The position numbers and the translations under genes were made by a program. Below, piece after piece: positions 1 to 64,000 of a stretch of DNA of 64,000 bases (positions are counted from its first letter, which is position 1; each line of letters begins with the position of its first letter). The notes beneath the pieces are model-generated. The model was not told where the DNA came from and made no database searches. It was given only the letters and a program-made list of their open reading frames with translations. This stretch comes from Gracilinanus agilis (lineage: Eukaryota). The DNA is taken from NCBI RefSeq assembly GCF_016433145.1, contig NC_058133.1, positions 371,824,761 to 371,888,760 of the forward strand, given 5' to 3'.

Positions 1-365
1 GAATGTAATGGACCTCTGTACCAGCAGCAATACAATGACCCAGGACAATTCTGAGGGATTTATGGTAAAGATGCTACCCACATTCAGAGGAAGGACTGCA
101 GGAGAGGAAACATATAAGAAAAACAACTGCTTGAACGCATGGGTTGGGGTGGACATGATTGGGGGTGTGGACTCGAAACCACCACACCAATGCAACTACC
201 AACAATTTGGAAATTGGTCTTGATCAAGGACACATGACAAAACTAGTGGAAATGCGCATCGGCCATGGGTAGGGGGGGTGCGGGGGTGGGGTTGAAGGGG
301 AAAGGAGGAGCATGAATCATGTAACCATGTTAAAAATGAATATTAATAAATGTTAAAAAAAAGTA
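1..365 (+). mobile_element. L1 LINE 3' end (marsupial type) with G-rich tract and A tail
   Basis: Typical L1 3'UTR with G-rich tract at 265-300, aataaa and A-rich tail; truncated by window start. Confidence 0.8.
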
Positions 366-754
366 TTAATATAGAAAAAAATAAATCTAAAGCTGGAAGG
401 GACCTACCTCAGAGGCTATGGAGTTTAACCACTTTCAGGGAAAGGCCTTGGGAGATTATTAAAACATTTTTTTTGACACAGGTAGTAAGCATCAGAAGTG
501 AGATTTGAACTCCAGTCCTCTGACTCCAGAATCCTCTAGAATCATGTTTAATCATCATGTTGATCAGTTTCCAAGTCTTTCAAAATAGTTGTTTTTACAC
601 TTGTTATTATACTATAAATTGTTCTGGTTCTGCTCACTTTATAGATTCAAAGTGAGGCTCAAGAGATACCACGTCCTTTCACCTTCTTTTATATAAACTC
701 ATACTTTTGCAGTCTCAATAATAAAATAAGCCTCTCTCTATCCGGCACCCCTTC

Positions 755-951
755 CTTTTTTTTTCTTTTTAAACCCTTATCTTCTGTTGTAATATTAGTT
801 CTAAGACAGAAGGGTTACAAGAACTAGTCAGTGGGGGTTAAGTGACTTGCCCAGGATCACAGAACTAGGAAGTATTTGAGACCAGATTTAAATCTAGAAC
901 CTCCTGTCTCTGAGCCTGGCTGTCTATCCACTAAGCCATCTAACTGCCCCC
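755..951 (-). mobile_element. SINE1_Mdo-type tRNA/CORE SINE
   Basis: Reverse complement of GGGGCAG..TGG head, CORE gggttaagtgacttgcccagg and aagggtttaaaa tail. Confidence 0.8.
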
Positions 952-1139
952 TCCCCTCTTCTTTCTTAATGTATTCCCAAACTCCTTTGCTTTCTCCTTT
1001 TAAGATAAACAAAATATAACAGAAACCAATCCCAGGCCTTTTTTTGATTCTTTCTATGCCCCCTGCTGCTGTTATGGTTCTCAGAGAACTCTTGCAACAT
1101 CCTTTTCCCTACCCCTCACTCTCATTTCCCCCTTATAAA

Positions 1140-1910
1140 GTCTTTTTTGATTGCTCACTTGTATTTATCTTTTTATGTTTCTCTTAACTTCTGTGCTTAC
1201 ATTTTAAGTTTCTGGGAGACATCTCACTGTGGCTTGGGCTAGAGAGGTAGTCTTTTCATCAAGAATGTTGGGAAGCTTTCTGTTTCATTCTATTTCATTG
1301 TAAGGTTATATTGAATTGCTAGATGAATTATTCTTGCTTATAGGCCTTTGTCTTGTTTTTTTGGGGGCATTGTATCCCATACTCTCTGCTCCTTTATGGT
1401 CGAAGCTGCTAACTTGGATGTGATCCCCGATTATGGTTTCTTAGGACTTAAACTCTTCATGATTGCTTACAGTACTTTCTTTTGCTGAGAAACTCTGGAT
1501 TTGGGCTATGACATTCTTAGTTTTCTTTTTGAGGTTCCTTCCTAGATGATCAATAGAGTCTTTCTTTTTTTTACTTTGTCCTAGTGTTCCAAGAGTCTAA
1601 TATGCAATTTTCTTTTGTGATTTCTTGAAATATATCCAGTCTCTTTTTTTCCTGGGTCATTTCTTTTAAAAGGTAACTCAATGATTCTTAAAGTTTCTCT
1701 ATATGATCTGTTTTCTAGATCAGTTATTTATATTATACTTTACATTTTCTTCAACCTTTTGACTTTGCTTTAATATTTCTTACTGCCTCATGTGGTCATT
1801 AACTTTTATTTGGTTCACTATAATTTTTAGGAATCTGTTATCTGGGTAAGATTTTCTATCTCTTGTTCCAATCTGTTAATTTTCATTCCAAAACTCTTTA
1901 TCTCTTTCTA
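1140..1910 (-). mobile_element. Decayed L1 fragment (ORF1 region)
   Basis: T-rich on plus strand, resembles marsupial L1 ORF1 antisense; no intact ORF. Confidence 0.55.
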
Positions 1911-1929
1911 AAAAAAGGAACAAACAACT

Positions 1930-2085
1930 CTTACCTTCCACTTTAGAATCACTACACTGTATCGATTCCAAGGCAGAAAAGCAGTAAAGGCTAGGCAATG
2001 GGGGTGCCCAGGAAGTGTCTGAGAGCAGATTTGAACCCAGGACCTCCTATTCTAGGCCAGGCTCTTAATTCACTAAGCCACCTTG
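1930..2085 (-). mobile_element. SINE1_Mdo-type SINE, internally deleted
   Basis: cttaccttcc..ttccaaggcag..ggctaggcaatggggg..gatttgaacccaggacctcc. Confidence 0.75.
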
Positions 2086-2237
2086 TTGTACCACCCCACC
2101 CCCCACTCACCCAACCCCATCCCCTAATTCCTGGGTCATATCTGAAAAAAAAATGTCAATCTGCAACTTGAGTCCATCACCTTCATTATGAGGAGGTGGA
2201 CAGTGTTTCATCCATTTCTTTTCCAATTCTTATTTCA

Positions 2238-2416
2238 GGGGCAGCTGGATAGCTCAGTGGATTGAGAGCCAGGCCTAGAGACGGGAGGTCCTAAGCTCAA
2301 ATCTGACCTCAGACACTTCCCAGCTGTGTGACCCTGGGCAAGTCACTTGACCCCCATTGCCTACCCTTACCACTCTTCTGCCTCGGAGCCAAAGGTAAGG
2401 GTTTAAAAAAAAAAAG
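2238..2416 (+). mobile_element. SINE1_Mdo-type SINE (young, short tail)
   Basis: ggggcagctggatagctcagtggattgagagcc head; retained CpGs; gtaagggtttaaaaaaa tail. Confidence 0.9.
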
Positions 2417-3291
2417 TTTGGCTAAGATCTGGGTTAACTATAACTGTGACATTTCCTTCCACTAATTTAGTTACTTGTATCAAAAAATGATTGTTTGGCA
2501 TGACTCAATTCTTGATGAAGCCATGTTGGCTCTTCTGCTTCCTTTCTATTCACCAACCATCTTATTAACAATTTGTTCTAGAATTTTCCCAAGTAACAAA
2601 GTATATTTTTCTAGCATATGAAAGAGAGACTCTGTTCTTTTCCCCTTTTTGAAATTGGGATTCTATCTTTCCTTTGAACATTTGAAATCTGCTTTCCCTA
2701 AATTGAGAGTGCATGCCAGACTATATCTAGATTTTCTTTCCTTCATCACAGATTCTAGGAGGGAATGATCACGTATCCTGGGGTTCCCATCATTTTCATC
2801 CTAGCAACCATTTTATTCGCTGTTATAATTGGCTCTATAACAGAATTTCCACTTGTTGCTTCCTCTACCTTTTGAAGGATGAAATTATTATTAAAGCAAG
2901 GCACATGGCACATGCTTAATAAAATCAAGGAGAAAAAAATGACTAAATGGCCTAGGAAAGAGGAAAAAAGAAACTATTGGTCAGAGCATAAAACCAAGGG
3001 GGAACAGAACCACCAGAAGTTACAATATAGAAATTATCTCCCAATAAAAAACAATCTCACCACTTCTGGAAATTTGATTTCCTTCAGTGGAATCAGCAAT
3101 CATGAAGCTCTCTGAGCAAACCTTTTTTAACTTAGCAGAAAAAGAACATGGAGTATAAATTAATATCCAGTATACCTGAGATTGTACTTCATACTCAGCA
3201 AACTGATAAAAGATAAAAAAATATGATAAATACGGAGGAGTGTGAAAAAATACAGAGCCAGGCACAATGAAATAAGTAGAACCAGGAAAAC

Positions 3292-3349
3292 AACATAAAC
3301 AATAACTATGATGATGTCAAAACATAAACAATAACTACGATGATGTCAA
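3292..3349 (+). repeat. 29-bp tandem duplication
   Basis: aacataaacaataactaYgatgatgtcaa twice, one mismatch. Confidence 0.9.
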
Positions 3350-3589
3350 GGAAAGAACAACATGCCCCAGAACCAAATAAGGAAAATTATAACAACCAAG
3401 CTTGTCCCAAAGGAAGGAGATTCTGACTCCTGCCTCTGAAGAGGTAGGGGAATGGGGGTATCAAACACTGGATGTAATTTCAGACTTTCCCATATATTGG
3501 TTAGTTTATTTTTGATTTAGTTTTTTGTTTGTTTGAAATCACAGATCATCTTATCTGACGCTTGGCAACGTATCATTTGTTAGCTTTGG

Positions 3590-3810
3590 GAGAAGATTTT
3601 TTTTTTTTAAGAAAAATTTTCCATGGTTACATGATTCATGTTCTTACTTTCCCCCTTCAACCTCCTTCCTCATAGCCGACACGTATTTCCACTGGTTTTA
3701 ACATGTGTCATCGATCAAGACCTATTTCCAAATTGTTGATAGTTGCATTGGTGTGGTAGTTTCAAGTCTACATCCCCAATCATGTCTGCATCAATCCATG
3801 TGTTCAAGCA
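3590..3810 (-). mobile_element. L1 3' end fragment
   Basis: Antisense match to the same L1 3' end as 1-365 (ggttacatgattcatg, tttccactggttt, catccccaatcatgtc). Confidence 0.8.
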
Positions 3811-3917
3811 GTTGTGATGCAGAGTGGACTACAGGAGTGGGGGAAGCAGATTTTTGAAGGGACTTTTCTCTAGGAGAGGGCCTTTGGGGCAGCCTCTTTT
3901 AGCCTCAGGTTCCCAGA

Positions 3918-3957
3918 TCCTCCTCCTCCTCCTCCTCCGCCTCCTCCTCCTCCTTCT
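3918..3957. repeat. (CCT)n microsatellite
   Basis: Direct reading. Confidence 0.9.
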
Positions 3958-4140
3958 TCTTTTTTTAAACCCTTACCTTCCATCTTGGAGTCAATACTGA
4001 GTATTAGCTCCAAAGCAGAAGAGTGGTAAGGGCTAGACAATGGAGGTCAAGTGACTGGCCCAGGGTTACACAGCTAGGAAGTGTCTGAGGCCAGATTTGA
4101 ACCTAGGACCTCTCATCTCTAGGCCTGGCTCTCAATTCCT
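3958..4140 (-). mobile_element. SINE1_Mdo-type SINE
   Basis: tttaaacccttaccttccatcttggagtcaatac... antisense. Confidence 0.85.
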
Positions 4141-5245
4141 GGCTTTTTGCTCATCCTTCTCCTTCTGGTCTGCTTTTCTTTGTAGATCAACTTTCACCTT
4201 CTTTGCTTCGTTTTTTCAGCTGGTCAATTTGGGCTTTTAAGAGATTATTGTCTTGTTTTAGAGCATGTATTTCCTTTTCCCAGTTGTCTTCAGCCTCTGT
4301 TGATTGTTTTCTGAGTTCTTGAGTTAACTGATTTTAAGTTCTTCCAAAGCTTGTAGCCATTTCACTGAAGTTTTATGTTTTTTCTTGGTGTTCCTTTATC
4401 TTCTTCTGATCCATTTTCTGTTTGTTCAATTTCTGGATAAAAGCAGTCAATTGTGGTTTCTTTTTTCTTTTGTTTACTCATATTTTTTCCTTCTTTCTCC
4501 TCTGTAATTGGCTGTAATCTTGATCCTCTGATCATTTTTTTTATCTGTGGGTTTGGGCTATTCAGCCCTGGGAGGGCTTCTTCTGTTTTGTTGATTAATT
4601 AGGTTAGTGGGACCTGAAGCCAGATTTTCCCCAGCTGGTGGTAAAAGCTAAAGAAGTGAATTGGGCTACTTTCCCTGTAGTCTGTGGGTGAGGGTTGTTG
4701 GAGCTTCCCTGCCCTCTGAAGACTTCCAGTCGGCTGTGCTGATAGGATTAAGCCCAGGTGTAGTTGATCTGCATAGCTAGGAGTGCCCTAAGGTCAAAAC
4801 CTAGAGAGAAAAGGGTGGGAGCAGCACAGATGGAGGGTTGTGCTGGAGGGTATGTTCACCCTCTCTGGGTTTCTCCCCCAGCAGCCTCCCTGCTGTCTGT
4901 GATCAGAGCCTTGAGTTTGGCACAGCTGTGCCAGAGAGGCACTATCTTAGACTAGTGCCCCTACCCACCCAGATCTGCTGGAGACTCAGCACATTAGGTA
5001 GAGGAGGGGATCTGGGATCTTCCTCCTTTCTTTCCCTTCCCACCTGAGAGTTCCAAGAATTCAGGCTTTTTTTTTTCTCTTCTTCCCCCTTCCCCCCTTT
5101 TAAGTTGGGTTCAGCTGGAGGATCCCCCAGCTCTGTTGTGTAGTCAGATTTGGTTTTCTGTTCCCTCGGAGCTCTTTGTTCTTGATTGGTGGTGAAGGGC
5201 TTTACGGAGGTCTGGAGCCTAGCTGCTTCTACGCTGCCCATCTTC
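4141..5245 (-). mobile_element. L1 5'UTR plus start of ORF1
   Basis: Minus strand begins aagaagatgggcagcgtagaagcagc, similar to an L1 5' end, followed by lysine/glutamate-rich ORF1-like sequence. Confidence 0.6.
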
Positions 5246-8200
5246 TTAGAATTCCCCAGGATATTCCCTGGCTCTCAATCCACTGAGCTACCCAGCTGGC
5301 CCCTCTCCCATATCCTTCTGAGTGTGCCTGCCTTTTGGGCCCAGACCCCTTCTTCTGTGGGGACATCTGGAAGGCACAGGTGCTGTTTTCTAGGTTGTGC
5401 CCATCTTAGGGGATGCCTTTAGAGCAGAGGCCTTTTAGAGTTTTTTTCACTCTCTGCATGATATTTCAGTTTCATTGGGGTGGGGTGGGGGTGGGGTGTT
5501 GTGACTTTTACAAATCTCTCATTTTGGCTTTCCTATCTTTAGCTTTATCTTTCTTTTTGGTCTACCTTGTAGTTGTCCATTTTGAATTAATGTTTTTTTC
5601 CCACCAGCCCAGCCATACTTGTGACAGGCCCTATGTGGGACCCAAGAATGAAGTTTGTGAGAGGCATCCATCCAAATGGCACAGCCTATGTCTACAGAAC
5701 ATGATGATGAAGAAGAAGAACAGCAACTGGTCTTTATGTTCTACTTTAAGGGTTGTAAATCACTTTACACATTATCTCATTTGAAATTCACAACAACCTA
5801 GTGAAATAGGAGCTTTTATTATACCCACTTTATAGATGAGGAAATGGAAACTGAAAGCAGTTAAATGAATTACCCAGAATCCCAGTTAGAGAAAGTGTCT
5901 GAGTCAGGACTCACTCAGATTCAGGTGATGTCGGTCCAGGACCACACACTTCCTGTAGCTAGGAAGTACATTTTGTCTACTCTTCACCTGCCTCCAACAC
6001 CTATAATAGCTACCAGCTGGTCAGCATGTGACCGGAGCCAGTCAAATTCTACTTGGTGACTATTAGTTGTGTGCCCCAGGTTTCTCCTCTCTATGTTAAG
6101 GGCCAATCAGAGCGCACTGCACTTCCTGGGGAGGCGGTACCCAGACCCTCTGCTCTCCTCTCTCTCACACAAGGCTCAGCTTGGCAAGGGGAGGGAGTCC
6201 CAGGACTACACGGATTAGTTCTGTTTCACTTTTTTTCCTTCTGTTTTAAACGTGCTTTGGTGTACAATGAAGGAGAAGGATATGGTGGGAAAGGTAGAAG
6301 TAAAAACAAAATATGATTAATTTTTTAAAATTTGAAAGTGTAATCTAATCAATCGTTGATGACTCAATTCATCTTTTTGTATTTCAGTTTCTTCTGTATA
6401 GTTTTATCTGTAAAATGGATATAACTTTCATGCCCAATATAAGAACATTTTAAACTGTAGAATAAATTTGACTGACATTCAATTTACACATGTGGAATTT
6501 TAAATGAAACAAAGTGTTTTGTTCCAATGTGTGGGTTCATGCTCCTCTAGGTCATTTTTATACGTTCATTTTTAGATTTGATCAGTTTATTATATTTTGT
6601 GTAATGAAGGAATTATATTAAAGCAAGCTAATGCTAATTAAGTTAAAGACTTTTTGAATTTTCAGATGTTTCTTGTTACGACTTGGGTCTCAGTTTTACT
6701 TTAAATTTATTAAGGAAAGGTACTGAAATATATTATGAAAAACTGATCTCTCTCTCACACACAAAAAGCCCTCAAATAAGAAGGCTGTGATGAACATTAA
6801 TTCATTCTAATCCTACTGTCTAATTGCATATATTCTTCAGATTCTACAATGAGGCAGAAAAATGTCAAATCTTCAAGGTCAGACATGAAGCCATCATAAG
6901 AGCTGAATATAAAAACTGTTAATACTCTGGCATTCGGGCTATCAGGATGGAGGAATTACAGGCATTTCTTAAGTTTTATCTTGTGTGCTAATGATAGAAG
7001 TACATCCATCATTTTAGATAACATATAAATGTCATTTCCCCCATTTGCTTCTCTGATCTCTTTACATTTCAGTACCTTTCACAGAGGATCACACAATCTG
7101 ACTTAAAAAGGAACTTAGAGGTTTTTCATCATCATCTTAACTGACACTCACCAAGCAATTTATGGCTTACAAAATACTTGATATTCATTATCATATTTTA
7201 GCTTCACAGCAATCTTGTGAAGTAGACACAATTATCCCCATTTTACTGATGAAAAAACTTCACAATGAAGTGGCTTTCTCAGAGATGCACAACTTGCAAA
7301 CACCACAGATGGGCCCTTCTAACTCCCATTCAATTGACCAGCGTCCAAGTGGCAACAACAGGTTTAACATAACATCCTAGAACAATCTTTTTACAATTGT
7401 AACACTGTGTCACATTTTATTTAGCAACATTTCCCTGCCTTTAGTAAACTCGCCCAACATGTATTTATCTTTTAAATGAAACAAACATGTATTGTTTCAG
7501 GAGACATTCATCTTGCACTCATCCCAGGCTCCTGCAGGCCATCTTCATACCCAACAAGAACTCTCCTTGCCACTTCCCCATCTCGATACAACCTCATCCT
7601 TATCCTCATTTCCTTCAAATCAAGCTCCTCCTTCTCTGTGAAAGCCTTTCTTGATCCCCATGTCACACCCTCTTAGCAACTTTGTATTTATTTTGTATTT
7701 ATTCTACCCATACGTGTCTCAGTAGAATTTAAGTTCCTTGAAAATAGGGACTATTTCATTCTTTTTAGGTGAATTCACAGCACTTGGCACATAACTGTTC
7801 TGTCATGTCAGACTGTATGTGCTACTGTGGACAAAGTCCACACATAGTGTCTTCTTAACAAAGATAATGGAGTAGTTTGCCATTTCTTTCTCCAGGGTGT
7901 TCCCATTTTACAGTTAAGGAACTAGATTATACATGTATTATCATGCAAAATATACTTCCATATTGGTTACTATTGCAACACAATATTCATATAAAACCAA
8001 AACCCTGAAATAAAACTATAAATAAATTAATGTGGAAGACAGTATGCTCTGAAGATCTCTAATTCTAAATCTTTTCATTACACCAAACTCCTTACAGTTG
8101 AGGCTGTAAAATATTTGGGACTTGAGATTAGTGTGTGATTACTCTTCTACTTTTTTCACTGTTCCTTGTTTCTAAAAACCTCCCAACTACATGAACAAAA

Positions 8201-8309
8201 TTCATCATGATTCTCAAACTACTGACCAAATACAGTCAAATCCAACACAAAAGGAGATCCAGATGTAATCAAGCTTCATCCAGCCAGCAGTACAGAGAAG
8301 TGCCCTTTC

Positions 8310-8410
8310 AAAAAGAGAAGGAAATGGCAAACCACTCCAGCCTCTTTGCCAAAAAAATCTCAAATGGGGTCACAAAAGAGTTGGACATGATTGAAATGAC
8401 TGAACAATAA
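8310..8410 (+). mobile_element. RTE-derived tail of Mar1-type SINE
   Basis: gagaaggaaatggcaaaccactccag..gggtcacaaaagagttggacatga..gactgaacaa, BovB/RTE-like 3' end. Confidence 0.75.
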
Positions 8411-10170
8411 CAACTTTCATCAGTCTTCCACAAGAGTACGTCCCATAACTATCATATCCCTCTCCCAAAGCCTTCTCTTTTCCAGCCTAAACATCCCGAG
8501 TTCCTTTAACCAGTCCTCACAGAGCAGTTCTTCATGAATTCCCCATCTATCTGCATGAGTCTCGTTAAAAAGCTCCCTCTATTTTCTTCATTGGAATCAT
8601 TTCAGTTTGTGTTTTCAGAATTTTACTCTTGAGGGCTTCCCATCCCTCTTGGACCAACTCTCTCTAGAATATCATGCCATTGGATCCTCTCTATTCTTTC
8701 TCGCAACACTGAGAAATCTACTATCCCAAAACCTAGTGCAAATCAGACAACATGCGACTTTTCTTCTTGATGCAATCCACCCCCTATACAATTTGCCAAA
8801 GTGATATTCCTAAAGCACCAGAATGACCACGTCCCTCTTCTGTTCAAAAACTCCAGGAGCTCTTGGATAAATGAGAGAATCTCATTCTTCTATCCTCTTC
8901 CACTGACCCAATTTCAGAAACCTCTCCCATGTCTCCTCTACATCACCTTCTTTCTATCATAGATGATAACATTTAAGAGTTGACCTAATCTGGCCCCGTA
9001 TTTCATGGATGAGGTTAATGGGGCCAAGGGAACCAACATGATTTGCCTAAGGTTAGCTAATGTCAGATCCTGAAACTCAAGATTCTTTCCAGGATGCCTA
9101 CAGAAACTTCTGGTCTCTTTTTCCACCTCTTCACTACCCTCCTTCATACCCTGGGGAAATCTCCACCCTTAAGTCCCACTTTCCTAACTAATGATTCCCC
9201 CACTTGACTCTGTGCCAGGGGCTATGGTAAGCCCCAATGTCCCACTGGAAACCAGCATTTCCACAGGACCCTCAGCAGTGCTCATTTTATTTCTAGACTC
9301 CTCTATGTCTTCAACAACTGTCTTGCATCTTGTGTGAGTACCCATCCCACTCCTACCTGATTCCCTGTTATATGTAGTCTTCCCTCATTAGAATATAAGT
9401 TCCTCAGGGGGCTGTCTTGCTTACTTGTATTTGTATGCCCGTGCTTTACACAAGGCCTATACATATCAAGTGCTTAATAAATGGTCTAGCTAGCTATTTT
9501 AATGTTGAAAGAAAGCTATCTTTTAACCTAATGTAGCAAAAGAAATAATGAGGTTAATTTTTTTAAAAAGGCCTTCATAAAATTATGAAGAATGAAATGA
9601 ATAGCACCAAGAAACACTGTATACAGCAACAGATATACTGTTTAAAGAATAACTTTTAAAGGTCCACTTCCAGAAGTGATAAACAGAAACAAGTAAGACA
9701 GTTTTATATAGATTTTTTTTTTTTTTTTTGGTAAAGAGGGAAATACCTGGGAACTTTAATGTAACAAACAAATTAAAAAAGAAGAAGAAGGAGAGACAGC
9801 CTTTATCAGACTATACATCCCAACCTGATTTTGGAAAATATGAGTCTCTTTTCTAACCCAGTTCTCATGAATAAAATAATCAATAATTATGATTGATGGT
9901 ATAAATGCCATAGAATGCTATCCATCCCTTATCTTAAAATAATAACAAAGAACACCATTAAACTTCCCAAATCTTTTTTATAAAATAGTCATTTCAATTA
10001 TAATTTAAATTCAATAAATATTTCTTAACTATGCACCGTGATGGATACTGAGGGGGTGGAGACATCCCTTTGTTAGTGGATTTTTGCAATGTATTAGAAA
10101 GCCAGAACATAAAAATTCCTGCTAAGAAAGATCACCAATTGGAGAAACACTGGGGAAGATAAATACTCAC

Positions 10171-10477
10171 CTGATATCCTGGCATGAAGATTCTGCTTCA
10201 TACAAAATTCCCCAGGTTGTGAAAGAGATTGCAGAATTGTCAGGGCTGCCCTTTTTAAGGCACTATCAAAAATAGGGAGTACCTCAGTGGGGAATGCATT
10301 GAAATATTCCCCAATTTCCATGTTCGTCTCAAAAAGAGTCATAGCATCAACCACTACAGGATAGTGAGTATCTTCATCTTTTTCTTTCAGGATCTGTAAG
10401 ACTTCATTCTTATGGAATTCTGAAACATATGATTCAAACACCTGACCAATCAGAGCGACTTGATCTTTATTCATCAT
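10171..10477 (-). CDS. MCM9: MCM9 DNA helicase, first coding exon (102 codons + 1 nt)
   Basis: [59 protein letters not shown]...NLHARISG matches the recalled MCM9 N-terminus; acceptor tctgtctacctAG before 10481; donor GTGAGT at 10170-10165; syntenic with FAM184A. Confidence 0.95.
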
Positions 10478-11487
10478 GAACCTAGGTAGACAGAGAAAGG
10501 TTTAAAAAATAAGTACAATGACAAAAAAAACACCCCTTTTGTATTTTGAAAGTTTTGTTAAAAACAAAACAAAACCAAAAATATATAATTTTAGAAAACT
10601 TATGGGCCACCATTTTGTATTAATTAGTTCCCACATGAACCAAATGTCATTAGTTAGCTTAAGTTAATCAGTTTTTAAAATAAAATTATCAAGAATAACT
10701 TAATTATTTATTAGAATCAATAAGAATCTTTTAAAAATCATGGAACTAGAGCCTAGAGGGAAAGAATGATTATTTTGGCCCAAACTTGGTCAAATGCCTC
10801 TCCCTTCAGATTAATTTCTCTTCCTGTTAACTTTTCTTTTTTCTCCCTCAACTCCCTATTCTCTAATTGAGTCTATGATAACACTAAATTGCCTTTCTAT
10901 TTTGTTTGGCCACATTCCATACAGAGAATTAATTATCTCATAGTTACACAGGGCTTCAAAGTTTGTCAAAGCTAATGTTCTGACTGGTTAGTTTTGTCTT
11001 GAGTCAGGTCTGAGTATCTAACCTTATAGTTCACGATGACCTCTTGGCCATGACTGAGTTAAGTGAATGCTAATAAACACAAACATTTATTATACAAGGG
11101 GTCGGCAACGTATGGCTCTCGAGACATATCTGGCTCTTTTGCGGGCCAGATATGGCTGTTTCTGCAGGAGCCATAAAGTCAATTTTTTTTCAGGCGCTGT
11201 TATAGGAGCGCACACTGTGAGCACTGACAGACGAACCACGGCACAGTAACTAACAGTTTACGCATGACATTGTGCGTCACGTGTCACGTACCTTTCAGTA
11301 CCGTGACTATCTTCTAAGCTAGAAGGCTCCCTCATTGATATTGCCGTGCGAGATGAATCCTGGTCTTTAGTTCAACTTGGTAGGTGTGCTGTGTGTTCCT
11401 CCTCCTGCCCTCCTTTTACTCTTTCCACACCAGTTACTGACATCTTGGGATTCTGTATAGTGATTGATCACTTTTGTCTACATTCTC

Positions 11488-11755
11488 TACCCCTCTGCCT
11501 CTGATTTACATGGCTTTATCTCAGTGCATATATACATTTACAATCCTGTCTCACTTTTTTTTACCTATTCTGCTGCTATATTTATTTTTCAGTGAGGACA
11601 TTGCTTTGTTTGTTACCCCTCTGCCTCTGATTTTCACGGCTTTATCTCAGTGTATTTATACATTTGCAATCCATCCCTGGAACGGTCTCACTTGTTTTAC
11701 CTATTCTGCTGCTATATTGATTTTTCAGTGAGGACACTGCCTTATTTGTTACCTC
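11488..11755 (+). repeat. ~126-bp diverged tandem duplication in the hAT 5' region
   Basis: tacccctctgcctctgattt...ttacctattctgctgctata...ttttcagtgaggaca occurs at 11488 and 11614. Confidence 0.85.
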
Positions 11756-12433
11756 TATTCATGGGGTCTGCACTCCCTATTTGTGGGACTGTTATTGTTT
11801 TTAACTTTTCTACCTGCTCTTAAAGGGGAACTATAGTCAGATTACATCTTTACATATGCTTCATTAGTGAGAAGCATTTCTCCCCAGTAGTTGATACAGA
11901 ATGATTGAGTAGGCAGCACTGATAAACACCTGTACCAGGAAATGTGTGTGATGTGTCCTGGCCAGTTTTCCATAAAAAGGTACCCTCCTCCCCCACTACT
12001 TACTAATGCCTGCACACAAGTCATGTTATTTTCTGTTATCTCCTGATCTCCTACTTAATTTATGTGGCCAAATGGCTTAACCAGCAGGCCGGCAGCTTTT
12101 TCTTCTCCTGTTGCCTAACTTGAGAGAGGGAGAGGAAAAGTATTCTTCCCTGAATTTTTCTCTCTTTATTTCATCAATTTTCTTAGTGTAAAGGAGTTTA
12201 ATATGTATGTGTGCAGTTATATCAGTACTATAGTGCCCCGTTAAGTCTTGTTTTTTGATTAATAAAATAGCTTAAATTGGATGTTTTTCTTTCTTTTTGT
12301 TTTCACAGCTGGAGAAGGGGACAGCCCTTGTTGGTATTTAACTTCAAATTTTCTAATTAAATTGAACTGCACTTTCCTTCCTTTTAATAAAGTAGTTGGC
12401 TAACTAATTGCAGAAACCCTTTTATCGAAGAAG

Positions 12434-14359
12434 ATGGCTAAAAGAAGAAGAGGAGTATTAAAGCATGACGAGTATTTTACTTTTCAGCAGAAATGGACAG
12501 AGGAATTCACCTTTGCAGGTTCTGCAATGTATCTAATATGCAATGAAAAAATTTCATCGATGAAACGGTCAAATATAAAGCGACACTTTGACCTACGCCA
12601 TACTACATTTGCACTGAAATATCCTGCGGGGGACAGCAGGAAGAAAGCATGTGAAGAGCTACTGTGCAGAGTGCAAGCTAGTCAGCAGCAACTCCATGTT
12701 TGGACCCAACAAGGTGACTGGAATTCGGCTAGTTTTGCTGCTACTTTAGCAATTGTGAGAAACGGAAAGCCATTCACAGATGGGGAGAATGCCAAAACAT
12801 TCATGTTTGATGTTGCCAATGAACTTTTCGATGACTTTTCAGATAAAGACAAGATAATCAAACGAATAAAAGGCATGCCTCTGTCGGCAAAAACTGTTCA
12901 GAATCGTACAATAATGATGGCAAATCAAATTGAGGAAACACAACTGAAGGACATAAATCCAGCACTATTCTCTTCTCTCACTGTGGATGAATCAACAGAC
13001 ATAAGCCATTTATCCCAGTTCAGCATGATTGCAAGGTATGTTGTCGGTGACACAGTACGTGAGGAAAGTCTTGCTGTTTTGCCTTTGAAAGGGACAATAA
13101 GAGGGAAGGATTTATTCAAGTCTTTCACTGAGCTTGCTAATGAAAAAAAAATCTACCGATGGATAAACTTATTTCAGTGTGCACTGATGGTACTCCGTGC
13201 ATGGTGGGGAAAAACAGAGGATTCGTAGCGCTTCTTCATGAACATGAAAAGAGACCCATCCTAAGTTTTCACTGCATCCTACATCAGGAAGTACTTTGTG
13301 CTCAGATGTGTGGTGAGCAGCTTGGTGAGGTGATGTCGCTGGTCATTCAGGTGGTCAATTTTATTGTTACCTGAGCTTTAAATGATCGCCAGTTTAAAAC
13401 AATGCTGGAAGAAGTTGGGAATAATTATTCTGGTCTGCTTCTGCACAGCAATGTGCATTGGTTGTCAAGAGGGAAGGTACTCAACCATTTCGCAGTTTGT
13501 CTGAGCGAAATCCGGACTTTTCTTAAAATGAAAAATGTCAAGCATCCTGAGTTAGCCAACACGGAGTGGCTCCTGAAGTTCTACTATCTTGTAGACATAA
13601 CTCAACATCTGAACCAGCTCAGTGTGAAAATGCAAGGCGTTAGAAACACAGTCTTATCCCTTCAACAAGCAGTGTTTGCATCTGAAAATAAGCTAGAACT
13701 CTTCATCACTGACATTGAAACAGGTCGTTTACTACACTTTGAAAAACTGGGAGAGTTTAAAGATGCATGCACAACAAACGACCCTGCTCAACATCTTGAT
13801 CTTCAGCAGCTAGTGGGCTTCACATGTAATCTCCTACAGTCATTCAAAGCACACTTTGGAGAATTTCGTGAGCGCACTCGTCTTTTTAAGTTCATAACCC
13901 ATCCACAAGAGTGTGCAGTGGACAGTGCTGACCTGAGTTACATCCCTGGTGTCTCCGTCAGAGATTTTGAGCTTCAAGCTGCTGATCTGAAGGCCTCAAA
14001 CATGTGGGTGAATAAGTTCAAGTCACTGAACAAAGATTTGGAAAGACTTGCACGACAGCAAGCTGAGTTGGCAAGCAATCACAAGTGGGGAGAAATCTTC
14101 AACCCTTGGATCAGCTGACTGTCAAAACTTGGAACGCCCTTCCTGTCACATATAGCGTGTGAGTATTGCTGCACTGACAGTGTTTGGCTCTACGTATGCA
14201 TGTGAGCAGTCTTTCACACATCTAAAGAACATTAAGACCAACCTAAGATCATGTTTAACAGATGGAAGTCTCAATGCCTGCATGAAGCTTAACCTCACCA
14301 CATATCAACCAGACTACAAATCCATCAGCAAAACCATGCAGCACCAGAAGTCACATTAA
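12434..14359 (+). pseudogene. hAT transposase, disrupted
   Basis: ORFs 12434-13228, 13159-13374, 13402-14118, 14159-14359 carry a decayed BED-like N-terminus, VDESTDIS (catalytic D), CTDGTPCM, FHCILHQE (CxxH), HWLSRG and FGSTYACEQSF dimerisation motif; frameshift in A-run ~13142, stop at 13372-13374, deletion near 14095. Confidence 0.92.
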
Positions 14360-14581
14360 TGGTAAGAAGTACTTTATTCATCATTGATTAGCACATAATA
14401 ACATTATTAAAAATAGTTCAGAGACTTATTGTACTTTAAAAGGGTTGTTCTTACATAAAATGCACATATTTACTTGTATTCAGTGGTAAACATATTGTAC
14501 AGCTCTCACGAAATTACACTTTAAAAAATGTAGCGTTTATGGTTCTCATGGCCAAAAAGGTTGCAGACCCCTGATTCATAC

Positions 14582-14676
14582 AATGCCTCAAGATCTGCCA
14601 AGTGCTTTCAAGAAATCAATGAGCACACTGCTTAAGATGCTGTCCCTACTTGTAACTGTTTTAAAGGCTGTTTCAA
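14582..14676 (-). other. MCM9: Candidate MCM9 5'UTR exon (95 nt)
   Basis: Polypyrimidine tract ttttactcttttgttcaaatttAG acceptor and weak donor TT|GTATGA; non-repetitive; lies between exon 1 and the coding exon. No expression evidence. Confidence 0.35.
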
Positions 14677-17289
14677 CTAAATTTGAACAAAAGAGTAAAA
14701 TGAGGCAAATCTCCCTGCAAGATAACATTTAAGAGCAAGCTTCCTGTCAGTATGGGCTGGTGATTTGCCTCCATTCATGCAGAAGACTCTGAGTAAGATG
14801 ACAGTTCCCCTTAAATAAGTTTTGGGGGTATATAACAAAAAACAGAACAGGATAGATGACATCATGGAATTAAGGGCAATATGACTGGATACAGAACTTA
14901 GGCACAGGGAACAACATCACTGATAGAAAGTTTGGTAATGGGAGTGAGCAACAACCACAGCCTTCATCAGAATAAGAAGTGCTCATTGGTGGTGTCCAGG
15001 TGCAAGAGTGGCCCAGATTTTTGAAAAGCAAACTAGATATCCTTGAAGGACAGCTTAGTGTTAAAGATATTAGGTCCAGCTCCCTTTCTTTTTCACCTCT
15101 TTAAAGTTAGCAAAATTCCTTAAGGAGAGAATAGATCAGTGGTTGGCAGGAGGGCAAGATTTTTAAACTTAACCCATTATGGCTGAATTCTGAATTAAAT
15201 TTAGAGGCAAAGAACCATGACTTAAGCAGTTACAGGATAAAAGCAGTTACAGGTCAAAATCAATCACTTGTAAATAAGCTCTATAAGGAAATGATACAAG
15301 ATCAATTTTAATCTTTTCAAGGTGTTTTCAGTCTATCTTAGAAATTTACATTTCGTGATTGAGTTCATTCCTAGTCTAACCCACCGGGAAAACTTGGTTG
15401 CAATAGGAATATAAAGAAACTTGGTTAAAGAAAACTGCACAGATAAATGCATCAGGATAGAGTAAGACACAGTAACTAGGAATAAGAATACATTTAATGT
15501 ATGGGTTTCTTTCTCTTCATCATATTTGCAAATTTCAATAACTTTTCCCCAGATTCTCTTTATCTTGTACAGAAGGAGTCATAAATTTTAAGTATTTAAT
15601 TCTCTCAATGCTCAAATTGGAGTTCTTTACATTTTTGAAGGTGGACTTTTATGGAAGAGATAATACAAAATAATGGTCTAAAAAACAAGTACATTTGATT
15701 TTGAAATTCATGTCTATAATTAATTTTGGAGTGAAATTTATGGAAATTTACTTTCATAAATGTTTTAATCATGCTAATACTAACATTTTTTTTCTTTCCA
15801 CCAAGTAAAAGTACCAAGTGAGGGAAGTCAGAAGGAATTTGGGGAGAGAGGAGGAAGAAGAAATTGTTTCATTAGCTAGTGAATAGCATTTATATTGTGC
15901 TTAAAGGTGTGGAAAGTGCTTTACAAATATCTCATTTGATCCTCAACAACCTTGGAAAGTAGGAAGCTATTATCTCTATCTTATCTCTATTTTACAGATA
16001 AAGAGAACAGGTAGAGGTAGTGACTAGCCCAGAGTCACAAAGGGAAGTATTGGAGGGGAGATTTGAAGTCAGGGCTTCTTCATTCTCAGTCTAGGATTAT
16101 CTATTCATTGTGCCACTACCTGCTTCCATACAAACCCATCTGAGATTGTGGTGGGCAATCCTCAAAAGGATAATAATAATCGTGGTAATATTAATAACTT
16201 AGTTGCCATGAGTTATAACAATATAAAAAGAACTAAAGGGAGATCCCAGCAAAGTGAGTAGACTTTCTAAGGAAGATTTGAAGAAAGAGCAATTATATGA
16301 GCAGAGATATGGATAGGTTGTGATCTTCATCCAGAAGAAAATAGGATGAAATCACTGATCCACTGAACTATTGGTGAAACAATATAGGACTGCAAGGCTT
16401 GCAAAAATATTTTCTCAGAATAACCCTTTGAGATAGGTATCCCTAATTTTACAAATGAGGAAAAAGACACACTGCTATTAAGTTTTAAGATTTGAACCCA
16501 GATCCTGCCTCCAAATTTAGTCTTGCTGGATGGATTTTGTTACTTTTATTATTTAGTTACTGAGTAGATTTAGTTAACTGCATGGATCTGTTACTTTAAA
16601 AAAAATCAATTACATATTAATTACAAAAGCATGGAAGTAAATGACATCTCTGAAATGTGTACAGCATGTGATCTAATTATAAAAAACTAAAATTAACTAG
16701 GGCGACTATGAAAACTTTCCAGGCAAAGAAAGCCAGTATAGGGTACATATTCAATATGTTCCCAAAGGAAAACCTCATGAGGTTTGAAATTATGCTCTTG
16801 GGGAGTTTTAAGAAAAGAATTTGTGTTTTGGAGATTTGCAATACTGCTTTAAATTTAGGGTCGAGAAAAAACGTCATAGAGGAAACTTAGGGGAGGGGCT
16901 CAAGGCAGATTGAATTTCTCCAAAAGAGTCCTGCATTTCTGACCCTACAACCATCAATTTATTAGTTATCTTTGCTCTTGGTTCGGGGAAAAACCACTAC
17001 CCTAGCTTGGTTGACAATTTCGTCAGACACAATTGGTTACATGTGCTCATCCAAACATACCCAGGCTGAATTTCACTTTGGTCCTTTCAAAGCATTAACA
17101 GGAAAACAGTAGACTTTTTTTTTTTTCCAAATGACAAATGTCACCCATTTTACTTACAAAAGGTGGGGAAGCGATAAAAAGTAAAATCTACGATCAGATT
17201 TTGCCTTTTACGGCAAACTATGTTGTTCTGTTACCACGCAACTCACTCAACTCCCCTCCGAAGTGAAATAGACAAAAAGAAATCTGAGT

Positions 17290-17990
17290 CCCCGGGAGAT
17301 CGTGTCCCCAAGGTTAGGGCTGGGCCCCCTCCAGCCCCACCTCCTTCCCGCTCACTCCGCCTCCTCCAACTTTAGCGTTCCACGCGGGCCGCTAAACCCT
17401 CCAGAGTGAGCTGCGAGGTGACCAGATGCACCCGGAGCCCTGCACGATCCGCCTCCGAATCCGGCGAACTCCGAAAGGCCCCCGCGGCTCGTAGCGGGCA
17501 GAAGAGCTGAGCCGAAAGGAAGAACACTTCTTTTCACTTACCGGCAGACTTTGGGTATCGGGTGGTCATGAAGAACAAGACACTTTCACAAGTTAAGCGA
17601 GGGACAGTCGCCGTTTCGCCCAAGGGCGCCCAGTCAGCACTTTAGCGCGCCGGCGGGCCAGCTGGCGGGCGGGAGCGGGGGCGGAGAGGGATCGCGCGCG
17701 CGCTGGAGCAGGCCCAATCAAAGGCCGGCGGGGAAGGGGCCACGGAGGCCGCTCCTCTCTCTAGCGCCCGCTGTGGTCGCGGCCGTGCTCGTCTCACGCT
17801 GCGTCCGAGCACCCCGCTCGAGGCGCACGCGGAGCTTTGCTTTCCTGGCTTGAGTGGGTGGGGAGGGAGGGGCCTTTCTAGGCTGTCACGGGAATTCGCC
17901 TTAAAGGCCATTCAGCGGTTCCTCCAGGAGGAGGATGGGAGGCGGGGCCGGGGCGTGTCCCGCCGCGCCCTGCCCCTCTGTCCCAGGTTT
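17290..17990. promoter_or_regulatory. MCM9: CpG island / MCM9 promoter
   Basis: Only strongly CpG-rich non-repeat segment; GC boxes (ggggcgg ~17677, ggcggggc ~17941), CCAAT at ~17714, (GC)n run, NRF1-like gcgcacgcg ~17823. Confidence 0.88.
17542..17700 (-). other. MCM9: MCM9 non-coding exon 1 (5' boundary approximate)
   Basis: Strong donor CCG|GTAAGT at 17541 on minus strand inside the CpG island; TSS cannot be fixed from sequence. Confidence 0.65.
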
Positions 17991-18294
17991 ACCTCTGACT
18001 TCAAACAGCCCCAATGGCACAATAAGTACCATTTCCATTATTTTAGTTTACAAAGTTTTCCTCCCTCCTCTACCTTCCTGAGAAATAATGCAAATGTTAC
18101 TCCTGTTTTAAGATGAAGAAACTGAGTCATAGAAAAGGGTGAACAATTAAAAAAACCAGTAAGGTACATCTGTGTTTGGAGTCGGGAGGTAGGGTTCCAC
18201 GCCCTCTTCTGAAATTGAATGAATGAAGGACACTTATGAAACAGGCAGTTAATGATAGGGTGGTGTGTTAAATATGACAGGTATCTGTGAGCTT

Positions 18295-18378
18295 CCTCTC
18301 CTCCCTTCCCAACCTCCCCTCAAGGTTTAGGTTAATCCTCTCCTCCCTTCCCAACCTCCCCTCAAGGTTTAGGTTAAT
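18295..18378 (+). repeat. Perfect 42-bp tandem duplication
   Basis: cctctcctcccttcccaacctcccctcaaggtttaggttaat twice. Confidence 0.95.
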
Positions 18379-18738
18379 TTCTTCCCTCCTTCGTGACCCC
18401 ATTTGGGGTGTTCGTGGCAGAGATTGTAGAGTGGTTTTTCATTTCCTTTTCCAGCTCATTTTACAGAAGAGGAAACTAAGGCAAAGAATGCTAAATGCTA
18501 AGCCCAGGGTCACACAGCTGTCTGACACTGAACAGAGTCTGAGGGCAAATTTGAATTTAGGAAGATGACTTTCTGATTTCAGGCCCAGCCTAATATCTCA
18601 TTTCTTCTGTGGGAGCCTCCCAAACTCTGAGCTAGCTCTGGCAATGTGTGATTCAATCTCATCACCTCTATGTACATCCCTGGAAAGTAGACTGTCAAAG
18701 TAAGGGAACTTGGCAGCAGCATTCACAATTTATCTTTT

Positions 18739-18922
18739 GGGGGCAGCTAGGGGACTCAGTGGATAGAGAGTGAGGCATAGAGATGAGAGGGCCTGAATTA
18801 AAATTTGGCCCTGTGTAACCCTGGGCAAATCATTTAATCCCAATTGCCTAGCCCTTATAGCTAGTCTATTCTGAAACTGATACTTAGTATTGATTCTAAG
18901 GCAAAAGATAAAGGTTTAAACT
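18739..18922 (+). mobile_element. SINE1_Mdo-type SINE (older)
   Basis: Head ggggcagctaggggactcagtggatag, CORE and tail. Confidence 0.8.
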
Positions 18923-18924
18923 GT

Positions 18925-19185
18925 TAAAAAGCATGGAGCCCTGTTTCATTCCATTAGTGAGTGGGAAAATGAGAGAGTATTGTCCATTATCTGGAGCCCT
19001 TGCAAACATGGAGCTGGCATAGAATACTGAAGAATTTCTCTGGACAACCAGATTTTGCCTTGATCTTCCACAAGCCTTCATAACTAACAGTATCAAAGGT
19101 CTTGGTCACATCAATGAACAATGTGTATAGATCTGTTTTGCTCTTGGAATGTCTCCTGGAGTTGTTGGGCAGCAAACACATACTA
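18925..19185 (-). mobile_element. RTE LINE reverse transcriptase fragment
   Basis: DLYTLFIDVTKTFDTVSYEGLWKIKAKSGCPEKFFSI and DNGQYSLIFPLTNGMKQG match the non-LTR RT motifs D..KAFD and G..QG. Confidence 0.85.
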
Positions 19186-19238
19186 ACTATTCTTTGGAAG
19201 CCACACTGGCTCTTGGGTAGATATCTATCCCTCTAGGT

Positions 19239-19432
19239 CAGTGATTCCCAAAGTGGGCGCTACTGCCCCCTGCTGGGTGCTGCAACGATCCATGGAGGAG
19301 GGGATGGCCACAGGTGCATTTATCTTTCCTATTAATTGCTATTAAAATTTTAAAAAATTCAATTTCCATGGGGCTAAAGTAATATTTTTTCTGGAAAGGG
19401 GGTGGTAGGCCAAAAAAGTTTGGGAACCACTG
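19239..19432 (+). mobile_element. hAT MITE (194 bp)
   Basis: TIRs CAGTGATTCCCAAA / TTTGGGAACCACTG; 8-bp TSD ctctaggt / ctttaggt. Confidence 0.9.
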
Positions 19433-19584
19433 CTTTAGGTGAAGGATCAGCCAATTAAGGAAGAATCGAGAATCTTGTTGGCAGTGACTAAGAGAGAACC
19501 CTACCCCCCAAGACTACCTATTTCCTTTTCCTTTATAGAGATGGACAATATACACATCCTTGATCTCTTTGGGCATAATCTCCT

Positions 19585-19787
19585 TTTTTTTTTAAAACCC
19601 TTACCTTCCATCTTGGAGTCAATACTGTATATTGGCTCCAAGGCAGAAGAGTGGTAAGGACTAGGCAATGGGGGTCAAATGACTTGCCCAGGGTCACACA
19701 GCTGGGAAGTGTCTGAGGCCAGATTTGAATTTAGGACCTCCCATCTCTAGGCCTGGCACTCAATCCACTGAGCTACCTAGCTGCCCC
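19585..19787 (-). mobile_element. SINE1_Mdo-type SINE (young)
   Basis: Near-consensus antisense copy. Confidence 0.9.
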
Positions 19788-19924
19788 TTTGCCCCCTTCT
19801 TTAAAAAAAAAACTATTTAGAATATTTTTCCATGGTTACATGATTCATTATTTTTCCCATCCCTCTTCCCTTCCCCTTCCTGGAGCTGACAAGCAATTTC
19901 ACTGGGTTATACATGTATCATTGG

Positions 19925-22420
19925 GCATAATCTCCTCTTGCTATAAAACCTGGAAGATTTCAATCAGCTTTAATCAACTAAGAACAGTGGACCACTTGTC
20001 TTATAAGTCTCTGCTGGAATGGAATCTTCACCAGGTGCTTTGCCACACAAGAGGTGCCTAATGGCATTCAAAACCTCTTCTTCAATTGGAAGTTCAGCTA
20101 GAAAGTACTAACTTCAATTAGAAGTACATGGTCAATGACTTAAGCATTGGTTGATGATGTTCTGTTGAGAACACTATGGAAGTGTTCAGCCTGTCTCTCA
20201 GTGTATCCTGTCCGTAATATCATCAGTGTGGCTCCATCAGTGTGAAAGAATTGGGCTGTACCATAAGTATTTGACCCATAAATAGCCTTCAGGGCATTTT
20301 AGGAGTGCTCTGGATTGTATCTCTCAGTGTAAAACTGAATTTCATCTGCCCTCTTACTGAGCTAAGAATCCTATATCTCTCTAAGCTTCACTTACACTTT
20401 ACTTTAATGGAGTTAAAGGCTACCCGCTTAGAAACAGATAAACTATCTGGCTGGTAAACCTTGTTGAGTTCTTCTGAATTTCCCCATCATTTTCATCAAA
20501 CCAGTCCTGATGTTTGTAAGTGTGCTGACCCATGTGATAAATGTGTTGCTATACACCAAATGTCTGAAAGCTTCCCACTCCTTTTCCATTCCATTGTTGC
20601 CAGCCATGTGTTGGCTCAGTTTTCCCTCTAAGTAAGCAACAAACTGTTAGTACCTGGAGAAGCACTCTAATCTGTTGATGTTAAGTCTTCCAGTAGTCTT
20701 GCCTTGGGATCACCACTTTTGTTGAATGCAAATGTTTAACTTGGAGAGACTATGGCTATGATTGGTCCAGCACTCTGTGCCACTTCATTGCTCTCATATC
20801 TTGTCTGTCTCTTCTTCTTACAGTGACAAAATGCCAATGTTTACTGCAAAGATATATCCATGAAGTTTTATTGCATTTTTGTAAATGGAAGATAGTGTTG
20901 GTGATGAAAAAGGTTACGAAACACACAAGTCTTCATTAGTAAGTGACTATTGTTGCTGTTTCTGACGCCATTTCTCCCAAGGAGATCCTGCTATGTCTTA
21001 TAGTTTGTACCTACTCTGGTTTTAATGCCACCTAGAATTATAGGCTTGTCCTCTTTTGACACATTAATGGTGAGGGTCTCTAGATTTTCATAAAATTTCT
21101 CTTTAACCATATCAGGGGATGGGAACATCTGCACTAATGATGGTGCTGTGGCACTTTCCTGCAAGCGGCAATGGCATTGTCATGAACCTGTTGTTCACTC
21201 CTTTTGGAAGATACACAAGCTTGTTGTCTAGATTAGATATGATAGCAAACCCTTCACCAGCTTCAATGCAGCATTCCTCATCATGGCAACCAGTCAAGAA
21301 GAATGTGTATTCAGCTCCCACTTCAGTAAGCTGGCCTGCATTTGCTAGCCTTGTTTTCCTCAAGGCTCCTTTTTGGATGCAATACTTGCTGAGTACTCTC
21401 ACAGTTAGAGCTGTTTGTCTTCAGGTCTACTAGATTTTGTGTTGTCCATAAATGTGTGCATATTCCATATACTGATGGTGAATTGAATCATCTTTGCAAA
21501 AGTTTTTGAATATTTTTTTGTGTTTTGATTGCAAGGTGGGATTTCTGCCAGCTGTGGTAAGCAGCCTAGAATTAGGTGAAGCAGACAATTTCTAGGGTCC
21601 CTTTTCTAGTCCCTTCTACCAGGAGGTTAACAGTGCAATACTTTTAAAAGGCTGATCAGACATGCAGGGGGCTGCCAAATCCCACTGTTGCTTCAGGTCA
21701 GTGAGAAGACAACTCCATTCTGAGCTACCTGCATACATTGTTGATTACAACTTGCAAGTGTATCTGCACAGAATTTCAATGCAGGTAAAAACAGTGAAAT
21801 AGTAACATAAGAGAATAGTTGAATAGCAGAACAATAAAATAGCAAAATGAATAGTAAAATAATTAAATTGTACAATGTAAAATACTAAAATGGTATGGGT
21901 GATGTGTCTTGACTATCTCATAAATTGGATCGAAGTGAGGTAGAGTGGCTTGAAGTCATTGGCCTCACACTCTCTTCCAGAGTTATCAAAGTCAGGAGCA
22001 TGACAAAAGTCAACATGACCAGTGATGGCTTGGGCAGTGGATGTCTTCGGCATCTTCAATGTCTGACCAAGCTCTAAGTGCTGTACAGTACCTGCTTCAA
22101 CCACCTGCATGACACATTAGAACAAATTGCTCACATCCACCGATTCCAATAGGGAAGTCTTCATATGCTTGGGGTAGACACTCCACTAACTCACCAAAGG
22201 GTTCCCACTTGTAACTTTTAACCTAGGTTAGCCTGTCTTCCAATAGTTCACAGGGATGTGTTTGCTGTGCATGCTTCAGCTTCTTGGAGCCATAGGGGAG
22301 AATTGAGTAGCAAGTGGACACCCAACGTAGATGAGCAGCCCTGAAAAGTACTCGGCAGTCCACACACCAGAAGCACTGGTCCTTCCTGAACACTTCACAC
22401 AGCCCTTCATTATCTGTAAG
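19925..22420 (-). mobile_element. Fragmented RTE LINE (5' region, APE endonuclease, 3' part)
   Basis: 21112-21402 translates as ...ALRKTRLANAGQLTEVGAEYTFF...AGEGFAI..LPKGVNNRFMTMPLPLAG, the RTE endonuclease; flanking pieces RTE-like; boundaries approximate. Confidence 0.8.
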
Positions 22421-22775
22421 GGAAAAGGGAAAGGAATATGCATTTCTATTGTAAATAGTTTTGCAAGTAGCCATCTTGTGCAAACTGTAGCAAGATGGGG
22501 GTTAAGATTTTAGAATCCCAGAGCAGGCATGAGACAGTGGAAAGACTGTTGGAGCACCCCTATAAGTAGGAGGTCACCCCCAAGCAAACTGACTCAGTTG
22601 TGAGTTAGGTGGGTGAAAAGGGTAGAAGGGGAAAAGCTCTCCATTTGAACCCAGAAGCTTCACCAAAGATTTGCGTTAGCTGATCTACATTAGGGTCCAG
22701 CTACTTAGGTCTACTGTTATATCCTGCAATCTGAAGTATAATTTATCATCATCATCAACAAAAATCATCAACAAG

Positions 22776-22958
22776 GGGGCAGCTGGGTAGCTTAGTGGAT
22801 TGAGAGTCAGGCCTAGAGATAGGAGGTTTTAGGTTCAAATCCGGCCTCAGACACTTCCCAGTTGTGTGACCCTGGGCAAGTCACTTAACCCCCATTGCCC
22901 ACCCTTACCACTCTTCCACCTAGGAGCCAATACACAGAAGTTAAGGGTTTAAAAAAAT
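22776..22958 (+). mobile_element. SINE1_Mdo-type SINE, short-tail variant
   Basis: Tail ccacctaggagccaatacacagaagttaaggg, shared with the copy at 53588. Confidence 0.88.
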
Positions 22959-23160
22959 CATGAACAAATTCATCTCAGAAGAAACATCAGTTATTTATTA
23001 TCAGCCAAGCTTAGCCAGTTTTGACATACAGGAGCTAAACTAGGCCGAGGCTACAAAACCAGCCAGAGTGGCAGAATTCTGTCTGAGACTTTTTTCCAAG
23101 AGAACTGCCTGACTATCAATTAGTTTTTAGTTTTAGTTTAACCTTAAAACCTTTATCTTG

Positions 23161-23380
23161 GGGGCAGTTGGGTGGCTCAGTGGTTTGAGAGCCAGACCTA
23201 GAGACGGGAGGTCCTAGGTTCAAATTTGACCTCAGATACTTCCTAGTTGTGGGACCCTGGGTAAGTCACTCAACCCTCATTACCTAGCCCTTACCACTCT
23301 TCTGCCTTGGAGCCAATACACAGTATTGATTCTAAGACAGAAGGTAAGGGTTTCAAAACAAAACAAAACAACCAAAAAAA
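23161..23380 (+). mobile_element. SINE1_Mdo-type SINE
   Basis: Full head, CORE and tail. Confidence 0.88.
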
Positions 23381-24084
23381 CCCTTTACCCTCACCCATTT
23401 TTCCTCAATCCCTAATCCATCAAGATATTCCTTTTTCAATTGATTAAATTGTTATTTGAAAGCTGTTTACTGGCCTAGTCCATCTTCAAGAAGATTCTCA
23501 CTGTCCAGCCTGACAGATGGGATTGATTCCCTGGTGGTGAGGGGTTTCATAGGCTATTTACCAACTCTTGCCTGTGATTAATTCCCAATCAACTCAAGAT
23601 CACAGATATTATCCACAGCCAGATCAGCATAGCTTATAATTACATCAGGAAGATACTGAGTTATATATCATCAAGGGAATAGTGATCTTGACCTGTTGTC
23701 TGTTAAGAATTCTCTCAGTGTCTGCCTACTGACCCTCCTCCTGAGGGAAAACGCTGTCCAGATGCTGATACAGAAGCAGCCTGAGAAAATAATCCCTACA
23801 CCAAGGCACCCACTATGTTTGAGGTATTATGCTAAGCACTTTTTACAGATACTAACCCATCTGATCTTTACAACAACCCTGAGGTAGCTGCTGAAAATGA
23901 TCAGTTGTTATATGCAGGGCACTATGCTTGGAATTGCTTTTCTAAAAGCTGCTGCTTAGTAGAGTAACCCTTTTGTAACTTGGCAAGCAATTATTAGATG
24001 ACCACATAGAGTCAAGCAGGTGGCTTATATATTTGGAATAGAGCTAATGGCTCATGTTTAGTTAGAACTGAAGTGCTTGGTCAG

Positions 24085-24560
24085 TGTAGGTTTGAACGTG
24101 AAACATTCATGGAGTCTTTTTGAGAATACAAAGGAACCTTTATTATCAGAAAAGCTAGTGGCCTAGTCTCAGGGGGTCCAGCACCTTTGCAGGCAGATTT
24201 GGGAGAGCTTTTATTAGGGGTGTCAGTATACCCAGACTCAGGTATATGGGTCAAGGGTTAGAAGAACAGGATGTCTTGTGGTCAGACCCCTCTACATACT
24301 TAGGGCACAGTCTCAGTGCCAAAAAAATGGGGTAACAGCTATAAAAACAGGATTCAGTTGCAAAGCAACTGCTCCCTTCTATGTGCTCAGAGCACAACCT
24401 GTGCTGGCTGCCTGGAAAGAAGGGGGACAGCCATATCAGAAACACTATCTGGGATTTTTGTACTATTTTTCAGCCAAGCAGGGCATCTAAGAAAGAATTG
24501 TCCATTGTGCCATTTACAAGGAAAATTCTACTTTGAGAATTAAAATAGAGAAGCTCTAAG
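24085..24560. mobile_element. Short LTR-like piece (minus) next to a decayed gag zinc-knuckle fragment (plus)
   Basis: tgtagg...ctaca with antisense AATAAA; nearby QAGHLRKNCP resembles the CCHC knuckle GHxxxxCP; no TSD found. Confidence 0.45.
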
Positions 24561-24699
24561 CTATTTTGGTATAATTTAGATTCTACACTTTTGGATTTAT
24601 TCAATTTATATTTTCTGATTAGGGTAGTCCAACTCGGGGCATAGAATAGAGCTGAATTGGGAATAAATGAGAATATGGAACTCCAGACCAGCACATGTT

Positions 24700-26100
24700 G
24701 CCCCTGAAGTACTTTATCATCATTGAGATTTTTCTTCTGTTTTGCCCTCTTCTCTCTGCATTCTCATCAATTGACTTTGTTATCTCTTAAGGGTTTCACC
24801 ATTATCTGTGTGAAGATGACTTTCAGATTTATGTATTTAGCCCTAGCCTTTCCCCTGATCTTCTATCCCAAATCTCCAATTGCCTGTTAGATATTTCAAA
24901 ATGGATGTCCTGGAGATCTCTCAAACTTGACATGTTCAAAACAGAACTCACAATCCCCTTTCCTGTCTACTAAACTTGTGTCTCTGAGGATCCTACTATC
25001 CCAGGTTCATAACATCTACATTATTATCTTCAATTTCTCAGTATTCTTCACCCCACATATCAAATCAGGTGCCAAATCCTGCTTTTAACTCCAGTTTACA
25101 TCACTTACCTTCTCTATCCCTAGAGTCACAGCCTGCATTCAGACCTCTTATCTGGATTACTGCTATGGCTTCTTAATTGGGCTTCTCATCTCTAAGTCTC
25201 TCCCCCCTACAGTTCATTTTCCACATAGTTGCCAAAATGATTTCCCCTGAGCACAGATGTAGCCACGTCACCCACCCTTATCAAATGAGATAATAAGACA
25301 ATATTTACAAAGCAATTAGCATAATGCCTGGCATATAGTAGGTGCTATAAAAATATTTATTCCCTTCCCTCCCCCAAACCCTTCCTAGTATAATTTATTT
25401 CAGGTTCCTATTGCCTCTAGGAAAAATATAAATTTCTTTCATTTTTTTAAACCCTTACCTTCCATCTTAGAATCAATACTTACTTTTGGTTCCAAGGCAG
25501 GAGAGTAGTGAGGGCTAGGCAATGGGAGGTAAGCGACTTGCCTAGGGTCACACTGCTAGTAAGTGTCTGAGGCCACATGGAACGCAGGACCTCTTCTCTT
25601 TAGGCCTGGCTCTCAGGCCAGTGAGCCACCTAGATTTCCCACTCTTGTTGATTCTTAAAGCCCTTCACCATCAGATCTCAACCCATTTTTCAAGACTAAT
25701 TTTGTGTTATTCTCCTGTCCACATTCAGTGGTCTAGCCAAACTGGGCTCTGACACTCACATGTAACACCATATTTCCCATCTTCATGCTTTTGTACTAGC
25801 CATCCCTCATGGCTAGAAAGAATTCTCTCCTGATCTTCAGCTTCATTAGATTCCCCCACTTCCTTCAAGTCTTAGTTTAAGCATCACCTATGCCAACTCT
25901 TCCAATTCCCCATCTGCTAGTGCCATACTAAGATAACTACTTTGCATTCATTTATTTTTTATTTATTCTGTATGTACTTATATTTCTCATCCTTTCCAAT
26001 AAAATATAACCACCTTGACAGTAAGAGATTATTCTGCTTTTTGTCTCTGAATCTTCACTGCCTAATGCATTGTAGGTCCTTAGCTAGCAAATGCTGATGG
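24700..26100 (-). mobile_element. Decayed L2 LINE region, interrupted by a SINE at ~25442-25637
   Basis: L2-like phrases (ttagccctagcctttccc, ggatgtcc, ctggattactgc..cttctaattgg). Confidence 0.55.
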
Positions 26101-26535
26101 ATAAAACCCAGAATCTTCTCATCTTGGCTCTATGGCCAAGTACAACAAAAGCAGGTGGAGAATTGGGGAAGTTTTCAGCTAAGACTAGTATTCATTTAAG
26201 ATTCCTAAAATAATATTACCCTGGTTGTCCTTAGTCTAAGTTAGAATCACAACTCTCTCTGGCAAACACAACAGTGACCTCCCTGAACTTGATGCATTTG
26301 TACTAGCTACAAGTTTAAAAAAATATCATATTGCTTTAATATGAGTGAGCTGCAAAATATGAAATGATAGGCCAGTTCCTTCCCTCTGGGACATATTAAT
26401 CTATTTCTCAAAATTCATGAATTTAGGACTCCAGTATCAACTTTCATATGAGGTAAAATGGACAATTTTGGATGCATAAAGTTTTAAAGTTTTTGTAGAA
26501 ACAAAATCAATGTACCTAAAAGTAGTAGAAAATAG

Positions 26536-27491
26536 TGTTAAAAGAGGGAATCCCTGGGATGATGTTAAAATGGTTATTTGGGTTGTACTAGTGAACTAAG
26601 CCCAGGATACTCCCTCTCCTGACCAGCCAGAGAGCTAATGGCTGCCCTCTGTGCCCTGAGTATGATGATGGCAGAGGTAAATAAGGAGGTATGATTCAGA
26701 ATGAGGAATACTAAAGGAAGATTGATGGTTGGTTAGGGAATTTTGCATTACCTAACCTTCCCCAAATATTCTTTTCTGATCACACCCTTACCAAAGGAAA
26801 CCAGTAATTGGCAACTTAGGATTTTGCACTTTACCTAAGTTAAAAGAAAGGTTTCCCCCTCAAATAAACCTTTGCTCTCTTTAGCCTCTACTCTCTCTTT
26901 TCCAATAATCTGACTTCTAGTTTGTAATCAATGATATTTGTTGATGATAGGCTAACAGGGTGAAATAAGGAAAGAGGTAAAACAGGAGTTCCCTATCTAA
27001 AGGCTAAGAGAGATATGCAGGTTCCTTTTAGCTTTGGCCAATGGCTAACAGGATCAGCCTGGAAGTTGTCTCAATTTTCTTGACTTTCTAGTGCTAACTA
27101 TCTAATCTATCAATATGGAGAATCAAATGATTGTAGATGTGGTGGGTACAGAGGAAGATGTTTCTCTCTTTGGGCTGACACAGACTGCCCTCTGGGACAA
27201 AATCCTCTTGGACAGCTGAATATCCTGGAAGCCCTCAGGTCTCCAGATACTGATGAACAAGGCACTTCACAGTCAATATGGCAATAGCAATGATTGGGAA
27301 ATCTGCAAAGGCTATGTATTCAATCCAGAGGTCAGATTCAGAGCTCCTTTCAGTCCAGGGTTCAAACTGAACTCCCCATCAGCTACTCCTCCTCCCAGAA
27401 GCCTTTGCTTCTTCCCACCTTCTAATTGCCATTGCTGTCAATCTTGCTTCCTCAGCATTCCATCTTCACTCTGTCCAAATCCCTTCTTTCA
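26536..27491 (+). mobile_element. Solo LTR, class I ERV type (956 bp)
   Basis: TG...CA ends, perfect 4-bp TSD atag/atag, internal AATAAA at ~26864, pyrimidine-rich U5. Confidence 0.8.
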
Positions 27492-27659
27492 ATAGAAAAC
27501 TGGAGAAGGGGGAGATTCGTTGTAGCAAGTTTCTCTAATAAGAGGCTTATCCTAAGATATGTAGGGAATGGGGGTCAAATTACAACAATAAGGGCTGTTC
27601 CTTAACTGAAAACAATTTTTGAAGGAATACATTTGAGTTATTAATAGCCATATAAAATT

Positions 27660-28320
27660 TCTCTAAATCACTATTAGAGAAATGCAAATAAAAACAACTT
27701 TGAAATACTACCTCACACCCATCAGGTTAACTAAAATGACAAATGCTGGAGGGACTGTGAGAAAAAAGGTACACTAATGTACTATGCTGGATCTGTGAAT
27801 TGGTCCAACTATTCAGAAAAGCAATTTGGAACTATGCTTACAAAGCTGTTAATCTGTGCATATCTCCTTTGATCCAACAATATGGTCTGGTTTTTAAAAA
27901 CATATTCGTTCTGTCTTGGAATTGATACTAAGTATTAGTTCCAAGGTAGAAGGGAGGTAAGGGCTAGGCAATTGGGGTTAAGTGACCTGCCCAGGGTTAC
28001 ACAGCTAGGAAGTATCTTGAGATCAGATTTGAACCCAGGACCTCCCATCTTTAGGCCTGGATCTTATCTACTTAAACCACCTCACCCCTTCTGACCCAGA
28101 AATACTGTTACTAGGTCTACACATCACAGAAAAAAGAAAAGGACACAGATATAAAAGAACATATAATAGATGTGCTTTTGTAGTAAGAAAGAATTGAAAA
28201 CCAAAAGAAATCTCATCAGTTGGGGAATGGCTGAACAAATTATGATATATGAATGTGATGTAATACTATTGTGCTATAAGAAGTGATGAAGGTGATAGTT
28301 TCAGAAAAACCCATTGAAGG
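27660..28320 (+). mobile_element. L1 ORF2 3' fragment interrupted by a minus-strand SINE (~27895-28085)
   Basis: gagaaatgcaaataaaaacaac...tacctcacacccatcagg; gcaatttggaactatg. Confidence 0.7.
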
Positions 28321-28500
28321 GGCAACTAGGTGGTTCAGTGAATAGAGAGCCAGACCTGGTGATGGGAGGACCCTTCTCTTTGTCAAGCCTGACTCCTCTA
28401 ACATGCCCCCTTTATCACATCCTTTTTTGTCTTTCCAGGAGATCAGATACTTCCTACCTGTGTGACTGTGGGCAAGGCATTTAATCCCATTGCTTTTATA
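28319..28500 (+). mobile_element. CORE SINE with foreign insert at 28372-28438
   Basis: Head and CORE present; B-box region replaced by a copy of 28968-29039. Confidence 0.7.
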
Positions 28501-29130
28501 TGTGCTCAGAATGCCATTCCTTCTTCCTCTTCTAGGATATTTTCCCAAAGTTGTCTGATCCTCTCCTCTGCTCTTCGATCTCTTCCTCTCTGCTGGTTTC
28601 TTCTGCTCTGCCTATGAACATATTCAAGTCTCTGTAATTCTGAAAAACAAAAAAACAACAACTCTATGTTGACCCTTCCAGTGAATTCAGTAGCCTTCAC
28701 CTTTGGCTTTGCCATTTCACCCCTTTGCTATTAAACTTTTTGGAAAGGTTATCTAGTTGGAATGTCTAGACCTATTCTTCCACCCTCTAAATCACACCCA
28801 TGCCAGAAGAGCTGGCAGTAGGCTAATCAAGGATCCTCCTTCTCATTGTGGAAAAAAATTGAGGCCATTCAATATGAATTCTCTTTTCTCCCATTCTCTT
28901 CTTCTCAGAACTACATGAAATTATCTCCTACTTTTTTCTTCTTTCTTCTCTCTGCCAAAGAAGTGATCCTTCTCTTAGCCAAGCCTGACCCCTCTAACAT
29001 GTCTGTTTGATCACATCCTTTCTTTTTTGTCTTTTCCAGATTATATTTTCAGTTATCCTTCTCTCTTTTGAATCTTTTATAAACAATTTCCTTACCTACT
29101 ACCTCCAAATATACCTGATTTTCCTCTATT

Positions 29131-29308
29131 CTTTTTTTTTTAAACCCTTAACATCTGTGTATTGGTGGAAGGGTGGTAAGGGTGGGCAATGGGGGTCAAG
29201 TGACTTGCCCAGGGTCACACAGCTGGGAAGTGTCTGAGGCCGCATTTGAACCTAGGACCTCCCATTTCTAGGCCTGACTCAATCCACTGAGCTACCCAGC
29301 TGCCCCCT
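29131..29308 (-). mobile_element. SINE1_Mdo-type SINE
   Basis: Near-consensus antisense copy. Confidence 0.88.
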
Positions 29309-29374
29309 TTTCCTCCATTCTTAAAAAACTTTCACTAGACCCTACTATCTCCTCATTCTGTTGTCCTATTTAGA

Positions 29375-29790
29375 GTCATGCTGGTAAATATTTAGAAACT
29401 GAGCTGGGAAAAAATACTTGCACACATACTTTTAAGTTTTATCTAATTAACAATTGCTTAAGTCTAGATCAGTGATCCCCAAAGTGGGCGCTACTGCCCC
29501 CTGGTGGGTGCTGCAGTGATCCAGGGGAGCGGTGATGGCCACAGGCGCATTTGGGGGCAATGGATAACTGTAAGGGGGCAGTGATAGTATGTGACAGGGG
29601 GTGCTAAGTAATATTTTTTCCGGAAAGGGGTCAGTAGGCTAAAAAAGTTTGGGAACCACTGATCTAGATGATCAACAACATAATAAAAAAAAGCTCTGAT
29701 TGTAGTAGTTGCTGATTTCTGAGGTGTACATTATCACACTGAAAATTTTACCATCTGTTCTAGGAAGCCCCTCTTGCATGCCCCTGAACC
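29375..29790 (+). mobile_element. Old MER53-like hAT MITE, split by a younger MITE
   Basis: tgctggtaaatattt... aagtctaga|insert|...ctctgattgtagtagttgctgatttctgaggtgta resembles recalled MER53 consensus. Confidence 0.6.
29470..29661 (+). mobile_element. hAT MITE (192 bp)
   Basis: TIRs CAGTGATCCCCAAA / TTTGGGAACCACTG; TSD gtctagat / atctagat (Charlie-type NTCTAGAN). Confidence 0.92.
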
Positions 29791-30848
29791 TGTATCTCTT
29801 CTCCCTTTCTGAGCTAAACTATTTGAAGAGCTGTCAACAATCACTGCTTCTATATCTTTTCCTCTGACTCCTCGACCCTTTATAATCTGGCTTCCAACCT
29901 CATCACTCAACTGAAACAGCTCTCTCAGTATCTCCAGAAAGACATGGATATACAGAAAGATAGTCACTTAAGGAAATAGCTTCAAAGAACAATACCTCTG
30001 ACAGCAAAGAGAACTAACATGGACTCAAAAGGCAAGAGCTAACCTGGGCAATTGACAGTTGAACTGTGGAGTGGAGTAAACCTTGGGAACTTATCTGGGC
30101 AAACTACCTGGCAGAGATCTGGACCCAAGGGGAGTTTGCTGTGGACCCTAGGAAGAACTTCCAGGTTCTGTAGTACCAGGAATCGTGATTTGGTTTTGTC
30201 ACACATATCCTACATGTGTATCTCACTTGAATTAACAAGTTATAGCCTCATTTTTCTCAGGATCTTAGGCTAGGGTTGGGGGTAGGACCATGAGGACAAA
30301 GTAATCCTTTCTCTGCATGACCTACAAAACTTTTCATAGTGATTTCCTACTATTTGTTAGATTTGCTTATTGAGTCTGACAGTTTGCTGTTTTATTCTCA
30401 TCACAAATCATATCTTTAGTTGATATACATAAACCACCATGAGCATTATTCAGTTAGTTTATTAGCTTATATTCAGCAATTTTTTGTTTGTCTTTCTTTC
30501 ATGTGCCCAAATTTAACTTGTGTTTCTATTTTAATCCAGGAATTCTATTTCTATTAAATTTTTTTAAAAAGAAGAAGTAGAGGGTAGCATAGAAGTGAAA
30601 TGTTGTCTATGTTTTCAGATATGGTTGTGTTTTTTGTAACTATTTTACTTTGTTATGAGGCCACTAACAAAGATACTTAAAAATGTATGTAATGTAAAAA
30701 CCAAATACATCAATAAAACTATTAAAAATTAATCTATATCAATTCCTAAGGACCCTGCCTTTTTGTTTTATTAAATCTCTGTAATATTTGTATAATTTGA
30801 TTTCTCAGCTTTATTTAGGAAGAGAGTTGAGAAATAAATGCTAATGAC

Positions 30849-31164
30849 TTTTTTCTGTTTTTCCTGACAGTTGGTCTCCCTATTCATAGGCTGGAAATGC
30901 AGGGGCCTTTCACAGGTTCAATCTCACTACAGATCATCACGAGAGATTTGACCAGTTCCATTTCTGCCATGGTCTGTTTCACCCTCTTTAAGCAGCCTGG
31001 AGGTTCCCTCCCTCTCTCAGCTTCCAGAGGTTCACCAGTGTTGGTGTTAGGCTTAGTGTGGACACCCAACCTGCTAAGTTCACTGTAGCTCAGAACTCCT
31101 GAGCTCATGCCATCCACCAATTAAAGCCTCTCCCAGGAAGGTTTTGCAAGAGCAGGGATTACAG
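30849..31164 (-). pseudogene. 7SL (SRP RNA) retropseudogene with S domain and A tail
   Basis: Minus strand: ctgtaatccc..gagctcaggagttctgagctacagtg..gggtgtccacactaag..ccaggctgc..ggtcaaatctctcgtgatgatctgtagtgagat..cctgtgaa..ccagcct..gagacc follows 7SL; probable 5' remnant at ~31825-31840. Confidence 0.88.
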
Positions 31165-31824
31165 TGTTTTAAGTAAAATTATGTGTGTGTGCAGAGGAAA
31201 AAGGCATGGGAAAGCAGAGAAAAGAAATTCTAGAATTCTACTGGAGAGAGTCAGTTAGCTTATGCTGGAGAATTCATTCTCTCTTTACCTGAAGAGGGAA
31301 TTGGATACGTTTCTTTGCTAGCTGTGGTATATCTGGACTTCTCCATTCTACCTGCTTCTCCGTTACCTGATTGAACCATCTATTGAGCTTCCTGTGTGAT
31401 CTGTACAGCTCAACCATCTGTCTGTGAGAATCTGGTTGGGATCCTTTTGGATTCAAAACCACTTCTTGAGCCATATCCTGCCTAGCTGCTTAACTACCTC
31501 CATTACCACCAAAAGGGGGGTTATTTTGGGTTAGTGTAGGATATTTATATTAGGGTCTGGGTCCCTAGATAGAAAGGTGAGCTCAGTGTAGGGAAAAATC
31601 CACAGACTCCTGGCAACAGGACATTTAGATCTTGTGGGATTTAGATAGAAACCTTTAGTTTAAGTTATCCAATTACCATTTACCTTTCCCTTGTTAAATT
31701 AAGCACCTTTTATATATCTTCTAAGTGGGTGTTTGTGTGTCATCTGAGTCTTGCTCTGCCAACCCTGTGCTTGGGTGGCCTTCCCAGAACCCAGGTTACT
31801 CTTCTGATACTGGCCTAAATAACA
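31165..31824 (+). mobile_element. Probable solo LTR inserted in the 7SL pseudogene
   Basis: TGTTTT...ATAACA ends, splits the 7SL copy; TSD not clearly preserved. Confidence 0.55.
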
Positions 31825-32851
31825 TCTATCCCATGTCCAAAACCCACTTATTATTTCAACAGACATACATAAAGTCATGTCCAGCCCTATCAGTGATGAA
31901 TTCACAATTTCTGTCTATCTGAGAGATTAATTTCTGGACAAGGCAAATGTGTGGATTTATGTTTTTCATCTTTTTAATTGAGAGGGACAGAATTTAGGTG
32001 GGAGGAAAGATCCAGCAATAATGTTGTAAAAAGAAAAAGAGGAGCATTTAAACATCTTTTTTAAATGCCCAGAAGGGAGTTTACAGGGAAACACAGACAA
32101 GCAGGACAACTTTCAAAGTAACATACTGGACTTATTATATCCTTTTTTAAAAAGCAATCTGTATTTCATAGAGATAAAATATCATATCTTACTCTTTTTA
32201 TAAAGAAATATTCTCATTTTTGTGTGGTATTTGTTAAATTCAAAATAAAAAATAAATTTTATTTGAGAATAAACCAATTTTAATAATCCTTAACATTTTG
32301 AATAAGAAAAACAATCTTGTGGTTTATAATAAAAAATATAATCATGTCTTATGCCTAGATACTTTTAAATGTTAAGAGAATAAAATGCTATTCAAAACTT
32401 TAGGAAAGAAGCATTTTATACTTTGCATAGATGACTATAGCCACAAGGTAGAACTGCATTCTTAATTTATGCACGTATATGATGTGTGATGTAATCATAT
32501 GATAAAGTCACAGAATAATTGAAAATTAAGTTGGAGTAGATAAGAAATAATTTAGTATGTTTTAATTAGTGCATGCATACCAATGTTGATAATAGTAGAA
32601 AGGTGAAAAATAAACTACTTCAATTATATATGAGCACTTAAAAATCAGTGATTTAGAATTGCTTGACTTGATTGAGAATTATTTAAATATATTTAGCTTT
32701 TTTAATGAAAAAGTTGATGATAGAAAAAAATCTTTAAAAGAAAGATGATGTTAATGCTACTTCAAGTGAAAATAACTATTAAAAAAGCAAACCATGAGGG
32801 AAAATACACTTAACAAAAACCTAGAAATGGAAATAATTCAACATGATATTC

Positions 32852-33052
32852 TTTTTTTTTTTAAACCCTTACCTTTTGCTTTAGAATCAATACTATGTAA
32901 TGGTTCCAAGGCAGAAGAGTGGTAAAGGCTAGGCAATGAGGTTTAAGTGACTTGCCCAGGGTCACACAGCTGGGAAGTGCCTGAGACCAGATTAAAACCC
33001 AAGACCTCCCTCTCTAGGCCTGGCTCTCAATCCTCTGAGCTACCCAGCTGTC
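32852..33052 (-). mobile_element. SINE1_Mdo-type SINE
   Basis: Antisense near-consensus copy. Confidence 0.88.
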
Positions 33053-33129
33053 TCATAACATGATATACTGATAAATTCTTGTGGCATGTGACATGTCAGA
33101 AAATGGTGAATAATGAGAGAACTGAGGGA

Positions 33130-33805
33130 AAGGAAATAAGTAATTGAAATTTTTTTGTGTGTGTGTTTTAAAATTTTTTTCCATGGTTACATGATTCATG
33201 TTTTCTCCCTCCCCCCTCCCAGAGTTGAAAAGCAATTCCACTGGCTTATACATATATACCCATTTCCATATTATTCGTTTTTGTAAAAGAGCAGTCCTTT
33301 AAAACCCAAACCCTAAATCACATACCCATATAAACAAGTGATAAATCACATTTTCTTATGGATTTCTACTCCCACAGTTCTTTCTCTGGTTGAGGATAAC
33401 ATTCTTTCTCATCAGTTTCTCAGAATTATCCTGGATCATTGCATTGCTTTTAATAGCAAAGTCTATTACATTTGTCCCACAAAGTTTCAATTACTGTGTA
33501 CAATGTTCTCCTGGTTCTGTTTATTTCATTGAGCATCAATTCATGTGGGTCTTTCTAGTTCATGTAGAAATCAATTGATTCATCATTCCTTACAGCACAA
33601 TAGTATTCCATCACCATCACATACTACAATTTGTTCAGCCCTTCCCTAATCGAGGGACATCCCCCTCATTTTCCAGTTTCTTGCAACTGCAAAGAGTGCA
33701 GGTATGAATACTTTTGTTCAAACAGGTCCTTGCTCAGTTTTTTTTAATTTAATCTCTTTGGGATATAAGCCCAGTCGTGGTACTGCTGGATCATAGGGCA
33801 TGCAT
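33130..33805 (-). mobile_element. L1 3' region
   Basis: ggttacatgattcatg..aagcaattccactgg..cttacagcacaatagtattcc..ctgctggatca. Confidence 0.75.
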
Positions 33806-34317
33806 AATTGAAATAATTTGTAAATGCAATGAGAAAGGTGTCAAATACATATAAAGCCTAAAAATTATTTAACCAAATTAAGAGGCTCTCATTCAGCCTA
33901 ACAGATATTAAGCACATAATGATGAAAATGTCCTCAAGGAGCTCATATTCTCTTGGGAGGAGATACAATAAGTATACAGGCACAAAGTAATTTAAAGAGG
34001 AAGGAAATATTAGCAACTAGGGAGAGCTCTGAAGGAAGGTGAGAATAAAAGGCAGACTTGAGACTGGATGGGCATTCCAGGCAGGAGGGAGTACATATTC
34101 AAATGTAAGATGAGATAAAACTTCAAGTTTAAGAGATATAATTTGAGGCAAAAGTAGAGGTTATTAGAACAAATTCCAGATAGTACAAAACATTAGGAAA
34201 GAGTTATCTGAAGTCATTTGCAACATCCTTAATTTAAAGCTTTTAAGGGTGGATATCTTTATCTTGTCAGACCACAAAGAGAGCAGAAATTTAAAGCTTT
34301 CTCCTGAGTACAATTTG

Positions 34318-34525
34318 GGGACAGCTAAGGTAGTGCAGGAAGGTCTCAGTGAAAATATAGCCTCAGGCACTTAGCTGTGTGATCTTGGGCAAGTCATTTA
34401 ACCTTAATTCACTGAAAAAGGAAATGGCAAACCAGGGAGGATCTTTGCCAAGAAAAGCCCAGGACATTATTGGTGCGCCATGTCCATGGAGTGACGAAAA
34501 GCTGGAGACAACTGAAGGACTCAGT
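34318..34525 (+). mobile_element. Mar1-type SINE (CORE plus RTE tail)
   Basis: cttgggcaagtcatttaacc..aaggaaatggcaaacc..tctttgccaagaaaa. Confidence 0.7.
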
Positions 34526-34859
34526 ATTGACATCTGTTTACCCCTCAGCCTTGTCCTTGTTTGCAGAGAACATCAGTGGTCCTCCTCTTTCCTGGAAGGT
34601 CCATCCATGCCTTTAACAATCCAAGTTTATCTCTTTTTCTTTTAAGTATTTTTTTTAATGTATCATTCACCTAGGCCTTTCTAAAAGCTATTATTAAGAT
34701 TAAACTCTCGTTAGCTTAATTCAGCTGTTGGCTTTCACAAATTTTATTTGCTCCAGAGAGCTGAGCAGGTAGGCACAACAGGGAAGGTCTTCATCACCTC
34801 CAGCCTAGAAGGCTTACAAAGTCCTTATGTCCCTGCCTTCATTCTCTCCTTACTCCAAT

Positions 34860-35398
34860 CCATCCAAGCCCTCAGAGTCATCCTTTTGCTGGTTGAGGGT
34901 CTTGCCTCAGTGTTTGATGGATGCTGAAGGCTGTGACAATTTCTTAAAATGAGACCACAATAAAGTTTGTGTCCTTGGCGAACTCTTCCTTTCACTCGAA
35001 TGCTCAGGGACCATCGACCATTCACTGGCCTAACTTTAATATTGTTGTGTCTCAAGGAATAGGGAGGCCTGAGGAGAGGGAGAGGCACTGAGACAGCAGT
35101 TTGGTAGAGCAGTGAGAACACATACAACATTTATCAATGATGTTAGACAGCTCACATGGCTGGCATTAGGAATGTCAAAGGTCACAAATCACTGGGATAG
35201 ATATAATAATGAAAAAGTTTTAAAATCAGTGGAAATCATGAAAATGTGACACAATCATGATGTAAACACATGCTGTTGGAAAAATGGTGCCAATGGTCTT
35301 GCTTGAAGCAAGGTTGCCACAAACTTTCAATTTGGAAAAAAAAAATGCAGTATTAGGAAGCTTAAGAAAGCAAAGCCCAGGAAAGCAATGTGTGCCTG
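34860..35398 (-). mobile_element. Tigger1-like (pogo) deletion derivative
   Basis: Minus strand starts CAGGCACA; contains ggcctccctattccttgagacacaacaatatt and gaggcaagaccctcaaccagcaaaag, recalled Tigger1 5' and 3' segments joined directly. Confidence 0.8.
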
Positions 35399-35696
35399 GA
35401 AAGAGCTGGAGTCACTTCCCTTGGAAGCAATGGCGTCAGGCTATTCCTTCTCTCTGATTCCTTCTTCCAAAGGGACAAAGCAGATCTTTCCCAGCTCAGG
35501 TGTCTATAAGGACATGATTCCACCCACCCACCCACCCAAGTCACTGCTCTCTAACTCACCCTTGAGGGATAGGAGGTTGGGATTTTAAAAACTGCTTCAG
35601 AGAAGAACAATGGAGAAAGGAATGCCTAAGACCACTGCTTTCCAGGACTCCAGTTCTCTATCAGACCTTCCTCCTCACAAAACATTGTATGTTTGG

Positions 35697-35860
35697 GGCA
35701 GCTAGTTGTCTCAGTGGATAGAGTACCAGAATTGGATGTGGGAGGTGCTGGATTCAAATATGACCTGAGAAACATCCTAGCTGTGTGACCATGGGCAAGT
35801 CACTTAACCTTGTCTGCCTAGTCCTTGTTGGAAAGACAAAAAGTAAGAGTTTAAAAAAAA
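35697..35860 (+). mobile_element. CORE SINE (older)
   Basis: ggggcagctagttgtctcagtggatagag head, CORE, tail. Confidence 0.75.
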
Positions 35861-35901
35861 TGAAGTTTCTTTTTGGTAGGTATTCATTAGATCTAATCCT
35901 G

Positions 35902-35902
<1 letters not shown>

Positions 35903-35950
<48 letters not shown>
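35903..35950. repeat. (TG)n microsatellite
   Basis: Direct reading. Confidence 0.95.
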
Positions 35951-35951
<1 letters not shown>

Positions 35952-36574
35952 TGTAATTACAAGTGTCAGTAAAAATCTCTTTGGTCCATTGGAGCAGCAG
36001 CATGCTCTTTCCTCACCACACCAGCAAAATTGTCTCAAGATTTATATGTCTCCCCTTTCTGAAGGACAAACGGAGAACTTTTATCTTTTCCCAGGGCACT
36101 TACAGCCCCCTATGGTGCTTGGATCAGAAAATACTGATTTCTGTCCAATTCTGCAGAAATACATCTCCCATTTGGGAGCATTTTCTAAATCTGTTTGAAG
36201 GCATTTAGGGAGAGAGCTCAGTGCACTGCTTCTTGCTACTCTGCCGTTTAGTTCTATCTCAAAGAATTAGAGAAAGAAAAATTTGTCTGGCAGGTAAAGC
36301 TATTTACAATTTGAATCCCTTCCAATCATTCAGCCTTCTTATATATTATTTCCTTGCATTCTACAGGACTTTCTTCTATCTCCTATTCTACAAGATTCCA
36401 TCTTTCATCTCTATTGCCTTTGCCTTGGCTCTCCCTTTTCACCTGCATCTCTTGGAATCCCTGAATTCCTTTCACACTGTAGACTCATGCAGTTCATACC
36501 TTTTAAGATGAACTGCTCTTTAGCTAAAGAGGGTCATTGTATCATCTTAAAAATGCACAGGGTTGGGGGGGGGG

Positions 36575-36720
36575 AGGCAGCTAGGTGGCTCAGTGAATTG
36601 AGAATCAGATCCAGAGATGGGAGGCCCTAGGTTCAAATCTGGCCTCAGATACTTCCTAACTGTGTGACCCTGGGCAAGTCACTTGACCCCTATTGCCTAG
36701 CCTTTACCACTCTTCTGCCT
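36575..36720 (+). mobile_element. SINE1_Mdo-type SINE, 5' part (tail resumes at 39824-39846)
   Basis: Ends at ...ccactcttctgcct; expected continuation cttggaaccaatatacagcattg found at 39824. Confidence 0.8.
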
Positions 36721-36722
36721 AT

Positions 36723-37821
36723 TGTAATAAGTGGATAAAACAAGTGGATGGGGTTTGTGGGTCCCTGCGTCAGTAGGTGGGAAAGGAGGGTACAATGGTG
36801 GAGGTAGTAAATTGAGGTGGTAGGAGATGTAAGGGAATGACTGAGTTTAGGGAAATATAAGATGATGAAGTAGAATGAGTGGCAAGGGGAGAGAATGAGA
36901 TAGTTGGGCAGGCAGCTGCAACAGGGAGACACAGACTGGGTACACAGGCTTGAGACAGATGACACTGAAGGGAAACAGGCTGAACCCTTCAGGTAGGAAG
37001 GGCACTTCTACAGACAAAAGGTTAAGGCCAGCCAGGAATGGTTTGAAACTGACTAGAGGGCTTTCTAGTCAATTTCTCATGTTCACAAAGGAAGTGTCTG
37101 TGAAACAGATGGGCTTCTTCAGAGGAAGTATAGAGATCACCACTTCCTCCAAGATGGATGCCTCCAACTCCCCTCAGGACCCAGAGAGAAACTATTCCTT
37201 TCTCTCCTTACCCTCTTTTATCATTCAATCAATAATTTAGCCATAGGTTTGATTAAATGACAACAGGGTTTATTAAGTTGGCAGGGTTGAATATAAAGGA
37301 CAGAGGGATATAAGGTTTCCCTTACAACAGCCTAGGGAGAAGCTTCAGGTTGGGGAGGGAAACAGGAATGAGAGACTGAGAAAGGGCCTGCCCTCACTCA
37401 GCCCTGGGAGGTTTTGTTGCCTTTGAGGTTAGGAAAGTTACACACAATGAATCAGGAGATAATTTGTATCAAGGGTAAGCTCTACTTGACTATGGGGAAA
37501 AGTAAGTCTTCAAAGTTTGATTGCTATCGCCCAAATCCACCCTACTCCCAAAACCCACAGGAAATTAGGAAGGGAAATGGTGATTGGAATAGGGAAGGTC
37601 AGGGAGATCCAGAGTAATTAGCTAAGCTACAAAATCTCAAGAGAAAAGGTACAGAATCAAGGAATCAAGGCCAGGTTTCAGCCCCAAGACCAGCTCAGTT
37701 GACCCTTCTGCTCTGACCGAGCCTCCAGGACCAAATGCTTCTAGTCAGGGTTCTAAACCCTCTCAACTGCCAGAAATTCTGCAGTTAGCCTTTTGCAGGT
37801 TGTTTGCACCTTTGCACTACA
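36723..37821 (-). mobile_element. 3' LTR of minus-strand ERV (ERV-A), ~1.1 kb
   Basis: Minus strand TGTAGTG...ATTACA, preceded by purine-rich PPT-like gaaagagaaatgagcaaaa; AATAAA at ~37270. Confidence 0.72.
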
Positions 37822-39823
37822 TTTTGCTCATTTCTCTTTCTAAATTTGCAGCTTGCAACATTTTCTGGTTACTAAGGTCTAAGGCAACAGTCAGCAACCA
37901 TAAATGCCTGGGGAAGGAGGAGGATGGAGGCGGAAGGCGCTGGAATATGGGGCAGGGGCTGAAGGGCCCCCTGGGGCACATCCTGGGGCTCTGCCCAGAC
38001 TGGCCGGTCGGAAGGTGGAGCCAGATATGGCTCGAGAGGCATACTTGCTGATCCCTGGTCTAAGGGATTACTACTCTTATTTTAAGCTAAATTCTAACTA
38101 ATCTCTTATCTCTAAGATTACAAAATAAGAAAAAAGGGTTGCTATCTCCTAAACTATGCTAAGACTAGACTAAGCTAAACTAGGATGGGTTATGGTAAAG
38201 GCATAGGAAAGGAATGGGGATTTAAGTTTGCAAAAAAAAGTTTTGAACAGAAAGGAAAAACAAATTAAATGTAAACATTCACAAACATTCTTAAAAGCTA
38301 ACATTTGCTAACTAGAACAAAGTAATGAATTCTATCTATGTATCTATCTAATTTTATGAACTAACAAGAAAATATTAACTAAGAAAAAATTTTGCAATCT
38401 AAGCTCCTAAATTCTAGTTCACTTTCTAAAGTTAGTATATGAATACATTAGTACACTTATGCCTATGTTAAAAATGTTTAGTAAGAATAAGTAAGACTAT
38501 AATTATTTGTAAGTCTATTGGTCAAACCACAGACTTATGCTATGTACAATATTTACAAAGAAAGTTTGAAAAAATCTGTCCCTATTCTAACTTATCAAAC
38601 TAACTAAACTGTCCCTGTGTGTTACTAAAACTTATTGTTAAGGGTTAGTAAGCAAAATTTACATAATTACATGAAGTGTCAGGTGATTTGAATAGAAGGT
38701 GTCTGAACCAAGGTAAGAGAAAATTCTGTGCTAAGGCAGACATGCTCTTCTCTCTTAAGTGTAAGTTTAGTGTTTCACATGTAGATGTGAAGTCAGGAAA
38801 ATGTTTTAGGTGTTGTCTAGTGTGACTTATCCGTGTAATGAGGTGTTACATACTTACTCCACCGAAATTCTTTTGCAAAGTGCATGTACTCCTTGGATGG
38901 AATCTAATGTTGTATGCAGTGAGAATTCTGTTTGGTGTAAGTTATCTTCTTCAAATACATGTGTCCAACGCTGATCCGATGCTCCTCTTCACAGTGTGGA
39001 TGAACTTCTTACAATTGGTGTATTTGGTCACAGATGTCTTGTAGTTCTCAGGTTTGCTGTCCTCGTGAAGATCTGTGAAGTCAGCAACGCCTCACTTATG
39101 TCATTTGATGTTATCCTGAGCTTCTCAGCTTGCACTGGAATTGCTGTTTTGGTGTTGACTTGTGTCATTTGATTCACCTGCGCTTGTCATCTTGCACTGG
39201 AACTGATGTTCTAGTGTGTTGACTTGTGTCAGGAACAAAGTTCAAATGTCTATCAAATGTGAATAATCTTTCTTTTTTCTTTGTGGTTTAATAAAAATGA
39301 TTATAGGTAACAAAAGAAATCGTGATTAAGTCTTTGTGCTTTTCATTTATTTGTCGATATCAGTTTCTAGATGTGGGATTGATTGTAAATCAAATGTTGT
39401 GTCTTCTTCTTTCGTTGATTCTTTTCTATTGTCATAATTGTTTACAGATGATTCTTCTAAGTGATTGGGATTGGGATAATCATTTGGGTATAAAATCTGG
39501 TATAATATCTGATTGTTTATTGATTCTTGGTCTAATTCTGGTTCTGATTCATGCTACGATTGTTGTTCTGATTGCTGCTCTGGTTCTATGGTCTCATGTA
39601 TAGGCTGTGGACTTTCTGAGGACTTATTTGAATGATTGGTTGGTGCTAGTTGATCTTTGTGCTGTATAGTAACTGGGTCTTGTGGTTGTTGTTGGGACAT
39701 GTCTTTTGCTGGCTTGACATGGGTGACATGGAACCAAGGATCCTTTCCTTTAATTTTGACTGCACTAGGAGTAGTTAAAATTATTTGAAATGGTCCAAGC
39801 CACTTGGGTTCTAACACACTACA
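37822..39823 (-). mobile_element. ERV-A internal 3' part: integrase C-terminus plus env-less 3' region
   Basis: LEPKWLGPFQIILTTPSAVKIKGKDPWFHVTHVKPA is the class I integrase C-terminal GPY/F motif; preceded by only a 7-nt TGTAGTG 5' LTR remnant. Confidence 0.8.
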
Positions 39824-39859
39824 CTTGGAACCAATATACAGCATTGTATTGCTAACAAT

Positions 39860-41124
39860 GATTCCCTGGTCCAGACGTTGAAAGATTAGATCAAACTGCT
39901 AGTTAAGGCTAATAGATAAATCCATGAGAGGAAGCAGTTAGATGAACACACTATTCTCCAATTGGAGATAATTTAAACCAACCAAATTGGGCACAGGCAC
40001 AAATTCAAAATCTAGGACCTCTGAGGACAAGGCTACTGAGATGGAGATCACCTTCTCTGTTCTCCCAATCGTGGGTCGAACTATTCTTCAGCTGGAGAGG
40101 TATATATTACACACCAAATCCTATAAAGCTTTCACCCCTAATGATCTCTAAGTCCTCAGATGCCGTTTCCCCAAATTTTACCTCAGTCCATATAAAAGTA
40201 TAAAGGAAATGAAAAGGGCCTTCACCCTTTTTCAACCCAAGTTTTGCAGATGTTGTGTTTTTACTGGGGGAGTTCTTCTCTCCATCTGAAAAGGACAAAT
40301 TCCTCAATGAGACTAAGACCAATCCTAACTTGATTGAATGGCCTACCATGCACCAGGACCTTGAATTGACATCTCATGTCAACATGAGATATTTACTGCA
40401 ATGCCAGACTGATCTCTTGTAGGCTATGTGTCTCCATGCCAAAAGACCAAATTCATGGTCTAAATTTGAAAGATTAAAGTAGGGGGAAGACAAATACCCC
40501 AGCAATTTCCTCGACAAATTAATTGAGTCAGCTGAGATATTCCTAGGCTTGAGAGACATTCAATCACTCGAGACTGCTGATCATATCAGGAAACAGCTGT
40601 GAAGGGTGCACTTCTGCTGATCCAACAATATTTCAGGCAGAGCTGTCCTCAATGAGAAACTCTATCTCTTGAGGATTTGAGACAACATGCCTCATACATC
40701 CATGATTCAAAGGCCAAAGACCTAAAAGCTATTAAGCAATCAGAAACAGATATGGATGCAGTAATTGCAGACCTTAAAAAACAATTAAAGCAGGCTAAAA
40801 AAAGACAAAGAGATTGAGAAGATTAAGAACTTTGTGTTCCAGGCCAGTAGGGGGCATAGTCAGTCTAGACAGCCTAACACCTTTAGGTGTAAAAACAACT
40901 CCAAATGGTGCTTCCTTTGCGGGTCTTTTGGTCATTTGGTATGGACATGCCACTTTAAACAGCAAATAAACTTCGGGAAGGGCAATAACACTAGCTCAGA
41001 CCAAAGAGACCACAATGCTAGGAAGACCTTCTATAATTCTAGATGGTCTAGCAAATCTGGAAAAGTAGAGATTACTAAGCATGGTGATCAGTGCTGTGAT
41101 TACTCATGCAAGAAATATAGTTAG
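39860..41124 (+). pseudogene. ERV-B gag (CA, MHR, NC), 5'-truncated and disrupted
   Basis: WSKFERLK*GEDKYPSNFLDKL resembles the MHR; CFLCGSFGHLVWTC is a CCHC knuckle at ~40909-40950. Confidence 0.85.
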
Positions 41125-42440
41125 TCACCATCCCTAGACCAGATGGTAAGATATTTGAAAGAAGGTGAAATTCCAAAGCACTTATGAAGTGAGGCCATAA
41201 TTTTGACTGACAATGCTGTTAATGAAGTTTCTCACATGGATAGAGGCATGATGCATGTTTCTGATAGACTGGGCAAAGAAGAGCATATGTCTTTTGCAAG
41301 CTGCACAGAAAACAATGGCATTTCTGTTGCAGAAGACCAAGAATGGGTAGATATAATGCAAATGCGACAAGAGATTTTTGAGAAAACAAGTGATGACTAT
41401 AAAAGGGGTCAGCTTACACATTCCACCTCAATAGGATTGGATGTGAAGCAAAAGGACTACACAGGAATTTGCAGTGGCTTGCCTACAAGAAGCATTGCAA
41501 TCCTGTTTGAAGTCATCAAAATCACTAACTCCTTTTTTTATTCCAAGTTAAACCAACTGGATAGCTTGGATAAAGAAGAAAACATTAGGGATTTACAATG
41601 TATTCATAAAGGAATATCATCTATAACCTTAGAGGAGTTGTGTCCCAATGTGCTACACCATTCTCTTGCTTTAGACATAAAGAATTTTGATTCGGTTAGA
41701 GAGATAGCTTCATGGAATCTTGAGAGAGGCTTGGTTTCTGTAGAGCAGGACACTGTGTTACTGAGTGATAGAAGTAACATAGGGGAACCTTTAGCTACAC
41801 TTCTCAATCCCCAGGCTAAGGAATTCATACCTGAAGGCTAGGTGAGAGAGACTCATCATGATCTGACATCTCAAGTAGCTAAAAGAGTTCAGTAATAACA
41901 CTAATGAGAACTGCTCAGTGACTGAGGTTAACAAAAAACCAAGTTCAGTCATACAAACTGCAGGGCTGGACCGTGAACTCCAAACAATCTTTGAGTTAGG
42001 AGAAAATAATGTTGAAGTAGTGGAGGGAGTAGATGATGTCTGTACCCTGAAACCTGACACTTCAAAAGGGGAAACTTCTAGTCTTGGAGACTGTCGAGCT
42101 CAGAACATCAGAGTGGGAGAAAACTAGTGAAAACTCCACCTTTCCAGCCACTTTCAGTCTGAACATTCTGTGAGCTCTGTTGAAGCCAGCTCTGTTTCCA
42201 AGGTTACTCTCAGCCCTGCTCCAGCTCAGAGGAGCTGTCTGCTCTCTAGCTCAACATTCCATTTAGGCTCTGACAGAGGTAGAACTTCCAAAGACACTTC
42301 AGAGGTCTCTGCTCTAACTGAAAATGCTGACACAAGACATGACGGAGTGCTTGTTCAAAACCATATGCAAGACCAGATCCAAACTCAAGGCACACAATCT
42401 ATTGAATCCCAACTATCGCTAATCCCTATTAAATCTAATA
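41125..42440 (+). other. Gag-protease extension of unknown function with PAM2-like motif
   Basis: Frame continues from gag to protease with a few stops and one frameshift (~41882); includes the 212-codon ORF 41203-41841 ending LLNPQAKEFIPEG*. Confidence 0.65.
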
Positions 42441-44204
42441 GCCATAAGGAACCCCTGATAACCATAAATATTGGGGGGGGGTGTCCTATGATACTCTCAT
42501 TGACACTGGGGCTACTTGTTCTGTACTCAGGCACATTCCAGAAGGATGCAAATATCAGGGAAGTTTGAGAATGAGAGGTTCTTCAGGGCTAGCACAACAA
42601 GTCCCAAAATTTAGAGGCAAAATGGTGAAACTAGGCCCTCTCACAATCGATCACACTTTTCTATTGATGCCTTTGTGTCCTTCCAATCTTGTTGGGAGGG
42701 ATCTTTTATGTAAATTAGTGGCTACCATTCAATGCCAACCAGATGGACAGATCTACCTCTATTTACCTAAGAGATCCCTGAAACACCACCCAATTTTATT
42801 TTTAGACCCATGCGAGGAGGAACCAATTTACCATAATGAAAATAGTGAATATCAGGTTCCTCATGACATTCCTGATTATGTTTGGGCTAAAAATTCCAAT
42901 GATGTTGGAAGAATTCTGTCTGCAGAACCAGTAAAGATAGAGGTCAAGGAGGGAATACCATCACTAATTCCTCAATTCAAATTGAGCAAGGAAGCTACCA
43001 AAGGTGTGAGACCCATAATAGTCTTTTAGACTAAGGAAGATATGGCTTCTCACAGTATAACAGCCCTATCATGGCTGTGAAGAAAGCAAAGTTGACTCCT
43101 GATGGGCAGACTCAATGGCGATTGGTACAAGATCTAAGAGCTGTTAATAACCACGTTAAGAAGACACATGCAGTGGTTCCTAGTCCATCACAAATTATAA
43201 CAGCTATACCAACCACAACTGAATGGTTCACTGTCATTGACCTGTGCTCAGCATATTTTTCTGACAGTCAACAGCTGTTTGCCTTCTCTTGGCAAGGCAA
43301 ATCCATCTTGTGGACAAGAATTCCACAGGGATTCATAGATTCAACATCTGTCTTTTGCCAAATCTTGCAGAGAGACCTTGAGTTGATCACCTTCAAAGAC
43401 AGCAAGATGGTGCATTATGTGGATGACATCCTTCTGACATCACCATCTGCTTCCATTTGTCAAAGGGACACTGTGCATTTACTCAAAGAATAGGCAAATG
43501 GAGTCATAAGCTGTTCAGACTGAAACTCCAGTGGGTAAAGAGACGTGGAGTATTTAGGATTCATTTTGGAAAAGGGCACTAGGAATATTTCCCAATAAAG
43601 GACACAGGATACACAGAAATTGAGCTTGCCAAAGACCAAGAGGCAGCTCAGGGCAATTATTGGAGTAACGAGCTTCTGCAGAAACTGGATTCCAGGTTAT
43701 GCTCTCATTGCTAAACCTTAATAGAGCTGACCAGGAAGGAAGGAAGTCTCAGAGCAGTTGAAATTAAATAAGGAGCATATCCATGGCATCAAAAAGCTCA
43801 AGGCGCTAACTCTATCTGTGCCAGTCCTAGGCATCCCTAATCATGACAAACTTTTTCTATTCTATGTTCATGAAGATAAAGGGATAGCCTCCAGTGTTCT
43901 CACACAAACATTTGGGAATACCCTCAGACCCATTGCATTTTATAGCTCAAAACTAGACCCAGTCATCTGTGGAATGCCAAATTGTCTGAGAGCCTTCGCT
44001 GCTGTAGTCATCATGGTGAGAAAATCTGCTTCTTTGGTATTAGGGGGTGAGCTGATAGTGTATTCCCCACATCAAGTGGAATCTATACTCAGGAATACTA
44101 CTCTACAAGCTTTCACTTCCCAAAAGTTATCACAATACCAAGCAATCCTGTTGGCTAATGAGAACATCACATTTCACCAATGCAAAAATATAAAACCTGC
44201 AACT
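42440..44204 (+). pseudogene. ERV-B protease, RT and connection domain
   Basis: PLITINIGG / LIDTGATCSVL (protease); WRLVQDLRAVN, FTVIDLCSAYF, PQGF, YVDD (RT); RPIAFYSSKLDPV; several frameshifts and stops. Confidence 0.93.
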
Positions 44205-45103
44205 TGTAATGCAAGGAAGATGTATAGTGATGTAAGGGTGATATAAGGTCAGCCAAGGGACCTTAGGCAGATGTAGAAGTTGGTATGTGAAGTAGGGGTC
44301 CTACAGCTAAGCTGAATGAAGGTCAGATGAACTCTTTCACCAGCAAGGACAAGACCCTTTTCAGATCAGGATTTTCTGCCTCTGCCCCAGGAGTTGGAAC
44401 CAATCAAATGGACAGTTGGTATAGTTTCATGAAGGAGGTTGGGACTTCCTGAAATGTAACTGCTTGATAAAAGCTGGCCAACTAAATTTATTCTGATCTG
44501 ACTGCTGGAGATAATTGCCCCTTGTTAAGGTAAAGCAATGGCTTCAAAATCTTTAAGCTTGAAGTTAAAATGGGTTTATTGGTAATTAAATTGAAATCAG
44601 GTAAATGGGAGTTGGAAAGTGGGTGAAGATAAGCTAAGATTTTGGTTAAACTATTCACTAAATTACTTTAGAAAACACAGATTGATCTTTCTAGGTACAG
44701 TAGTATGAGAGAACCTTGAGGGCAAATCTCAACTCTGATACAATTGGTTGCTGACCCAGATGGTGATGACTTGATAGTAGGATTTCTTGTTTTTAATAAG
44801 GGTTGTTGGGTATGCCAAAGAGCTGTTGAATTTGGCTAGCAATGGTAGTTGTTCCTATAACTGCCTAATAAATCTACCCAAAACCACCCAGACCACCCAG
44901 GGCCCACTTTTCCACCCTTTACTCCCTAACCCTGGAGTTCAGAGCCAGAAGTGAAGTCAGGGGTCTGGGGACCCCTTTTTATACCCTCACTTCAACTGTC
45001 ACCCTGGCAACTGGCCTGGGTCCTCTGCCAGGTTCTATGTTCTAAAGTGGCAACTGCCAGCTTGCACCCTCATGAAATGTGGTTGCAGTTTTTGCATATA
45101 ACA
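44205..45103 (-). mobile_element. Nested solo LTR (899 bp) inside ERV-B pol
   Basis: TG..CA ends; TSD aact/gact; pol frame KPAT|LIPDLP rejoins across it; minus-strand TATAAAAA ~44980 and AATAAA ~44578. Confidence 0.88.
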
Positions 45104-45107
45104 GACT

Positions 45108-46185
45108 CTGATTCCTGATCTGCCTTTAGAAGGTGAAAGTCTACACAACTGTGAAGATGCACTGGACATTGTGCACAAGATGAGGGAAGACTTATATGAT
45201 ACACCCATAGATAATTCCGAAATGACACTCTTCACCGATGGGTCGACTTACATGGCAGATGGACAGAAGTTTACCAGTACAGCAGTAGTGACAGTCACTG
45301 AGACCTTATGGTACTCATCTCTCTTCCATCTATAATGAGTGCTCAAGGGGCAGAGTTACTAGGTTTGCCACGTGCTCTCCAATTAGCAAAAAACTAAAGA
45401 GTAAACATTTTTACTGACTCTAAATATGCTTTTGGAGTAGTGCATCATTCTGGGGAATTCTGGAAAAATTGTGGCTTTATAACATCCAATGGCAAGCAGA
45501 TTGTGTACAGCAATATCATAAATGAGCTATTGCAGACACTCCAATTACCATTCCAAGTTTCTGTAATTCACAGCAGAGGGCATAGTAAGATTCAAGGGCC
45601 AAGAGAATCAGGGAATAGAAAGGCCAATATCACTGCCAAATTCGGGGTGAGGTATGGACCAATTTCAATCCTGAACTTGTCCTTGGTGGATGAAGTTGAT
45701 CTGAGAAATGCCTACTCTCCAAGGGAAGTGAAGGATTGGAAACATCTTGGTGCATACTTAGCTAATGGAGTTTGGCTGGCCACAGATGGTAAACCTCTTT
45801 TACCAAAATCCTTGTATTTTACCTTCTGCAACACTCTATATCAAAAAGGCCATTATAGAACTTTGGGATTGATGGATTCAATATGAAGATACTGGCATGC
45901 AAAATGAATTACTGAATGTGCAATGAGAGTTTGCCAGAAGTGAACAATTTGTATGCAGTACAACCAAGCTATTACCAAAGTACATAGCTTTAGGAGGCAA
46001 ACAACTAGCCTATATCCCTTTTGAGTGCATACAAATTGATTATATAACCATGCCTAGGTGTCAGAGATACAGGTATGCATTAGTAATTGTTTACAGGTTG
46101 ACTAAGTGGCCAGAAGCTTTCCCAGCTAGACATAATACAGCAGCTTTTGTAGTTAAGATCCTGCTGAGGGAACTATTTCCAAGCC
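45108..46185 (+). pseudogene. ERV-B RNase H and integrase N-terminus/core, 3'-truncated
   Basis: LFTDGSTY, FTDSKYAFG, IHSRGH, GNRKA (RNase H); IQIDYITMPRCQRYRYALVIV..TKWPEAFP (integrase), ends at LLRELFP. Confidence 0.9.
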
Positions 46186-49149
46186 CCAGGGCTGTGACAG
46201 AGAATCTTGGGGTTAAAGGAGACCTGACCCTGCTGGTATGAGAGGTTATCTAACTCACATACAGGTGTGGTCTTATATCATCATCAGCATCTGCCTAGGC
46301 CCTTGGCTGCTCCTAATAGTTCCCATATAACAAGGGGCACATTATGCTTATATTTTCCAAAAATATCTGCTAGGTAAGCTACTTGACATCATTCAGTAGT
46401 TTTGAAACATTTTTAAAAGAAATAAATGAGTAACTCACCTTTTAGTATGACAACTACTTTAAGCCCTTTGCACAAGATAACTTGGCAGTATGGATCCAAG
46501 GATTTTCATGGTTGTTTCCAATCTCATTACATTGACAAAATTGTTGCTTGCACAATAGTGACTATAAGCTAGTTAATAAGCATGTTCACTTAAAAGAAAA
46601 AAAAATCCTGGGGTCTCATAGGGGATATGGTGGATTTACAGTTAATATTTTTTGGTCAATAATTAGGTATTGTTGGTGAGATCAATGTAAACAGGCAAAG
46701 AGGTAAGTTTTAATTCTGAAAAATGACTCCTTCCCACTGAAAATGGGTTCTAGACTGGGGGAGGCAACTATATTTAGTGGGCATGTGTGTGTGTACTCAG
46801 GGGTGTGTGTGTGAATTCTCCAACTGGGTCCTGTGTTGCTGGTGCAGGTGCCCAGGTTTTGATCACAACCACTTTAAATGCTTGACTTCTCATGCAGAAA
46901 GGAAGGTTGGAAGTTTGCACACTAGTTTATTTAGGCTGCTCTGGCAGGGGGAAGAATGGGAGGTTGGATAGGCTAATTGGGGAAGGGAGTGGTGGTGGGA
47001 TTGTATTGAAGAGGTAGGATGCCACTGATTTTCTGACTGGTTGATTCCATATCCTCAAGGGCTTCAGAGAGATGATTGGGCTAGATAACTCTACTATTAG
47101 ATTAATATGGAACTGGTTGAATTAGCTAATGTCAATATAAAAATTTTTTATCATTGAACTACATGAAGGCACGTTTCTCAAATTTGTAGATGACACAAAA
47201 TTGGGTAGTATTCCTGAAATAATGAATTAGGATTCAGAAAGGCTGAAAAAATTGGTTCAAATTCTATAAGACAAAATTTAATTTAATAAGGATAAATTTA
47301 AAGTAGTACTCAAGTTTAAAAACATAATTTCCCAAGAGAGTGTAATACAGATATCATAAAACTAATGTAGTTTTAGTCTAGGCTCAGTAAGACAGTTCAC
47401 CCAGATCCAGATCCAAGCAGAGAACTTCACATAGCCCTAATTTAATGCTCCAGAGTGGAAAGGTGGTTATCTTGGATTCTTAAAGCACAAGATCTGGCAG
47501 CAGGTTCTACCATATTAAAGATTTTGATAGGATACTGACAAGGGACTGTTTCTGCTTTCTGAAGACTTCACTATGTAAGGATAGAAAGGCCATTTAATGA
47601 TATCTTCTTTATTCCTATGAATCCATGAAATAAAGAAAAATATAAAAAATACTCAAAGCTGTGCACCGTTCCCCCCCTTCCTAAACAACAACAAAATCCC
47701 TAAACTTTATTAATGCCTTGTTGTTGTTTTTTTATGTTTTATTTCCTCAATTATATGTAGCAACAATTTTCCATATGGAATTTTCTGAAGTTATATAATC
47801 CAAATTGTCTCTTCTCTTCTCTCCCCTCTCCTGGAGATGATAAGCAATTTGATCTGGGTTACACATGTATTATCATGCAAAGTTGACTTCTGTATTGGTC
47901 TTTGTTGTAAGAGAATATTCATATAAAACCAAAACCCCCAATAAAAACACAAACAAACTAAAGTGAAAGATAGTATAATTTGATAGTCTAATTGATGCCT
48001 TGTTTTTACATCATTCATTTTTTAATATCCCCTTTTCCCTAGCAAGTCCACCTTTGTATCAAAATTTTAAAAAAGTTTAGCAAAACCAACTGACACAATG
48101 ACCTTGTGTTATCAGCTCTTGCAACATTCCCCTCCCATAATCCCTGCCTTTCACCAACCTGAGAATGTATATCATCAGTCAGAAGCCCAGGCAAGGAGGC
48201 AACCAGAAATGCCTGTGCTAAGTACAGGCAAATGCTGGCAACCCAAGAGATGGATCAGAGTCATGTGTCATCTCCTAGGCTCTTTGGCTGGAGGCAGCAT
48301 GAGGAAAGCTCTCTCAATAAGACTACTTTGGTCAAAAAGCAACTTGGAATGGGAGTGACCAGTGAAATGTGGAATCACTCCAACCAGAACAAGGCAGGCA
48401 TTCGGGGGTCACAACGTTGCTAACATTTTGTCCTGAGAATATAGAAAGGGCCTTGAAGACCTAGTTCTCTGAACTTCCAAGGATCCAGGAAGGCCCAACT
48501 ATGAGAAGAAGCAATTAGTGCAGGTGACCTATGTCAAGAATAAGCAAAATTAACCAATTCTACCACAAATATAGCAGAGGGAAGAGCCTACAACTGTCAT
48601 AAAGCCCCAATTCTGAAACCAAAGCTAGAGAGATGAGAGCCTTCATAAGCAAACACAAAGAAAAAAATAGATTTCCCACAAAGATGAAACAAATGGAAGA
48701 AATGAAGCAAGAACATGTAAAATCTGTATCAGATTGCTTACCATATTAGGGAAGGGGGTGGGAAGGCGAGTGGGAAGGAGGAGGGAGGAAATTTGGAACT
48801 CAACATTTTAAAAAAGAATATTTAAAATTATTTTTACATGTAATTGGAGAAAAATTTTTTTTAAATAAAGAGATATAAAAATGAAATAAAAAGCTCTAGA
48901 GGAAAGAACTAGGAGGAAAAAAAGGCTTACCAGAGAAGGTGGTAAGCCTTCCTCACATAATGGACTCACTTTAACTAGACTAGACCAAACAGAAATTAAT
49001 GACCATATGAGACAGTAAGAAGGAAGAATAAAAAGAAAGAAAAAAATAGGATATATAAAATATGATATAAAAATAACAGGAACAAATCAAGGAGAGATAA
49101 TTTAAGAATCACTTGATTCTCAAAACTAGGATTAAAATTTTTTTAAAAA

Positions 49150-49346
49150 TTTAAAACCCTTACTTTCTGTCTTAGAACCAATATGGAATATTGGTTCTAA
49201 GGCAGAAGTGGTAAGGGCTAGGCAATGGGGGTTAAGTGACTTGCCCAGGGTCACACAGCTAGGGAGTGTCTGAGGCCAGATTTGAACCTAGAACCTCCTG
49301 TCTCTGGGCTTGGCTCTCAATCCACAAAGGCACCCAGCTGCCCCCT
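49150..49346 (-). mobile_element. SINE1_Mdo-type SINE
   Basis: Antisense copy. Confidence 0.85.
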
Positions 49347-49379
49347 GACGAAATCACAAGCGAAAAGTGTCTATATATA

Positions 49380-49800
49380 TTAGAATGAAGGAGGGCAAAG
49401 TAAAGACTGAAAGAAGCTGCAGAATGTAAGAATGCCTATCTGTTGGGAAATGGATGGGCAAATTGTGGTATATGATGAAAAACTGACTTCAGAGAATGCT
49501 GGGGGCGGGGGTCGTATGAATTCATGCAGAGTAGAATGAGCAGAACTAAGAAATCAATTTATACAAGAACATCCTCAAAAAGAAAAACAACTGTGAAAGA
49601 CTTAAGAACTTTGGTCAATGAACAACCATGTTTCCAGAGGACCTATGATTACCCACCTCCTGAGAGGCAAATGATTAAAGGTGCAGAAAAAATATATACA
49701 ATTTTTGACATCATCATTGTATTTATATTTTGCTTGATTGTGCTTATATGTTATAATTTTTTTCCTTTCAGTTTTTGACTTGGGAAAGGGAGGCTTGGTG
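49380..49800 (+). mobile_element. L1 3' fragment
   Basis: gaatggatgggcaaattgtggtatatg; gcagagtagaatgagcagaac; acccacctcctgagagg. Confidence 0.6.
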
Positions 49801-50575
49801 AAGAAGGAAGTGGTTCGTTAGTGGTGATGCCAAAGAACAGAAGACTGAAGAAATCTTTGAAAAAATGTGGAGTGGAGAATGGTTGGAATATCAAAGGGAA
49901 ACCAGAGATGGTAATGCCAATTTTGAGAATAACATAGAATGTATTATGCACATTGAAAAAACAGGGGATACATAAATATAATGGAATAGTACTATGCTCT
50001 AAGAAATGTTGGATATAAAGCAGCACAGGCTTAAATAAATTAAAGCAAAGTGAGCAAATCGCACTCGGCCAGCATACACATGTACTACAAAGTAAATATA
50101 AACAAACACCACAAAACAAAGATGAATGCTTTGAAAATACAAAAGAACTAGCTCAGCCTCACAAAAAAGATAAAAAACCATCCCAACTCCTGACTCTTAG
50201 GGTTGGGGGGGGGGGGGGAGGAGTAAGGAATCTATAGACTCTTCTTAGCTGTGTGACTCTGATGGCCTGACAAAAGGATCCACTGGATAAGGAAATGGCA
50301 AACCTCTCTAGTTTCTTAGACAAGAAAATCCTATGGTAGATATGGTCCACGGGGCCATGAAGAGTCAGGCACAAGAATAATAACACGACCACTGTATACA
50401 TTGTCTCAGTTTTCTTTCAAAGTATTTATTGGTTTTGCTGACTTTTTTCCTATGGAGAGCCATCTAACTAAGAATTTTTAAAAAAGAAATGAGAAAGAGG
50501 TTGAAGGGGGAAATTTGGGGTACATAAAGAACAAAATATATCATTAAAAATTTTGGTTAAAAATCAGGTAATATG

Positions 50576-50780
50576 GGGGGGCAGCTGGGTAGCTCAGTGG
50601 ATTGAGAACCAGGCCTAGAGACGGGAGGTCCTATGTTCAAATCTGGTCTCAGACACTTCTCAGCTGTGTGACCCTGGGCAAGTCACTTGACCCCCATTGC
50701 CTACCCATACCACTCTTCTGCCTTGGAGCCAATACACAGTATTGACTCCAAGACGGAAGGTAAGGGTTAAAAAAAAAAAT
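50576..50780 (+). mobile_element. SINE1_Mdo-type SINE (young)
   Basis: Near-consensus with CpGs; flanking aaaatcaggtaatatg duplicated on both sides (TSD). Confidence 0.93.
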
Positions 50781-52195
50781 CAGGTAATATGAAGTAGAGA
50801 TTTATGGTTTTATGTGCAATTCTATTTTTGTGTTTTGCTGAATATATTGAAATGCTTTCTTAGTGTTTAAATTTTTAAAAAAATTAGAAGAAAAGGAAGC
50901 ATTTGAAGGATAATTATATGGAAGAAGGATGACTTATGCTTAGTGCTAGACAGAAGGATGGAATTTGCAAAGGCAGATTTCAGCTGTATATAAGGAAAAA
51001 ATACCAAATAATTAGAATGTCAAATTGGAATGGTCAATGCTTTAAAGGGATCTTCAAGAATTGTTAATAGGTAGCAGAAGGAATTCTTGCTTGGCTATGG
51101 GCTGGACTGAAACTCTGAGGTTCTTAGATTCTGTGAAATTATTCACTGGGAGTCAATTAGGCACTATGAATTCGTGAACTTTCAAGCCAATTGTCTGCTA
51201 AGCTGCATAAAAGGATTAAAGAGCCTTATGAGCTCACATACCTATAGGACTGATAAATTTCATGTTTTTACAAAGCAACAAATATTAATTTCCTCCTCCA
51301 TGCTGAACACTGTGCTAGATGTTGAGGAATAACATTTTCTTAAGACACGATCTGTGTGCCCTTTTAGAATTCATGGGCTTTTAATGAACAATTAATGATC
51401 TGTTAAGACACATGAAAAAAGAATCGACTGTCCCAGAATTCAGCATAAGATGTTGTAAAGATAAAACATTTGTCCCCAAAGAGTAAAATGCAACAAGGAA
51501 TATAACTAATCAAAGGCCAAAGAGAGTTTTTTTTTTGTTAAAGTGAAACTCAAAACCAAACTATTCCAATAGTATTTCAGTTAGATTTTTTCAAAGTTCA
51601 CTAGTTATATTAAGAATTCTAATATCTGCCATTTTCCTTAGGTGTTTATGTTAAGAATAAAAGACAACCCCCAATTTTTTTTTAAAGCAAAGTTTTTGAA
51701 GGTCAGTTCTGTGGAAGGAAGGAAATGGATTAAAGAATGCAATTTAATATAAGTTACACATGATGATGAAATAAATAAGATTATAAATTTCCTTAACCAG
51801 ATTTTGGCATAATGATTAGAGTCAAATATTTTGATACATTATATCATGTAAAACTTTTAGAAAAAATCCAATCTGAAATATTAAAATATATAAAAAACAA
51901 ATTACTAGAAATAAAAGAATTGTTAGGCTTGTTCTAACAAAATTTATTATGCAGTAATTACAAAGGTTAAAGACTTCAATTTAAAATAAAAACATATAAT
52001 TACACACATAATATAGTACCTTGTAGATTGATTTCAACAAATATCACAGGAAATACAGTATGTTTTTAAATTGGAGAGACAAATACTTTCTCATTCACAG
52101 TGTTAGACATTATAGGAAAGTCTGTTTACATAATAATTTTAATAAAGTCATGCTCTTATTAACAGTCCACACAATGCTGTATCAAAATAATTCTC

Positions 52196-52277
52196 TTAGA
52201 ATGTGAAGTACCGGGCAAACCATTCCTGACGTTGGGGATCTGGAGAAGCCACTGGTGAAGCTTCACTCTGAGGAGGA
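52196..52277 (-). CDS. FAM184A: FAM184A last coding exon
   Basis: (S)PPQSEASPVASPDPQRQEWFARYFTF* matches the recalled FAM184A C-terminus; acceptor ttctttctttttatgaattAG. Confidence 0.93.
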
Positions 52278-53587
52278 CTAATTCATAAAAAGAAAGAAAT
52301 TAAACACAACATTAACCTTTCATACACAAAATGAATCAAGATAAAGCACAATAATATACAACTAAACTGATTCTCCATATCAAAAGCTATGTTTTGAGAT
52401 TTTAGTTCATCTGGCAAAATCCACTCCACTGTAATATATCAGCAGCTCAGATGAGAGTAATTAAAGAGTCAAAGCTTAAGAATAAGAATAAATATCTTGA
52501 GAAAATAAGATGTCAAATTTTTTATTTAAAAAATTTGGAAAGAGCTATAGAGAAGGATAGAGAATAAGGATTCTCTTATAGCATCCACTTAGCTATAATT
52601 TGGTTTTCTGAATCTGAAAAAGCACCAGATTCTCTAAAGAATTTGCTTAAAGACTTGATCTAGTGAATGAATCAAAGTATGCTACTATTTCAGATATTTA
52701 TAGTTTCATGTAATCTTTAAAAAAAAGCCAGTGTGTTTAAAATCAGTTTACTTTTTTCTCAAAATTCTACAACTATAATGATAGGTAGAAAAAAATGATG
52801 ATAAGAAACTTAATACTAATTTAAAGGTTTAGGGAGCTATTCAATAAAATAAAAGAATCCCTACCGTCATTTGGGAAAATTATAAGTCACGCAACAATAT
52901 GTAATGGAAACTCCAGTAGTCATATTCCATGAACTCATGCACATGCATCTTACTGATTCCTGAACATACTCATGCACAGGGAAGAATAAGCAACACAAAA
53001 TATTTAACAGAATATACTTTATTAACATGAATTTTTTTTAATTCATGATTTTTTACTCTTCTTTCTTAAAGAGCCTGTCACTAAGGTTAATCATTCACTT
53101 AAAAACTAGGTTTTTATCTATCTCTGATAGTCTATTATTAGTCAGTGACAATGAATAGATTTGCTAACAGAAGGGGTCAAAAAATTAAAAGGAACAATAG
53201 TCTTATCATTTAAGCAAACAGAAAACTCTGGTAGTGCATATACATTTAAGTTATCTATGAACTAAAAACTTTAATTTCCTTCATAATTTACTTAATTATA
53301 AAACATGAAATCAACAACTATATGGACAATTTATTTTTCTTTAGTCATTTGAGTGATGGTATTTTATTCTCAGAGTAGTTAAGTACTGCATTAATTTTTC
53401 AAGTTTGTATGTTTCCTATTTTGGCAATAAACAAACTAATAAACTGCTAAAATCCAGCACATGTAAGGATAACAGAAAAAAAAGAAAATATTCTCATAAT
53501 ATAGAAAATAGCATCAAATTAAAAACTAGTATCAATAAAAAAAATTTAAAAATTTGCAACAAAAATCAATTATTAAAAGGCAATTGG

Positions 53588-53772
53588 AGGGCAGCTGGGT
53601 AGCTCAGTGGATTGAGAGCCAGGCCTAGAGAAGGGAGGTCCTAGGTTCAAATCCGGCCTCAGACACTTCCCAGCTATGTGACCCTGAGCAAGTCACTTGA
53701 CCCCATTGCCCACCCTTACCACTCTTCCACCAAGGAGCCAACACACAGAAGTTAAGGGTTAAAAAAAAAAAG
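53588..53772 (+). mobile_element. SINE1_Mdo-type SINE, short-tail variant
   Basis: Flanked by aaaggcaattgg duplication; same tail variant as 22776. Confidence 0.9.
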
Positions 53773-53897
53773 GCAATTGGTAATACAACTCTAAAAATAG
53801 ATTTCACAGAAAAAAATTGGAAGCTTAAGAATTATATTAAACCTTTTTTTTTTAAGACTTTAGGAAGTTGATTCATAATTTAAAAGTCATTTAGAGT

Positions 53898-54095
53898 GGG
53901 GCAGCAAGGTGGCTCAGTGGATTGAGAGCCAGTTCTAGAGATGTAAGTCCTAGGTTTAAATGTGGTCTCAGGCATTTCTTAGTTGTGTTACCCTGGGAAA
54001 GTCACTTAACCCCCATTGCCTAGCCCTAACTGTTCTGCCTTGGAATCAAAACACAGTATTGATTCTAAGATGGAAGGTAAGAATTTGAAAAAAAG
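53898..54095 (+). mobile_element. SINE1_Mdo-type SINE
   Basis: Head, CORE and tail. Confidence 0.8.
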
Positions 54096-54278
54096 TTATT
54101 TAGGAAAAAATAATTTAAACAGGGAAAAAGGAGTACTCTAATAAAGAGGCCACAAACATATCATAAAATATTATTTCACAGAAATATTGGTACTGAGTTA
54201 TTCTCATGCTAGTGAATTTCTGTTACTAAAAAGGCAAGTTTCTTAAGTTAAAAAAATCACTGGTGAGGCAACGCTCAC

Positions 54279-54348
54279 CTCAAAAACGTCTTGGGCTCTT
54301 TGGAAGGCATGACTGTCTGTGGAAGTGGTTTGCTGTTGTTGAACTCAA
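54279..54348 (-). CDS. FAM184A: FAM184A penultimate coding exon, visible 3' part
   Basis: EFNNSKPLPQTVMPSKEPKTFL(S) then donor GTGAGC at 54278; 5' part lies in the N gap. Confidence 0.88.
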
Positions 54349-54509
54349 NNNNNNNNNNNNNNNNNNNNNNNNNNNNNNNNNNNNNNNNNNNNNNNNNNNN
54401 NNNNNNNNNNNNNNNNNNNNNNNNNNNNNNNNNNNNNNNNNNNNNNNNNNNNNNNNNNNNNNNNNNNNNNNNNNNNNNNNNNNNNNNNNNNNNNNNNNNN
54501 NNNNNNNNN
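54349..54509. other. Assembly gap (161 N)
   Basis: Direct reading. Confidence 0.99.
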
Positions 54510-55504
54510 AATCCCTATATCAGGACATTTTAAAAAAAAAAGGAATATTAGAAGAAACTTTTCATGGGAGTGACAGACTAATGTGACCCAAAATGCAGTC
54601 TGGGTGATTCTTGAAAGCTTTCTATAATAATCTGTTTGGAATCCTCATATCCAGAAAGGAAGTATTATAAATTGGAAGAAATTGTAAAGAGAATTAAGGG
54701 TAGATGAAAGCACAATTCTGAGGGGGGAAAAAGGCTCATGGGAGTTAAAAAGGAAAACAAGAGAACTGCAGATGACATTATGCTAAAGAGTACTGACTAA
54801 ATAAACATCACAAGAAAGGAAAATTAGGTATAACATTGAAAAGAATGGAGTTTGGGACATTTAGTAAGTTTTCACAGAAAGAAGTCTTTGGCTCAAAAAA
54901 AAAAAAACACCAAAAAAAACACCAACCAAGAAAATGCTTCAGGCCATCTGCTTTGATACAGACTCATCATAAGGCTCATAAAAATGGTTTTGACCATAAC
55001 ACCCACATTATTCCATAGGGATAAATTTAATTGGGAAAAACTAAAAAAAAAAGTCCTTATTCCACTCAAGACAAGGAGCTGAGTTATAAAAATGATCATG
55101 CTTTTAAATTCAGTACAGAGTATTCATGAAGACAGGCAATTAAATCTGCCTAATTAGATCTAATTTACTAATTAATAGATAATGACATGAATTTGTACAA
55201 AACATTAAAAAAAAACCCTGCAGGCCTTAGAATTCACAGTCAATTTATATTTGTTTCATTCTTCATTCCACAGGAATCTTTGAAATTGTCAGTGGTAAAA
55301 ATGAGAGCTTAGTTCACAGACCCCAAGTATCTATCAATATGAAAATAATGAATCCTAAAATCACTAATGATTTCCTAAGCAAGCCCTAAATTAGTCTAAA
55401 GATGGGCTTCAGCCTTATCTCCCTTCTCCAGCCTATATGACGAATGTAGCATATAATTGGTGCTATTTTTCCAGTGCATTTCCCATTCAGCCATCCATAT
55501 GTCT

Positions 55505-55735
55505 ATGGTAGCTAGATTGCTCAGTGAATAGCACAGTAGGCCTGGCATCAGAAAAACCTGAGTTCAAATGTGGCCTCAGATACTCACAAGCTATGTGACC
55601 CTGGAAAAGTAACTTTACCTCTGTTTACCTTAATCCTTAGAGAAGAAAATAGTAAACTACTCCAGCATCCTTGCCAAGAAAAGCCCAAACAGGGTCAAGA
55701 AGAGTCAGATATAATTGAATGACTGAACAACTTAG
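55505..55735 (+). mobile_element. Mar1-type SINE
   Basis: CORE plus gagaagaaaatagtaaactactccagcatccttgccaagaaa RTE tail. Confidence 0.7.
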
Positions 55736-56919
55736 ATCCATCCGTCCGCCCGTCTGTCTGTGTCTAAGTATCTATCTCAATGCATCTCTCTAGTCAATAT
55801 TATTTAGGGGAATGGCCTATATTTGGATTGATAGTGATTTTTCACTTTATTCAATAGAAACAATGAGGAATATTTTGTCATTCTGTAGTTAGCAATAAGA
55901 ATATACAGCAAAAGGTTACAGTCAATTATTTTAAAGAAAGATTACAATAAATACAACTTAGGGAATGGTTCTTGACAATAAGGCACAGTAAAATACTGGT
56001 AATTTCATGTTAAAATGAGATCTCCAAATTAACTAGTTAGGGAAAGTGTTTTAAAATATATTTTATTAGTACATACAAGTATCTGTGATTTTTCTTTCAT
56101 GTAGTAATTAGTTTCCAACTAAATATAGTTGACATTGAAATGATCTAAGCTTAGGAAACATACTATTCATCAAAATACAAGTAGAATATATTCGTTTGTT
56201 ATTAAAGTAAAAACTCTTTCAATGTTAAAACTAATTCCTATTAGGAACAAAAGCAAATTAAAAACTTGATGGAGACATAAGTCCTGAATTTCTCTTCTTT
56301 AATCACCAAGTGGCATAATAGAAATTTTAAAACATATCTCTCTGTACTTCAGGTTGTTAGAATCACTAAAACAAGTATTGAAGTGATAAATTTGTTCTCA
56401 GTGAAATTAATTATGAAATATAGAATCCCATCTCAAGAAACCTACTTTCTTCATTTTACACCTTTGCTCTGAAGACTTGCCTCAATTTAGGAATTCCCAA
56501 GGGCTAAATTTTTAGTGAACTTAATTTATGAAATGCCAAAGTCTGAATTTTGGGATAATTTATCTTACAAAATAGGATGGTAGGAATGAATTTCTGTCTC
56601 CAAATGTGATGCAAAATGAGGACCTTGGTCATGCAAAATTAATATAGTCTTCTTTCTGGTGGAGAGCCTGAAGTAAATTTGGCCAAACCCACTGCTAGGC
56701 TGCTAAGTTAAAATTTAAAAAAAATCTGAAAATGCTAGCTATGTCAATAGTTCACAACCCTTTTGCATATCCTATTTTTGTGGTTAAAATGCATTTAATA
56801 GTGATTATAATTTTAATAATGTTGCAGATACATATGATGTCACAAAATGACTATGAATTTGACATAATTTTAAATGAATTTGTACTTTGTCACAATAACA
56901 TCTATATATGTTTGAAAAA

Positions 56920-57410
56920 TAGTACTACACACTATTGTGCTCAAAGGAATAATGAACTTGAGGAATTTCATGTGAACTGGAACGACTTCCTGGAATTGAT
57001 GCAGAGTGAAAGGAGCAGAACCAGGAGAACAATAATCACAGAGACTGTGGTACAATCAAATGTTATGGACTTCTCTACTAGCAGCAATGAAGGACAATTC
57101 TAAGGAGCCTATGAGAAAGAAAGCTATCCACATCCAGAGAAAGAACTGTGGGAGCAGAAACACAGAAGAAAAACAACTGCTTGATCACATAGTTCAATGG
57201 GGATATGATTGGGAATGTAGACTATAAGCAAATATCAATAATATGGAAATAGGTCTTGATCAGTGACACATGTAAAACCCAGTGGAATTGCGCATTGGCT
57301 ACAGGAGGGGGTAGGGGGAGAGAAAGAACATGAATCATGTAACCAAGTAAAAATATTCTAAATTAATTAATTACATAAAATTTTCCAAATTAAAAAAAAA
57401 AAGAAAAATA
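56920..57410 (+). mobile_element. L1 3' end with A tail
   Basis: ggaacgacttcctggaattgatgcagagtgaaaggagcagaaccagg...catgaatcatgtaacc...aaaaaaaaaaagaaaa. Confidence 0.85.
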
Positions 57411-57821
57411 GTACTATGTACTTGGAATGAGACATTTAGTCTATAGCACGCATGTTTTATTTAATTATACTGACATTTAATGAGATGAACTCTATATCAC
57501 AACCCTGCAGTAAGAGTACTTAGCCTGCAGGCTGTGGACCACTGAACTACATACAGTATTAGTACTATTATTCACTCTAGATAATAATGTAAAAATAGGT
57601 TTTTCCTTGAGTTTTTTAGCCCTTTTATTACTAATATGCTGTCTCCACATGCTTTATTACTATGTAAATACTTGGCATTCCACAACTATTAACTATTTAA
57701 CTACAACTGGTACTGCACATGTAGCCTCTGTATGTGTGGTCTTTGTCAACTTCATTTCTCTTTGAGGCTGTTTTATATGACTAAAGAACAATTGAACTAA
57801 GGATCAAAATACATATACAAG

Positions 57822-58018
57822 GAGGCAGCTGGGTGGCTCTGTGGATTGAAAGCCAGACTCAGAGACACAGGAGTCTTGGGTTCAAATCTGGCCTCAGACA
57901 CTTCTTAGCTGTGACCCTAGGCAAGTCACTTCATCCCCATTGCCTGGCCACCACTCTTCTGCCTTAGAGCCAATACACAATACTGATTCTAAGATGGAAA
58001 GTGAGGGTTTAAAAAAAA
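57822..58018 (+). mobile_element. SINE1_Mdo-type SINE
   Basis: Head, CORE and tail. Confidence 0.85.
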
Positions 58019-58222
58019 GCATTCAAGTCTAATCTCCAAGAAAACCCCATAGAGTGCTGAGTGAAGAGTTTGAGCATTTATTTTAATCCACTACTGAAAG
58101 CTTATGTCCACCACAGAGTACATGTTCTCTCATGCTTTATTGGAGGCTTTAGGTTATGAAGAATTGAGAAGTATTTGGAGTTTAGAAGTACCCTGTTAAC
58201 TCCAGCAGAAAACATAACTTAC

Positions 58223-58297
58223 TTCAAGGACCCATACTAGCCGCATCATGGGTAGTTCTTCCCCTACTGCAGATCACTTAGTAAATTCTGAGAGCTG
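58223..58297 (-). other. FAM184A: Candidate alternative (stop-containing) FAM184A exon
   Basis: ttttttcattcaCAG|CAG acceptor, GAA|GTAAGT donor, 75/72 nt, reads QLSEFTK*. Confidence 0.45.
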
Positions 58298-58685
58298 CTG
58301 TGAATGAAAAAATTAATCATTCTGTAGCCAACCTCTGGATAATCCTTTTCAAACTTAACGAGGCTGGTCCTTAGACAATAGGTATGCAATCCTTCAAAGA
58401 ATCCACAGTGAAACCTTTCACTTTAGTTATAGGTGACAGAGCTTATAGAGAACCCAACATTGCTCTCTATGCCACAATGGAACGCTAGGATTATGATGTA
58501 CTAGGTCTTTAGTAGAAGACACAATATGGACAGGTAAGGAAAATGTTAAGAGATTATCTCCAGGTATTTCTTTTTTGAGACAGGAACAACAAAATAAGTG
58601 TCCAGAAAACTTAGAGATTCTTAAAGCATTAATGTAGAAATACAGTTATTAGTTCATCTTCAAAGCCTTTTGCTAATACCTTTTT

Positions 58686-58940
58686 GGGGGCTGCTAGGAG
58701 GTGCAGTGGATAGAGTACCAGGCCTGAAGTCTGGAAGACTTATCTTCTTGAGTTCAAATCTGGCTCAAGGCACTAACTAGCTATGTGATCTTGGGCAAGT
58801 CACTTAGCCCTCTTTATCTCAGTTCCTCATCTGTGAAATGAGCTGGTGTAGAAAATGGCAAACCAATCCAGTATCTTTGCCACTAAATCCCAAATGAGTT
58901 TGTGAGGAGCCAGACATGACTGAAATGACTCAACAAAAAA
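58686..58940 (+). mobile_element. Mar1-type SINE
   Basis: tRNA-like head, CORE and RTE-like tail gaaaatggcaaacc..gacatgactgaaatgactcaaca. Confidence 0.8.
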
Positions 58941-59357
58941 TATCTCATTGTGGTATGAAAAGACTCAATTCTCAAAAGTTTATTAGTGGAGTGTAGGCTC
59001 TGGCAGGTTTCACAAAATGGAAAATCTCTGAGTATGGTCTGGATGACTGATTCTGCTAGGGACCAATCTAAGTAAGTACAAATTAGCAGGTTGGTGAATA
59101 AGTAATGAATTTTCCTTGTCTGGGGAAACTCATGATTCAATACTATTACTGAAGGGACTAATGCTGATATTACTCAGATTTTGAAACTGGAAATAGGCAA
59201 AAATGCATAGGTTTGACTTTATATTATTTGAAAAGTTAAAGATATGAGATTGGTATTTTTGGGAGAAAGTTTAATCTTATTAATATTAAAGTATCTTTCC
59301 ATTTATCAGTCAAGTTTATGCAACACATGCCCTCTTAAGAGTATTTAAAAAACATAC

Positions 59358-59462
59358 CTTCATAAGTGGGTTAATAACACCAACATTAGGACTTGCATTA
59401 AACACTTTATTGAAGTTAGTTTCTCGATTGACTAATTCCAGTTGATAAAATTTATTATCATC
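59358..59462 (-). CDS. FAM184A: FAM184A coding exon (35 codons)
   Basis: DDNKFYQLELVNRETNFNKVFNASPNVGVINPLMK; acceptor ttcttgttcctAG, donor GTATGT. Confidence 0.93.
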
Positions 59463-60089
59463 CTAGGAACAAGAAATATTGCATTTTAGAATACTTTGAA
59501 AAGAGGAACTTAAATATCTAAGTGTCTTAAAAATGTAAATATAACAAATATTAGCAATTTTCAATTCAAAAGTAAAGTCATCTATAAATGCGAGCATTTT
59601 GTTCACTATTTTCTAGGGAGGGTCAGTGAGCAGTGACCAAGGGAGTCGGTTATGCCTAATTAAACATATCACTGCTGCTCCCCTATCCATGAATCTTTTT
59701 TCAGTTATTCAATAAAATTTCCTAATAGATTAAAAATAATTATTCTTACTTGGACCTAGCCCTGTTCCATTGGTTGGACTGAATAATTTCTGGTAGCCCT
59801 TTATACCTAAGGTACAGTCTCAGTTTACCCAGTTATGGTTCTATAAAATCAGTTAGATGCTCTCAGCTCCTCTCCTTGCTCCCAGTCTATGAATTCCTTC
59901 CAAAAGTGATCATTCAATTTCTTCTTGAATACATTTGATAATGTGGAACTTTATAATCTACAAAATAATATGTTTGGAATAGACAACCTCTTTACTATCC
60001 ATCCCACTTCTAATTTTCTCATTTAAAGAGGCAGCTCACTTCACTTTCTAACAGCCTGAATTGTTAGGAAATGCTTCCATTATGATGTG

Positions 60090-60320
60090 CAATGGTTTCA
60101 GTCCTATCTGACTCTTTGTGACCCCATCTAGGGTTTTCTTGGCAAAGATACTAGAATAGAGCCTTCTCCAGCTCAGATGAAGAACTAAGGCAAATAGGCT
60201 TAAGCAACTTTCCCAGAGTCACACAGCTAGTAAGTGTATGTCTGAGGCCAGATTTGAACTCAGGAAGATGAGTTTTTCCTGACTTCAGGCCTGGCACTCT
60301 ATCCACTGTACCGCTTACCT
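60090..60320 (-). mobile_element. Mar1-type SINE
   Basis: ttttcttggcaaagatact..gaggccagatttgaactcaggaag antisense. Confidence 0.75.
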
Positions 60321-60778
60321 GTCATATATAACTCCTTATATTGAGCTGAATTATGCTTTGATATTTCTCTTTCCCTCAGCAACTACACAAAATAAGTTTA
60401 CTGACATAATTTCATATCAGATAACTAATATTCTCCCCTATAAACTTCATGAAGGGAGGTAATATTTATTGTCTAAACTTCATACTTATCCCCTTTGTGG
60501 AGATTATATTTATGACCTCTGCATTCTGTAGGTGTTTCATAAATGGTCTGAATTGAACACTTTGTTGGTAAGGCAAAAGTGTTCCATAAATCATTGCTGG
60601 GCTCAGCTCTTTCTAAATGCTGTTCAGTTATTCTCACATGGTGGTTAATTTCCCATATGCTCAGCAGAGAAGATCAATAAGAAAATCAATGAATTAACAT
60701 TCAGTTTCTATATCCATTGCAAATGAAAACTATGTGTTAGCTTAAAAAACAGTATCTGGGGGAAGCTAGGTGGCTTCG

Positions 60779-60952
60779 TGGATAGAGAGTCAGGTCCAGA
60801 TATGGGAGGTCCTGGTTCATATCTGACCTCAGAATCTTCCTAGCTTTGTACCCTTAGGTCACTTAATCCTAAATGCCTGGCCCCTACTGGTCTTCTGCCT
60901 TGGAACTGATACTTAGTATTAATTCTAAGACAGAAGGTAAGAGTTTTTAAAA
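60779..60952 (+). mobile_element. SINE1_Mdo-type SINE (older)
   Basis: Head and tail present. Confidence 0.75.
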
Positions 60953-61294
60953 AATGTGATTTATGTTGTGTCAATACATACAATTTTTGTACTAATTTCC
61001 CTCTGTGAATTTCAAACATTATGAAATTCATTGCTCTTAAGCATTAATGCTTGCTGACTGAAAGCAAAACATAATAAAACTAACAACTAGTTAGCTTTAA
61101 CAATTGATTATATACAAGAAGCTAATTCATAAATGTTATCTGCTTTATATAAATTATGGTTTTTGGCCCCATCATATGTTATAAGCACTCGCTTTCAACA
61201 GAAGAATAAGGTCAGTAAGGGCATTTTATTAGATATGTGCATTGAGTTTCATTTATATCACATTTCAACTTAAAAGGAACACAGAATATCTTAC

Positions 61295-61412
61295 AATTAG
61301 TTTCTTAATGACTTGGTCTCTCTCTGCAAGCAAGGTTTTCAAGTCTGCAATCATCTGTAAATCTTCGGCTCTTGACTCTCTCTTCATATATTTTTCTTCC
61401 AAGTCTTCTAGT
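61295..61412 (-). CDS. FAM184A: FAM184A coding exon (coiled coil)
   Basis: LEDLEEKYMKRESRAEDLQMIADLKTLLAERDQVIKKLI; donor GTAAGA at 61294; acceptor ttttcataaaaAG (less certain). Confidence 0.88.
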
Positions 61413-63671
61413 CTTTTTATGAAAACATTAATGTCTTTAGTGTACTGATGACACGAGTAAAGAGTTTCCTTGCAATATCAACAATTTCAAAAGAGTGTAA
61501 CTGGATAATAATAGGAAACATTTATTTTCTTCAAAAACTTTAGCTTAATATTTTTATTTAATCAAGTATGAAATGGCCCGAGTTAAAAAAAAGCAACATC
61601 AATTTCATCAAAATATTTAGCTTAAAAATTTTGTAATGTAATGAGCAGTATTAACACAATCATTTTAAATAACACAAAAGCAATTGGGTAGTTATAGAGT
61701 GTGACTGGCCTAACAAACATGGGTTTGATATTTTAGAAGAATGCTTTTAGAGATAATTATTTTAAAAACTATCATTATATAAGATCTGGTGAAAGGCAGC
61801 ATGACACAGTGGTTAGAAAGTTGGCTTCTGTAGTCAGGAATTTCAAGTCCTGCTTCTGGACACTTGTTACCTGTGTAACTCAGACAACTGATTTACAACA
61901 TCTTAGTAAAGAACTTTCTAAGACTATATAAATTGCATCATAGCTGCCTAAAGACAATGGTGGAGGGAGTTCCCTCAATTGAAGCTCCTGCCATGAATGA
62001 CTCTATTTCCTCTCCTTTCCTGAAAAAAAGACTTGATAGAGCATGCAGGAGAAAAGAGAACAGACACAGAAAGGAGGGAAGCAGGGTAGAAACACACATG
62101 TGTACACACACATACGAAAACTGGCAGATTTTGAGCGTGTTGGCCACAGAATCTAAAGGACAGTTTAGAATGTAAGCTTAAAAATAACATTTCTTGTTTT
62201 AATAGAACATTAAGTTTGTTAACTGTTTGCCTTTAGTAGTAGAGTTCAAAAAAGTCTTTGGAAGTAGGGAAGAAATCTCCCAAATGTATTTACCCAATTA
62301 TTAATTGTGGAAAATTCAAATTACTACCTTGGATTGGAAGAAAAATAATTCTCATTTTTGATGGGTCCCTAATTTTGGTTCAGGTTTTCATTGGAAGTTA
62401 TGACTTAAAAGAGATAATAATTAAGCCAGTGAAGTCAATAAAATTAAAACTTAACCAGGATTTCATTATAGGCATTCTCAAAAAAAAGAGTTTAGAGATG
62501 ATGGCTGGCTTATTCCCAGTCAGAGTTACTACTCTGGTAGAGGAGATCAGAACAACCAAACACAAGGGGATTCTTCTACATTTTTCCTGAGATTTTACAA
62601 ACCTATCTTGGTGATCACTATATTACATGTAGGGGGACTTTCTTACCCAATGAATGGGGTAGAGGTAGGAACAGCAAAAGCTCTCCCCACTTTCTAGACT
62701 GCCTAGACAAGGTACAAATAAGCCTATATTTAGCACCTTTTACATGGATACTTTCTAGCCAACATCCAAGTGATTATCTGAAGTATGTTCTGATTGGCGC
62801 CAGAAGGTGTCACTGTAACATTCTTCATCACAAGAGCAAAACACATGACAAAGTAGGCTTCATGAAGTAGGACCAGAATATTGAGGAGGCAATGGTAAAA
62901 GGATATTAGTTTTTAAGTCTTATTTATATCCAAGTTTAGTGAAAAATCATTACAATCAGCTCAAAGTCCACTACACAAAATCAACTTGGCAGCATCATTA
63001 ATAAGCTAATTAGCAACAAAATAATTAAATAAAGAAAAGAGTTGGTTAAATAATGGAACATATAATAATTTTTAAACACAAATATGAAAATGCTAAAGAA
63101 GATAACATAGGCACAATGCCACAAACAGACATGCAAACATTTCTCCAGAATTATTAGGCCTTCAAAATTCCATCAGGAAAATAGAAGTCTTAGCCCTAGC
63201 ACATTTAACTACTGCCTACTTGAATTATCCTGACCTCATTTTATAACATTCTGTATAAATCCATTAAGAAAATATAGTATTTATTATAAGAAGTACACAG
63301 AAGTGCCCCTGAAACAAAGATTTTTATGAAAATCAAACAAAAAGAATTTTTAAAAGAGAGATTGTGTTTCTGATCCTTCTCATTAGGTCAGCTGATGAAA
63401 TCTCATTAAGCACACCTACATTTCTTTGTAATCCTAAGCAGACACTACAGTAATTAAATGCTGATGGATAACTCTTTAAGTAGAATAATACAAATATTTG
63501 AATTTTAGAAATAACCTGGGAAATTCTATCAAAAAGTTTGGAACTGACAAACCAAAATGTTATTTAAAACAAGCAAACAACTTTTCCCTATTATGGATGG
63601 TTAACATTTTTCTTTTTGAGGAGGACTGGGAGTCCAGACCTATAATGTTACAGGCATAGGTTCTCCTATTG

Positions 63672-63920
63672 GGCAGCTAGATGGATCAGTGGAGAGAATG
63701 TTGGGCCTAGAGTCAGAAAGACCTAAGTTCAAATCTAGCTTCAAACACTTACTGTGGGACCCTAAGCAAGTCACTTAACCTTTGTTTGCCTTGATTCACT
63801 GGAGAAAGAAATGGCAAATTACTCCAGTATCTTTGCCAAGAAAATCTCATGGACAGTACTGATTTGCTATAATCCACAGGATCAGAAAGATTTGGACAGG
63901 AGTGAGTGACTTAATAATGA
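63672..63920 (+). mobile_element. Mar1-type SINE
   Basis: gggcagctagatggatcagtgg head, CORE, ggagaaagaaatggcaaattactccagtatctttgccaag tail. Confidence 0.8.
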
Positions 63921-64000
63921 TAAGAAAGGATCTCCTAAGCCAGGAAACTTCCTCTAACAATGCAGATGGTTAACTATTCTGCAAATTATAGTCATAAGAG

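Follow-up and report, generated by a model that had tools for sequence, protein, structure and literature searches.

A PAM2-type motif in the long NC-protease extension of a probable class I endogenous retrovirus

The provirus and its relatives

The window (the whole 64,000-nucleotide stretch of Gracilinanus agilis DNA that was analyzed) holds what is probably the dead copy of a class I retrovirus in a marsupial genome, standing between the gamma and epsilon groups. This placement follows from the opossum ERVs that are its closest relatives in Pol, from a quick RT tree and from SINE-like short repeats in the window that presumably resemble opossum SINEs. The class I order gag-PR-RT-RNase H-IN is present (Table 1), and the RT groups with gamma and epsilon viruses. 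The capsid-like part of gag matched no Pfam family and no matrix region was found upstream of it. Around the knuckle, the stretch 40789-41124 carries a net charge of +14. The N-terminal part of the protease aligns to the Pol N-termini of opossum ERVs, with 1 of 500 shuffles scoring as well for one protein (P0048) and 0 of 500 for another (P0022); for three other Pol N-termini 17, 117 and 126 of 500 shuffles did as well, and the protease piece used as a query matched no homologue.

Table 1. Features of the element, in window coordinates
Feature	Position	Strand	Basis or remark
Integrase C-terminal domain, inverted	39557..39898	-	Pfam MLVIN_C E 7.5e-13; just upstream of gag
Capsid-like gag part	40098..40542	+	frameshifted, with stops; tblastn to gammaretroviral Gags E 9e-6 to 8e-4
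NC zinc knuckle, single CCHC	40909..40950	+	Pfam zf-CCHC_2 E 0.0017; basic region
TAG, candidate native gag stop by position	41122..41124	+	57 codons past knuckle
Extension, first half, 252 codons, acidic (net -17)	41125..41880	+	includes 217-codon open piece 41188-41838
TGA, candidate native gag stop	41185..41187	+	context TGAAGT; 78 codons past knuckle
PAM2-type motif	41797..41832	+	core 41803-41832; full match to ELM LIG_PAM2_1
TAG then G, favored candidate native gag stop	41839..41841	+	two codons past motif core
Frameshift	41879..41893	+	bracketed by flanking stops of two frames
Extension, second half, Ser/Thr-rich, few hydrophobic residues	41882..42412	+	one double stop 42125/42128
Protease	42413..42750	+	Pfam RVP E 6e-6; DTG at 42502; frameshift near 42475
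RT and connection domain	42850..44204	+	Pfam RVT_1, RT_RNaseH; contains stops
Later insertion in pol, ~0.9 kb, LTR-like ends (TG...CA)	44207..45096		Pol alignments break at 44204, restart at 45084-45105
RNase H and integrase core	45084..46181	+	Pfam and Pol alignments; truncated near 46181

The later insertion splits the connection domain from RNase H, and its four-base flank is near-duplicated. The inverted integrase C-terminus is 50-60% identical to the Monodelphis domestica Pol family closest to the element's own pol, and taken with the plus-strand integrase ending near 46181 it points to either an inversion within the element or another, related insertion. No LTR pair was found among the repeats of the window, and no tRNA gene in the window; 38400-39553 on the minus strand, the single region scanned for env, matched no env family. 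Rfam gave a single match, at E 0.33 and below the gathering score. Upstream of the inverted integrase piece, positions 39094-39231 form two tandem copies with a 64-base period that are 82% alike, and 54349-54509 is a run of 161 N.

In Pol, the nearest proteins are ERV products of M. domestica, which are about 50% identical. A quick tree of 28 RT-connection rows, with ten rows dropped (two betaretroviral outgroups, one partial sequence and seven near-duplicates), makes the element sister to the M. domestica Pols (SH-aLRT 98) and places it near lizard and unnamed Pols, apart from the MLV clade and from the WDSV clade alike. Membership of the two named genera was considered and neither was retained: the RT groups with opossum and lizard Pols and the WDSV clade is separate, which speaks against an epsilonretrovirus, and for a gammaretrovirus the RT falls outside the MLV clade and the stop is not 16-21 codons past the knuckle. 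Tasmanian devil ERVs have also been placed between gamma and epsilon, according to the accessible part of PMC11334065.

The extension between NC and protease

A preliminary description of this DNA had placed about 1.3 kb between the NC knuckle and the protease and considered that spacer unusually long, and both statements are borne out. From the knuckle to the protease DTG there are 517 codons here. Across 12 class I references the distance is 43-106 codons (ten gamma-type records at 43-60, WDSV at 106 and SSSV at about 96, counted by hand), which makes the spacer 5-12 times as long as theirs. In betaretroviruses the same position is occupied by an extra domain of 193 codons, which we take to be the dUTPase. 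The WDSV reference record was named by its length and by the position and context of its stop (2546, UAG), and the SSSV record by its stop context (UGAAGA), as given in the accessible part of PMC13517186.

Between 40789 and about 41880 the only stops in the gag frame are those at 41122, 41185 and 41839, and the next frame, from 41879 to about 42475, is interrupted only at 42125/42128. The stops had been located correctly apart from the one placed at 41183, which is really at 41185, and the open stretch between stops measures 217 codons rather than the 212 originally given. The frameshift reported near 41882 is real, and a further one near 42475, beyond the span first described, divides the protease N-terminus from its catalytic motif.

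The extension is former coding sequence in the gag-pro frame. About 29 stops would be expected in its 448 codons, and it holds 4: the first half has 2 in 252 codons against a shuffle mean of 17.4, the second 2 in 196 against 11.2, and for each half none of 2000 dinucleotide shuffles was as low. A codon-position score trained on pol chooses the claimed frame in four of five sub-segments, including the part past 42128, the fifth being only 20 codons long and uninformative. In base composition and CpG depletion the segment is like pol, and its frame runs on from NC and leads into the protease N-terminus. These observations speak of past coding and not of selection on the present copy, since pol is also broken (7 stops in 390 RT codons), bears an insertion and is truncated in integrase; the earlier caution against taking the open stretch as a sign of selection points the same way.

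Searches with the 217-aa piece gave no match among longer proteins, viral contigs or the Atlas. Using phmmer against 1.84 billion representatives, one match was returned, a spurious tandem-repeat protein (P0001), and the PDB yielded only two weak matches (E 0.2 and 0.89). No second locus or protein carrying the segment appeared in the protein and viral-contig searches, no related loci in viral or metagenome contigs, and no related sequence elsewhere in the window. For the second half, searched against Pfam, the PDB and 14 reference retrovirus loci, there was no meaningful match. A single-sequence structure model of the 217-aa piece had a pLDDT of 33 throughout and no confident fold, and the hydrophobic fraction drops to 23-26% around and after the motif described next.

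The PAM2-type motif and the gag stop

The sequence TLLNPQAKEFIP, encoded at 41797-41832, fits the complete ELM LIG_PAM2_1 pattern as printed in the supplement of PMC10132805. Its sole match in 177,635 PDB sequences is the PAIP2 peptide (1JGN chain B), with which it shares 8 of 12 residues (E 0.77). The pattern put forward in the preliminary description occurs once in the 127,996 six-frame positions of the window and in none of 56 fetched retroviral proteins, and the Phe/Tyr branch of the ELM pattern matches three times in the window's six frames. Over 448 codons, the expected chance count is 5.5e-6 for the former and 9e-4 for the ELM pattern. The proposed Pfam scan (PAM2, PF07145, cutoff 20) gave scores on both sides of the cutoff, with 22 bits in a 33-aa piece but 18.7 in the 252 aa and 18 in the 217-aa piece (E 0.0022). 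A HELZ-like helicase, HELZ being a genuine PAM2 protein, reaches only 13.8 bits on the same model; a score of 18 is therefore not disqualifying. Judged from its sequence, the motif appears to be a textbook PAM2, and an origin by chance is unlikely. According to the accessible part of bioRxiv 10.64898/2026.01.10.698208, PAIP2 and eRF3a bind PABP most tightly among the 13 partners tested. The second AKEF that repair of the frameshift was expected to restore is there only in fragments: AK precedes the break in one frame and EF follows it in the next, but the L-N and P positions (three consensus positions) are absent, leaving a motif that is at best degenerate.

Which stop ended the ancestral Gag bears directly on how such a motif might have worked. 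Gag and pro-pol are consistent with a single frame, but two frameshifts now interrupt it and there are four stop sites to choose from. Measured from the knuckle, 41122 and 41185 resemble the WDSV and SSSV layout (66 and about 61 codons from knuckle to stop) better than 41839 does. The hexanucleotide TGAAGT at 41185 is also reported for a read-through site of a frog ERV (PMC13517186, accessible part), and a switch from basic to acidic charge falls near 41100-41150, close to both upstream stops. There is nonetheless a roughly even chance that TAG 41839 is the native gag stop, and the lean toward it arises because the motif core ends two codons before this TAG, an arrangement with a parallel in WDSV. 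Folding of the 100 nt after the four candidate stops gave z of 0.4-0.7 in a test without power, as the controls MLV, WDSV and SSSV were also null (-0.6 to 1.5).

In the WDSV Gag (2501-2548), a Trp-type stretch, L-x3-A-x-E-W-x-P, ends five codons before UAG 2546. It has one mismatch to the ELM pattern and no match in Pfam or the PDB. A loose pattern, written after seeing WDSV, has a chance expectation of 2.5e-3 over the whole Gag and 9e-5 in its last 30 residues. This pattern occurs in 1 of 12 reference Gags and is absent from the other 11, including that of the salmon virus SSSV; among the matches listed it occurs in 1 of 64 knuckle-bearing frames, many of which repeat the same records. A search for further epsilon-type Gags recovered only WDSV. 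Terms for WDSV are absent from the 12 supplements searched of the 14 that accompany PMC10132805, and its peptide was therefore probably unscreened there. The accessible parts of the WDSV review PMC3185748 and of PMC13517186 make no mention of the stretch.

It would be a long shot, on this evidence, that class I retroviruses from fish to marsupials repeatedly, or from early on, ended their Gag with a PABP-docking motif next to the codon that is read through. If true, such a repeated motif would reveal an unrecognized host-factor link controlling the translation and stability of unspliced retroviral RNA. The parallel with WDSV also makes a Gag-borne PAM2 testable with two short natural peptides, leaving the dead provirus untouched.

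A possible PABPC1-docking Gag tail, its rivals and its precedents

The reading favored here, tentatively, is that an extinct class I virus carried a PAM2 near the end of an extended Gag, where it would have docked PABPC1 onto complexes of Gag and viral RNA. Gag would have ended at TAG 41839, with 41125-41838 forming an accessory domain of roughly 240 residues after NC and 41842-42412 a leader present on the read-through product only. The peptide would bind the MLLE domain of PABPC1, as the PAIP2 and henipavirus or coronavirus peptides do. A peptide two codons from the stop lies within the ribosome exit tunnel at termination; the motif would for this reason act from finished Gag rather than from the nascent chain. 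With NC gripping the unspliced RNA and the motif holding PABPC1, translation and stability would be favored for an RNA whose gag stop lies kilobases from the poly(A) tail. Simple retroviruses must keep precisely such an RNA stable and translated. Termination far from PABP is prone to NMD (PMC9661723, accessible part), and the viral PAM2 precedents with measured binding in the accessible part of PMC10132805 are RNP proteins (HCoV-229E N, Berne N and Hendra P/V/W). A PAM2 seated on MLLE would, however, exclude eRF3 from the bound PABPC1, and protection from NMD would not be automatic. The reading of the motif as a docking Gag tail rests on one degraded copy.

Among the alternatives, the extension may have been viral coding sequence with another role (spacer, late domain or assembly), its PAM2 match being due to chance or never used. 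This is a doubtful contender: there is a single copy, the Pfam score is below the cutoff in the full piece, and the looser ELM-like pattern has three matches in the window's six frames. The calculated chance of 6e-6 to 9e-4 per segment is nevertheless low. A strict DNA pattern, written from the window motif and hence post hoc, turned up no more than 8 loci among 2.9 million viral contigs, of which 7 lie in open frames of what are apparently large eukaryotic DNA viruses, and in the metagenomes (117 of about 170 loci listed, mostly eukaryotic genes by inspection) the annotated matches included PAM2 carriers of known type. The seven viral loci (L001 and L003-L008) have PAM2 in open frames, and one of them (L005) joins a kinesin motor domain to PAM2. 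Four metagenome loci (L061:2-1051, L053, L081 and L084) show PAM2-like motifs in acidic or short, element-looking frames, with tandem copies at 30-32 Pfam bits in L053 and L084.

Alternatively, the native stop could have been 41122 or 41185 and the extension with its one or two PAM2 motifs a leader found on Gag-Pol alone, competing with eRF3 for PABPC1 and feeding back on termination. This unlikely arrangement is close to the original proposal that eRF3 competition tuned read-through, and it draws on the stop distances, 57 and 78 codons against 66 in WDSV and about 61 in SSSV, on the TGAAGT hexanucleotide and on the nearby change of charge. The degenerate second motif would suit a tandem pair broken by a stop of decay, betaretroviruses have an extra domain in the same position, and the MLV RT, which binds eRF1 (PMC9661723, accessible part), is a precedent for a retroviral protein engaging the termination machinery. 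Against it, PABPC1 is predicted to have minimal influence on viral read-through, with little effect anticipated at sites that have a long coding sequence downstream (PMC13517186, accessible part), Gag-Pol would be scarce relative to PABPC1, and the position of the motif beside a stop both here and in WDSV would be a coincidence. Read-through tuning is ranked below tethering because of this minimal expected effect and because the motif would be buried in the exit tunnel at termination if 41839 were native; were the native stop upstream, tuning would become the better reading, paralleling MLV RT and eRF1. Of the original interpretation, the old gag-pro coding, the textbook PAM2 and the long spacer stand, and the tuning of read-through by competition with eRF3 has become less likely.

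Host proteins typically carry PAM2 motifs in tandem, but it is improbable that the segment is a fragment of a host PAM2-protein mRNA captured in frame, or a later insertion, with the motif as a passenger: the possible tandem motifs, the want of a viral homologue and a rearranged provirus with at least one later insertion would fit, whereas the composition and codon pattern are like those of pol, the frame is continuous with NC and the protease N-terminus, the window holds no related sequence, and the lone spurious phmmer match to the 217-aa first-half piece leaves capture of a conserved host gene unsupported.

Returning to the docking Gag tail, viral PAM2 mimicry is already known, and raw sequence data include an LTR retrotransposon with a PAM2. 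If true, such mimicry would, as far as the searches reach, have its first retroviral example in a PAM2 borne by Gag, which would also mark a new position for an accessory domain in class I viruses. The literature searched, in which few subscription papers were covered, yielded no retroviral PAM2 or comparable NC-protease extension, and neither appears in the accessible parts of the 2026 read-through review PMC13517186 or the WDSV review PMC3185748. According to the former, likewise in its accessible part, epsilonretroviral read-through has never been experimentally verified.

Several known systems share one aspect or another with this element. The M. domestica class I ERV Pol family (UniRef K7E2C3, A0A5F8GG34 and K7E386) resembles its pol and has a similar protease N-terminus, but is younger, with long open Pol proteins. 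No PAM2 was found in the fetched proteins of this family; their predicted forms begin at most 58 residues before the DTG and so hint at no long leader, though calling from Met starts would miss a Met-poor one. The preliminary description had allowed that PAM2-like motifs may occur in other retroelements, and a metagenomic LTR retrotransposon (L065), presumably of BEL/Pao type, does carry one in a polyprotein region (21.5 bits, above the Pfam cutoff). That PAM2 follows an integrase core and DUF5641 near the C terminus (943-1898, minus strand) and does not lie between NC and protease as in the window; no description of a PAM2 retrotransposon of this type was found in the literature searched. In the case of MLV, it is a folded Pol domain that engages eRF1, unlike a short motif directed at PABPC1.

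The viral mimics in the accessible part of PMC10132805 (Hendra and Nipah P/V/W, HCoV-229E N and Berne N) have the same ELM motif in an RNA-associated viral protein, and MLLE binding was measured there, but retroviruses account for 0 of 7 PABP rows. The putative PAM2 of the window is closer to PAIP2, and its gene is dead. With PAIP2 there is no similarity outside the motif, which in the window is embedded in a retroviral polyprotein. WDSV Gag resembles the window in its single knuckle, its in-frame gag-pro junction and a PAM2-like stretch before the UAG, and differs from it in a knuckle-to-DTG distance of 106 rather than 517 codons, a weaker, Trp-type motif, a Pol that is 35% identical and a place in a separate clade.
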